From Parasitella parasitica NRRL 2501 (Eukaryota > Fungi > Mucoromycota): 64,000 bases of DNA. Each line of letters opens with the position of its first letter. Position 1 is the first letter of the stretch. Shown piece by piece: positions 1 through 64,000 of this stretch. The notes under the pieces were generated by a model that saw only the letters and a program-made list of their open reading frames with translations, was not told where the DNA came from and did no database searches. The position numbers and the translations under genes are program-made. Location of the stretch: the NCBI GenBank assembly GCA_025201805.1, contig MU619287.1, forward strand, positions 60,541 to 124,540. Direction: 5' to 3'.

Positions 1-427
1 AAATGAATCTATACAAAGCTTTCGAAGTACTACTTGTCAATCTACTTTTCTATCTATTTACCAATTCAATTAATCAACAAACCTGATTGATTTTTTCAAT
101 CGCAATACTGATGTATATCATGCTTTTTTTTTTCTTTTTTGGTAAGAGCACCCATTTTGGCATTGGGTATAACAATAATAGAAAAACAAGATAACATATT
201 CAATTCATTTTTAGACCTGAGCAGAATTATTTCAGCTATTACTTAAAGGCCTTGTTAGCCAAGTAAAAATTGTACAAAAATAAATTTTGACTTTGGCACT
301 TAGATCATAAAGTACTAGAATATGATACAAGTTCTATAAAAGGTTGCTGTTTTCAGGGCTGCGCCCTTAAATTGAACCAAGAAAAAAACTCTTTGAATCT
401 GTTCGGTATAGTTTCACAGTTGTGTTC

Positions 428-675
428 GTGTCCCGTATTCTCTTATGTGTCCCATTTTCATGTTGATGTCCCACTTTCATATTAACGTATTGGTGACCCA
501 TTTTTGTAATCGTGTCCCAACTCAATTTGGAAATGACCAAAATTTATTTTCATTGGCCCAACCTAGTTTCGTCAACAGTAATTATCTATATTTTTTTGTA
601 TTAATGTGAAACCAAAATGTTGAGTTGATAGGGACAGTTATTTTCAATATTTACAACCAGTACGGGTACACTGTA
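428..675. mobile_element. Possible end of a Tc1/mariner-like DNA transposon or MITE with short subterminal repeats
   Basis: GTGTCCC-like motif at 428, 447, 466, 493, 512; inverted copies at 631 and 664; CACTG+TA at 669-675 (TA-CAGTG on the minus strand, a Tc1-like terminus). No matching left terminus found. Confidence 0.3.
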
Positions 676-1106
676 CGTGGTGTACATAATATTGCCGTAC
701 AAGATATAGCCTGTCCTTTGATTACCAGATATAGATATCATTTGATCCTGCCGTGCAGGAATCACCCGAATGCCGGACACTTTTAGGCTGGTTTACTGTG
801 GTTTTGGTCATTAATAGTCGTGCACCATAGAGCTGTTGGGCACTGTATGCTGGAGTTGTTGGTTCCATTGTCTCATCATAGACTAGATCTTGGCTGTAAA
901 ACAACTTTTCCTGCATCTATTAAAGTCATACTGAGAGACAGTATCAATTAACAAAACATCTTTATGTGACAATTTCTTAATATATGCGTTCTTTTTTCCT
1001 AAAATTAATGGCATAATCGTGGTGTGCCAATGATTTTTGTGCCAATAATTTTGGACAAGGAGGTAATAGGAGCCATAATCAACCTTTTTTTTTTTTTTTT
1101 ACTGAC

Positions 1107-1976
1107 ATGACAAAGGTCTTCACAATTGGCATAGGGTAGGTTTAATCAAAACAACACTGTAATATTAGTATTTTGACCTGGGAATAGTGGGCCATCTTGT
1201 TCTGGAAAAACGGTATGCATCATGTATCGATGATTAGCTCTGTTAAATAATTTTTCAATAATATACACACATGATTATAATAGACAGCAACACGCATACT
1301 TTGTCAGATAGTTAAGAGTACAACCATCATATATCAGGATGATTTTTACAAGGTAAACACATAGAAAATACTATATATTCAAGAAATTTACAAAAAAATT
1401 TTTCAATAGGAAGAGAAACTAATTCCCCTCGATCCGAATACCAAGTTAGCTAACTGGGATTGTCCAGAGTCTGTCGATTTCAATTTATTCGCAAAGAATA
1501 TCGAATACGCAAAGATTCACAATGGACAGCTTCCTGAAGGATTTAAATCCACTGAAGTGAGAAATGTGCATGATGGCTCCAGTTTAGTGAGTCAAGAAAC
1601 GTTTATCAAGTTACAGCGAATTCTTGCTCCCTTGTTTGAGAAATATGCTAATGCCACTTTGATATTTGTTGATGGGTTTCTGCTTTATTGGGACGACAAC
1701 GTTTCTCAACAGTTGGATTGCAAAATCAGCTTCAAAGCGTCATATGAAACTCTGAAAACAAGAAGGGGAAGCCGACAAGGATATCATTCTTTAGAAGGCT
1801 ACTGGGTTGATCCACCCGATTATTTTGATAAAATTGTGTGGCCCGAGTATTTAAAGCAAAGTGAACATGGCGAGACAATTGACGATTTATTGGCCATTAA
1901 TACAGACGAATTTGGCATCGATGAAACAGTATTGAAAGTAGCAAAAAAGATTGTGCAAGATTTGATGTGTGAATAA
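1107..1976 (+). CDS. NRK1: Nicotinamide riboside kinase / uridine-kinase-like P-loop kinase (multi-exon)
   Basis: Spliced N-terminus MTKVFTIGIG|GPSCSGKT (Walker A), then IYQDDFYK, NWDCPESVDF, FVDGFLLY and YWVDPPDYFDKIVWPEY, all NRK-family motifs; GT-AG introns. Confidence 0.85.
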
Positions 1977-1991
1977 AGTTTATTTGTGATA

Positions 1992-3542
1992 TTATACATT
2001 AGATTTTGCCAAGATACAATTCAGTCTTTCTATCAATTCAGGATTGGGCTCAACTGTTGAGGCTTCCCATTTGTTTTTCATCTTCAATAAGCGATTTTTT
2101 GATAGTCTCGCAACAGAACATGTTCTTATGCTTAGTTTTTCAGTGGTCTTGCTGACTGTGCTAAGGAAAACAAACGCTTCCAAAGCAGATTTGGTATCAC
2201 CTAAATCAAGAAAAGCAGATACGAGGGTATACATTGTTTTCGAATTCGGCTTTACTTGGATGTCTTTCATGTGTTGATATAATTTGTCTAGTGCGTCTAT
2301 GTTTGCTTTTCTTTCGAGATCCTCCTTGTCATCAAAGTTGGACACATCAACCTCTGCCTCAAATCTGGGCGTTGGGCTCATAAATGAGCTAAATAGTGCA
2401 TTGTATATAGAAATATTTGGCTGCACTTTGACATCTTTCATCGAGTATAACGCAGCAATAGCTTCACTCCGTCTGCCATCGTGTACCATCAAATCAATGT
2501 ATATCCTAAAGCTTTCACCATCTACCACAGGTCCTGCTTTCTTCGGTGACCTCTTTTGTTTCCTTTTCCCATTTTTCAACATTTGCTCAAACAAATCGCA
2601 TGCTCGATCGCTAAACCCGTTACAAGCGTAACCCGCCATTACCACATTCCAAATAGCAGATGTGTCTAATAATTTCTTGGAGCCGTTTGATTTCGCTTCA
2701 TCAAACATTCGATCTATGCCATCTACATCACCCATTTTACCCATAGCGTGTAGCAAGGTCGAATAAGTATAGTGGTCTGGCTGTAGGGCTCTTGAAATCA
2801 TATCGTGGTAGAGTTTTTGAGCGGTTCGTAGGTCCAAGAGCTGTGCTGCAATGTGTATCAATGAATTGAATGTTGACAAATCAGGCTGTATTGCAACTTT
2901 TTCTATCTTTTTGCCAGTTGCTTCGTCTATTATATAAGATTGTTGCATTTCATCCAATAATTGTAATGTGTCTATTAGGTGATGAGGTTGCTTGCGCTTC
3001 ACAGTTTTTCCACCGATCCAATTGATCAAACTGTTGTATTCTGACAGTCGCAAGAAATGCCCTTGCCGCTTCATATCGTCTACCAGGGCGTTCAATCGAT
3101 GCAGGTTCTTTGTAGTTGCTCGGGATCGAATAGTGTATAAGAATAGGGTCTGATAGTTTTTCCGTGTCAGACAGTTTAGATAATCGTTATTGTACAGATA
3201 TGTGTATAAGGGCCATATTTGATCAATGTCTTGTGTGGACAAGGAGCGGTAGAAATCTGCCATTACGATTGCCTTATTTCGACGCATAGCTATGTCTGTG
3301 TCTTGCGCATCCGAAATTACATTGGTGTTCATTTGTGTCAGGATTTTAGTCATGCTGGCCCTATTATTGCTACTTGTGCTGCTGCTGCTGCTGTTGCTGC
3401 TATACGATTGAAATAATGCTAACGGAAATAGAGGGGGCGCCCGGGACAGTAAAGATGGACGCACTTTTCGAGACAGGGTATTGCAGTATATACATTTCGT
3501 TGGACTCGGCACACTATTCAATCGATGCCAGAGCCTTCGCAT
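1992..3542 (-). CDS. Pentatricopeptide-repeat (PPR) protein, probably mitochondrial
   Basis: 516-aa intronless ORF; PPR repeats (PDLSTFNSLI, PDHYTYSTLLHAMGKMG, WNVVMAGYACNG, PNISIYNALF); Arg/Ser-rich presequence-like N-terminus. Confidence 0.88.
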   Translation of the reverse strand: MRRLWHRLNSVPSPTKCIYCNTLSRKVRPSLLSRAPPLFPLALFQSYSSNSSSSSTSSNNRASMTKILTQMNTNVISDAQDTDIAMRRNKAIVMADFYRSLSTQDIDQIWPLYTYLYNNDYLNCLTRKNYQTLFLYTIRSRATTKNLHRLNALVDDMKRQGHFLRLSEYNSLINWIGGKTVKRKQPHHLIDTLQLLDEMQQSYIIDEATGKKIEKVAIQPDLSTFNSLIHIAAQLLDLRTAQKLYHDMISRALQPDHYTYSTLLHAMGKMGDVDGIDRMFDEAKSNGSKKLLDTSAIWNVVMAGYACNGFSDRACDLFEQMLKNGKRKQKRSPKKAGPVVDGESFRIYIDLMVHDGRRSEAIAALYSMKDVKVQPNISIYNALFSSFMSPTPRFEAEVDVSNFDDKEDLERKANIDALDKLYQHMKDIQVKPNSKTMYTLVSAFLDLGDTKSALEAFVFLSTVSKTTEKLSIRTCSVARLSKNRLLKMKNKWEASTVEPNPELIERLNCILAKSNV

Positions 3543-4294
3543 AATTCTCTTTCTTTAATTTAGGGGGGGGGAGGGCTGGACCTTGATTTTTCTTTTGTAA
3601 TTTAGCAGGGAAAAGAAAAGAAAAAGAGATGTGTCAAAACAAATAATTTTTCCAAGATGCTTGACTGGGCTGTACGCTGTTATAATGAAGGGTGGAGAAA
3701 GAAGGAGGGACAACGCTCCTTGCAAGACGTCACGGCAAGTGACTATACAAATGTCATCTCGAGGTTCGTGCTTGTGGAGCATTCAGCCTGTCGCAAAGAG
3801 CTCTTCGACACCAGAAACACTGGCGTTGCCGATAAAATGATCACATCAACTATATTATCTTTGCCGAATGATGTTTCCGAAGCTCCCTCAGAGACCTTGG
3901 TCTTTCAAGTTATGAATTTGGCACTCGCCGATAGCACTTTGACTGATTTCGCAAAATATGATGAAACACACGCCCGTTTTCTCGCCTAGAAAGAGCAGAC
4001 GATCAAACAACGCTTATTCTACAATAACCTTCTTTGATAGATTTTGGCAGATCCGGCTGCAGAGCAATTGATTCATAACCAAACATTAGAAAGGTAACCG
4101 TGATACCTTCGAAACACCACTAGTAGTGCATACAGTATCACAACCGGCAAGGTAATAATCAAATTGTGTTCGTATCTTGAGCTTTGAAAAAAACAGTCGA
4201 TGCATAGTAGAATAGCATATGCATGCAGAAAGAACCTCCGAAAAGTTTTTAAAATCCACCGTGCATCTAAATCATAAAGTTTATTCATTTATTG

Positions 4295-6342
4295 TCAATC
4301 TATGGAAACATCAGGCTTTGTTATAGGAGTAGAATTTCTTGCATTGCCAGAGTTTTGCTGCACAGCAACATCTGGAATGCTGACTGAGGCAACCGCTGTC
4401 GTCGCAGTCGTTGCTGGTGAAAATCGTATCGCTGCCTCTTGTTCTTCACCACTTGGTTGATATGGTTTAATAAGCTCAGCAGTTACATTTTTTGAACCAA
4501 GGTCTGCCACTGGGTACGATTGTACATAAGGGCCTTCGATAGTATCCCAATCAAACGCCATTTGTTCTGCTCCATCCTCGTTAGATGGCTTTTTGTCATT
4601 CTTTCTCTTCTTTATGACAAAGAAAGCAATCAAGCCAACTATCAAAGTGCCCTATTTACGCTATTAAACACGTGCAAAAATATCAATAGAGCAGAATACA
4701 TACTCCAATAGCACCACCAACAGCTCCACCGATAGTCGCTGCATTTCCGTTTTTAGGCTCCGCTATTTCCGTGGGCTGAGCCTCTCCTGTGCTTTTTATG
4801 AATGCGATTGCATGAGGGTCACTCACGTTCAACGTAAGGACTGTGGCATAAGTATCGTACTGGGAATTTTCAGTGGCATAGCCAAAAAGAATATATACAA
4901 TTTTCTTTGCTTCATCCAAAATAGCTAGTTTGTATCATCAATTTGAGTTTGTGTGGAATGTATTTGATGCACAAAATGCATGTACCTGAATGTTCCGCTC
5001 TGGATGTGATACCATGATCAGGCAGGCTAATAGTATTACATGATGTCCAAGCAAAGTTTTCGAGGCTTGCGACAAAGCAAAAATCTTTGGAAGCTGCAAT
5101 TATGAAATGGTAAGCAAACTAGCCTAAAAAAACAGCAACACATAACCTACGGTTTATCTGGTTCATTGTGCCGCCGTATAACAAAACATGTTGACCAGAA
5201 GGTACTATATGACTAGGTTAAAATATACGTTGATACAAAATTGTGTATTTATAGCAATTACTTACAAAGCGTCGTTGTATGGTCTGTTCTTGCTGAGGGG
5301 AATGCACCACCAAACTGCTGTGTGCCCCAAGTGGACGTTACTGTATTAAATACGATTGCTTCGTTTAGAGTCTGATTTTCAGTTCCTTGCGTAACTATCG
5401 CATTATACCAGCCCCCGAAATAGTAAATTGTTTTGCTAGAAGTGTGGTAAACAGAGGATTGGCAATAGTAGTCGGCTGATGGGACATTGCGTTGAGGAAT
5501 CACTCGCCATGGCTTTAAAGATTGTAAACACGAAAGCATAAACATAGAATGAGTACACTATCTTACATTATTTCCGCCATTATTTATATCAAGAGTTGTC
5601 ATTCGATAGTATCCAATTTTTGATCTGGTGAGATCAGTAGTGAAAATAGGATTTGTAATATTCACATTCGTAGTGGTATCCAAGTACCAAGTGTACTTTG
5701 GATAATCTTCTACACCGCCATAAAAGAAAAATTTGGATAGATCTGGAACATACGTTGATGTTGCTAAAAAGCTAATAGACAAAAAAAAAAAAAAAAATCA
5801 GGTCTTGGGCCATACTCCAAGTGAGAGTTCAAGCTTACATTTGTCTCGTTTGTCCATTAGGGCTATCATCAAAATCAGCAAGCGATTTCCATGCGTTTGT
5901 CTCTATATTGTATACTAAATGCTGAGGCGAAGAACTGGTGTTGGACTCTGGCATTCCTCCACTGAGAAGCAGGTTTTTCCCATCGCTAAAAGGTACAAAT
6001 TGAGGCTTGATTCTAGGTTGGTACGTGGCAAGATTCGAGTTAGTTGCATTTGTGATTTCTTGCCATTTTGTTGCCAAATCTTCGGTAACGCTTGCTATGT
6101 CCAGAGTCAAAAGAGATGTATCGACACCTGATTGCAGGGAACCGCCAAAACAGTAGATTTTTCCGCTTAATAATGTGCAGCCTATATTATATAAAATGTA
6201 CACTCAGGAAAAGTTTAATATGTGATCTAGATATAAACATACGTGTTCCTTTTCTTGGAGTAGGTGTTATGTATGACTGAGCATAAGCTGATGAAATAGC
6301 AAAAGCAAAAGATGTTGCAACTGAACAGAAAAGAAAGCGCAT
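4295..6342 (-). CDS. Kelch/galactose-oxidase-like beta-propeller type I membrane protein (multi-exon)
   Basis: Signal peptide MRFLFCSVATSFAFAISSAYA; Kelch blades (KIYCFGG, LLLSGG, FFFYGG, IYYFGG, RTDHTTT, YILFG); TM segment IGGAVGGAIG..MIVGLIAFFVI followed by KKRK. Confidence 0.8.
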
Positions 6343-9300
6343 TTCTTTGTCGTTGGGCAAAGTAGAGTAAGGGAGCACTATTTATACTTTTTTCGAGTTG
6401 GCTTTTTAGGGAAAAAAAAAATCAAAGTTCTACAGTGCAATCCAAGGCACCATGCAATCGCTTGTATGCTCTCAAATGAATTATTGATAACAATCTACAG
6501 GATCGATGTGCCATAAGATCCACTCTGAAAACTTTGATATAAGCATCCCAAACTATAATGTATCCTGTGAATTGTACGCTGTTATTTGCCCTTAAAATTT
6601 GAGCCATATTTAGAAGCTTTTACGCAGCCCCAAGACACTTCTCCTTTTACTGCAAGATATATTTACAGTTAGAGCAAAGCCAACACCCAGTGGTGACACA
6701 AAACCTTAAATATCTGAAGGTTGCCCAATGGTCAACTACTTCCCAGCATTCTCAATAAAGCACATCCATTGATACACTTTCTTGCTATGTTAAATTTCCC
6801 TCTTTATTGCTTTTCATTTGTACTAAAATCTGTAATAAAGGTCTTTCTGAGACTGTCTTCTATATTACTGACTAAGAGATGATTTAAAGGAGCGTAAGAC
6901 ATTTGGTGTTTTCTTGTACATATGCCATCTAATTCAATATTAGTCTTGTTTTCTCTTTGACTAAAAATATCTAAAATGTGCTGTCAGAGCCTTTGTATTT
7001 TTGAGAGAAAGTTAATTTCCTTCAGACTCTTAGCCTCTGCTATGCGTCCTTTAAACTTTGTTGCCGTCGATCAAGATTTTATAACTTTACAAAGAACAGA
7101 GTAATTACAATAAGCCCTAAGAAAGGTAATAAGCTCCTACTAATACTATCTCACAGTTTAATAATATTGAGAACTTTTATGAAATAAATCATTGCTACAG
7201 TAAGGATTTTCATTTTTTCGTATGTGCTATTGTTTGTCACGACTTGGATGTATAATCCGCTATCAACTAAACGAATTAACAAGCCTAATGGTGCGGGCAA
7301 AGATGAGAGATTTGAATATTATTGCTGCTGTCTGGGAGGGAGGACCTGCACAAGGGAAGGTCCATTTTGGTCATTTAAAAACAGTGTGACAAACAAGATA
7401 ACAGGAATACAGCGAAATGAACACAATCCAACGAAAAATTTTTAATTCCATTCGACGTTCAATCAAATGCATCCCATTTTTAAAATCTAATCAAGAATAT
7501 ATCAATATTAAAAAATAAAATAAACGATCATGTACAATAGTGGCCTTAAATCCAAAAAAGGAAACAGAAATTCTATTAGTTGGTTGTAGATGACAATGAT
7601 AAACGCCTTATTGGCCAAAAAAAAAAGCAATGTTTAGCATTGGTGGATGGGAACATGGTGGTTGACTTACCTATACAGTATTATCCCCCCCCCCCAACGG
7701 TGAGCGTGCCTGTCGCGCGTTTTTTGTTCAAAAAGAAGCGGGCTGATTGTGAAACTTGGTAGCTTTTACAATTGTTTGTTTTGGATCAAAGCAAGGAAAG
7801 GTGATACAAAGAGAAGCTGAGCGGTGCCAACAAGGCCAATGGCCATGGCCAACACTTGATCTCTACTCAGCACCCTATAATATAGAAAAAAGCCATTAGC
7901 AGTCTTAGTGATGCCTCACGATGAGGTATAAGGAAGGGAGAGTTTTCGAAAGCACTAAAGGTAAGTTTGTGGGCTGTTATGCTCGTTGGTGATGACTACA
8001 GGCGTAAATCTAGAGTGCCGCTTTTTTTTTTTTCCAAAAGACACCCTTCCTCTGCTGACACCTGATAGGGAGCGGAGGGTGGTGGTGGAGGAAGATGATT
8101 AACGGACCAAGGTTGCTATAAGAAAACATATTAACATGGAAACAGGAAAGATTTCTCAGTTACTCCTTCTTGTTGTCACCGGTACGTCGCTCACATCTAG
8201 TCGTGAAAGTTCATTAAATTTTATCGGTAAAATGCTGATTATAGTGAAAACAACTTGAGATGTTGTTTTCGCAAGATACCAACTCCTTTTAGATGAAACC
8301 TGAGGTGTTTGGTCAAATTGTTCTTTTATGTAGTTTTTTGTTCGATAAAAATGCACAATTAAATGGATTTGAAGGAAAAGGATCCTTATTGCAAATACAG
8401 GGCATATGATAGTACTATAACCTATTGGTGGTGGTATGATTTAAATTATGCGTGGATAAATTTGTAGCTCGCGTACCAAACCATAATATGGCGCCAACGG
8501 TTTCAATGCAGTACAACAATCTTACAGACTTTAACTACCATCCAAATAAAACAAATTTGAGCATTGAATGTATCCAGGTATATAAACAGCAACTATGCCC
8601 CAATTGAATATGCTTCTTGAACTCACAAAAAAAAATTTTTTTTGCAACAATGCTGGATATTTTTCCTATGTTTGATTCATCGGGAAAATAGTTTCTGTCA
8701 AACGGCTTGTTTGTCTGTGTTGTCAATACTCAGAGAAAATATGCACAATGCACAAAGAAATCAAAGCACTAGCATTTGCATCTTTTTGAAATCGTAAAGT
8801 GTGCATTGTAATAACGATTGCGTGCTTACAATAACAGAACGTGTTTAGAGCGATCGTTTCTTGTCGGATGCTCTATTATATAAGAATGAATTTGGTCATA
8901 CCTGTAACACTGCCGATGTGAGCTTCTCGGTGATAACAAAATTCAATATAAACTTGCTTGCTATTCTGGATTCGTTAATGGTCATTCGCGTTTTAAGACT
9001 TCAAATACAAATGAAAGAAATACAAGCAAATATAAAGTATATGTCAAAAATAGATATATTAGCTTGACATTCGATCAACATTGGATTCATTCTCAAGTAC
9101 TTGATTAGATGAAAATGTTGGGAGGTATAATACATGCTATAATATAAATAAAATCCCGTCAATTTTAACCGGATGATTGCTATCTGTAGTGTGTAATAAT
9201 AGTTTGGAAGTTGTCGGCTAAACTTTGTCACTGTAGAAATCTATCTTCCAACAAATTGAACAATCTAATATGAATATCGCCGTCATATCCATATATCTTA

Positions 9301-9841
9301 GTTTGGATGGGCAAGTAAACCAAAAATAGAGGATGCTATATCTCGAGCTGCTGGCAATCTCGATTATATACACGGGCTTTGGCACAGCCTAAAAAGTTGC
9401 CAGCAATCATCAAGTACCATTCGAGCGAGCATTGTATGTATATATGGTTCACCAATATATAGTATCAATCAAGTCTTACCAGGTACTGATGTGTCTAAAA
9501 ATTAATTTTGATTTGCCTAAAAAAAAACTGTAATTCAATTCTGTATGGTGATATTTATAAGAAACACAAACACGCAATGGCAATCAAGCTATTTCAACCG
9601 TATTATTTGAGCCTGTCTTCATATCCAATTGAATGGAAAAAAGGAAAAAAAGTTATTAACATTTGACACGAATAAAACATCGGATCCTAACATATCTTAC
9701 CGGGTAACTAAAATCGAAACTGGTTCAAGTTTATTTTTAGATGATGGTGCCTTCATCACTTTTATCACTCAGTTCTTTCAATGCTATAAATACAGGAGAA
9801 TCAGCTTTGATTATAACATAGGAATAATTATCTTTATAGCT

Positions 9842-11198
9842 ATGAAAATCTCAATTATTAGTGCTGCTCTTTTAGTCACGGCTGGTCAATGGGTATTTGC
9901 ATTGCCTACAACGCAAACCGCAAACGTCGCTGTTGTTGGTAGTGGTTCAGACATTGCCAATGTCACTACTGTTGATAATGATTCAGGTGTTACAGATGCC
10001 ACTGTCGTGGGCAGTGACCCTGATGCTGCTAATGCAACTGCTCCCACCCCTTCTCTTAACGGATGGGCTCCTCAATTCTCTCCAGTCTTTCCCAACCTGA
10101 ACGTATCCAAAGACGCTCTTTCTGAATTCAATAATGGAACCTTAAATCTCAATGCTTCGTTATCAAGAGATACGTTAGACACCAAGAAGTATCCTGAAGC
10201 ATGGAAAAGCCCTGATCCTAAGCATCCTGAAGTCCAAGCAGCAATCAAGCAGATCAAGTGGGATTTTGTCCCCAAGTACAATGTTCACAAAGTCAAGAAT
10301 TATGATCTCGTATTTGATGGCTACGATGAAGATGCTGATAGCGATTGCTGGTGGTCTGCCAGTATGTGCACAAAGCCCAAAGTCAAGTATCTACCTCCCG
10401 ATTTATACACTTGCCCTACTAAAGGTGACTGGGGCCTTTCTTACGATGATGGGCCATTCAATCTTCTTGACAAAGACGACGACGATGCCGAGACTGAAAA
10501 TCTTTACGCTGAACCTGCCTTATACAATTATTTGGCCAAAGAAGATTTGAAGGCTACACTATTTTACATTGGTTCAAATGTCATGACATATCCAGCTGCC
10601 GCTAGACGTGCTCTCTCTGATGGCCATACTCTCTGTTCTCACACATGGTCTCATCCTCCCATGACAACTCAAACCAACGAGCAAGCCGTTGCTGAGCTCT
10701 ATTGGACTCTCAAGGCCATCAAGGAGGCTACTGGTATTACACCTAAATGTTGGAGACCTCCTCAAGGTGATGTTGATGACCGTATTCGTGCGATTGCTCA
10801 CCAAATGGGCATGAGAACTGTGCTTTGGGACCATGATACTGTAAGTTTTCTCTTGTGAACTTATCTCTCTTTTCATTAACTCTTTTTTCCTTTTGAAATA
10901 GAATGACTGGGCTATGCCTGCTCCTGGTGGTGGTGACCTAAAACCCAAGATCGTAGATGGTTACTTCAAGAAATGGACCGAGACAGAAAAAGAGGGGAAG
11001 GAAGAACACGGTGTTTTGGTGCTTGAGCATGAATTGAATCATGCCACCGTGAATATGACTATGAAGTGGTTGCCTACTGTCAAGGAGACTTTCAATGTTG
11101 TATCTGCCATGTCTTGTAACAATGTGCTTCAACCATATTGGGAGGATGGGTTCAAGTATCCTGCTATTCACAACACAACTAATTCTACTTTTGCTTGA
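9842..11198 (+). CDS. CDA: Secreted chitin deacetylase (CE4/NodB polysaccharide deacetylase)
   Basis: Signal peptide MKISIISAALLV; CE4 motifs SYDDGP, HTWSH, WRPPQG, D-T|N-DW, LEHE; one intron 10841-10901. Confidence 0.92.
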
Positions 11199-12310
11199 TT
11201 ATGACCTGTACATACATATTTGAGTTTCATTTCGGCATAAATTATAATAAAAAAATAACATGCATATTTTAAAGCAGTAATCATGAACGACGTGTATATA
11301 AAGAAAATAGCTTACCTATTAGACAATGTTTGTTGAGTCTCATAGAAAAAATAGCGTGCTTATAAAATGTGATTTTTTGATTGAATATTGTGATCTATCT
11401 TAGTTAGGGGGAGATACATATACAAAAGTTAAAAACGAGAGAGAGAGGGAGGAGTATGGATATGATTATGGCATTGTACAGTAGATTACTAATAAAATAA
11501 TGGTTGAGAGAAAAAAATATCTTACCTTTCAGTGATTACACAAACGCTTGCACAAGTGTAGCATAACGTTTATGCGTCAAGGCAGAAATTCTATTTTTAA
11601 TCCACTTTTTTGTCGTTTTCGGGTATTATATAATGGCTGTGTAATGTTTCACATACAACACTCTTCCGATAATTATAGATTAAACGTTGGTGGTCATACA
11701 ATGAATCAGCTTCAATCATGGCTATTGATAATTATGTAGCCGATTACTGAACACGACTGAAACATATTCATCTGGTTGTATCAATGTCATACGTTGATGC
11801 ATGTATTTATAGAAATATTCGTTTATAAATAAAAAGGCAATGCATATATTTCGATGGACAGCATACATGATGCCATTCATTAATTTACCAGCAAACGCAT
11901 GATTTGGCAGCGATTTAAAGGGTCCCTGACCTGGAAATTCTAGCTTTCTGAAGCCTATATTCAGGGCCAAACCATCCTTCCATTCAGAAGGAAGACTTTG
12001 GCTCTTAAACATGACCTTGATCTGGAGAGTGTCTATCCCTGCATCTATGCTTCAAAAGCTATCAACAGATCAGAAGCATAGATTATGATCTCGACAATTG
12101 ATTTTATCCCGGGTATCGCAATGAGATAAAGGAGACTCATGAAGTTAACGAAATGGTCAAGCATATAGGATTTATTAGATAAAAGATATGGCATACAATG
12201 AATATTTATACATAAAAATAGCATGTTATAACAAGGATGGGGCATAAAAAAGAAGGGATTATATATTTGAAAAAAAATATGTATATTGATAAAGAGAAAT
12301 GTATGATGTG

Positions 12311-13585
12311 TTAAGGGTTACCGCTACCACCACTGCCACTGGCATTACAACGCTTCGTCACTGATGATTTGCGACGTCGATTCTTTAAATTTAACAATAG
12401 CACACCTGTGGTTGGGTATGTGTTTGGAGGTGGGATAGGTTCTGGTGACAACTTCCGTTTTGTATTTTGATATGGAGATGAGGCTCTACGTAATTTAGCC
12501 CGAAGTGCTTCCATTACCTTGTCATGGTCTAATGGTTGTGTGGGAGGAACAGTTGTTGGAAGAGAAAGAGGTGGTTTGTTGTTTATATCCAAATCATCTA
12601 GGCTCATTACACTTTCATAAGACAGAGTTCTATGGATATTGGCCGATCTTAAAGATTTGGTTTTATTTTGTTGCTGTAGCTGGCAAGGATTCAGTAGTAT
12701 TGGGCTATGGCTTTTTGATTTTGTGTGCTTCATCCTATTGCCAGTGTTATTACTAAATGGTAGATCAGATGGAATAACTGGAGTAGCTTTCAGCGTTGCA
12801 ATGGTATTTAAAGAGGGATAGAGTGGTAGATCGTCCATATCAGGAGAGCAAGATATTGATTGCTGATGATGACACATGTCAAATGCAGACGGTGAAAGTA
12901 CATCTATAGAAGGTGAGGAGGAAGTGATGCTTGCAGTTTCTTGATTTTGTATAAACGGATATTCAGATATGAATGTGCCAGGTAGTGGACACGCGTCCAG
13001 CCTTGCCTGCAAGGGATTCGATTGATGTGAAGTTGAAACCTGATATGATTGACGATCTAACGACGGATTAAAGTAGGAATGCTCAAAAGCGAAGGCATCG
13101 TACTGTTGATGGTGAATCAAAAAATCATCTGTGCACAATAATTCAGTCATTTACTGACAATATACACACATGGAAAACCCCAAAAACTTACCAAATGATT
13201 GTCTAATGTCATTGCTAGTGTTGTTGTTGCTACTGCCCTCTTGACGTTGGTTCATTTCATATTCAATAAATTTCGACTGCAAGCGAGCTTCCTCTGCTTG
13301 ACGCCATTCTTCAGCAGTTTTTCTCTGTTTTAAAAATGGAAATCAGTATCTTGTCAATAATGTATAAACGCAGTGATGCCGTACCTTGTCTTCTTCTGCT
13401 TTAGCTGCCAAAATGCGGTCTAGCAATTGTGAATTATCTTGATATTTTAGTAGCAGTTCACCGACAGAAATGTCACTTGGATTGCTTGTCTGGATCGTAT
13501 CTTGGTACAATGGCTGATAGTGTTCGTCCGTAGTAATGCTAGAATGAGTTGGATTACAAACATCATTTGGCTGTTTCGGAGGCAT
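12311..13585 (-). CDS. Hypothetical low-complexity protein, 3 exons
   Basis: Exons join in frame via GT-AG introns (AKAEEDK|RKTAEEW...QSF|DDFLIHH); coiled-coil motif plus Ser/Pro-rich body and basic C-terminus. Confidence 0.7.
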
Positions 13586-15187
13586 AATTATATTTTATTT
13601 TTCAAATGTTCAATGATAGCATGAAGATATGTAAATGTCGGCCGTTCTTTGTGTCAGACGTATACTGTCTTTTTTTCTTTCTTTAAGCTCAATTTAGTAT
13701 ATATGCTTTTAAAAAATATTAGAGATATCAAATCGAGTTACAAAAGAGAGAGAGAGAGAGAGAAAAAAGAAAGTTGTCGAAAAACTTTGCTTATATATAC
13801 ATGAAAAAAAAAAAAAAAAAGGTTAAAAATAAATCGGTAGCTTAAGTCGGTGAGTTAAACCCATATACATCATATGCCTAAAAGTTGTGTAAAACAAAAA
13901 AAAAAATAGGTTACCTCCCCTCAAATTGTTATTTTTTGCATCTAATAGAATCTGTGTATGTGTAAATGAAAAAAGGGTAAAGATTTATTTGTGTAAGCGT
14001 GTGTAATGCGAGCTGGTAGACAGCCATTAGAAACCACGTTTTGTGTGGCAGCCAAAAGAAAAAGCCAGGTACAGAATCATGATGGGTTAAAAATAATCTC
14101 CATCAAAAGCTGGATCTACCAGTAACATCAGCTTGTGTACCTCGATTTTCGGTATTGTTTTACAGTTTTCAAGAAGGAAAAGATCAAGTGGTTGACATCG
14201 AATTGACTCAAATATCAATTGAAGACTTTTTTGTTATGATACGTCCCTAATATTTGTATTGGAATACTGTGAGTATCCATTCCGTGTGAGAGCGTAAAAA
14301 TATGTTTGTTTTCTTGAATGCTCTCCTTACTCAACTGACAGCAGTTACAAAAACAACCCTCGCCCTACAAAGAAATCAATGCTGCTCTAAATTTAACATC
14401 TAAAAATAACCTGTTTTGAGTCCCCAATGCATGAGTTTCAAATGACGGTACTATAGCAGCCATGGACAAACAAAATGGACCCTCATTATTACCATGGGAA
14501 CATCTGTATTTGTATATAATTATCCGAGTTTGGCTGAGGATGATAGAATAATGCAGCATTGCAATTCAAATGTTAGCATAACAAAAATAAAAAAAAGGAG
14601 GTTATGTATAAACAAAAGAATCAAATGTGAGTTGCTATTTCGTGGATTGATTTTATTTTTAGCAAACACACACTTTTTTTTTGGTGTCTTGTTCTGCTTG
14701 AAGCAAATGTCTTGCAGCTATTGTTAGCATAAATTCCACATTGAAAAAGTTACATAGTCCAGCTTGATGGCAATTGCCAAGTAGCTAAGTTGGGTATGCA
14801 TGTCTTAAACTTCGATTCAACTTTAATTGTACCAAGTAATGCAAGCACGATAGTCCGTATAACCAGTTAATACCGCGTACAAAATGGTTCATAACAGCTC
14901 CATGTCAATTGAACGAGCCATTAGCAAAATATGAATGAAGAAAAAAACGATTTGATTGAGGTAATTTCCAATATATTTGTTTAAAAATAACAGGAGAAAA
15001 CGGTTACTGAATTAAATATTGGAAATACAAACATCGTTTGTTGTATGACGAAATATTACCAGTTACAGTGCCTGTTCATCATAAATCGTATAAGCCCAAA
15101 CAGTTTAATTTTTATGATGTATTATAATGTATTAACTTTTTATGATCGCTCAATAACTTCTATAAATATACAATCCAGAATTAAAAT

Positions 15188-17541
15188 TCATCCACCAGCA
15201 GGAATCATCTCTGGTAAAAGGTATTGCTGGATGCATGCCATTGCACCCATTATACAGCACATGCCTACGGAATGTATGATGGTACGTCTCAATATTTGTC
15301 CTTCTTTTCCCTGCAATCCGATTGTAGACACGCCTGTAGTTAGGTTTTGAGGAGACACCATTTTGGACGTGATTGCACCCGCCGAGTTGGTTGCAGCCAT
15401 CAGTATCGTGGAGAGTCCGATTTCTCTGGCTGCTACTACTTGCAAATTACCAAATAGTGAATTTGCTGAAGTATCACTGCCTGATAGAAAGCAAGCGATC
15501 CAGCCTAACCAAGCTGATAAAAATGGAAATGCGCGGCCCACTGAAGACAGTTGATATCCAATCGTATAAACAATACCTGCATGAATTTAAATAATCAAGT
15601 CTTTTCATCTTTTGTTTCTCTTCTTACCTGAATAATTTAATAAATACGCAAATGCCATAATCAGCGACACTGTGATAGTGGGTCTATAAAGTTGTATTGC
15701 TGTATCTCTCAGTGCGGTGGGAAATATTCGAGGATGAGCTCCATTGAGCATAACAATGGCCGAGAATGGTACAGTAGAAACCAGAATGGCGGTTCCTATC
15801 GCTAAGGGTTGAAAACCCCAAATTGCGTCGTATTTCTTACCATACAGCGTCAGCCAAACCTTGTATATGTATACATATATATATATATATAATTTTTGTG
15901 CTTTTAGCGCATCGTACTTTGTGATCTATTGATTTGTTTTTACCTGTTGATGTAAATGTGGCCATTGTACATTGATCTGGCCCACATTCGTTATTTTTGC
16001 AAAGGACCATCTATAAAAAAAATCATCATCATCAGTGTATTTATCAAATAGACTAATGCCAACTTACATCATCACTACACCAACCACAAAAGCCCATGGA
16101 CTCCATGCTAGTCCTGTTTCCTTCCAACTTGCTTTTTCATATACGTGATCTGCTGTTGTAGCAACTGTAATACGAGATTGTGTATCACCCTGCTGAATAA
16201 TCCTGTCACTCTTTTTGGTCGCTACATCTTCAGATGATGCTATCGAAGACTCAGAGGCTGAATTATCCTGATGCTCTGCCATCATTGCATCTTTCTTTGA
16301 GTAGACCAAGTTGTCACTACCATCACTGCCTGCAACCGAGTTAATTTTTTCACTCTGCTTCACAGAACATGATAACGACTCGTCATTCGCGAACAAAAAG
16401 TCCATGTTTGCCTTGTATTTTGCCCTATAAGGAGGCTTCCAATATTGCACAAATCCCATGGTGCAAATTAAAGAAAGTAAACCAGCTATCAGGTCAGGCA
16501 ATTCAGGACCTACCCAGTTAGCAAACACTGCTTGCACTGTAGCAAACACCAATCCTGATACTAAAGCAACCGGCCAACATTCAAACAATCCTTCCCGGAA
16601 CCCTGCATAAATTGTAAGCGTGTAGGCTGGTAAGAATACACTAACAAATGGCAATTGACGGCCCATCATGGCTGACAATGACATCAGAGGCAATTCAGTC
16701 AATGCTGCCAAAGTTGCGACTGGAGTACCCAAGCTACCAAATGCTACAGGTGTGGTGTTGAATAACAAGGTGTAAACAATAGCATCAATTGGGTCAAACC
16801 TAAGAGTTGACATGCATGCTTGTTAAAAACAAATCATCCCCGTAGGGAATGCAGTTTTATAGCTTACCCTAAAGATACCAGCAGCGAGGAACAAATAGCA
16901 CCCGGTACACCGAATCCTGCTACACCTAAACAGACATGCATGCTTGTCAGCCATTATATTCATACGGGTGTACGGCGTGTAAAAACCTTCCAACAAAGAA
17001 CCAAAGCAAAAAGATATAATCAACAGAAGAACTCTCTTATCAGGAGGTGTGTTGCTTATCATCCACTTTCGAAATAGGTGAAAGACGCCAGATCGAATCG
17101 TAATATTGTACAAATACCTAAAGAATGTGTTTAAAATGAGCGATCTTTCACAGTGAAAACAACATATACACACATGGCGTTCACTACAATCCACATAATT
17201 GGCCAGTTTGCATAAACAATGCCATATCCAATTGCCTCGAAAGCTTGTTGTGGTGGCATATGCCAACCAAAAATAGCAATAAATATACTAGACACACACT
17301 TTGCGTTATAACATATCTATAACGAGAATAGTATGTTTGTAAGAGCTTACCATGTAAAAAGCCCGCTGAACGCTGCATAATAGGCAGGTACACGAAATGC
17401 ACCTAATAGTACAAGTACAACAATCAGTGGTATGATGCCCACAAAGAACGATCCAATGAGGCTATTGCCAATGGGCGTTAATGGCTGTATAAATATGCCT
17501 TCCTTTATCACCGAGTCTGGAGGTGGAACACCTAGTGCCAT
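15188..17541 (-). CDS. L-lactate permease (LctP/LldP family), about 7 introns
   Basis: Hydrophobic multi-TM protein with LctP hallmarks: FCFGSLLEG|VAGFG.P, NTTPVAFGSLGTP, GPELPD, FLSGSDTSANSLFGNLQ, KMVSPQN. Confidence 0.9.
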
Positions 17542-18651
17542 TGAAATATGTGAGAACTAAAATGTGCCTTGAAAATTATTCAAAAAAAAAAAAAAAAAAG
17601 GAGAAAACGAAAGAGAAAAGGTTTTCATTGACAAAAATATATAAAAAGAAAAAGGGGAATTGTAGCTGTTGATTACATTACATTTGCAAATCATGATTTG
17701 TTTATGCATCGGTTTTAAATGCATCATGGCGCACAAGACGGGTGGATTAGGTTGAATTCATGTGTATGTATATGTTTGCATTAATTATGTTTGTGAGTTT
17801 GCGAATATCATTTCGTACGCAAAATGTCCATTGCCTAAAAAGATGATTAAAGTATAGTTCAGTATTTTTCGGTGCCAAATACAATTTTGCAGATCTTTAT
17901 GCAGGCCATTCGCATAAAGTGATAGACCCTACCACAACAAAAACAAAATATATGCAACCAATGAGCCCATCATCTAAGGCCAAGTGTAAATAATGCCGAG
18001 CAAGAAGCAGATAGCAAAGCAGTAGGTTTGGAACGAATACATTTTTTTGACCCATATGGAAGAATTGATGCTGTATTATGCGTCGATACATAACAAGAAC
18101 ACTACTACTTCCGCATGTGACTCTTGATGTATGGTCAATACATTCTTGTAAAATGCTGACAGGTCTATTGACAAAGAGGGTCCAAAGGCTATTGATACAA
18201 GAAAAAGCATTACACTACTGTTTCTATCCATCTACTATGCTTAGTAGTAAACAGTTCCTGAGATGAATTATTACCGTATCATCACTATGGAATCCTTAAA
18301 ACTCAATTCCAGGAGAGGGTAAGGATGATGGTTATTTTGTGGAAAGAAATGTATGAATCCCTTTTATCGCCGCAGCATAATGTACATCAATAGACTACTT
18401 GTATCAAGATGGTACATTAATAAACACATATATGCATCATCAATAATACGAAAGTATGAATTCATGCTAAAATAAACTACCATATTATATTTCCAACTTC
18501 AAATTGAATACATGATGTTTTACAAAATATAACAATATCGCTAATTAGCATCTGCAAGGTAATGTTGATGAAGTTTTACACTGCACAGCTACGCACTATT
18601 TTTATTGTTATTTAAAGCATTCTTTGCAATGTAAGTAGCGTTTATTCCTGA

Positions 18652-20805
18652 TCAATAACGCGACGATAAAACTACTTTCATGTCAACTGCATTCAAGAGA
18701 ATAATGCCTTTGGTAATCAAGCCATTTTTATGAATACTATCCTTTGGCAGTGTCCATTTATATTTCCTCACTAAAACATAATCCAAACAGAAGAATAAGT
18801 TTTCATACTTACGTAACAGACAAAATCACTTACAAAACATGGACAGCATCACCTTTTGTTCGTTCACAGCAAAGCTGCGACCAATGCAATGACGAGAACC
18901 ACCGCCAAATGGAACATACGTCAAGCCTGAGCCTGCATGTTGTTCTGCCTCACCTCCAGGTAAAAAGCGGTCTGGGTTAAATAAGTTAGGAGAGCTCCAA
19001 TACTTTGGATTTTTATGGATACTGATAGTATCAATGACGATAGTTGATCCTTTTGGAATGAATGTTTCTCCCAACATGCAATCTTCGGAAGCAAGGCGAG
19101 GACTACTTACAGCAACTGGAGAGTGCAGCCGAAGTGTCTGATAACGCGATAACTGGTTAAAGCCGAAATCTGATTCATTATCATACCTTGCAAAATACCT
19201 CTTTTATGACCATATTTAAATAGTCCATTTTGGACACCTGTTCTGCTGTTGGTAGTACATCTATCTTGTCGTCTCCCAGGATAGAAATTACTTCGTTTCT
19301 TGCCTTTTCTTGAATATCCTATATTTTACGCATGTTTGTATATTTTTTAACGCTGCAATAATATAGTCGTAATTATAGGTTGTGCAGAGCCAAGTACCTG
19401 ATTGACGGCAAGCTCGTACATGAAAAATAGCATTGCAGCTGTTGTAGTATCATGCCCGGCAGTGAACAGCACACACATATTACTCTGAAATCCATAGTTT
19501 AGGTCAATATGTGTGCAGATATATAATCTAATATTTACCAGCAGCATGTCGTTACTAATATCCGAGATATCTTGATTTTCGTTTGTATCGGCACTCTCAA
19601 TTAGCAGCGTTAAAATGTCTTTTTCACTTGCTTTTTCAGCTGGGCTGTTTGTGTCTCCACGAGAAATCGCTAGCTCCTTCATTTTTTTTTTCTCTGTCAA
19701 TAATGATCTCTTTTTTGTAATGATCTCTCGAACCATGTCCAAAAACACATCCAATTCCTTGTGAATCTCTTGGCGCTTTGGGAATAGCCAAAGATAGTCT
19801 GTATCCAAGCTTGGAAAAAAGAAAAAGAGTGGATCCATAATTGCTTCAGTTACTTTACCGTATCTCAGGACGTATTCACTCTTTGAATCTTGTAGCGAAT
19901 TGAATTTAAAGTCTTTTGTAATGGCATTAGGTCAGCTAGCAAATCTTTGCTCCATCATTTCGCTTACCAAACCCTGCATCGCCAATGACGTCCAAGGTGT
20001 AGTTTGTGAGAAAGCTACCTAAATCAACGACATTTTCGTCATTGGAAGCTGTTGACTTTGCTATAGAGGAGAATAGCTTTTCTGTATACAGACCAAATAA
20101 ACTGATGGGCATTGCACTGTGGAAGGCAGGGTTCGCAATCTTTGAAATACATTAAAAACGATGCATTCATGCTATAAGCCATGTTAGTACACTTTACTCG
20201 TCTTTGGCGCTTCCATTCTGCTCCAGTGGAGAAGAATAAGTTGTTTGATCTTGCAGAAAACTTGCCGCTGTAGGTCCCAGCATGATTTGCAGTCAAATCA
20301 AGCTTGGGAAACAAGTCTGCATACGACGGTTAGTATGGCTTGTCATCGCTATATAAAACGAAATCCGCGTTTACCGTTCTTGTTGTAAACAATCTTTGCA
20401 AGCTCAGGCTCTGTTACATATATATTCCATATTTTTCTGCTAGGACGCTAAATTGCCAAAGATTAATCTACTATAGCCGTGTTCAAGCAATGATAGCCAT
20501 TTTTTTTTTTTTTTTTTTACCAAATAAAGACCATCAGGACTTCTAGCAATGACTGGATCGATATATTTCTTGGTGATTTCCACCAGTGACTGAGCCCTTA
20601 GGAACGCCATCATGATTCCCACATAGCTAGCATTGGGTATATGCTTTAGTCTCTTTGGAGGAGAGGTTGCATTTTTAAAGAGAACAAAAGTCAGTGTAGC
20701 AACAATAGCCGTGCTAATAGATAAAATCTTTTTCGAACGAGACAAGCTATTTGATTCTTTTACTATAGCGTTTAAAGTCGACAAAATAAGCGAGTTTGAT
20801 TCCAT
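18652..20805 (-). CDS. Cytochrome P450 (Mucorales CYP509-like), multi-exon
   Basis: N-terminal TM anchor; WKRQRR; I-helix AGHDTT; KE|TLR (ExxR); FNPDRF; heme motif PFGGGSRHCIG. Confidence 0.93.
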
Positions 20806-21074
20806 TTTTGCAAGCTAAAGAAGAAAGCCGTAAAATAGTACCCTGATCATGGCTTTTTCTTAGAAATGACACTATTTGTCTGCTGACGTACAGTTTGCTG
20901 GAAAAAGCCGCAGAAACATGCATATACGATGCATGAGACTTACACAAAAACACTGAAGGCTATATTAGGCTCATTGCCCTCAAGATGTCTCGAAACCACA
21001 CGGTCATAAAAACCCAATTCTTGATGGCAAAAGAGCTCAAGTGTATATTTACAGGGTATAAAACGTGATTTCGC

Positions 21075-22869
21075 CTAATCAGAGGCCACTTCATAGTCTA
21101 TAACAAGCGGCATATCCACACCATTAGAGTTCTCTTCCAACATTGTCATATCCAGAGTCAGGTAGGCTGCAACCTGAGTGATTTTCTTTCGGAATGGCCT
21201 CAGCACTTCGTTAGCAACACCTCTTTGGCCATTTTTTTTAAAGATGTCCTTGACGCTCTGCTTGTCCTTTCCAATCAACCTATATATTAACTATTAAAAC
21301 AAAAAAAAAATAGATTGAGTACTAGTTGAATTAGGATGGTATGCTGCCTTACTTCATTATCAAACTTTGCTCTGATAGTGCCTTCATGCTCTGCATTTAC
21401 TTCGTATTTTACTACAGGATCACCCAGCTCGAGCTCCAGATGGAACAGTTGATCTTTACTCATCAAAAGTCGTGCTATTTTAATGCACTGCAATTTTACT
21501 CTGAATATATCCGGGATATCTGCCTTTGTCTGTTCTCTCATATTGATCAGCGTCTGCTTGAGTACATCAAATGAGCAATTAGCCCTTCTCTGTTCATCAA
21601 TCTCAATCTTGTCATTGTTGGCTGCCATCTCAAAGCTTTTCCAAACACTAGGGTCCACAAATGACAAATCCTCAGTGTCATCATCTTCTGTTTCCATAGG
21701 CGTGGGTCCATCCTGGTCCTGTTCATTCGTCTGTATTGTCGCTGATGTTGGTACCTCTGCCACGGGAGACTCAGGCTCAACTCTAGATCTCTTGCTTATT
21801 GCTGGTGATGGCTGTAAAGCCTTTGTCCTTTTGGCTAATGTTGTTGATGTGCGATGTGGGCTGATTTGGGGTGGATCCATAAAATCGTCATCACTAAAGA
21901 AACCGCCGTTTGGCATATCTGGAGGCGTTATGTTTGAATCCATGTCGACAGACTCCATCATGTCTGAACCCGCCATATTGGTTTCAATCGATCCTAGCAT
22001 CAAATGGTCGTAGCCGAAATCGTCATCAAAGCCCTCCACTTGTTCTGTCTGCACTGCGTCTTCTCTGGACACTCTGGTTCTACTGTCGTTGGCGCTAGAA
22101 ATTGGCGCAGCTGGCACTCCTCGGTTACGATTATTTTCTGCGGGAATGGGGGTTATCGGCTCTTCTATGATCCCTAATTTTCGCTTGCACCTGTCTTCAA
22201 GTTCTGCAATCATGTCTCCACCGTATAATTCGACAACATTTCCTCCCAGCACTTTGACGTTCTCTTTTGTGAGTAAAAGCATTCCTCTTCTGACTCGGCA
22301 TCTTTTGATAAGCAACTATGGATGAATTGATTAACACATGTAAACATATCCCGCTTCAGGTGGGTCCTTACCTTGCAGCCAAAAGGAGTCTTCAAATCCA
22401 AACCAGGTATCGTTTCCAGCTCCATTGCGTATATTTGTTTGGAGCCGTCGGTCAGCACCCATTGCAGCATGCCTCGAGGAATATTCACATCATCGCCTTC
22501 GTTTCTTTCAATGTAAGTCTGGCGTACAGGCGTTGCATTGCTTAGCGAGTTTAATAAAGAGAACGCAGAGTGTCGAATATCCAATGCGTCTTGTATCTGA
22601 AGCACAACACCGCAGCCCTCCCGCAAGTAACCTACCGGGAACGTGTCTACAGGGTTTTTGTCGTAATCGTCTTGAATCACTGGCACCGAGGTAGCTGATA
22701 TATCAGTGTTGAGGAACTCGGCAACAAGTTCAGCGTAAGCATGCTCGTAGTTGGTGATAGCCTCTGACCGAGCAGCTCTCCATGCTCTTAAATACTCTGT
22801 CTTTAAGCGAATGCCGGTTCTATCCTTGCACCATCGTAACAAGATAACAGGTGGTTCATCAGAAGACAT
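21075..22869 (-). CDS. RMI1: RecQ-mediated genome instability protein 1 (Top3/Sgs1 cofactor)
   Basis: RMI1_N/OB fold: FLNTDI, VVLQIQDALDI, PRGMLQWVLTDGSKQIYAMEL..PFGCK|LLIK..VRRGMLLLTKENVKVLGG; acidic linker; C-terminal OB-like segment. Confidence 0.85.
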
Positions 22870-22926
22870 ATTGTTGTGAGACAACTGCACAGCGTCTGTT
22901 TTTTCGGACACAAGTTGTAACTGGAT

Positions 22927-22943
22927 ACGCGGTTTACGCGAAA
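22927..22943. promoter_or_regulatory. Tandem ACGCG (MCB/SCB/E2F-like) elements upstream of RMI1
   Basis: ACGCGG at 22927 and ACGCGAAA at 22936, about 60-75 bp upstream of the RMI1 ATG. Confidence 0.35.
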
Positions 22944-23006
22944 GATGAGGGTCACAATTTTGATCTCCCAACATCCAAGGACGCTGGGAACCCCTAAAAG
23001 ATTACA

Positions 23007-23900
23007 GATTCAGCTAGGGCACTCTTCAGATTTCGTTACTGCAATGGGACGACAATGGGCTTTGTCGTTCACGTGACTAAGTAACTGGATGTTAAAAAGA
23101 GCCTCCCACCGAACGCCCGTTTGGATGTCAACGTGTATCCCTCATTAAGCGTTTTATAAAGGATGCAGACACAAAAACTACTCTTTGTGATGAATACGAT
23201 TGGAATATACCCGGCTTGTACTTCAGGGGTAGAACCAATACTCGCTCAACAACCAATTGACTTTGTGCATAATGTTGTCTTGGATAAGGCACCTGCTGTT
23301 GTGTCATCCTATAAAGCATGTTGCTTAAAGTTACGTTGTTACTGCAGAAACATCAGTGTCTAGTACGACAGAACCTGGTTAAGGCACTCCTGTCCAAGAA
23401 GAGGAACCGAGGATCTCTTGGAGGATGCTGTGCAGTCTGATTCTGGTAAAGACATGGAGATTGTTCTGACTCCCAGCGATGCATGGGAGCAGAAGAAAGG
23501 TATCCGTCGGCAGTCTACTCTGCTCTGATAGCTATCATCAATTGAAATTAAAGCTAAATATGAATGGCTCAAGAAATGGCATCACCACTCGACCAATTCT
23601 TAGTCTTTCTGCCACTTGGAGCACCTTCATAGAATCATCGTCAGCATTAAGGCTCACGCAAAGAATTGTCAATGAAAGTTGGGCTGATGATCTCTTTTAA
23701 TGAGTATATGATGAGGCTCGCACTCTTGAGCATTATCGCAGCGACTATTCAGTCTGGCCGCAAGACATATTGGAGACAAGGATCAAGTCATTTTGTGATG
23801 AGCATCAGTCCCAGCGAGTATATGTCCTTTAAAAGGTTGCCAACAACTTTCGAGACAATAAGGTCTCTTACCATGATGTCAGTCTATGTTGAATAAACGG
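23007..23900 (+). pseudogene. Decayed coding-like relic of unknown origin
   Basis: Protein-like stretches broken by stops (e.g. LSSIEIKAKYEWLKKWHHH; VYDEARTLEHYRSDYSVWPQDILETRIKSFCDEH); less AT-rich than normal intergenic DNA; no recognisable motif. Confidence 0.25.
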
Positions 23901-24101
23901 TCTGTTTTGCAGGGTGCTAAAAAGTTGTTTGCAGATCAAATTTACCATTCACAATTCATCCCCTTAGCATATACCTACAAAAATCCCCCAGCAATTTTAC
24001 AGACCACAACGTTAGTTTCTTTGGACTTAAGTTTTTTGCGACATCATTTTGGCAAATGGTGTCCATTCAATTGGCCTTTATTCAGAATTCAATGCTACCT
24101 T

Positions 24102-24839
24102 TTAGTTGTATGCCATATCCCAAAATTCAACTTCAAGAGATAAAATCTCTCTGTAAACTTTTTCAAAGCTTGCAACTCGACGGGGATCAGAAGTATCAAG
24201 TTCGTTTACAAGTGCTTCACAGTCATCAACAAAATCCTCAAACTCTCCCATAGTCCAATTACTCATCAATTCATGGCAGGTCCTAAAATGTACATCTTTG
24301 GAGTCCTTTTCATTTTTTTCGTGCAATTCAGCATTTACAGCTTTTGCAAAAGTCCATGCATTAAAAAAGACAGCTTCCATAGCCCATAAAACAACCAAAG
24401 ATTCGCCCAAATCGTAACCGCCTTCTCGAGCCACTTTACGTACAAAACCGACATACTTGCTTGTCCAAGCCTTTTGACCCATTGGTTGTACACTTTCCTG
24501 GTATGGTTTCCTACTTAAAATGTCCGTAAAGAACTGGCTCTCACGGTGCACATTGGACAAAGCAAAGGCCAATACCCGGATGATGTTTTGTGCCTTGTCG
24601 GGCGAATAACGTGGGTTGTTGTCGCCCAATTCACGTTGATCTTCATAAAGAGGTAATCGAGATATCATGATGCCCATCATCTTGATATAGCCGCCTGTGT
24701 AGAATCTGTCCTGAATGAGCCATGATTTGAGGTGCTCGGGCTTGACTTGAAGAGAGCCGACCTGGGATAAGAATGGATGATGTGTTGCCTTTTCAAACGT
24801 GTTTTTTTCTAGTGAAAGAAGATGGTCGGTAAGCTTCAT
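24102..24839 (-). CDS. TenA/THI-4/PQQC family (heme-oxygenase-like fold) protein
   Basis: Intronless 245 aa; ATHHPFL, WLIQDRFY, WAMEAVFFNAW, NWT..EF, LEVEFWDMAY. Confidence 0.85.
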   Translation of the reverse strand: MKLTDHLLSLEKNTFEKATHHPFLSQVGSLQVKPEHLKSWLIQDRFYTGGYIKMMGIMISRLPLYEDQRELGDNNPRYSPDKAQNIIRVLAFALSNVHRESQFFTDILSRKPYQESVQPMGQKAWTSKYVGFVRKVAREGGYDLGESLVVLWAMEAVFFNAWTFAKAVNAELHEKNEKDSKDVHFRTCHELMSNWTMGEFEDFVDDCEALVNELDTSDPRRVASFEKVYREILSLEVEFWDMAYN

Positions 24840-25190
24840 TTTTTAATTTCGAGAAAGAAAGATGTAAAAGATCTTCTGATACAACACGGCGTTGTTGGTT
24901 TCAGAGCTCATTGCACGTGCTACTGGTGATCCTCTACTTTTATCATGGAGGTTGATTGAGTGAAAAAAATAAAATAGATCAGATTACACATGCATCATCT
25001 TTGAATAAACTTTATTAAAATCTTTGATATCTATAATGTATATAATCCCGACTTTTGAGCACATATTATGTAGTTTGAAGAATGCCAATACTGTTCATTG
25101 GTGTGACAAAGTAACGTTGTTGAATGAATTCTTTAAAAAATGTAATAAATATGGATTTTTTCTATGCGACATTAACTTGGTATTTTTTTT

Positions 25191-25757
25191 TTAAAGGTAG
25201 TTGAAGTATACGTAGATCGCAAGGAAGATCAAAGGAATAAGAATACGAAGAGGACTAGCAAAAAGAATATGTAAGCGACCCAACTTTTGGAATGAAAATG
25301 GTGTCCCCAATTTTGATTATTGGGGTGTTACTTACTTTCCCTTGGGCCCTTCAGAAATCGTTTCGGCAGGTCTCTCAACCTTGATAGGCTTAGACTATCG
25401 TAATAGACAACATTTAGTCGCATTTTACCAGTCGGAAATCACAAAAAAACTTACGGTAGGATCAACCTCACCAATGTGATACTTCACAAGGAGATCGCGA
25501 GCATCGTCAGTGTGGCCTACATCCTCAAAGGCGGTTGTAGCATCCTTGGCTCCTTCATCAAGCAAAACTTCTTCGCCACCAGGATGCTGTAGAATTCAAT
25601 CAGACAAATGACTTGAAAAGCAGAGATTTCATTTTCATCAATTTACCTCGTCCACAAATTTGGTAATGTCATAAACTTTCCCTTCGATAACCATCCAGAG
25701 ATCAGTTCTGATGTTGTGCTTGGCGATTTCTTCGTAGGTGTGAATTTTAGCAGACAT
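25191..25757 (-). CDS. CYB5: Cytochrome b5, tail-anchored (4 exons; not in the ORF track)
   Basis: [32 protein letters not shown]|[19 protein letters not shown]..; C-terminal [22 protein letters not shown]. Confidence 0.92.
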
Positions 25758-26287
25758 ATCTTTATTATTTAGTAGTGTAAGTTTTTATAAACCAAGAATA
25801 AACGAAAGGAGAATGGCATTATCTCTGCACAAAACTTGTTTATTTATTCAAAGAAAAAAGTGGTCCCATCAAAGACTTTCGTGCGCTATGAATACAGTAC
25901 TACACCATTGACATCGTATCATTAGCAACAGATCTTTTAAAGTTTTGAAATCATGTAACTTGTACTTCCATACAGCTTTTTAGGCTTTTGGATTTTCTGT
26001 TAGTTTTGACATGATTTACTACAAAAAGTTTGTTTGCAAGAGACAGCCAAAAGAGAAATCAACGGAGGTACATCCCGAAAAAAGAGCACCCCACTTTACA
26101 AATGGAAACCTTTCTACTGGGATATAAAGATTATGAACACTTGAAATTGCTATTAACATATTATCTCTCGAATTGCACTCTTGAGCCAATAATTAATTGC
26201 AATTCGCATTTGTGTACCTGTTACTAGTCTCTAAGGGATAAAATTGCTGGAGCCTGCTGGAGAAACATTGTTCGGGAGGGGGGGGGG

Positions 26288-26752
26288 NNNNNNNNNNNNN
26301 NNNNNNNNNNNNNNNNNNNNNNNNNNNNNNNNNNNNNNNNNNNNNNNNNNNNNNNNNNNNNNNNNNNNNNNNNNNNNNNNNNNNNNNNNNNNNNNNNNNN
26401 NNNNNNNNNNNNNNNNNNNNNNNNNNNNNNNNNNNNNNNNNNNNNNNNNNNNNNNNNNNNNNNNNNNNNNNNNNNNNNNNNNNNNNNNNNNNNNNNNNNN
26501 NNNNNNNNNNNNNNNNNNNNNNNNNNNNNNNNNNNNNNNNNNNNNNNNNNNNNNNNNNNNNNNNNNNNNNNNNNNNNNNNNNNNNNNNNNNNNNNNNNNN
26601 NNNNNNNNNNNNNNNNNNNNNNNNNNNNNNNNNNNNNNNNNNNNNNNNNNNNNNNNNNNNNNNNNNNNNNNNNNNNNNNNNNNNNNNNNNNNNNNNNNNN
26701 NNNNNNNNNNNNNNNNNNNNNNNNNNNNNNNNNNNNNNNNNNNNNNNNNNNN
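26288..26752. other. Assembly gap (N run)
   Basis: Run of N preceded by poly-G. Confidence 1.
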
Positions 26753-26810
26753 TTAATTTAAATGCATCAAAGTAGTTGATTTAAAGAAAGAGAAAAAAAA
26801 AAAAAAAGAT

Positions 26811-29215
26811 CTACCATTGTTCCATCATGTGCTCAATGTCTCGAAGATGAAAGTATGTTTTAGCAAATTCCGAACAGCTGACAGAAACATCCCATTGCAA
26901 GTAAGTCAAAAAGACTCGTTCGATATTGTTGCTACATAGAGAATCCGATTAAGTATGTTTTTTTTATCGCATACAACCAAAATCTTCTTACATCACATCC
27001 AAGCTTAATTCGGGGAAAATCATGGCAAAATCAGCATTGAAAATAGCGCAATCGTCCCATACTTTTACTGCAGTTAACAAAGCGGCCATAATGATCATTC
27101 GCCAGCTAAAGTCCCAGAGTTTTTGCTTTGACAGCTCCAGCATACGCTTAACATAAATAAAAGTAATGATTGCATGCTCTGCATTCAGCTATCAGAACGT
27201 TTACTTTCAATAAATAGAGATGTTCCGAGTGCATCAACGCCTTACCTCACCACAGTCAAACACATACGCCAGTTGATCATACACATCGTTCCACTCAGTC
27301 AGAGGCTCATTCAGATCATAGCAATTGGTATCTTCCATGTTGGATTCATTTTCGTCAAAAATAACATTGCAATCAAACTCATTCAAGCTATGGTTTCGTT
27401 TGATGATACTGTAAAATGCCCATGATACACTAGAGGCAGTACTAGTTTAGAGTAATTCATAGATGGCTCAAAATATGCTTACCTTTTCAGTGTATTTTCT
27501 ACTTTATCTCGGCTTTTTTGTGCTTCGTGGAATGATTGCTGCCACTGAATGTCATAGTCTTTGATATTAGAGTAAACTGATGTTGATTTCTTGTATGTCT
27601 TGATGTCCTCAATATCCAAATGTAGCTTCTTATTGATGGGCCTTGGAATGCTACTACGCTGGGTTGGCAGCTGCTTTCCGACACACACATATGGAATGCT
27701 GTCTTGCAAACTGCTCATGTTTCCTTCAGTTCGACTTGCACGCACAACAGCAGCAGTAGCAGCAGCAGCAGCAGTGCCCCTCAGACCATCATCCAATGAA
27801 GGCGACCAAGCCCCATGCTTGTAATCAAGAAATGCGCACGCCTGTTTCGAGACTCGTTTCGATAAAAGATCCTCCTCCTTTTTTCCTTCTTGAGCCGCAA
27901 AATAGTCTTGATATTCTTGTGATCTCTCCCAAATGTCATCCAGTAATTTGTCAAACTGCTGCGATTGTGTTGAATCCCCATCCCAATAAGATGAATAATC
28001 CACTTTGCGGTTAAAGCTGCTGTGCGACGGGATAAATTGGACATCACTGATGTCTGGAGAGTTGGAGCCATGTGAAACAGTATCCTTGAAAGTTGCGTCC
28101 TCTTTGCTTTGTACAGCCAGGTCCAAAGGCGATTTCTGCTCAATATCTTTAATGCTCCCTAGCTTTTCCTCTTCTGATGTTGCTGATGTTAACGATGAGA
28201 ATGAGCGGCATGCTGTCTATCCATTAAAGTAAGCGAGAGTCTTTTGTGAGGCAGAATAAATCTAACAATGTTAAGTTACCTTTTCGCTAGGCGGTGTAAA
28301 GGATGATGTTTGCTCTTTACTCAGAGATAGATGATGCTGAACAGAGAACGTCTTTCTGAGTTGGCTTATCGACGTCTTTTTTTTGAAGGCTTTCTTCATA
28401 GAGTTGCTCAGCTGGATGAATATAGTCGAAATACTGCGTCCTATTGACCTACTGTCTCTGGAAGCAATAGTCGTAATCACACTGTGGCTATGGTTGTCGA
28501 GGGGCAATGTATTGGAACGTACATTCTCAGCAGCAGCAGCAGCAGTAGCAGCAGCGGGGGCAGGTGAGGATGAATTAGTTTCTATTTGATTTTGGCCTTC
28601 AAAGAACGTGGATGTCAAGGGTGTCAAAGACTCCTCGATCAATGATAGTGTACTGCTATCTGGTATTAAAGGTGGGGTATCTAAAAGGTCAATCATACTT
28701 TTGAAGGACACGGGTAGCTGTGAGAATGGCTGTTTGGAAGTGGCTACTGCGTCCGCCACATTATCGTTTATTGGTGTATATAAGGATTCATCATCTTCTT
28801 TACTGGAAAGAGTCGATCTTGAAGAATTTGCCAACAAAAGGGGAGGCTGGTGATTCTCCTCGATTTTATCGGAAATTTCAGTCGCTGGCATAGGCGTAAC
28901 TACAGATTTTGGTTTCAATGAGAATGAGCGAGTGGCCCAAGAACGAAGCGTGGTTTTATTCGATTGATGTTGGAGCTTGTTTTCGTTATTATTGACGGCA
29001 ATACGAGATGAAATGATCCACGAGGAAATCATGTCCAGCATCAAGCGCTTGGCATGATCGGGCAGGATTTGACTTAGTGCTGAATCAAAGTCGGGCACAG
29101 CATTTTCAAAAGTCAGGAGCATATCATGAGGGATTACGGGGATTGCACTGGTATTTGTACGATGTTGCTGTTGTTCGTTTATTGCCGAACTTGTTTTTGA
29201 ACGAGTCAAAAACAT
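26811..29215 (-). CDS. Cyclin Y-like protein with long disordered N-terminus (multi-exon)
   Basis: Spliced C-terminal cyclin box LNAEHAIITFIYVKRML..SWRMIIMAALLTAVKVWDDCAIFNADF..DV|NNIERVFLTYLQWDVSV..FAKTYFHLR, matching the cyclin Y type. Confidence 0.8.
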
Positions 29216-29330
29216 TGTGTGTCAGCTTTGTAAGGAGTGCGAAGGGTGAATGGAAGGAAAGAAATGAAGACGATACCTAGAGAATGTTTATATATGCTGT
29301 GGAATTTTATGTATTAGGGTGTGGACTGGC

Positions 29331-30710
29331 TCAAAGATATACATAGCGAGGTTTCTTTTGATTTTCTTCATCGTTGTTATTGCTCTTATTAGCATTGCTA
29401 AGGGCCTCAAAAGAACGTTTCTGTAAAGCCAAAAGTAAGTCAGTAGCAAATCAACACCACGCCTTGCCAGCAATACAATCTCAATACCTTGGCATGCTCC
29501 TCTTCCTTTGTTAATGACTTGATGCCAATGCCCATTTTGTCCAGTGCTTCTCTTGAAAGTACCGTCCCTACGATACCCGGCAGTGTTTTTCGTCAGCGAC
29601 TAGACGCATGTAAAACACATCATCGTACTTACTCGGGGAGTCTTCCTTGATTCCTTTGACTTTTCGGATCATTTCAGCACCGGGATCTCTTCGACCTTTT
29701 AAAAATTCCCTATAAATTCTGCATGTCAAAGGGATTTTGAATCGCATATAGGAAATTTTAAATACTACGTTAATTCTTCTTTTTCAGCTGCTGTGGGTTC
29801 TCGCTTTGGTGCCTGCGGCTTTTTGATTAAACTGCCATCTACAGCCACAAGGCCTCTTCCTTTGAGATAATACGCTTCCTTGTCTTTGCTAGGTCTCTTT
29901 GCAGAAAACAGCTTTGCAGTTGGATCCGCTCTCCTTTCTCGCTTGGACTCGTACAGAATGGAGCCATCAGATTGTCGTTTCTGAGTCGCCCAGCGAATAT
30001 CGAAACCACTGTCTCTGCAAAATTGTTATCAGTGGTGATTTTGCATCCTTTCTTTTTATATCCGCAGTGCTGTTAAATACTAACCCTCCTGCCAACTCCA
30101 TTCGGCCATTTTTTGAATAATTGCAAACCCTTTCTAAATGTTTATCGCAGTAATCACCAGAGCGACTTGGTTATTTTAAATCATGTCAATTCCTGCATTC
30201 TACTAGCCTGCATATTTACAGCTTACACGTCAGTCCATTCTGTGCATTGGACATCTTTTCTGATAAAGCTGCTGCACTGAGCTAGATCCAAGCTTTGGCC
30301 TATAACCCAAAATTGGTTCAAGCGATCAACGTGCAAACCAATAGAGTGGTGTGTTTCTGTGGGCTTGAGCAAAATTGGCCTCTTGATCGCAACGACTGAA
30401 CCCATGCCGATTGCAGCCTCATTTTTAGCATACGCATTTCCAGTGATGTACAGGTTGGAATATGACCCTCGCATATCTGTGATCCGAGTAACGCAGAAGT
30501 CTGACTGGGGAAAGCATTTGTCAATGACACCCACTGTTCCCCAGTCTGACGACGGCTTCACTCCCACACTGATTGAAAAGAACTGTCTTGTTCGACTCTC
30601 GACATTCCGGATAGCCACATATTCTATATTTCGTAAGCCTGTATTGCATTTTGCTTCCGATACAAGACGCCGTCTGTTATTCGTTTGAAAATTACAGGTT
30701 AGCAATTTGT
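29331..30710 (-). CDS. MCM10: DNA replication factor MCM10 (5' end lies in the assembly gap)
   Basis: OB fold (DWGTVGVI, ITDM, GSVVAIKRP, VIGQSLDL) followed by CCCH zinc finger C..RKDVQC..WTD|..DYCDKH. Confidence 0.82.
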
Positions 30711-30738
30711 ATTCCTCTTTTTTTTTTTTTTTTTTTTT

Positions 30739-30983
30739 NNNNNNNNNNNNNNNNNNNNNNNNNNNNNNNNNNNNNNNNNNNNNNNNNNNNNNNNNNNNNN
30801 NNNNNNNNNNNNNNNNNNNNNNNNNNNNNNNNNNNNNNNNNNNNNNNNNNNNNNNNNNNNNNNNNNNNNNNNNNNNNNNNNNNNNNNNNNNNNNNNNNNN
30901 NNNNNNNNNNNNNNNNNNNNNNNNNNNNNNNNNNNNNNNNNNNNNNNNNNNNNNNNNNNNNNNNNNNNNNNNNNNNNNNNNNN
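30739..30983. other. Assembly gap (N run)
   Basis: Run of N flanked by poly-T. Confidence 1.
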
Positions 30984-31188
30984 TTTTTTCAGGTGTTCGA
31001 AATTGTTCAAATCGCGTACATTATCCAATCAGTTTTGTATGTTCCTTATTGCCATGCTGGTAGTAAAAGGTCTCGATTTAAAAGAGGCATGAAAATTTAT
31101 TAAAATGAAATATATGTGTATTATTTAAAGCATGTTACAGAATCACTCATCATCAAGCCAAGCTATATCACAGGTCGGTTGATGTTTG

Positions 31189-31825
31189 TTAGGTAGGTTG
31201 TTCATTGCCAACTGTGCCATCTGGAGAGCAAGCTGCTGAACTAGCATCATTTGGCGAATCATGATCATTATCATTAGAAGAACCAGGGCAATTAGTTGGG
31301 TAAGCAGGGACATCGTTTGGTAAAGCAGCATTTGACGAAATTGACTCATCGTCTGGAAAGCTGTCGTTGGCTTGCATAACGGCTGGATCATCAGGCATAA
31401 TTGCAGGCCATAAATACGTATCTAGTGACAAACATGTTAAAAGGATTTTATGTCACGGAATAGCTGGTGCTTACCCATTGTCTCTGGTGCAATCAGATAC
31501 TTGATAATCAACGGTGTCATTCTGTTGGCATGCTATATGCGTTAATAAAGCGTTAATCACCCTCTTTGTCTCTTTGCAAAGAATTCTAGCATTTCTGTGC
31601 CTACCTCGAAATGTGCCTCTACCTCCTGCAGTTTCTCTCTTGTTTTTGGCAAATCAATCATGACCACTATATCCACAGCACTCAAGCAGAAGCTGATGTC
31701 TTGCAATTTCATATCCACAAGCACATATTGCTCAGTGCGACTTGCATTGTACTTTGCAACATTGTCTTTCAGATCTTGCAAAAATTTTAAATGGGCACTT
31801 TTAATCTATAACTATACTTGGTAGC

Positions 31826-31883
<58 letters not shown>

Positions 31884-33834
31884 TTTAGAAAAAAGAAAAA
31901 AAAATACCTTTTTCTTCATCATGGCTCCCAAAATGCCAAGAATAGTGGTATTGTCATAATAGGCTATGGCTATCTTGGGACGTTTGTACGTAAAAAAGAC
32001 GTGCTCGATATACTCCAGGATAGCATCTTTTTTCGCGTCATTTGTCAATCTAAGCTGTGATTTATCATGTCAGTTGACTACGTGTCATCCTAAACAATCG
32101 AAATGTATACTTGCCAAGTTGTGCTTTTTTACATAGTCATCGAAATCACATTCATCCGATTGCAACGCCATGAAATGTGTTTGAAATTCTCGTTTGATCT
32201 TTGGTTTAATGGTGACAATAATTTCATCTCGGAGTGTATGCGGATACTCGGATTTCATCTCGACGCTTCTCGGGCAGTACCAGATCTTTTTGTTCATGAA
32301 AAAGTCGAATTCCTCTACATTAGATCGGCCATTGACCATCCAGCCAAACACAGTGCTCTTGGGGTTGCAGTAACGTTGAGTGTACAGTTCCAAATCCTTG
32401 TGTAATTCTTGGTCGATGGTATTGATAATTGTGTACAAGTCAATGGGTAATGAATAGAGGGCCGTGTCGGATAATATAATTGCTCTGGGCGTCTTCTTCA
32501 TCAAGGAGCAGAGATTCCTTGGAAGATTTAGCTGTAAAAATAAGTTAGATCGCTGCCATAGTGCTGTTTACAGAACACGTACATCTTTTGATTTCAAATA
32601 ATGGCCAGCATCACATATCATCACGTTGAATCGTTGATCAGCAATCTTGGTAATGTTGTTGGATATCTTTTTATGGCTTGCAATGTAGAATTTCACGGGG
32701 CTTCTGTTGAGTATTTCATAGACATCGGCATCGGTGACCTCTTCCTTGATGTCCTCTTCCTCTGATGATCCTTCATCGCTGACATAGTCAGGGTTTTCCA
32801 ACCTCATCTTCATTTTTTTGGCATAGGGCTGTCGTACTCGAAGACTGGAGGCCTCCTTGTTCTTTGCAGGCTTTTTTGGCGCTGGTCTTTTTCTCTTCAT
32901 AACCACAGGGTTCTTTTTGAAGAGCTCTTTCAAGTTGCTATCCAAAATGCATACTTCCTCGTCTTCAAGATCAAGGAAATTCTGTATTTTTTCTTTCCAA
33001 GTGCTGCACAGGATCCCAGGACATGTCAACAGCACGGGCCCCTCATCCTTGTACACATTAGCAAGTGCCAGTGCTTGTTCCTTCATTCCAATTCCATTTT
33101 CATTTCCCATGAAAATACGACCCCTCCTTTCAATTCCCAACCGCACGCCCTCTTGCTGAAAGCGGTTTAATCGAGCTCGCATGGGTGATTCCACAAATTC
33201 GCACCATTTCAGCTCAATTTCACTCACTCTACTGGGGTCGTCTACCGGCTTGTCAGGATGCAGTAGGCTTATCAGAGACTTTGGAATGGGGTCGATTTCT
33301 ATGTGGATGTTTGGCAGATTTGTTGGCAGTGCTCTCATGGCATCGTTGTAAATCCGCATCGACGCTGGAATGGTCCACAGTTGCTTGTCTTTGTCCCATT
33401 GAACGCCCGCTATTTTCTTGATGAGAGGATCAATGGTCAAGTTCTTTTGCACTTTGATAGTGATGCAGTTTGCAGAGATGAGACTAAACACGACTTTTAC
33501 TGTTGTACGTGGCAGTGTGATTTCTTTGCTGGGAGTTCTGTAGTAGAAAGGCATAGATGCTGGACGGGAGATGCTTGCCAATGTGTTTGACGCTTCGTAA
33601 GCTTCTACTGGATGCCGGATGAAGGGCATCGCCGAATTGTCCCATTTGAAATAACGGCAGGTGCCTGTCGAGCACTATTGTTGATTAGAAACTACAACTT
33701 TAGAACGTTTGCAAACAAAACAAAAAAAAAAAAAAAAATTATACCTTCCAGTACCAACGACCTCTGTTTTCACCAGGTGTTTTTACTTCCAAGCAAAATG
33801 GGGGCAAGCCACAGCGACAATTCTCTTTAGGCAT
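31189..33834 (-). CDS. GRF-zinc-finger + HARP + SNF2-like (SMARCAL1/HARP-related) protein with degenerate ATPase motifs
   Basis: Exons 1-2: MPKENCRCGL..VKTPGENRGRWYWK|CSTGTCRYFKWD (zf-GRF). HARP-like LIKKIAGVQWDKDKQLWTIP. SNF2 lobe LNRFQQEGVRLGIERRGRIFM, ICDAGHYLK, LPIDLYTII. C-terminal IIKYLIAPETM|DTYLWPAI resembles SMARCAL1. Confidence 0.8.
31828..31883. repeat. (CT/GA)n microsatellite within an intron of the SNF2-like gene
   Basis: Long CT dinucleotide run. Confidence 0.95.
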
Positions 33835-34232
33835 GCTTTGCTATTGTTTGTGCAAGGAAGATAAAGGAGCATTGGAAAAATGTCAAATCTACAGGCTTTT
33901 TTCAACACATGTTCAATAACCGACAATTCAAAGCTTTTTTTTTTGGGGGGTGGGGCGGCGGCGGGGGGCAATCAATCAGGGTGGAAAGGCTCACTAAATT
34001 ATGATTGGGCTCGAGTAAAAAACGCTGCACCTGGATCAACTGGTTATCAGCAAGTTTTATGCTTGGGAGTGGGGCTAATTTATCATGCAACCGACTCTAC
34101 TTCTTTATGGGATTTGATAGATCATTTACAGCAAGCAATTTTGATGTGACTTGAAAAAAGCAAAATGTTGTTATGGAAGCACCTTTTTAATCTTTGTTCA
34201 AATACTCTGGACAAAAACAGTTTCCATAATAG

Positions 34233-37200
34233 ATGTCTTTATCATCCATTTCAAGCTTTGGTGAGGGGGGAGGCTACGGTCCAACAAAGCAGCGCCGTCA
34301 GCTAACATTGCAGTTTTAGATGAGAACGCCTACTGCTATCTATTGTCAAATATAAGCCCTCAGACCGACAGAGACTCCTTGTGGAGGGTGTTTGGCGCTT
34401 TTGGCCCCATCGTACAGCTCGAAATGAAAACGGGGCCATTGAGCAAGGCAGCCATTATTTACAAGTAAGCACATGCATCACTGAAACCATCTGCTCCAAG
34501 CTGAATGCCTTTGAAGCTCGCAGCCTTCAGACCATCTGTTTACGCAAAAGATCTACATTGACAATCGCCTTATACCCATTGTTCCGCTTCGGATATCCGA
34601 GTACATTGCCGATTTCAGCAGACCTATACCAGTGAATACGCTTTCTCTTGGAGGCCTAGAGACGCCTCGCTTGTTTATCGAAGAATGGTCGACAGACCAA
34701 TACGTGACATTCGACCTCAACCTGAACGACCAGTACATTGACATATTCTTCCAGCATGTGGATGGCTACTACCGATTACGTATAGTGTACGACGACGACC
34801 ATCTGCGAAACAATGTTATACTGCAGCGACATGACAACAAAACATCGCTTACCTTGAGCGGCAAATACCCAGCGTATTTCTGGAAGTCAAGGATCCCAAT
34901 GGAGACGCTTGGCGACACATACTACATGAGAGAGTGGGAGCGAGTGACGGAAATCCCACTGGATGGGTTTGCGCAAGACATGGTGCGCCAAAAGGCAGCG
35001 ACAAGCAGTGGCAGTGCGGAAGGCAAAGGTCCCATCCTACCCGGTGGGCAGTATCCAGAGCATCACATGAAGCTTAGCATGTGGACCGTATACCGCCTGG
35101 AGTTTGACATCCCACTGAGCAACAAAAGGAATCCAGCATCGCTCTCGCCCAATAATTTGACGCACGAGTCGCTGGAACACAGGCTAAATCTGGCTATTGG
35201 CCAGCATCGACAGCCCGCCATGGAGCAGATCCACGTCAGATCGCCAACCAAGACCATTGACTTTGAGAGACAAATCTCAGGTATGTCCTTTGAGGTACGT
35301 TATATGATGGAGCACGCTTTCCGTCTCAAGATACTGCGAGAGTACAATGTGGACGGCGACTTTTTTCAAAAGATGCGAGATTTGCCGCCACAGGTAGCCT
35401 GTGTCTTTTTGACCCTGCTGTCGGCTCCCCAACAGCGTGTATACCATCCCGACACGGTAATCCACCACATCTACAGACTGTGCAAGGAGCAGATTGGCTT
35501 TCAGCTGTCTGTGCCCGAAGATCATGCAATGATGAGACGTGTGCTAGTGACGCCGACCTCGGTGTATCCATTGCAGCCCACTGTGGAGCCCATGAACAAC
35601 CTGCGGTATCACTTCAAGGAGTATGCAGACCGGTTTCTTTTTGTTCAGTTTACAGACGAAGACCTGAACCCTGTAGCGCCTCTGGACGACGGTGAGGATG
35701 ACACGTCTCAGAATGCAGCGTTACTTGATCGCATATACGCCATCTTGCGTCGCGGGCTGAGCGTTGCAGGAAGAGACTTTGAGTTCTTGAGCACATCGAT
35801 CCAGGACCTAAGAGTGCATGGATGCTGGTTCTTTGCACCGACAAAGCAGATAAACAGAAACCACATCATGGCCTGGCTGGGCGATTTTTCCGAAATAAAG
35901 AATATATCAACATTCATCAACTGCTCTGGACAGGTATACACAGGTTCTTTCACGGTAGCAGGCGCTCCCCATTAACCAACACGACGCTTTTTGTATAGTC
36001 TTTGTCGCCTCGATTAATGAATCTAAAGATCGACGCAGCTGATATCGAACAAGTAGAAGATCATGTCCACAACGGCCATGTCTTTACCACTGACTGCGGA
36101 AAGATGTCGGCCCAAATTGCAAGAGAGATAGCCAAGCACCTGGACATTGCATACACGCCCTCCGTGATCAAGTTCAACCTTAACGGTGCCCGGGGTATCC
36201 TCATGTTGTCCAACTTTCTGAGCAAGCGTAGGATACAACTGAGGTCAAGTCAAATCCGGTTCGAGAGTACGCAGCTCTGGTTGGAAGTGGTCAAATACGC
36301 AAAGCCCAACAAACTATATCTGAACGAACGCTCCATAACGCTGCTGTCGTCGCTGGGTGTCAACAATTATATCTTTCAAGAACTGCTCGAGGAAAACTTG
36401 GACTGTTGCGAAAAGTACCCCAACATTGACATGATGGACGTCCATTACTCCAATAGGCGCATGGACCATTTTAGACAGATCCTCGACTGCAAGTTTCAAG
36501 ACAAGCACGACCCGTTCATCACCAATTTAGCAGCTAGCTACCAAAACCATGTTCTTGGCTATCTTCGGGAGGGCAAGCTGTATATCCATCAAGGCGTCAG
36601 AGTGTTTGCCATTATGGACGAGACGGGGGTGCTGCAGCCTGGCGAGATATTTTTGCAAATCACAGACCCCTCTGGCTTGGCTGCCAATAGAAAAGTCATC
36701 GAGGGCCCCTGTGTCGTGTACAGAGAGTCATCGTGCTTTCCAGGCGATGTTCGTGTCATGGCTGCCATCAACTACCCGCAGCTTCGACATTACACCAATG
36801 TGTTGATATTCTCAGCAACAGATAAATACGATCTTCCGAGCATTTGTTCCAATGACGACCCAGACGAGGATAACTTTCAGTAAGTCTTTAGCAACGCTCT
36901 ATATTTGCAGCATGTTCACTGTTTACTGTTCACTGTTCACTCATCCCGTAGTATTACCTGGGATACTCGGCTACTGCCAGAAAAGCGCAGCGAGTACGCG
37001 AGAATCTATCAAACCGCAATGACGCCTCTGCAGTCAAAGAGAATTTCCTTCCGGGAGGCTGCCAAGTTTTTCACGACGTATATTTCCAAAGATAAATCCA
37101 GAAAGCTGCATGAAGCATTTATTGCAATAGCAGACCGACATAAAGACGGCGTGTTTAATGGTGATTGTATCTATCTCGCCCAGCAGATCTCAAGGGCATT

Positions 37201-38195
37201 AGGTAGTATCGGGGACATATAAACATGGAGTCGGTTTTATCTAACCTTTCAACCCCCCGATAGACTTTGCTAAAACTGGCATGTATGCTACCGTGAACAG
37301 CGATCTTGCGCACTATCCATATCCTGACTTTATGAAACAGCGACCTCTGAAAACATACAGCTCGACCAAGGCACTGGGCATCCTTTTCCGCGCTACTAAA
37401 ACCATGTATGACCGGCCACTTTCCAACACGCACTGTGCCTACGACACTCGGCTGTACGTACAAGACATGTACAAGTATATCGTTGAAGCGCGAAGAGCAA
37501 AAGCGAGGTACGACCACAGTTTGCGCCTCTTGCTCGGCCAATACTCTGTCAAGACTGAAGTCGAGTTCCTATCTGGCCATATCGTCGACTGGCCAAAGTA
37601 CCTTAACGAGCAGTACCGTCCTTTATTCCTGCAGCAAATCAAGGCCGCCTGCGTTCGCTTTAGAAAACACTGGAAGCAGATATTCGATGCACAATGGACG
37701 ACGGCCAGCCCTAGCAGCAATAATCAGGACCAGTCTGCGCAGATCGAAGCAAAGGCAGCAGCCTGGTATTACGTGACCTACCATCCCTCAGAGTACAAGA
37801 GCGCTATCATTTATAACAACACGCTACAGAGATACATGAGCTTCCCGTGGGTGGTGGAAAAGTATCTCATCTATATTGCTCACAAAAACGACACACGGCC
37901 AGATAGGCCCGAGTACAGCCAACCTATTCCTCCTCGCAAGATCCAAGAGCATGCAAAGCTGCATATGGGCCCTGAAACTGAAATCTATCTGGCCGAGTCA
38001 GATGAAGACGACGAATCCGACGAAGAAGAGGAGGGCGGCAGCAGTGAGGATGATGAAAAGACTGGAAGCAATCAGCACTCTGCAAGCTCGCGTGGCCTGA
38101 ATTTGTCTCGCCCTCCGCCCGCCCGCCATGAAGAAGCGGACCAAGTTCCTGTATCAAGTGTAGTAAAACTTGCAGATCTACTAGACTTGAAGTAA
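34233..38195 (+). CDS. Cellular RNA-dependent RNA polymerase (RNAi RdRP family) with N-terminal RRM-like region and atypical catalytic loop
   Basis: RdRP motifs RVLVTPT, ADRFLFVQFTDE, RDFEFL, GCWFFA, IMDETGVLQPGEIF, FPGDVR, CSNDDPDEDNF|HITWD, RAL|DFAKTG, YPDFM, AAAWYYVTY, SFPW; RRM-like exon 2 (LLSNISPQTDRDSLWRVFGAFGPIV). The 5' exon structure is approximate. Confidence 0.9.
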
Positions 38196-38869
38196 TAAAT
38201 CGTGCTTTTTTTTTTTGCAAGAGTTGAAAAGTTGAGCATCACCATTTAAAAAGAGTAATATCAAGGAACATTAGATGTTTACCTGCCGTCTAAAACGTGA
38301 CAAACGATTGCCCTGTGGTCAAAGCAGTACACTGACATGATTTCGTAGCCTTTGGCAGCATTTTATTTTTTTCGTCAAAATTTGTGATTTTTTCATGAGG
38401 GGGTATAAGAAAAAAAAATGGGATTTTCACAAAACGTGGTTTTTAAGCTGAAAAACGAAACATTTTACTATAGTATATATAGACCAAAATAAAGCCCCAA
38501 GATGTCCTCTTTTATTTGGTTTCTTTGTTTTTTTAGTCTACATTGTGCATTTTTGATTTATCCACAAAAAACGTATTTTTTGGTTTTTTGACAATTTCAG
38601 CATGTTCCACTTTGAATTTTAAACTGAAAAAAATAGAGATTTGTAGTTTGTGTCAAGACTCATATAAAACATTAGCACTACAAGTATAAATTATATGTGG
38701 GGCGGTGAGATAAAATGCTTTAAGTGTGATTAATTTTTACTTTTGGAAAAAAAAAGCCCAAAATCGGCATCATCCAGTACGAACAATACTATTTAAAACG
38801 CCGCAATTCATTCTGGTGCATTTAACATTTCAGAATTTTTTTTGTTTGCTGTTGTTTTATACATTTGCC

Positions 38870-41060
38870 ATGTCTCAATCTTCTGAAGAAAGTGAGGAAA
38901 ATAAGCAAGGATTCTCCATTGATGAGCACACCTATTATAAATCGAATGCAGCGTTAAACGGTTGGGTTATTCATACGTGCTGGCCACCAGCTGCAGAGCT
39001 GATGCCATTGATTGGCAAAAGAATAACAGACGTACTGCCAGCGTCCTTTGATAATGGAAAGAAGCGCAGAGCCAAAGACAGCGAATCACTAGCATTACCG
39101 CTCGTGGCTGATGACAGAGGATCTGTGAATGCTACTCATCAGCCTCTCGCTGCAAAGAGATTGCGCACATCTCGTTTGCAAGAGTTGAATGTGGTGCAAC
39201 CAAATGGACAGGTACGCCAGCACACACATGCTCTTCCAGAATCTTGTATAAAAAGTCCTTTACAACAGCGCTCACAGGCTGGAATTGATAAGCTGCAGCG
39301 CACTCCAATGCCTACAACTGATGCAACACAACATATGTCAAGACCTGTAGCAAGTATACAAACCCATCAGAGCCAGGCTTCACAAAGCCGTCGCCGGGTA
39401 CTGCCCGAGAGAGGTGTTATTACGCAAGAATCGGTGAGAATCAGGAATTTCAAACCAACGTCTACATCTACAGCAGCCTCTACGTCGACATCGACACATC
39501 ATCAGAAGAATGCAGCAACAAAACGTATACATCGAGCCCAAACTCCATCAGAGGAGGCTCCATTGAAATCAGTTGTGTACGATGCCGGTTTATTCGACAA
39601 CCTATCCAAGGAACAAAAAAAGATCCACAACTACATTGTTCATAAGCACGAGAGCGTATTTTTCACTGGATCAGCTGGCACAGGCAAATCTGTCTTACTG
39701 AAAACACTGATCAATTCGCTTCAGCATATACACGGGCGAGACACGGTTGCAATCACAGCGTCTACAGGCATTGCGGCGTGCAACATTGGAGGAGTTACGC
39801 TTCACAGCGAACTGGCAATTGGAAGAGGAGACAAAGAGCCAAGCGCATACATTGGCATGATTCGAAACAGCGAAAGAGTGCTGCAAAAAATCAACCGTTT
39901 AAAGGTGCTCGTCATCGACGAGATCTCCATGATTGATGGCCTTCTGTTTGACAAAATAGACCAGGTGTTGCGCACCGTCCGACTCAACCAGAGCAAGCCA
40001 TTTGGGGGGGTTCAGCTAGTTTTATGCGGAGATTTCTATCAGTTACCGCCGATTAGCAGAAGCAATCAAACGCTGCAGTATACATTTCAAGCTCAATGCT
40101 GGGATAGAGCCATCAGCAAATGCTTGGAGCTGAAAACTGTGTTTCGACAATCAGATCAACGTAAGATTTTTTCCAAGCCGAAATCGCATTACACGAGACG
40201 ACTAACTTGGGGCCCAATTCACCTACACAGACTTTGCAAGCATGTTGAATGAATTGAGAATAGGCAAAGTTTCAAGCACGACTGAAAGAGAGCTTCAAGG
40301 GCTACGACGAGCCCTTCCCATTATCAACCATATTGAACCGACGCAACTGTAAGTCCTCTCTCTTTTTTTTTTTTTTTTTTTTTTTGTAGTGGATAAATGG
40401 AACCACAGGAATAAAATGCAAAGTTTAGATATCCTCTCAGAAGAGAGCTGGACAAGGCAAATACAGAAAGACTAGATGCCTTACCCGGAGAGTCTCACAC
40501 CTACCTATCAATTGACACAGGCAACATGTATCTATACAAACACTGTATTGCACCAGAGGCAATCACACTAAAAGTAGATGCCCAAGTCATGCTAGTGAAA
40601 AACCTAACTCCCACACTTGTCAATGGATCCAGAGGCGTAGTTGTCAGATTTTCAAACGTCAATGGAGAGATGTTTCCCGTTGTCAGGTTTTCAAACAACT
40701 CAGAGAGGGTGATTACGAGGGATAATTTTACTTTTGAATCGCAAGGTAATGAACATTCACACACTAGCATTACAAGTGCGCAGCGCCTTATTTCCAACAT
40801 TTGCAGGCGTCCAAAAAGCTCAGAGAATCCAAATCCCATTGGTCTTGGCTTGGGCGCTCTCCATCCATAAATCGCAAGGCCAAACAATCGAGTATCTCAA
40901 GGTTGATTTACGGAGCGTGTTTGACTATGGACAAGCCTATGTTGCGCTATCGCGAGCCACATCCATGGACAATCTGCAGGTTTTGAATTTCTCAAGAGAC
41001 ATTGTCAAGACGCATCCAAAAGTAGCCGAATTCTACCGAAAGCATTTTCACCATATTTAG
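38870..41060 (+). CDS. PIF1: PIF1/RRM3-family 5'-3' DNA helicase (3 introns)
   Basis: [93 protein letters not shown]. Confidence 0.93.
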
Positions 41061-41247
41061 CAATTGTACAAAGTAATTGAAACATGGAACTTTCTATTTT
41101 TATAAACATTGAAGGGATTTTCTGGTGCTCTTTATATGAATGTCTCAATGCTTAAACGTCCGAAACTCCATCCCAATCGATTGCTGCAGATTCTATAATA
41201 TGTAACATATAAAAAGCATCGATTTCTTTGATTTCGCAACTATCTAT

Positions 41248-41288
<41 letters not shown>

Positions 41289-41315
41289 CTTTTGTCTCTT
41301 TTTACAAACCAAAGA

Positions 41316-43248
41316 ATGGCAGCAGTAAATAACAATGTCAATGACGATGTGAAAGACGTAAAGCAGGACGACATCATTTTACGTGAGCATGAAGAGCAGA
41401 ATTACCAGGTTGATGAGTATGGTGATCTGCGCCCAGAGCCTACCGAAGAAGACTGGAAAAATCTGAAAGAAGTTGCTGATACTATTCCCAAAGCTGCCTA
41501 CCTTGTCATTCTCGTCGAGTTTTGCGAAAGATTCACCTATTATGGCTTGAGGTCAGGACAATGCGTATGACACTGCTCGCCTAAAAGTTCTAACCTTTTT
41601 TTTTTTTTTTGTAACAGTGGCCCCTTTCAAAACTATATTCAAAATCCAGCGCCAGCGAGCTGTAAGTGTTTTTTTTTTCTCACATTCATTTCCCAGGCTC
41701 AATTAAAGCTCATATCTGACATGTACAGACCCTGCCGAATTACCCGGTGCGATGGGCAAAGGGCAGCAAACCGCCACTGCCTTGACGACCTTCTTCCAGT
41801 TCTGGTGCTACATCACTCCCATCATCGGCGCAGTTGTAGCCGACCAGTATTGGGGCAAATACAAGACCATCCTAGTGTTTGCATGTATCTATTTCGTCGG
41901 TTTGGTCATTTTGACCTTGACATCCATCCCTGCCGCAATCGCCTCCAATGCGTCGTTTCCGGGATTCATCGTTTCCATCATCATCATCGGCCTTGCCACT
42001 GGCGGCATCAAGTCTAATGTGTCCCCTCTTGTCGCTGAGCAGTACAAGAACACAAGGCCCTTCATCAAGACACTGAAAGCCAAGCCATCTTCCAAATACA
42101 CAGCTGACGAGGGCGATTTGCCTGCCCACAGCAATGTCGCACCTGTCGATGTTGAGAGCCGTGTCATTGTGTCGCCTCAAGCCACCTACCAAAAGCTGTT
42201 CAACATGTTTTATTGGGGCATCAACGTGGGCTCTCTTGCTGCCATCACCACTGTGATTCTAGAAAAGAATGTCGGCTTTTGGCCTGCCTTTCTCTTGCCC
42301 ACACTTGTCTTCATTCCTGGTATCTTGATTGTGCTAGCCGGCAAAAAGTATTACGTTCGCAACCCTCCCCGTGGCTCTGTTTTTGTGGAAGCATTCAAGG
42401 TCGTCCGTCTTTCTTTTAAATATGGGCTGGAGGGGTGCAAGCCTTCGGTCCTGAGAAACGAGCATCCGGAACTCGCTGCCAAAGTAACTTGGGATGATAT
42501 CTTTGTCGACGAATTGAAGCGTACGTTCAAGGCCTGCATTGTGTTTTGCTGGTACCCCATCTACTGGCTTTGTTACTCGCAAATGACCAACAACATGGTG
42601 TCCATGGCTGCCACCATGCAAACCGGCAACGTTCCCAACGATATCATGCAAAATATCAACCCCTTGACTCTTGTTATCGTCATCCCCATCATGGACAGGT
42701 TCTTCTACCCTGCCCTTCGTCGCATGGGCATTAACTTCCGTCCCATGGCTCGTATATCCACTGGTTTCATGTTTGCCGCTTTTGCCATGGCTTATGCAGC
42801 CGGTATACAGTCCTATATCTATATGCAAGGTCCTTACTACGATCATCCCAGCGGCAACGGCAAAAACGATGTATCTGCTGGTTTGATTGTCCCGGCCTAC
42901 GTCCTGATTGCCATCTCTGAAATTTTCGCCTCGATTACCGGCCTTGAATACGCTTACAGAAAGGCTCCCGAGAAGATGAAGTCGTTGGTTATGGCTACGT
43001 TCTTGCTGACCAACTGTTTCGGGTCCGTTCTTGGTTTTGCACTCGTTTCAGTTGCGGTTGATCCCAAGCTCAAATGGATGTACGCAGGTATTTCTGCTGC
43101 GATGGGTGTCTGCTCGCCCCTCTTTTACTTTTGCCATGGCAAGAACGACAAGGTTGATGTCGTTGAAGATAATATGGGTGTCAGAGATGATCATGACCAA
43201 GCCGAGATTATAGCTGAATACGAAGCTGAAATCAAGCCCACAGTTTAA
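41316..43248 (+). CDS. PTR2: POT/PTR2 di-/tripeptide transporter, copy 1 (introns 41552-41617, 41662-41728)
   Basis: EFCERFTYYG (ExxER motif), GGIKSNVSPL, FYWGINVGS, SEIFASITGLEYAY. Confidence 0.95.
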
Positions 43249-43265
43249 TAATAGTTTTTTTATTT

Positions 43266-43296
<31 letters not shown>

Positions 43297-45403
43297 TGTG
43301 TATATATACCACATTCTTAATTTGCGGCCTTCTTTCCACATAATAAAGCACCTTGACTTCTTTGCATAATTCATTGATTCCTCATCGTCTCTTTTACAAT
43401 GATTTCCCATTTTTGATAAGCGGAAAGTATTTTTTTTTACTGTCAAATTGAGAATGAAACAATTCACGACCATTGTAAAAGTAAAGACGAATATTTAAAT
43501 ACGACTTATCTTTTCAATAAGATGAGATTATCAATGTCATGATATTCCGGTGAGATTCGTATTCAAAGCATAAGGGGTGCCCACGAAAATTTGATATTTC
43601 TTCGTGATCACAAAAACTTGTGCCTTCTGACGTTCCAATAACGCTCTGCAAGAGGAGCAACCGGCAATTAAGAATACCCAATCTGTGCTGCTTTTTGCCA
43701 AATTCAATGGATAGAAAGTGAATACTTCAATATGATATTAGCTCCCCCCTCCCTCCCCATGTTGATGAGATGAAGCTGCTTGTTCATTATGCAACTTTTA
43801 TAAAATTACAAGTTGAACAAAGAAAAAGAAATTCGAGTCTATCGAAATACTGACAACGGGGTCGATCTTAAATAGTATCCCATGGAGTCAACTATAATAA
43901 GGTTAAAATTGTGGGCTGTCTATTAAGCACCTCCAAAATGATCGTATTTTATCCACTTGAAATACCTAGCAAGCGAAATCAGCTTTCGTCAAGGTTATTT
44001 GTTTCATTGATAATGCTCATTTTATAAAGCATGATTCAAGGAGCTGAATTACTAATTTTCGAGAAACTGAGGTGGTCATAAAAACTTACATTCTCACAAT
44101 ATAACGATCATGATACAAGTGATAGTTATTATGACACATAACTAGTGTTCTCAGCTGTATGATTGTAGGAGATATAGTCCAAAAGACCCAAAAGCTCATC
44201 TCAAATATAAGCATGTCATTTTATCGTAAGATTTCCCAGTTTCGTGGATTTGAAACATGGATCACAAGGTAGGAAGAACCAACATCAGCCAATTTAAAAG
44301 ATAAAGTCTTTAACTTTATCTATTTCGCTAGGGATGCACTGTATATGATGTGACAATATGACTGTGAGAATAAATTGCGGAAGGGTTCGTGGTAAAAAAT
44401 AACCGTGGTACCTGTACTTTGTAAAGGGTTTCTCCTGTTTCTGTCGTTTAGGAAGAACGTGACCCTTTGCTACCTAAAGCAGTTGTCTTTTTGGTCAAAT
44501 GGAACATTTGCAACAGAGAATCCAGCTCATTGTAATATAATTTGTCATGTTTCATGTCGATAAGCAATTTTGAGCACAGGGTAAAAAAACCTCTGGATTA
44601 ACATGGAACATTGAGAACAAGTAAAAAGTGTCCTATCGCATTGCGTCGCCCGGTATAGTGTGGACATAATAGAGTCAATTTCGCCTTTTATCACCGAGTT
44701 GCATGATATGCAAAATGGGGATGCATGTTGATTAAATGTTAGACGAATAAACGACTTTGTCACCAACTGCAAGTTCTTACTTGATTTGTGCATTCTTTCC
44801 TTTTTCAACCAGAAAAATAATCGCAATTTTTACATTCAAGATTTGTCACAAATCAAGACATGGCTTGTAACACATTGTATTTTTGTACACCACCAATACC
44901 AAAGATTTACTTTTGAGGTTGCCCAGATCTAAAGTTATTTAGCTACAACTGTGCGACACTTATATTTTCCTGTTATTGCTAAAGACTTTATTATAAGAGT
45001 CAAAGACACAAGCATGCAATATACCTACAGTTTTTTATCTGGAAAAATTAGTGTTGCAAGACGGATCAGACACCAAGGAAATATAGTGTCAATGATATAC
45101 TTTTGTTCCATGAAGGGATAGATAGAAAAATTCTCAGGGTCCATTGCAATTTTACCACACGTCTCTCCGTGTGGAATTTAACTTTCAGTAGAAAAAAAGA
45201 ACTCAAGGAAGCATACAAAGGTTTGACAACATGGAAAACGAAATCTCACCTTTCCCATCGCCTCTTTCCTTTTTGGGCTCGGCTTGTTGATTCCAATTCT
45301 TGATCTCTTCTATAAAAAGGCCTGAAGGGCTGATGCATCACTTTCTTTTTCTATATTTTTTTTTTCACTCTATCATCTCGAAATACAAACACGTTACAAT
45401 CAC

Positions 45404-47222
45404 ATGAGTGAAAAAGAAAAACAAGATATCATTGTTCAAGAACACGAAGGTGGATTTGAAATATCTGAGGATGGTGAAATCCGGGTGGAACCTACTGAAG
45501 AAGACTATAAAAACTTGCGAGAGGTCGCTGATCACATTCCCAAAGCTGCATATCTTGTTATTTTGATAGAGTTTTGTGAACGTTTTACGTTTTATGGCCT
45601 TACAGGTCCCTTCCAAAACTACATTCAAAATGAAGATCCGGGGTCTTGTAAGTACATTTGTGCAAGTTAAATGGCGAATCAAGCACTAATTTAATTTAAT
45701 TAAAGATCCTGCTGAATTGCCGGGCGCTTTGGGTAAAGGCCAACAAACAGCCACTGCATTGAATACCTTCTTCCAATTCTGGTGCTATGTCACTCCCATT
45801 ATCGGTGCCATTATTGCTGATCAGTATTGGGGTAAATACAAGACCATCCTAGTATTCTCTGGTGTGTACTTCCTAGGTCTGCTTATTCTAACTTTGACAT
45901 CTATGCCTGCGGCCATCGCATCTGGTGCTGCCTTCCCTGGCTTTATTGTCGCTATCATTGTTATCGGCTTTGCTGCAGGTGGCATTAAAGCCAATGTGTC
46001 CCCCCTTGTTGCCGAGCAATATAATGTCACCAAGCCTTTCATTCGAACTGTTACTCCCAAGACTTCTTCTAAATACTCTGCTGATGAAGGTGATTTACCT
46101 GCCAACGGAAGTGCTGCCGAAACATCTAGACCTGTTACTCGTGTTATTGTCTCTCCTCAAGCTACTTATCAAAAACTCTTCAACATGTTTTATTGGGGTA
46201 TCAATGTAGGCTCTCTTGCAGCTATTTCTACCGTTGTAATTGAACAGCAAGTTGGTTTCTGGGCCGCCTTCCTCCTGCCCACTATAGTCTTCATTCCTTG
46301 CATCGCTGTCGTGCTCATGGGCAAGAAATTCTATATTCGTAACCCTCCTCGTGGATCCATATTTATCGAAGTTGGTAAAATCATTAAACTAGCTTTTAAG
46401 AATGGCCTTGATGGTTGCAAGCCTTCTAGATTGGCCATTTCTCATCCGGAACTCGCCGCAAAGGTTACTTGGGATGATGTCTTTGTGGATGAATTGAAGC
46501 GTACGTTCAGAGCTTGTCTAGTCTTTTGCTGGTACCCCATCTACTGGCTTTGCTACTCTCAAATGACAAGCAATATGGTCTCCATGGCTGCTACTATGCA
46601 AACCGGCAATGTTCCCAATGATATCATGCAGAACATCAATCCTTTAACTCTTGTTCTCTTTATTCCCATTATGGATAGGTTTGTATATCCTGGATTACGT
46701 AGATTCGGTATCCCTCTTCGTCCTATTACTCGTATCACTTGTGGTTTTGTCTTTGCTGCTGCTGCTATGGCTTATGCTGCTGGTATCCAAGCACTCATCT
46801 ACAGCTCTGGTCCTTACTACGATAACCCTAGTGGTACCGAAAAGAACGATGTATCTGCTGGTTTGATTGTCCCGGCCTATGTTTTGATTGGTATTTCCGA
46901 AATTTTTGCTTCCATTACTGGTCTTGAATACGCTTACAAAAAGGCTCCTGAGAAGATGAAGTCTTTAGTCATGGCCTTGTTCTTGTTTACTAATTGTCTT
47001 GGATCCGTTCTTGGCTTTGCTCTTGTCTCTGTTGCTTACAACCCCAAGCTGAAATGGATGTATGCTGGTATCTCCATTGCTATGGGCATCTGTGCTCCTA
47101 TCTTTTACATTTGCCATGGTAAAAATGATGCTACTGATGTTGAAGATGACGCCATTGGCCGTTATGATAAAAAAGATATCAAAGAGGTTGAATACGAATA
47201 CGAAGATAAGTCTACTGCTTAG
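45404..47222 (+). CDS. PTR2: POT/PTR2 di-/tripeptide transporter, copy 2 (intron 45648-45705)
   Basis: Same motifs as copy 1; closely related tandem paralog. Confidence 0.95.
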
Positions 47223-47549
47223 GTTTAATCTGCTTCTTCCCAATCGCCTCTACTCCCCCCCCCTTTTTTTTCCTTGTAAACTTTTAACTATTATTTATAT
47301 ATACAACTTTTGTACCATTACCCACCTTTTTTTTTTATTAAAATCAATAAAACGAATATTTCAAAAATAAAAAAATAAAAATTTGATTGGTGAATAGACG
47401 GGTGTTTGTTCCTGAGTTTATTGCGTTACCAATGTGTCAGATCAAAAAACTGTTGAAGATGTCTTTACATTGCATAACTTTTCTTTTCTTTTTTTTTTTT
47501 TTCTGTTTCGAAAAAACGATACTAAATTACAGGGCAGACTTTGAATTTA

Positions 47550-48950
47550 TCATATACTTTGTATTTTAGTGTTTTGCTTGCTGAATCCTTCTCTGTCTAT
47601 GATATTGAAACCAACATACATTTCCAGAGTTTCAAGCCTATTTCGTGCTTCGTTTATATCTGCCCGAAGATTGGCTTCATTTGTCAGCGAATTTTTAAAA
47701 AAATCCATTTTCACTTCCAAAGCCCTATTGTTTTCCATTATGACTTTCATTCGTTCATCCACTTTTGAACTAAGCTCAAATGCATCTGTATTGAATACGG
47801 CTCTCTCAAATAGATGGATTTTGGATTTCATAAGGTCCTTGTCCACAGGTTTGATTCTAATACTATTCTTTTGCTCGCCATTTTTCTCCAGGAAATCCAG
47901 TTTCGATTCAAGGATCTCACTCTTCTTTCTTATGCGGTTCATGCTTGCCAGAATTGTTTTATTGTTGTTTTGTTTTGCTTGCAGATCTACTATTTTTTCT
48001 TGTAAGCCTTTGATTGAAGATCCCAGATTTTTTGTTGTTTCCTGAAGAGTATTAATCTTTGCCGCAGCTTGAACCTCAGTCAATGTTCTCTTCTTACTGA
48101 AAAGTATTTCCTCTAAAACCAAAATCCTTTCTTGGTTTGATTGATTATTGTCTTCAGCGTGATTTTTTTTTGTGATGGTTTCCCCGTTGCACAGAATAGG
48201 TCGAGTGCTGCCTAATTGTGTTTGATTGTTTTTTATTATGCGTTCCATTTGTTTCTTCAAAGCCATTATCGCCGTAGTGTGAGTCTTACACTGTTGCTGC
48301 GATCCCTTCAAACCTACAGTGAATTATTTTTTGTTTGTACAAAATATTGTCTAGGAATTTGTTTTTTTACCGTTTTCTAGTTGCTCTATTCTTTTTGAAT
48401 AATTTTGAGAATCTATCACATTACATTGTAAGACTATGATGAAAATATGTATGAGTACTCTTACGCTTTAAATATCTAACAGTTGCTGCTATACTGTGAG
48501 ATTTTTTGATTGCAACAATAAAAAAGCTCGACAAGAGAAAGGAAATTAGGTAGAACATCCTAGTATAAAAATTTGCATGAAAATAATTTATTAATAGTTG
48601 GTATCTATCTTGCTTTTATAGATATATGACCAATACAAACTAGTGGCCATTGATTCCCTTTTACTTGTAATTAATGAACACGATTTTAAGTAGTTTTTCA
48701 CATTATCATTCATTGTTGTGCACTTTTTTAAATTGTTTATTCATGGTAATGCATGATTTTTATGTTGCCAATTGAAATAATTTATTTTTGTTTCTTGGGG
48801 GATTATTACCATACGTATTACACCTTTCGAGGAAGTTAATAAATAGTAACGTTCTATAGGATACGTGTGAAAAATGTACGTCTTTGACAACATCATCTTA
48901 CACAATTGGGAAGTTAAAAGAAACAATGAAGTTGTAGCTGCCATCATCCG
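47550..48950 (-). CDS. Hypothetical coiled-coil protein (5' exons uncertain)
   Basis: 253-codon terminal ORF rich in K/E/N/L heptads, joined to an upstream exon (DSQNYSKRIEQLENG|LKGSQQ); start not resolved. Confidence 0.5.
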
Positions 48951-49751
48951 GCCCAAGACCAATAAATCATTTTTTCTCAGGTTTGTTGTCGACAATAGCC
49001 AGCATGTTTTAGGAAGATAAAGTTCTAAAAAAAATGCAAATGTTCTGATAGAGCTAATAGATTACATGGACATGTTTATAGTCAAGCACCAGTTACTTTG
49101 ATATACTCAGTTTTTACGATGTTAGTTTTCGAGCATGAGGACCTATAATACCATAAAAACTCGGAAAGGTTATGATATCTAGTAAATTATGTTAAAATTA
49201 CACAAGTCGATATGATATAAAAGTCAAAAGTTTCAACGTTTAACATATAACAAACTCCAGGGATCATCATTCTAAATTGGCCTCTACAGAATATTACGAA
49301 TCTAAAATTAGTTACACACAAGGCTCAACTTGTTGTAACATCACCATTCATCCAATAAAAACCAGATAACCCCTAGCACTATCATACAACCAGCACAAAG
49401 GAAGAATAGTTTGTTTGCTGCTGCGTTAGATTCCAGAGGGCCGTAAAAACCGGACTTTGTACGTGAATAATTACATACGATTATCGTAAACGGATAAAGT
49501 AGAGGAACATGATAATTTAATCCAAGAGTGTAGTAGTAGAAGGGCAGCATATGAGTATTTTCAAAAAATCAAAAATAAAAGGTACGCAAGTTAACAAAAT
49601 AATGTTTTCCAAGTTCGATCGCGGTTCTTCGTGATATTCACGATAAATTATGTATATCAACACACTAGCCACCTATTTCTGTGTATGCAGGCAATGAAAG
49701 TACTTTAGCTCTCCTTAATCTAGACAAAAAGTCAACGTTATCATAATGCAG

Positions 49752-49789
<38 letters not shown>

Positions 49790-51051
49790 TTTTGCAGGTA
49801 ACCTTTGATAGACACATCGCCCAGTGGAAGTCAAGTTATGCTCATCGAATAGCGATGATCATGCCTGTTTTCGTAAAACATAAGATAGCTCTTAATCGAA
49901 CCCTATCAGCGATCATACATACAAAATATTTAGAAGTCTACATCAGCTAAAAATTGTCAATAATACGTCGTCTTTATTTACGTATGTGATGTATCAGTTC
50001 TAAAACCGGATGTCAATATATAATAAAAATTCATACTAAATGAGTAACATTTGGGATAGATTCAATCTACCCCATCTCCCGGATCCCATTACTAAAAAAG
50101 ACCTTATCCTCACATCGCTTCCCTCAGTTCGTAGAAAGTCTATAAGCCCTCTATTTTGTAATAATGAACGGATCTTTACCTGATTAATTTCTATCAAGTT
50201 TTTCTGGTAAATCAATATGCTCTAATATGCGCAATGATACAGCACAGCGAAATAAGAAAGCAAAAAGCCAATGACTTGGTGTATCAATTAAAGATATTTT
50301 TGATTTTTATACTCGGTTAAAGCATCAAACGAACAAAGTACCTCTATCAAAACCAACAATACCAGCATGTGAATAGCATACTTTGTAATCGCCAATACAC
50401 ATGTACCCCCGCTGACTTTACTTACATTCAAGTATGTTACACTCTTCTTCAGTATTTTCTAAGATTACTTTCTGTTAATAGATAAATTGGTATTAACAGA
50501 GATTCTATTAATTTGGACTTTCTCAAAAACAATCCACAACATATTATGGTATGTACCAACTCATATGTGTATTACGATTTTTTAAATATTGATCATATGT
50601 TTGGTTTGGGTGGCATGAAAAAAAAAACACACTCACAGTTCTTTTGTCACATAACTTATATACATTGGGTAAAAAATGGTGATCTAGGAAAGGTTTTGGC
50701 AACATCTGGGTATTTACACTCGTTGAGCGAGTCCATGTGAATTTTATATCCCTCAGGGTCATAGTAGTAATCTCAGGGGTTAATCATGTTCACCAAAGCT
50801 AATAACAGAATTAGCAGAGCTATCGAAGATTCCTGCAAATACTGGCAATATAAACTATAAAGAATGGCCTAGCGTGTTGTGTTGTAATAATTTCAATATC
50901 GTGGCTTCAAACCTCTGTGTTACATGTTCACCTAGTAAATGTTTATATTGCTGTTTGGGCGGCTTCCTAATCTTTAAACAGGATTAAGAGATTGTTTTCT
51001 TTTTGACCGCGATGAAGGTTCCCTCTTGCTCCTACTAATTCAATTACGAGG

Positions 51052-52345
51052 ATGAAAACTGTTACTTGCACTGCCCCCGTTAACATTGCTGTAAGTTGGC
51101 TTCGTGTTTTGACATTTATTCCGTCCCGATGCTGAACATTCTATCTTACAGGTTATCAAGTATTGGGGAAAACGCGATACCGAGCTTATTTTGCCCAGCA
51201 ACAGCTCTTTGTCTGTTACATTATCCCAGGATATTCTTCATAGCAAAACCACTATCTCTGCTGCCAAAGAATTCTCTCATGATCGTCTCTGGTTGAATGG
51301 TGTTGAGGAAGACATCACCAAAAACAAGCGTATGCACAACTGTTTCCGTGAAACTCGTGTTATTCGCAAAGCAATGGAAGCAAAGGCTGAAGCCGAAGGA
51401 AACCCTATAGAACCACTCTCTACATACCATGTTCATGTCTGCTCCGAGAATAACTTTCCTACTGCTGCTGGCCTTGCTTCGTCTGCTTCTGGATTAGCTG
51501 CTTTGGTATATACCTTGTCTCAGCTTTTTGAATTGACGATTTCATTATCTGAAGTATCTACAATTGCTCGCCAGGGTTCTGGATCTGCTTGCCGCTCTTT
51601 GTTTGGCGGTTTTGTTGCCTGGGAGATGGGAGAGAAGGAAGACGGATCCGACTCCTATGCTGTCCAGATTGCACCTGAAACTCACTGGCCTGAGTTACAA
51701 GCCTTGATTTGTGTAGTTTCTGATGCCAAGAAGGGGACTTCTTCTACTGCAGGTATGCAATCTACAATCAAAACTAGTTCTTTGATGGACGAGCGTATCA
51801 AGAGCATTGTCCCCGCTCGTATGGAGGGTATGATTAAGGCTGTGCAGGAGAAGGATTTCCAATCTTTTGCTGAATTGACTATGCGTGATTCTAACCAGTT
51901 CCACGCTGTGTGTCTTGATACCTACCCGCCAATCTTTTACTTGAACGACACCTCTCGTGCTATTATTCAGCTTATTCACGAATACAATGCCACCTCTCCT
52001 GATGGTAAATTGAAAGCTGCCTACACATATGATGCCGGACCCAATGCTGTCATCTATGCTCCCAAAGAAAATATGGCTGAAATTATTAAGCTGATTGCTC
52101 ATTATTTCCCCAGCAATAAGGAACCTACTGAGTTCTTTGCCAATCCTTATAATGCTATCAATGGTAAAATCGACGAGGATTTCCTTCCCAAATCTCATGT
52201 CGAATTTAACGAAAATGTCATTCCTGTTCAACCCGCTGGCAGTGTTAGTAGATTATTGCACACCAAGGTCGATGATGGACCCCGTGTATTGAAGGATGCT
52301 GAATCTCTTTTGAAAGAAGATGGCCTTCCCAAATGTCTTGCATAA
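51052..52345 (+). CDS. MVD1: Diphosphomevalonate decarboxylase
   Basis: MKTVTCTAPVNIA|VIKYWGKRD, NNFPTAAGLASSASG, RQGSGSACRSLFGG, DSNQFHAVCLD, YTYDAGPNAV; intron 51091-51151. Confidence 0.97.
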
Positions 52346-52540
52346 TAGATAACTGTTACCTTTAACCTTATTTTATAATCGTTTATAATTATTAAAAATT
52401 GCTTCTTTCGTTTAATACAAACAATAACCTCATCCATTTCCTTTATACTGGTTGACTACAGTGACCGTCAAGTTGCGCGTGCCGCAGACCTCTGGATGAG
52501 GTATTGAGCAAGTTGCTTTCCTTTTCTTTAATTCCTAATC

Positions 52541-54814
52541 ATGTCTCCTACAATAGTTGATTTTGAGGCGAAAGGGTGGTTTTTATCTCAAGAAGGAATT
52601 GATATAATTGCTTCCGAAAACGAAGATATATCCACAATAGATGACTATATTGCATGTGCTAAAGATGTAAGACTACGTAGAACAAAACAGCCCTATTGTG
52701 GAAGCATTAACGTAATATTGTAGATGGATCTTCGGCTTTTAACTACAAAGGGGTTCAACAAAACCGCTGAAAAACCTAGTGAAATACCTAGCCCTCTTGT
52801 TTTACAAGTATTAGAAGTTCGTAATGTTGCCATGCCATCTGTCAACCAAGTAGAAACCCCAAGATTACTGAGTGTTACATTCACTGACGGAAGTAAGAAA
52901 AAGTACAAGGCCGTGGAAGCGTTGGGTAGAGTAGACTGTCTCAAGTATGTGTTGACTTTAAGTTTATCATTACGTTTGAATGCCAATCTATAATTATTGC
53001 AGGCTTCACACTCCACCTGGTACAAAATTCTTGGTCAAAAGACCCATTGAAATCAAAGATCAGATTCTCATTTTGGGTCCTGATATGTTGACAGAGTTAG
53101 GTGGGCATGTTCAGGAGTTGGTGCAAGCTTGGAGAGCTGGCAAGGTAACGACATGATATAATGAGAGGCAGAATTATGCTAATAGTTCCAAAAAGCAATT
53201 TTTGAAGCGTTACAAAGGAAAAGCAACTGCCAAAGACGGCGACGATGAACACGAACAAGGCCCTCCGCCATTTGTCCCATTTAAAGTCAAGGTAATTACA
53301 AGATAAAAGGCGGGTCGCACTTATCTCATAACTATATATAGACAAACACTATCGAACCAAAACAAAAGAAACCAGCTGTTACCAAAGACATTGTTCAAAC
53401 TAGAAACGAGAAATCAACTGACGAAAAAGGGAAGAAGGCAAAATCAGAGAATAAACAGGTCGAAAGGAAAAAGAACGATAGTAAAGCAGAAAAGAAGCGA
53501 AAAAGCGAAAATTCTCGAGAGAAATCTGTGCAAAAGAAGGACTCAATCAACGAAGGAACCGAGCAGAGCAAAGATATTGATAACAGCAAAGGAAAGGAAG
53601 ATACTTCCAAGCCAACAGTTGGCGCTAAAAAGGACAAAAAACGAAACAAAGTCGAGAAATCAGATGGATTTGATAAAAATGACTCCACTTTAGAGAAAAC
53701 GCTCCCTGAAGACGCTTCAAAGAAACCTGAAAAGAAGGAAAGACAAAATAAATCCAAAAAGAACAATGAAAAGTTAATTGAGCAAACAGAAAGTGATATC
53801 GATTTGTCGTCAGTGAAACCAAAATCTCGATCCAAGCAAACTAGAGGCAACGCTGAATCTGGTGCATCAAGCCCTACTCCTCACTCGGGAACTGCAACGC
53901 CTTCTACAATAAAAGAAAAAAAGTTGAGTAGAAAAAAGAAAGCCTCGAAGGTTCCTCAAGAACTTGACAACAAGCAAGATGTAACCTCTGACGGATGTAA
54001 TGAGTCAAAAACTATCCAGCCAAAAGAAAAAAAGCCTCGTAAGAAAAAGGCAGTAGCTTCTACGACGAAGGCTGATACCTTGAATAATGAATTGAATGTG
54101 GGTGAAGCTTCCACAGCATCTGAAAAAAAGAAAAAACCTCGAAAATCAAGCGAAAAAAAAGCAGCTTTTGAAGATAGGAATGATTATGACTATGCAAGAC
54201 AATCTGAGAAACGATCAAAAAGCAAAGCAGTGATTGATGCAGCTCTAGTTGATTCTCATACAGAGCATAAAAAGGTGGGCAATCCAAAGCTAAAACAAGA
54301 GCGGAACACGCGAGAACGAGGACAACGCAAAGACGAAAAATCAGCAACAACAGAAACACAAATTTCAGAAGAAAAACTGCATGTGCTAAAAGAAAGTTTG
54401 CATGGATCTTCAGGTTCATCGCCTGCCATTGCAAAGCGCAGTAACACTCAAGATATTGGCAATGTTTCTACTGGTGTAGGAGTTAGTCAGTCCTATTGCG
54501 ACACAAATCAACATCAAATACAACAACCCCCTCCACAGCCAGAATATCATTATCACCAACAGTCTGCTTATACGCCTATAGTAGATTACAATATGATGGT
54601 TCCTCTAGATCCAAATACGGGCCTACCAGCTGTCATGTACAGTTATCATCCTAACCTTCATCATCAGCAACAACAATACATGCAACCTATGTATTATATG
54701 ACTAGACAGCATCAGCAGCCTTATTATAACCACCAGCCTCACTATACTCAGTTATACGATCAAGACCATTACAACCATCACAATCAATATGGACAAGAGC
54801 AACTACAACAACAA

Positions 54815-54861
<47 letters not shown>

Positions 54862-54976
54862 ACAACAACAGCAACAACACGACACTGGCAACAAGAGCAA
54901 TATAAATGGGAGAAGAGGCAACGGTAGTAGAGGTAAAGATAATAGAGGCAGAGGCAGAGGAGGATTTAAATTGTAG
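52541..54976 (+). CDS. TDRD3-like RMI1_N/OB-fold protein with Lys-rich, polyQ and RG/RGG tail
   Basis: GWFLS, D|MDLR, VLQVLEVRNVAMP, PRLLSVTFTDG, TPPGTKFLV, LGGHVQELVQAW, GPPPFVPF (TDRD3-like); Q/Y/H-rich segment, polyQ, terminal RGRGRGGFKL. Confidence 0.75.
54803..54877 (+). repeat. (CAA/CAG)n coding repeat (polyQ)
   Basis: Uninterrupted Gln codon run near the end of the TDRD3-like ORF. Confidence 0.95.
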
Positions 54977-56145
54977 ACATGATATCACATTTGTATAAAA
55001 TACGTTTATATTCAGCATATGCTTGTAAATTCAAGATTTTTCCGAAATGAATGCTGCTCTGTTCAGAAGCAAGCACTCTTCTGATTAAAAGTGTAGATGT
55101 AATATAAGGCTATATCTTATTTATACTTCTGGCTGAAATTCGTTTTATCTACTGGGTATTAGAAGAACGTGCATCAACAATAGAAAAAGAAGCAACAATG
55201 AAATGTGAGCCCCAGTCATCCTACTCAGCTGTACATATGACAGAACCATCACATTTCTATTAATAGTAACCAAAGATACATGAGTACTTGAAAAGAGCTG
55301 TTTGTTGCTTATATAGAGCAATTCTGTTTAAACTATGAACATAATCATAGAGCCTAAATGTCATGTAGCTGATAACTCATTTTCTCGGAACATGGCGGTC
55401 CAGTTTCAGAGATATTGTAAAATAGGAAGCATCATTACTTTCAAGCTGGATATTGCTATTATCGAAACCAGCATAAAGTTTTTACATCCTTGGTATTTAT
55501 ATTTCTGACGGCAAATAATTTCATGTCTACAGACTTGCAATCTTTTTTCTCTCATCGACTAACCTCTCAAACTTTTGGAAAAATTACGACCTTGCAACGA
55601 ACTATAAAAATAAAGTTGATGCTCTATGAAACCACAATATATTTCAAGTATACAATCGCTCTATGATTAATAGCGCGTCTGATGCTTTCCAAGAGCGTTA
55701 TCACTCAATTTTACCCGGTTCCTGAAGCAACTCTGGCAATTTCTCCCTCTCTCTCTCTCTTTCTGGAACCCTCTATTGCCAAGTAATTGTACCCATCACC
55801 GGAATTTGACATCAAGTTCCCTAGGGATTAGCGTAACCTAAGCTTTCTTTACACTACTAGGTAGCTGACATTACAAAAAAGTTCACTGTTAATGTCTGGT
55901 GCAACATTGCGAACTACAACCATCATTTGAATGCCACCCTTCCCACTGTTATCGTACCCTTCTTCCACTTTTACCAATTGGAACGAATAATAGTATCTAA
56001 AGTTGGTTCATATGTTAAACTAGAAATTACAGCCTACAATTAACCTCAAAAGAGACTCCTCAAAATACATCTTACAAAAAATCACATAATGAAAGAACCC
56101 GGGGTTTGATCTTTAGAAATCACAAGTGATATAACAAAAGATAGT

Positions 56146-58089
56146 ATGCCAAAGCGTCCGTCCCCTGATTCTGATCAAAATATGGCAGGCCCTAGCCGCT
56201 AGGATACCAAGCGTTGTGCTTCGTACCATATATTGGGTCATTCGGGAAAATCACATAAATCATGTCCTAGCAATCCAAAAACCAGTGGTATCCCTATAAA
56301 TGATACAAGTCCCGAAGCTCAATCTGTTAGAGAAAGCGACATAACCCCCACACCTCAAGTCAGCGTTACTAGATGTGCCTCATGTCAGCAATTTGGGCAT
56401 TCAAGAAGTACACACAGCCCTTGCCTTAATAATCCAACAAATAACCTGAATCCTTCCGAAAGCACAACAGGCTCCGCTGACCCAACAAACTTTACACGTC
56501 GTTTAAGAGCAGCAAATGATTTTGGCACACGAAATAGTGCAAAAGATCCCGCAAGGTTGCTCACTGAGAGAGACGACCGTGGCCGTATGAACGTGGAGTG
56601 TACTGGCGATGTGAATGGTTGAGAGAATCAAAACATCATCTAATACCAACCCTGGATTTCAAATATGCTGTGCAAACAGCTCTTTCAAGCTGACACCTTT
56701 TAAGCTAGCACCACCTGTAGTTGCTGATTTGCTAACAAGATTAACAAGCGAGCTTAGAAAGTTCAGAAACAGTATAAGGTCGTATAACAGTCTTTTGAGT
56801 TTTTCTTCAATGGGAGTTAATAAAAAAAAACAATTCAGACTGCAAGAGAGCAAGAGATCTCGAGACAAGTTAATCTAGTTGGTGGTGTATACATCTTTAA
56901 ATTGCGCGGAAATGCGTACCGTTTAATGGCTAGTGATTTACCTGCGGCTGGAGAACGTCCAACATTCTCTCAGATATACATTTATGATGCTGATGATGAG
57001 TTGGACAATCGTTATGCTCATGAAAGCCATATTTCGAGAAATACATTGAGAAGACTACACGTATTGATGCATGAGATAAATTCATTTGTAGAGCATTACA
57101 GGTACATGTCCCAAATTGCCGATGAGATAGCAGATGAGCAGCAAACTAATAATGTGGGAATTTAGAGACTTCCCAACCTCAAGCTAATCTTCCGTGCGGA
57201 TGGTGCTCCAGATAGGAGGAGATATAACATGCCAACGAGTACAGAAGAGCTTGCGAATCAACAGCAAACTTTTGCCAATTATCTTTTGCGTGTTGGCAAT
57301 GATTTTGCTCCTGCTGCTGATACTGATTATATAACCATGTCTTTGGATATGGTGATTCCTGGTACCAACATGCATTCTCTTGTCAATAGCGCGCTCCCAC
57401 TTTTGGGTTCAGCGGGTGCTGACACGACATCCCGTCCCTTGGGTAGACATGCTCACTAACTCAATTTTTATGATACCAATAAATACCGATGTCCAGATTT
57501 TAAATAATATCATGCTTGCTCAAATTCCTGGTCAAGAGTTCAAATATCGTAGTGCTGATAAATGTTCCTCTGAAGTAGCTGAAGTACAGTATCCCTCAGA
57601 AATGATGCACAACATTGACGTTGGTGGTATTCCTCCTCATCTACTAAAACTTAAACTGCATTGTCCTATCATCCTGCTGAGAAATACCAGCCCATCTACC
57701 TGGTACAAGATTGATTAATAGAGGCCCTCCTCCCAAATGTTATTTCTGCAAGAATTATCTCAGGTTGTAAAATTGGTGATGTGATTCTTATTCCAAAAAT
57801 CTCTTTAAATTTACCTGATGAGTCCCCTATCAACTTCTGAAAACATCAATTTTCAATTAGGCTTGCCTTCGCAATGTCTGTAAACAAGGCTCAAGGAGAA
57901 ACTTTGCAAAAGGTGAGTTTATACCTTCCAAAGCCTGTATTTTCTCATGGCCAATTATACATTGCTCTCTCGAGAGCCCAAAACCCTAGCTCTATAAAAG
58001 TTCTCATAGAGCAATCTGAAGATGAGAAGAAAAAACGAATTCCACCCAATTTCACGAGAAATGTCGTCTTTACTAAAGTCTTCCTTTAA
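56146..58089 (+). mobile_element. Decayed, internally deleted Helitron (Rep/PIF1 helicase remnants)
   Basis: Zinc-knuckle-like CASCQQFGHSR; FQICC; FRNSIRSYNSLLSFSSMG; PTFSQIYIYD; RRYNMPT; GIPPHLLKLKLHCPIILLRN; AMSVNKAQGETL..PVFSHGQLYIALSR; TRNVVF; many stops and frameshifts. Confidence 0.9.
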
Positions 58090-58094
58090 TGGCA

Positions 58095-58650
58095 GTACAA
58101 TCAAGGTGTTGCCTCCGTTCCAGCCTCCAATGTGATATGGTTTTCCGATAAAATAGAGTTTTGTATCTTGGTACTGGTATGCTTCTTCATTGTTGGCTTG
58201 TAGTAATAACGCTCAAAATTGTTTGTCTTCAAACTCCAATTTGCGTGTATTTTGACATCGTCAATGTCAAATCTCACTTTTCAACTGCTTTTGTGCTGGC
58301 GGTAGACCTGATTGAGTGCGCCTTGAAGACCTTCGTGTCAACGCCTGCCTTTCCCATGATTCTTTTTGACCCATTCAATATGGTTGCTGGCCTGATTGAT
58401 CTTGTCTTCTCGCTATTATTTATGTACGACAGGAATAGGGTATGGTCATTTGGTAGCCCTTCTCTGATGCTTCTTGCTTTTTCATAAATAACTGCATTGT
58501 CCAAACTGGACAACTCGCTTTATCTTGCATATTTCCTATTATTGACATTTTGACCTGTGCTTCTTTTGGCTCTCTGAAAAACAACCTGACAGCTTCCAAT
58601 TTTCCTTCTTCTATTACAAATTCAATGTCTTGGTGTTTTAATCAACCCAC
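58095..58650 (-). mobile_element. Tyrosine-recombinase remnant of a DIRS-type retrotransposon
   Basis: PKEAQVK, TLFLSYI, IMGKAGVDTKVFKAHSIRSTASTKAVEK, then frameshifted VKIHANWSLKTNNFERYYYKP (H-x-x-R and catalytic Tyr region). Confidence 0.8.
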
Positions 58651-58739
58651 ATCTGAAGCTGGTCTAGGGGTGCATGGAAAGCTAATCCCTTTTTGGGCAA
58701 TTTCCCTTCCTATCGCTCGGGTCTCGCCTAGCACATAAC

Positions 58740-61250
58740 GAAGACTGTGCATGCGTGGCAACATTTGGATTCACAGGATACCGTGACAGCCATGAAGATT
58801 TGGGATGAACTCAAGGAGGAGATCAAGACGTTCACCAGATTTCTCCAGCTGGTTCGAGAATCCTGGCGCCACAAGTCGATCAATAAGCTGCAATCTAAGC
58901 GCAACCGAATCGTAAGAGATTACAAGAACACTGGGATCCTATCGCTGCTACTACCCTCTTTGGAGGCCCTGCTTGGGAAGCTTCAAGAAGAACAAGCCCG
59001 AGATTGGTGTGCTCAAGGCAGGTAAATTTTGGAGAGAGAATAATGAGAAATCTGCAGGAGTCTTCAAGCGTCTAGCTGATATCCGTGCTTCACAGCGCGA
59101 GATTCCTCCCTTGCACAACAAGGAAACCGGCGCCCTCACAACCTCTCATGATGAGTAGGTCGAGGTGATCCACCAGCTCTACAACCAACTATACGCTCCT
59201 TCTGCTCTCTTCCGACACAGCTCGCGATGTACAACGGGACTTGTCGCCTGAGCAGCAGACTGCACTACTAGCTCCAATTGAGATTGAAGAGATCATTGGG
59301 CTCTCCGGGCGTGCCTCACGCACAAGCTCTCCTGGCGTAGATGGGTTGTCGTACGGCATCCTTCGCCTCTTTTAAAGCGCCTTGCTGTTGCTCTGCTGGC
59401 GACGACTGTCTACAAAGCCGCTTTGAAGGAAGCGTGCCTCCCAGCAATATGGTCTCTCTCGTTAATGACTTTGATCTTAAAGAAAAGTGATTCTTCGCAG
59501 TTGATAAATCTGCGTCCCATACAACTGGTTTGTATGGACAGTAAAATTTTTACGGGGACTCTCAACAGTTGCATTATGGGAGTCGCCAATCAGATCATCA
59601 ATCCCTACCAATTGGGCTTTATGCCTGGCAAGTATATCGACTAAAATGGCTTGATGGTGCAAATGATTCTGAAAAACGCTTCCTGCTTTTACGATGAGCT
59701 CGACGACCACCACCTTGGCTTGTTGTTCGACCAACAGAAAGTCTATGACCGTGTCAATCTCGAGTATCTGGAAACTGTACTGCTCCACTATGGGTTTCCA
59801 ATAGATCTTGTGCGGACGTTGTACGTATTGTTTAATACAACCGCATTCGTACCAAATGTCAACGGAGTGGTGTCTACTCGTGAGGTCTTGAATCTGCGTG
59901 GGTTGAATCAGGGTGATCCTATCTCTTGTATCTTGTACAATTTTTCTTTGGAGCTTTTGCTTCGCTCTATCTTGGACGACCCGCTCTTTCATGTCTATCA
60001 TTTCTACGACAAGCATGCTGTGCCTTATGTAGCAAGTTTGCCGCCTATCAAGCTGCTGTGTTATGTTGATGACACGCTGGTGTTCCTTCAAGCTGTACAA
60101 CAAATTGTGTCCTCCTTTGTCAGCATCAATTTCAGCCCAAGGCTCCGCTGGCAGCTTATTGTTACAGCCAAGAAACACGGTGGTCTTGGTGTGCTCAACC
60201 CCACCATCCAGCAAAAGGCGCTGGACTATCGCTCGATCTACCTGTTTTTGTTCTCTCGTGCTTCGTCGTCGTCTGTGCTGCTCATGATCGTAACATTCTG
60301 GACGGCCCACATCTTCCCCTGCTGCTCCTTTTTCCGGATGCTCGCCGGTCGCTAGCTGGGTCTCCTTTGTCCGCTACCTCCGTGTTACTGCGCTCTGTAG
60401 GCAGTTTTCCGCGTGCTTTTTCGTCTGCCAGCGCCAATATTTTGGTTTGTTTACTGCTGCCTATCTTGTCCACGCTCACCACTGATTCTGGCTGTCGCCC
60501 CAAGCCTACTTCTCGGTTGCATCGTGCCAAGGTCTCTGATCTATTCAAGTACTGCCCTATTGGTCATTACTTGCTGCCCAAAACGCCATCAGAGCTAGGG
60601 CCTGCTTTCCAGCACATTGCTGCCCGATTTGCCAAGAACACTCAGACAGGGCGCGCTACATTCGAGCCCTTCTTTGTATGCTGCTTCCATCCTTCTGCTC
60701 TTGATCTCCATGACGCCGCTGATCGTGCCACTATCCAGTCCACGCTGCACTTTTCCGCCTTCATGTCGAGTCTGGGTGTGTCCTCCTCCCTTTTGCAAAT
60801 CGACGAACCTAAGCACCAAACAAAACACTTTCGTCAGTTGCTAGTGGATGCTTCTAGTCGTCTTATCAGCTCCTTGTTGGCCTCTGCCGCTGCCTGGTCT
60901 CGTTTTTGGACGCTGTCTTTACGCTTGTCCAACGCAATGAGACATATCGCTGGCTGCATAGCAAGGCGAATACGCGAGCCCGACTGTCACTGTATGATCC
61001 CCTGGTCTATCAACCTGGCTGCCTCTTCGAACATCTGTTTTTCGAGTGCCCGTCCAAGTTTGCCTTCTGGATCACACTGATTCAAGAATTTCTTTGTCTT
61101 GTCCTTACGAGCCCGTTATTATCTCCATTATTGCCATCTCCGACTTATCATTCAAGGCCAACGATTTCACCCTGCAAATGTTTTTGCTTGCACCTCCACT
61201 GCTCTTCCAAAACGTTTTGCTGAGGACCATCTCTCGGAGCTTGAGTAGCA
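58740..61250 (+). mobile_element. 5'-truncated, decayed L1/Tx1-like non-LTR retrotransposon ORF2
   Basis: KAGKFWRENNEKSAGVFKR, SSPGVDGLSY, NLRPIQLVCMDSKIF, QLGFMPGKYI, LFDQQKVYDRV, GLNQGDPIS, CYVDD, HGGLGVLNP, EHLFFEC; stops and frameshifts; no endonuclease domain. Confidence 0.9.
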
Positions 61251-62866
61251 GATGGTATTTTTTTATGTTCTTTCTTCTTCTGTTTTTCTTTGTTTTTGTT
61301 AGCCTCTTAATATGCTTTTCCTTTTATTTTAATTTTTAATCATTTTTGTATATCCTTGTTGAGCACCGCAACAAATAAAGCTCTTTTTTTTTTTTTTTTT
61401 TTTTTTTGAAAAAAAGGAAATCATCAGTTTGTACCAAGCAGACTAAAAGACAATGCCAATGAAAACAGCAACCTCAATGCTAAACAAGAGTCAGCTAGTG
61501 CTGCCTGGCATTTTTTTTTATAAGGGCTTCTTAGACAATTTTTAAAAACAACGTTAAGATCATAAAGGAATGAAGCTCTTAAATCAAGTGCTACAACTCA
61601 AGCGACATGGCTTTCGAGTTGGCCAGTAAAGCACATCAATGACAATGTTACAAGCGCTACATACTAATTTCTAGCTCAAAAGGTTGTGCGTAGTCGTCAC
61701 TTTTTTTGATTGTGGAATTATATAGCAAGCTATTGTGCCGAATACAACTAAATAATATTCGTGCATTTGCACGCATTTTTACATCATGCATTGGGATAAT
61801 TCAAATGATGATCTTGGTCTTTGTAACATATCAAAAGTTACACATACATTGGATATGAAACATCATCAAGATCTTGGATAAATCAGGCTTTGTTGCGTTG
61901 TTCATTATGATTTACATTTAAGGTAATCCGAGCCATTAACTCAATCTTTATTGTTGTTTTTTGTTATTAATTCTCGTGTGCCGTTTTTACGATATAGCAG
62001 AAAAACTTTTAGATAAACTTTAACATATTCCAAGCACTTGATCGCATATAATTGCGCATGCTTATATGCGTTCTATGTATTGAATGAATCTCTGCATTTA
62101 TATATGTACAAATTAGTAGACAAATGAAGAAATCCATTGTTTGTTACACTCAATCATGCACAACAGCAAAAAGTATTAAGGCGTTTTTGTAGCCTAAATC
62201 AAGTAATACATTTCACTTTTGGTGGAATGCTCAAGATGTATGATATTTTGATTTGTTTCTTGGGATCCACTCAAAACAATTTTTTTTTGACAATTTAGAT
62301 GCACAGGGCAATCATTTCTATCTCGAAAAGACAATTTGTTTTAATAAATAACAACAAAAACAAGATGGGTTACACTGTATCACATCATTAATTACAGTTT
62401 AAAATTCAAGCATACAGATAGGCAAGTTTTATGATTGATGAACCCCATTCGACGCCTATCAAATACCGAATGAAGCCAGCTACTATGCAATGACTCTATT
62501 ATAAACCTGATCCAGCACGTAAGCATTGATATTGATCTCGGTATGAATTATCCAAAGTAGCCATCAAAGCAAATCCATTATAACAGTCGGAATGGGGCTC
62601 TTTTTGGCAGCACATTTGAATTAACACACAACCCAAATTTGGCATGAAGAAATCAGAAAGCTTTATTCTTTAAAAAACATAAAAGAGACAGATAAACGCA
62701 TTTACGTACGTGGAATCAAATTGATCAATCTTTATTAAGAGATAAAAAGCGTTCTCTCGTCAGACTGACTACGTACAAAATGATTCAGGATGGTTGCATC
62801 AAAAGCTCGGCGGCTGATTTCCGACTACAACAAAAAAAACTTTGACCCCCCCCCCCTTTTTTTTTT

Positions 62867-62901
62867 NNNNNNNNNNNNNNNNNNNNNNNNNNNNNNNNNN
62901 N
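62867..62901. other. Assembly gap (N run)
   Basis: Short N run after C/T homopolymers. Confidence 1.
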
Positions 62902-62967
62902 ATATTTGTTTTCCTGCTCATTTCTTTTTCTCTCTCTTTTTAATCTAAAAAAACTAGTATTTATAGC

Positions 62968-63811
62968 ATGGATAATTCTGATAAAACAAATCCAAACTTA
63001 TCACATTCTGACCACTCGTCAGAAGAAATTGTAAACGGCAACAATAAAAGACTTCGTATCAAATCGCACGAAGGTAAATTCTTCATTTGCAAGTGTTTCA
63101 TGTAATATTAACATGCTTGCAGTCGTAAATAAGCCTAAAAGAAAGAGAATAACACCATATCAATTCACAATACTATCGGATTTATTTGCAAGTACTGATA
63201 CGCCTAATTACCAATTAAGAGAAAATACAGCTTCCAAATTAAATATGACGAACCGTGAAGTACAGGTATTTTTGTTTATTTGCGCATGTGAATGCTGAAT
63301 TAATAATAAAAATTAAAAGGTTTGGTTTCAAAATCGACGTGCCAAAGTAAATCGTGGTCGTTTGCAAGAACAAAGAAGACATGATCCATTTATATATCCC
63401 ATCTGTTGGACACCTCCACCAGATCAGCAGCAGCAGCAGCAGCAACAGCAACAACCACAACAACATCAACATCATCATCATTATCCGCCACTCTATCATC
63501 CACATCACAATCCATCCTTAGCCTCCGCTCAGGCAGAGCAACAGCAATCGAAACACCAGCATCCCGTTGAGGTAGATCATAAACTCATGAACACAAGCTT
63601 CAACAAGATGTCATTTGGCGAAGAGCAGACTTATGATAGTCAATCCAGTGTAACATCGTCCAATTCATCTACACCCACACTTTATCCCCAATTATCACCG
63701 CACATGAGACCAATAGATATTTTAGCTCTTGCAGCAGAATATGTACAGCGATGCGACGAAGAAAAACGATTGACAGAAGAAAGAAGAAAATGCTGGCGAC
63801 CTTGGGATTAA
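62968..63811 (+). CDS. Homeodomain transcription factor (2 introns)
   Basis: KPKRKRITPYQF..LF..TDTP..RE..A..LNMTNREVQ|VWFQNRRAK; polyQ/His tract; ends CWRPWD*. Confidence 0.92.
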
Positions 63812-64000
63812 GTCCTGGTTGGCTTACTTTATGATAAGCAAAAAAAAGATAAAAGCATGATACAGTCTTAATATAATAATAATATCCTGCAGTTGTAAAT
63901 AGTATCGTTTATGAAACTGGCTCAACACACTGTTGCTAAATAAAAATAGCAGATGGTTTTTGCCGCCTCATTGTGTTACCTACACTATAAAAGAAAAAAA

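What the first reader, a model, noticed from the sequence alone, without database searches (positions are those of the whole stretch)
31189..38195. Head-to-head pair of two catalytically rewired nucleic-acid enzymes: GRF-finger pseudo-SMARCAL1 and atypical RdRP
Seen: the two genes diverge from start codons at about 33834 and 34233 (~400 bp shared upstream region with a GGGGCGGCGGCGGGGG tract). Both keep long intact, spliceable frames, yet both carry altered active sites. MCM10 and PIF1 flank the pair. Known: in Neurospora, RdRP QDE-1 acts with RPA and the RecQ helicase QDE-3 to make aberrant RNA from ssDNA, and SNF2-family SAD-6 acts in meiotic silencing; HARP and GRF domains bind ss/dsDNA junctions or ssDNA. 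Inference: this could be a co-regulated module in which a non-catalytic fork/ssDNA sensor recruits a non-canonical RdRP, coupling replication stress or repeat recognition to Mucorales RNAi. Linkage alone does not prove functional coupling.
Basis: partly seen in the sequence, partly recalled or inferred. Interest (0 to 1): 0.8.

Follow-up and report, generated by a model that had tools for sequence, protein, structure and literature searches.

The report
rdrp3 paired with dead SMARCAL1-like gene
This Mucorales locus holds the known RNA-silencing gene rdrp3 back-to-back with an undescribed SMARCAL1-type DNA-fork protein that has lost every ATPase motif; the pairing dates from when both were intact enzymes, which makes a link between fork sensing and non-canonical RNAi testable but not yet shown.

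Summary
A 745-codon, 7-exon gene runs on the minus strand (33834 to 31189). A 1219-codon, 6-exon RdRP gene runs on the plus strand (34233 to 38195). Their start codons are 398 bp apart, and MCM10 and PIF1 flank them.

The RdRP is the orthologue of Mucor lusitanicus rdrp3, a genetically proven component of the non-canonical RNAi pathway. Its metal loop reads NDDPDED where relatives read GGDLDGD. The three Asp survive here, but at least six members of the rdrp3 clade have lost one to three of them.

The partner has a GRF finger, a HARP domain and an SNF2 core. Walker A, Walker B, motif III and motif VI are all destroyed, yet it is conserved across core Mucorales. The same architecture is intact in chytrids, Gigaspora, Apophysomyces and Fennellomyces, and half decayed in Lichtheimia, Radiomyces and Phycomycetaceae. 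The GRF finger is therefore ancestral, not added.

The divergent pair occurs in seven lineages, including Apophysomyces, where both are intact. It is broken in Choanephoraceae, Radiomyces, Fennellomyces and Pilobolus. Flanking synteny is kept about as well, and the intergenic DNA is not conserved.

Functional coupling is plausible (about one in three) but unproven. No RNA data could be obtained.

The parts
31189..33834 (-). Gene 1: GRF-HARP-SNF2 (SMARCAL1-like) pseudo-ATPase, 745 codons, 7 exons. Intron 3 uses a GC-AG donor (GCAAGT at 32114). Intron 4 (31907-31806) holds a (GA)n microsatellite.
   Evidence: Reading of the DNA. Collinear tblastn match to the full-length Mucor velutinosus orthologue P0015, 743 aa. 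Orthologues at 40-79% identity.
33633..33834 (-). GRF-type zinc finger, split by intron 1 (33744-33675): CRCG...GRWYWK | CSTGTCRYFKWD.
   Evidence: Pfam PF06839 hit on exon 1 alone (E 0.014). The same family scores above its cut-off in orthologues P0015, P0008-P0010.
33249..33533 (-). HARP-type substrate-recognition domain (five strands, two helices).
   Evidence: AF2 model, pLDDT 84. Best VIA matches are the UvsW N-domain (Z 6.0) and the XPB damage-recognition domain (Z 5.8). Foldseek rank 5 is the SMARCAL1 HARP structure 4o66. hhalign to Pfam-positive HARP segments gives 97.2% probability, E 4.5e-11.
33075..33107 (-). Walker A remnant GNENGIGMKEQ (canonical GDEMGLGKTIQ); the lysine is lost.
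   Evidence: Alignment to CHD1L. Family alignments.
32601..32612 (-). Walker B remnant DAGH (canonical DESH); the glutamate is lost.
32460..32471 (-). Motif III remnant SDTA (canonical SGTP).
31605..31628 (-). Motif VI remnant QEVEAHFE (canonical QAEDRAHRIG); the arginines are lost.
33835..34232 (.). 398-bp region between the two start codons. It holds a G-rich tract at 33945-33968 that is not conserved in M. lusitanicus.
34233..38195 (+). Gene 2: orthologue of Mucor rdrp3, 1219 codons, 6 exons and 5 introns.
   Evidence: Pfam RdRP on the exons. The syntenic M. lusitanicus gene is 3947 bp, exactly as published for rdrp3, which also has five introns. It sits in the rdrp3 clade with 100 SH-aLRT.
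34316..34462 (+). N-terminal RRM-like segment.
   Evidence: Pfam RRM_1, E 7e-4, 19.8 bits against a cut-off of 20.7. RRM_1 is also recorded, marked weak, on the Spinellus neighbour gene.
35547..37394 (+). RdRP domain (PF05183), interrupted by three introns.
36851..36871 (+). Metal-binding loop N-D-D-P-D-E-D, aligned to G-G-D-L-D-G-D. The Asp codons are at 36857, 36863 and 36869. An intron follows 8 nt downstream.
   Evidence: Alignment to RDR2 structures 7eu0/7roz. DNA reading. The own-genome paralogues read GGDLDGD and GGDYDGD.
38726..40252 (+). PIF1 helicase gene (largest exon), downstream neighbour of rdrp3. The same neighbour is seen in Cokeromyces and Pilobolus.
30223..30705 (-). MCM10 (OB fold plus primase zinc finger), downstream neighbour of gene 1. 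The same neighbour is seen in M. lusitanicus.

Best explanation
Shown: the window comes from a genome labelled Parasitella parasitica. It carries the rdrp3 locus of Mucorales. rdrp3 lies head-to-head with a SMARCAL1-family gene (GRF zinc finger, HARP domain, SNF2 core) that is a conserved pseudo-ATPase. Both genes descend from catalytically intact ancestors that were already neighbours in the same divergent orientation, as Apophysomyces still shows. In the SNF2 partner, motif III and motif VI are the first to go in the half-decayed lineages, and Walker B and Walker A are lost only in the core Mucorales; the GRF finger, the HARP domain and many surface positions stayed under selection. In the RdRP, the GGDLDGD loop became an acidic NDDxD[ED]D loop, in which the Asp triad is no longer reliably kept across species. 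Inferred: gene 1 works as an ATP-independent binder of ssDNA or fork-type junctions, acting as a scaffold or decoy rather than a motor. RdRP3 contributes to NCRIP at least partly through RNA binding or scaffolding rather than obligatory polymerisation. The linkage is most simply inherited microsynteny. I put about 35% on the two proteins also acting in one pathway or complex.
For: rdrp3 identity: the M. lusitanicus neighbour gene spans 3947 bp, as published for rdrp3. The clade has 100 SH-aLRT, and the window gene has five introns, as published. Dead ATPase: all 11 core-Mucorales sequences lack the Walker B glutamate (D[AG][GS][HN] or TDSH). None of them has the Walker A Lys-Thr; Rhizopus and Sporodiniella, seen in other alignments, keep the Lys but not the Thr. 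The alignment nevertheless has 47 invariant columns. Pfam Helicase_C is no longer detectable in the full-length orthologue. The AF2 N-lobe still matches SNF2 motors at Z about 10. HARP. The fold description in PMC4666394 also states that UvsW carries a HARP domain. Intact relatives with the same architecture. RdRP loop drift: DPDED, DNDED, DVDED, DPAED, APDDD, DANEN, GTEKD, GPEKD and NIKGA within the rdrp3 clade. By contrast, 82 of the 86 RdRP2-type hits in which the loop could be located read GGDLDGD. Selection: dN 0.11-0.20 with saturated dS. Synteny.
Against: No expression, localisation, interaction or activity data could be obtained. The window's own RdRP3 keeps all three Asp, so it may still polymerise. 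Orthology between the rdrp3 clade and the SNF2-linked RdRPs of Apophysomyces and Phycomycetaceae rests on synteny. The tree leaves a polytomy, and the AU test only fails to reject monophyly (p 0.09). Structure evidence for HARP is moderate (Z 6, Foldseek E 0.05-0.15). Annotated gene models of gene 1 orthologues are mostly truncated, so C-lobe states are known for few species.
Confidence: 0.6

Rival explanations
1. First reader's module: the two genes are co-regulated from a shared promoter. Their products act together, with the dead SMARCAL1-like protein recognising ssDNA, forks or R-loops and recruiting RdRP3. This would couple replication stress or repeats to (non-canonical) RNAi.
For: The divergent arrangement is kept in 7 lineages across Mucorales. 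The start codons are only 398-456 bp apart in Parasitella, Mucor and Cokeromyces. Decay is parallel: both intact in Apophysomyces; both partly decayed in Spinellus (SNF2 with GKT but no motif III or VI, RdRP loop GGKLGGD); both altered in core Mucorales. From my own knowledge, RdRPs elsewhere work with helicase-like partners: Pol IV-RDR2 with CLSY SNF2 proteins, Rdp1 with Hrr1, and SAD-1 with SAD-3.
Against: The pair is split in Choanephora/Blakeslea, Radiomyces, Fennellomyces and Pilobolus. Choanephora and Pilobolus still keep both genes. The intergenic sequence has no conserved motif, and the gap is 1.1-5.6 kb elsewhere. The neighbours GH18/TLD and PIF1 are kept about as often, so the block as a whole is syntenic. 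The parallel decay amounts to few independent events on one tree. There are no expression or interaction data.
Confidence: 0.33
2. RdRP3 is still a working polymerase or nucleotidyl transferase, with a rewired and more acidic metal loop (NDDxD[ED]D) rather than a pseudo-enzyme. The losses seen in some species are lineage-specific inactivations.
For: Ten of 16 rdrp3-clade loops keep all three Asp, including this window. The flanking CSND and DNF-x-[IV]-x-WD are strongly conserved. An extra Asp precedes the loop, and an Asp or Glu commonly replaces the Gly, so acidity is maintained. Published models assume RdRP3 makes complementary strands (PMC5384783).
Against: One to three catalytic Asp are lost in L004, Mycotypha, R. 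arrhizus, R. stolonifer plus Sporodiniella, and Pilobolus, yet the proteins stay full length. The loop Gly is Gly only in Pilobolus, the one clade member that has lost all three Asp. The clade has a long stem branch of 0.92. rdrp3 is dispensable for initiation and amplification of transgene silencing.
Confidence: 0.4
3. Gene 1 is a decaying pseudogene or an annotation artefact, with no function.
For: All ATPase motifs are destroyed. Public gene models are truncated (414-567 aa).
Against: The frame is open over 7 exons with proper splice sites. It is collinear with a 743-aa orthologue. There are 47 invariant columns across 11 species at 40-79% identity. dN is far below a saturated dS. The family persists in Mucoraceae, Rhizopodaceae, Choanephoraceae and Pilobolaceae.
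Confidence: 0.03

Closest known systems
[quoted passage not shown] 2017, PMC5384783)
   Same: It is the orthologue. It shares the syntenic position next to the same SNF2-like gene and MCM10, the gene length, the five introns, the clade (100 support) and the DPDED loop.
   Different: Nothing functional is known for the Parasitella copy. In the papers read here, the non-canonical loop, the loss of catalytic Asp in other species and the conserved neighbour are not mentioned.
SMARCAL1 / HARP annealing helicase (and the ZRANB3-type fork remodellers)
   Same: A HARP substrate-recognition domain lies directly before an SNF2 core. The nearest intact relatives score above the Pfam HARP cut-off. One Rhizopus member is deposited under the SMARCAL1 name.
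   Different: There is a single HARP domain. An N-terminal GRF finger takes the place of the animal RPA-binding N-terminus (the latter from my own knowledge). Walker A, Walker B, motif III and motif VI are destroyed, so it cannot be an ATP-driven annealing helicase.
Intact fungal and holozoan GRF-HARP-SNF2-Helicase_C proteins (Cladochytrium, Polychytrium, Paraphysoderma, Gigaspora, Jimgerdemannia, Apophysomyces, Fennellomyces, Chromosphaera)
   Same: Same domain order, and alignable over the whole length. Apophysomyces also shares the RdRP neighbour and the GH18/TLD flank.
   Different: Those proteins keep GLGKT, DESH, SGTP and QAEDRAHRIG. They are uncharacterised themselves.
Neurospora QDE-1 with QDE-3 and RPA (aberrant RNA from ssDNA)
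   Same: An RdRP-family protein is placed near DNA-replication and repair factors. A ssDNA-binding partner is postulated.
   Different: QDE-1 has DYDGD and is an active polymerase. The QDE-1-like paralogue of this genome is a different gene (L008, GGDYDGD). No RecQ is involved here.
RdRP-helicase partnerships: plant Pol IV-RDR2 with CLSY SNF2 proteins, S. pombe Rdp1-Hrr1, Neurospora SAD-1/SAD-3 (from my own knowledge)
   Same: An RdRP is associated with an SF2 or SNF2-type partner that selects or presents templates.
   Different: Those partners are not SMARCAL1-type and are not encoded next to the RdRP. Physical association is not shown here.

Membership tests
Cellular RdRP (Pfam PF05183, QDE-1/RDR family) | RdRP domain match over the double-psi barrel core | tested here: met
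   Exon-wise E-values of 4.9e-26, 2.7e-71 and 1.5e-08. Alignment to RDR2 and QDE-1 structures.
Cellular RdRP (Pfam PF05183, QDE-1/RDR family) | Canonical D-b-D-G-D metal loop | tested here: not met
   The loop reads D-P-D-E-D. The three Asp are kept, Gly is replaced by Glu, and the preceding GG by ND. Paralogues in the same genome are canonical.
Mucor rdrp3 orthogroup | Monophyly with M. lusitanicus RdRP3, excluding RdRP2-type and QDE-1-type paralogues | tested here: met
   Clade of 14 with 100 SH-aLRT. Shared synteny and gene size.
Mucor rdrp3 orthogroup | Role in NCRIP and repression of epimutation | not testable with these tools
   Known only from M. lusitanicus genetics (PMC5384783).
SMARCAL1/HARP family | HARP domain upstream of the ATPase | tested here: met
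   Pfam HARP itself does not hit. Profile-profile comparison to Pfam-positive HARP segments gives 97.2%, E 4.5e-11. The fold matches UvsW, XPB and 4o66.
SMARCAL1/HARP family | SNF2-type RecA lobe 1 fold | tested here: met
   VIA Z 9-10.3 to SRCAP, INO80, ISWI and CSB. Pfam SNF2-rel_dom is below cut-off in the window but above it in orthologues.
SMARCAL1/HARP family | Functional ATPase motifs I, II, III and VI | tested here: not met
   GIGMK, DAGH, SDTA and QEVEAHFE. The same holds across core Mucorales.
SMARCAL1/HARP family | Recognisable Helicase_C lobe | tested here: not met
   No PF00271 hit in the full-length orthologue P0015 or in the window exons. The lobe is still alignable to intact relatives.
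SMARCAL1/HARP family | N-terminal RPA32-binding motif; ATP-driven annealing and fork regression | not tested
   There is no reference motif among the tools, and the activity needs biochemistry.
GRF zinc finger (PF06839) | CxC...GRxF/Y...C...C.F.W signature | tested here: met
   Read directly across intron 1. Exon 1 alone gives E 0.014. Orthologues score over the cut-off.

The most novel reading that the evidence does not exclude
An ancient two-gene unit, a fork/ssDNA-recognising SMARCAL1-type motor plus an RdRP, lost catalysis in both partners in parallel during Mucorales evolution. It now acts as a non-enzymatic sensor complex that marks nucleic-acid structures for the Dicer-independent NCRIP pathway. 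On this reading the dead SMARCAL1-like protein is a missing NCRIP component, and RdRP3 is a pseudo-polymerase.
Probability: 0.2. Interest if true: 0.85.

Novelty: new variant of a known kind. Interest (0 to 1): 0.64.

Why it matters
RdRP3 is one of only a few genetically defined NCRIP components. NCRIP controls epimutation, virulence-related gene expression and genome stability in Mucorales. Current models treat RdRP3 as a polymerase that makes complementary strands. The catalytic Asp triad is dispensable in several species of its clade, so a scaffolding role becomes a serious alternative. That alternative can be tested with a single point-mutant allele.

The neighbour is an undescribed, family-wide pseudo-ATPase derived from a SMARCAL1-type fork remodeller. 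Active, half-decayed and dead forms survive in living lineages. This is a rare natural series for studying how a DNA motor becomes a pseudo-enzyme. The ancient linkage also names one concrete candidate partner gene to knock out.

Tried and rejected
Co-expression, TSS and splicing could not be tested.
- Pfam HARP on the window, on orthologues and on the whole genome gave nothing. This was resolved only by profile-profile comparison and fold search.
- The PDB holds no SMARCAL1 ATPase. Sequence searches returned only CHD1L, Fft3 and Rad26.
- The ESM Atlas look-up gave generic SNF2 clusters only.
- A conserved promoter element was sought by pairwise alignment and shared 9-mers over seven intergenic regions. 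Nothing beyond AT-rich chance words appeared, and the G tract is not conserved.
- dN/dS could not be given as a number for half the exons, because dS is saturated.
- The first tree run with the mixture model did not finish. The LG+G4 quick tree was used instead.
- L006 is uninformative. A retroelement-like, AT-rich break starts 80 bp upstream of the SNF2 start, and the contig ends 3.3 kb further on.
- No joined spliced protein was ever sent to a search tool. Exons were searched by reference one at a time, and full-length orthologues from the databases (P0015, P0291, P0195) stood in for the whole proteins.
- The pseudogene reading of gene 1 was rejected on conservation grounds.
Full report
**What is there.** The region is fungal, with short introns. 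On the minus strand a 7-exon gene runs from the ATG at 33834 to the stop at 31189-31191, giving 745 codons. I read the exons from the DNA. The model is confirmed by a collinear match to the 743-aa Mucor velutinosus protein P0015. Intron 3 has a GC-AG donor, and intron 4 contains a (GA)n run. On the plus strand a 6-exon gene runs from 34233 to 38195, giving 1219 codons. The start codons are 398 bp apart. PIF1 (38726-40252, E 2.7e-46) follows the RdRP. MCM10 (OB fold and primase finger, 30223-30705) follows gene 1. An RdRP paralogue elsewhere in the same assembly is 100% identical to a protein deposited as Parasitella parasitica, so that is the likely source.

**The RdRP is rdrp3.**
- All large exons hit Pfam RdRP.
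- In M. lusitanicus the gene next to the gene 1 orthologue spans 3947 bp and encodes 1214 aa. Calo et al. 2017 describe rdrp3 as a 3947-bp coding region with five introns and 1210 aa (PMC5384783). The window gene also has five introns.
- In a tree of 44 RdRP rows the window exon falls in a clade of 14 with 100 SH-aLRT. That clade holds M. lusitanicus, Rhizopus, Cokeromyces, Choanephora, Mycotypha, Thamnidium and Pilobolus. It is separate from the RdRP2-type clade and sits on a long stem of 0.92.
- rdrp3 is required for the Dicer-independent NCRIP pathway and represses epimutation. It is not needed for transgene silencing.

**Its metal loop.**
- Aligned to Arabidopsis RDR2, GGDLDGD becomes NDDPDED.
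- The genome has three RdRP genes. The other two read GGDLDGD and GGDYDGD.
- The three Asp survive in this window, so "catalytically rewired" is not shown for this protein.
- Across the rdrp3 clade the triad is not safe:

| Lineage | Loop |
|---|---|
| metagenomic L004 | DPAED |
| Mycotypha | APDDD |
| R. arrhizus | DANEN |
| R. stolonifer | GTEKD |
| Sporodiniella | GPEKD |
| Pilobolus | NIKGA |

- By contrast, 82 of the 86 RdRP2-type hits in which the loop could be located read GGDLDGD.
- The flanks (CSND..., DNF-x-I-x-WD) stay conserved, so the loop is under a different constraint rather than none.

**Gene 1 is a SMARCAL1-type pseudo-ATPase.**
- The N-terminus is a GRF zinc finger split by intron 1.
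- Next comes a 95-residue domain. Modelled alone (pLDDT 84), it is a five-stranded sheet with two helices.
- Its best structural matches are the N-domain of T4 UvsW (Z 6.0, 2.4 Å over 64 residues) and the XPB damage-recognition domain (Z 5.8). The SMARCAL1 HARP crystal structure 4o66 is at Foldseek rank 5.
- PMC4666394 describes the HARP fold in exactly these terms and states that UvsW carries one.
- Pfam HARP does not hit directly. A profile of this domain matches a profile of Pfam-positive HARP segments from the nearest intact relatives at 97.2% probability, E 4.5e-11, over 80 columns.
- The following lobe is an SNF2 RecA fold (Z about 10).
- Every catalytic motif is gone: GNENGIGMKEQ for GDEMGLGKTIQ, DAGH for DESH, SDTA for SGTP, and QEVEAHFE for QAEDRAHRIG.
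- Helicase_C is no longer recognisable by Pfam in the full-length orthologue.
- The gene is not a pseudogene. Eleven orthologues at 40-79% identity share 47 invariant columns. dN is 0.13-0.20 against saturated dS.

**A natural decay series.** An exhaustive search with the Cokeromyces orthologue, followed by Pfam, names and alignments, gave three groups.

| State of the ATPase motifs | Lineages |
|---|---|
| Fully intact, same GRF-HARP-SNF2-Helicase_C architecture | chytrids (Cladochytrium, Polychytrium), Paraphysoderma, Gigaspora, Jimgerdemannia, the ichthyosporean Chromosphaera; within Mucorales, Apophysomyces and Fennellomyces |
| Half decayed: GKT usually kept, motif III lost (motif VI also lost in Radiomyces and Spinellus; not covered by the other gene models) | Lichtheimia, Dichotomocladium, Phascolomyces, Radiomyces, Spinellus, Phycomyces |
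| Dead | Pilobolus, Rhizopus, Sporodiniella, Choanephora, Blakeslea, Cokeromyces, Mucor, Parasitella |

- The GRF finger is therefore ancestral, not an addition.
- The own genome has no second copy of the diagnostic exon and no Pfam HARP hit. The dead gene appears to be the only SMARCAL1-type gene left.

**Is the pairing more than local?**
- The divergent arrangement was found in Parasitella, M. lusitanicus (gap 398 bp), Cokeromyces (about 456 bp) and a JGI contig, L004 (about 1.4 kb). It was also found in R. microsporus (1.1 kb), Spinellus (3.3 kb) and Apophysomyces (5.6-5.9 kb, with a 91-aa gene call between).
- In Apophysomyces both partners are intact (GGDLDGD; GLGKT/DESH).
- In Spinellus the RdRP loop is GGKLGGD, in Phycomyces GGSLGGD, and the SNF2 is half decayed.
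- These linked RdRPs form their own clade (99). Its relation to rdrp3 and RdRP2 is an unresolved polytomy. Forcing them together with rdrp3 costs 4.1 lnL units (AU p 0.09, not rejected).
- Synteny (TLD-GH18-SNF2 | RdRP-PIF1) favours orthology.

**Against a dedicated module.**
- The pair is split in Choanephora and Blakeslea (an RNase_T-like gene lies upstream), Radiomyces, Fennellomyces and Pilobolus.
- Choanephora and Pilobolus still have both genes, on different contigs.
- GH18/TLD next to the SNF2 gene and PIF1 next to rdrp3 are retained about as often as the pair itself.
- The intergenic DNA shows no conserved motif. The G tract at 33945-33968 is absent from M. lusitanicus.

**Reading.** The identities, the pseudo-ATPase status, the ancestral linkage and purifying selection are shown. 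It is inferred that gene 1 acts as an ATP-independent ssDNA or junction binder. It is also inferred that RdRP3 acts at least partly without polymerisation. I rate a shared pathway or complex at about one in three. The parallel decay is suggestive, but it rests on few independent events. No paper found links NCRIP to an SNF2 or SMARCAL1 protein, or comments on the RdRP3 loop.

Noticed in passing
window 30739-30983 (also 26288-26752 and 62867-62901): Runs of N (assembly gaps). The first lies between MCM10 and the 3' end of gene 1, so the true spacing there is unknown.
   Followed up: no
window 32055-32114 and 31806-31907: Intron 3 of gene 1 uses a GC-AG donor (GCAAGT). This was inferred because only that splice reproduces the HNL|L(R/K)LTND junction of the M. 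velutinosus protein. Intron 4 carries a long (GA)n microsatellite. M. lusitanicus has (GA)n in the intergenic region instead.
   Followed up: partly
L015 3908-4801 (Spinellus) and P0193 (Phycomyces blakesleeanus): Phycomycetaceae carry a full-length RdRP whose metal loop is GG[KS]LGGD, with two of three Asp lost. In Spinellus it sits next to the half-decayed GRF-SNF2 gene. This may be a second, independent pseudo-RdRP.
   Followed up: partly
L006 1-3218: Synteny with L004 stops 80 bp upstream of the SNF2 start. It is replaced by AT-rich DNA (33% GC) with a retroelement-like ORF fragment. The RdRP side has been displaced or lost there.
   Followed up: partly
P0291 versus window 34233-38195: A second protein deposited as Parasitella parasitica RdRP3 is only 70-84% identical to the window's exons. 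The RdRP2-type protein P0166, under the same species name, is 100% identical to the own genome. The two assemblies under this name look like different species or deep lineages.
   Followed up: no
P0175 / P0181 (Mucor flavus MFLAVUS_006978 and _006979): Two RdRP2-type genes with consecutive locus tags on one contig, apparently a tandem duplication. Both have canonical GGDLDGD.
   Followed up: no
L003 7543-9707 and L005 6524-8644: In Choanephoraceae the place of rdrp3 upstream of the SNF2-like gene is taken by a 560-600 aa gene with a weak RNase_T (DEDD exonuclease) hit, on the same strand.
   Followed up: no
window 28271-29215 (-): A 314-aa ORF with only a faint DUF7869 hit lies beyond MCM10. 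Its identity is unknown.
   Followed up: no
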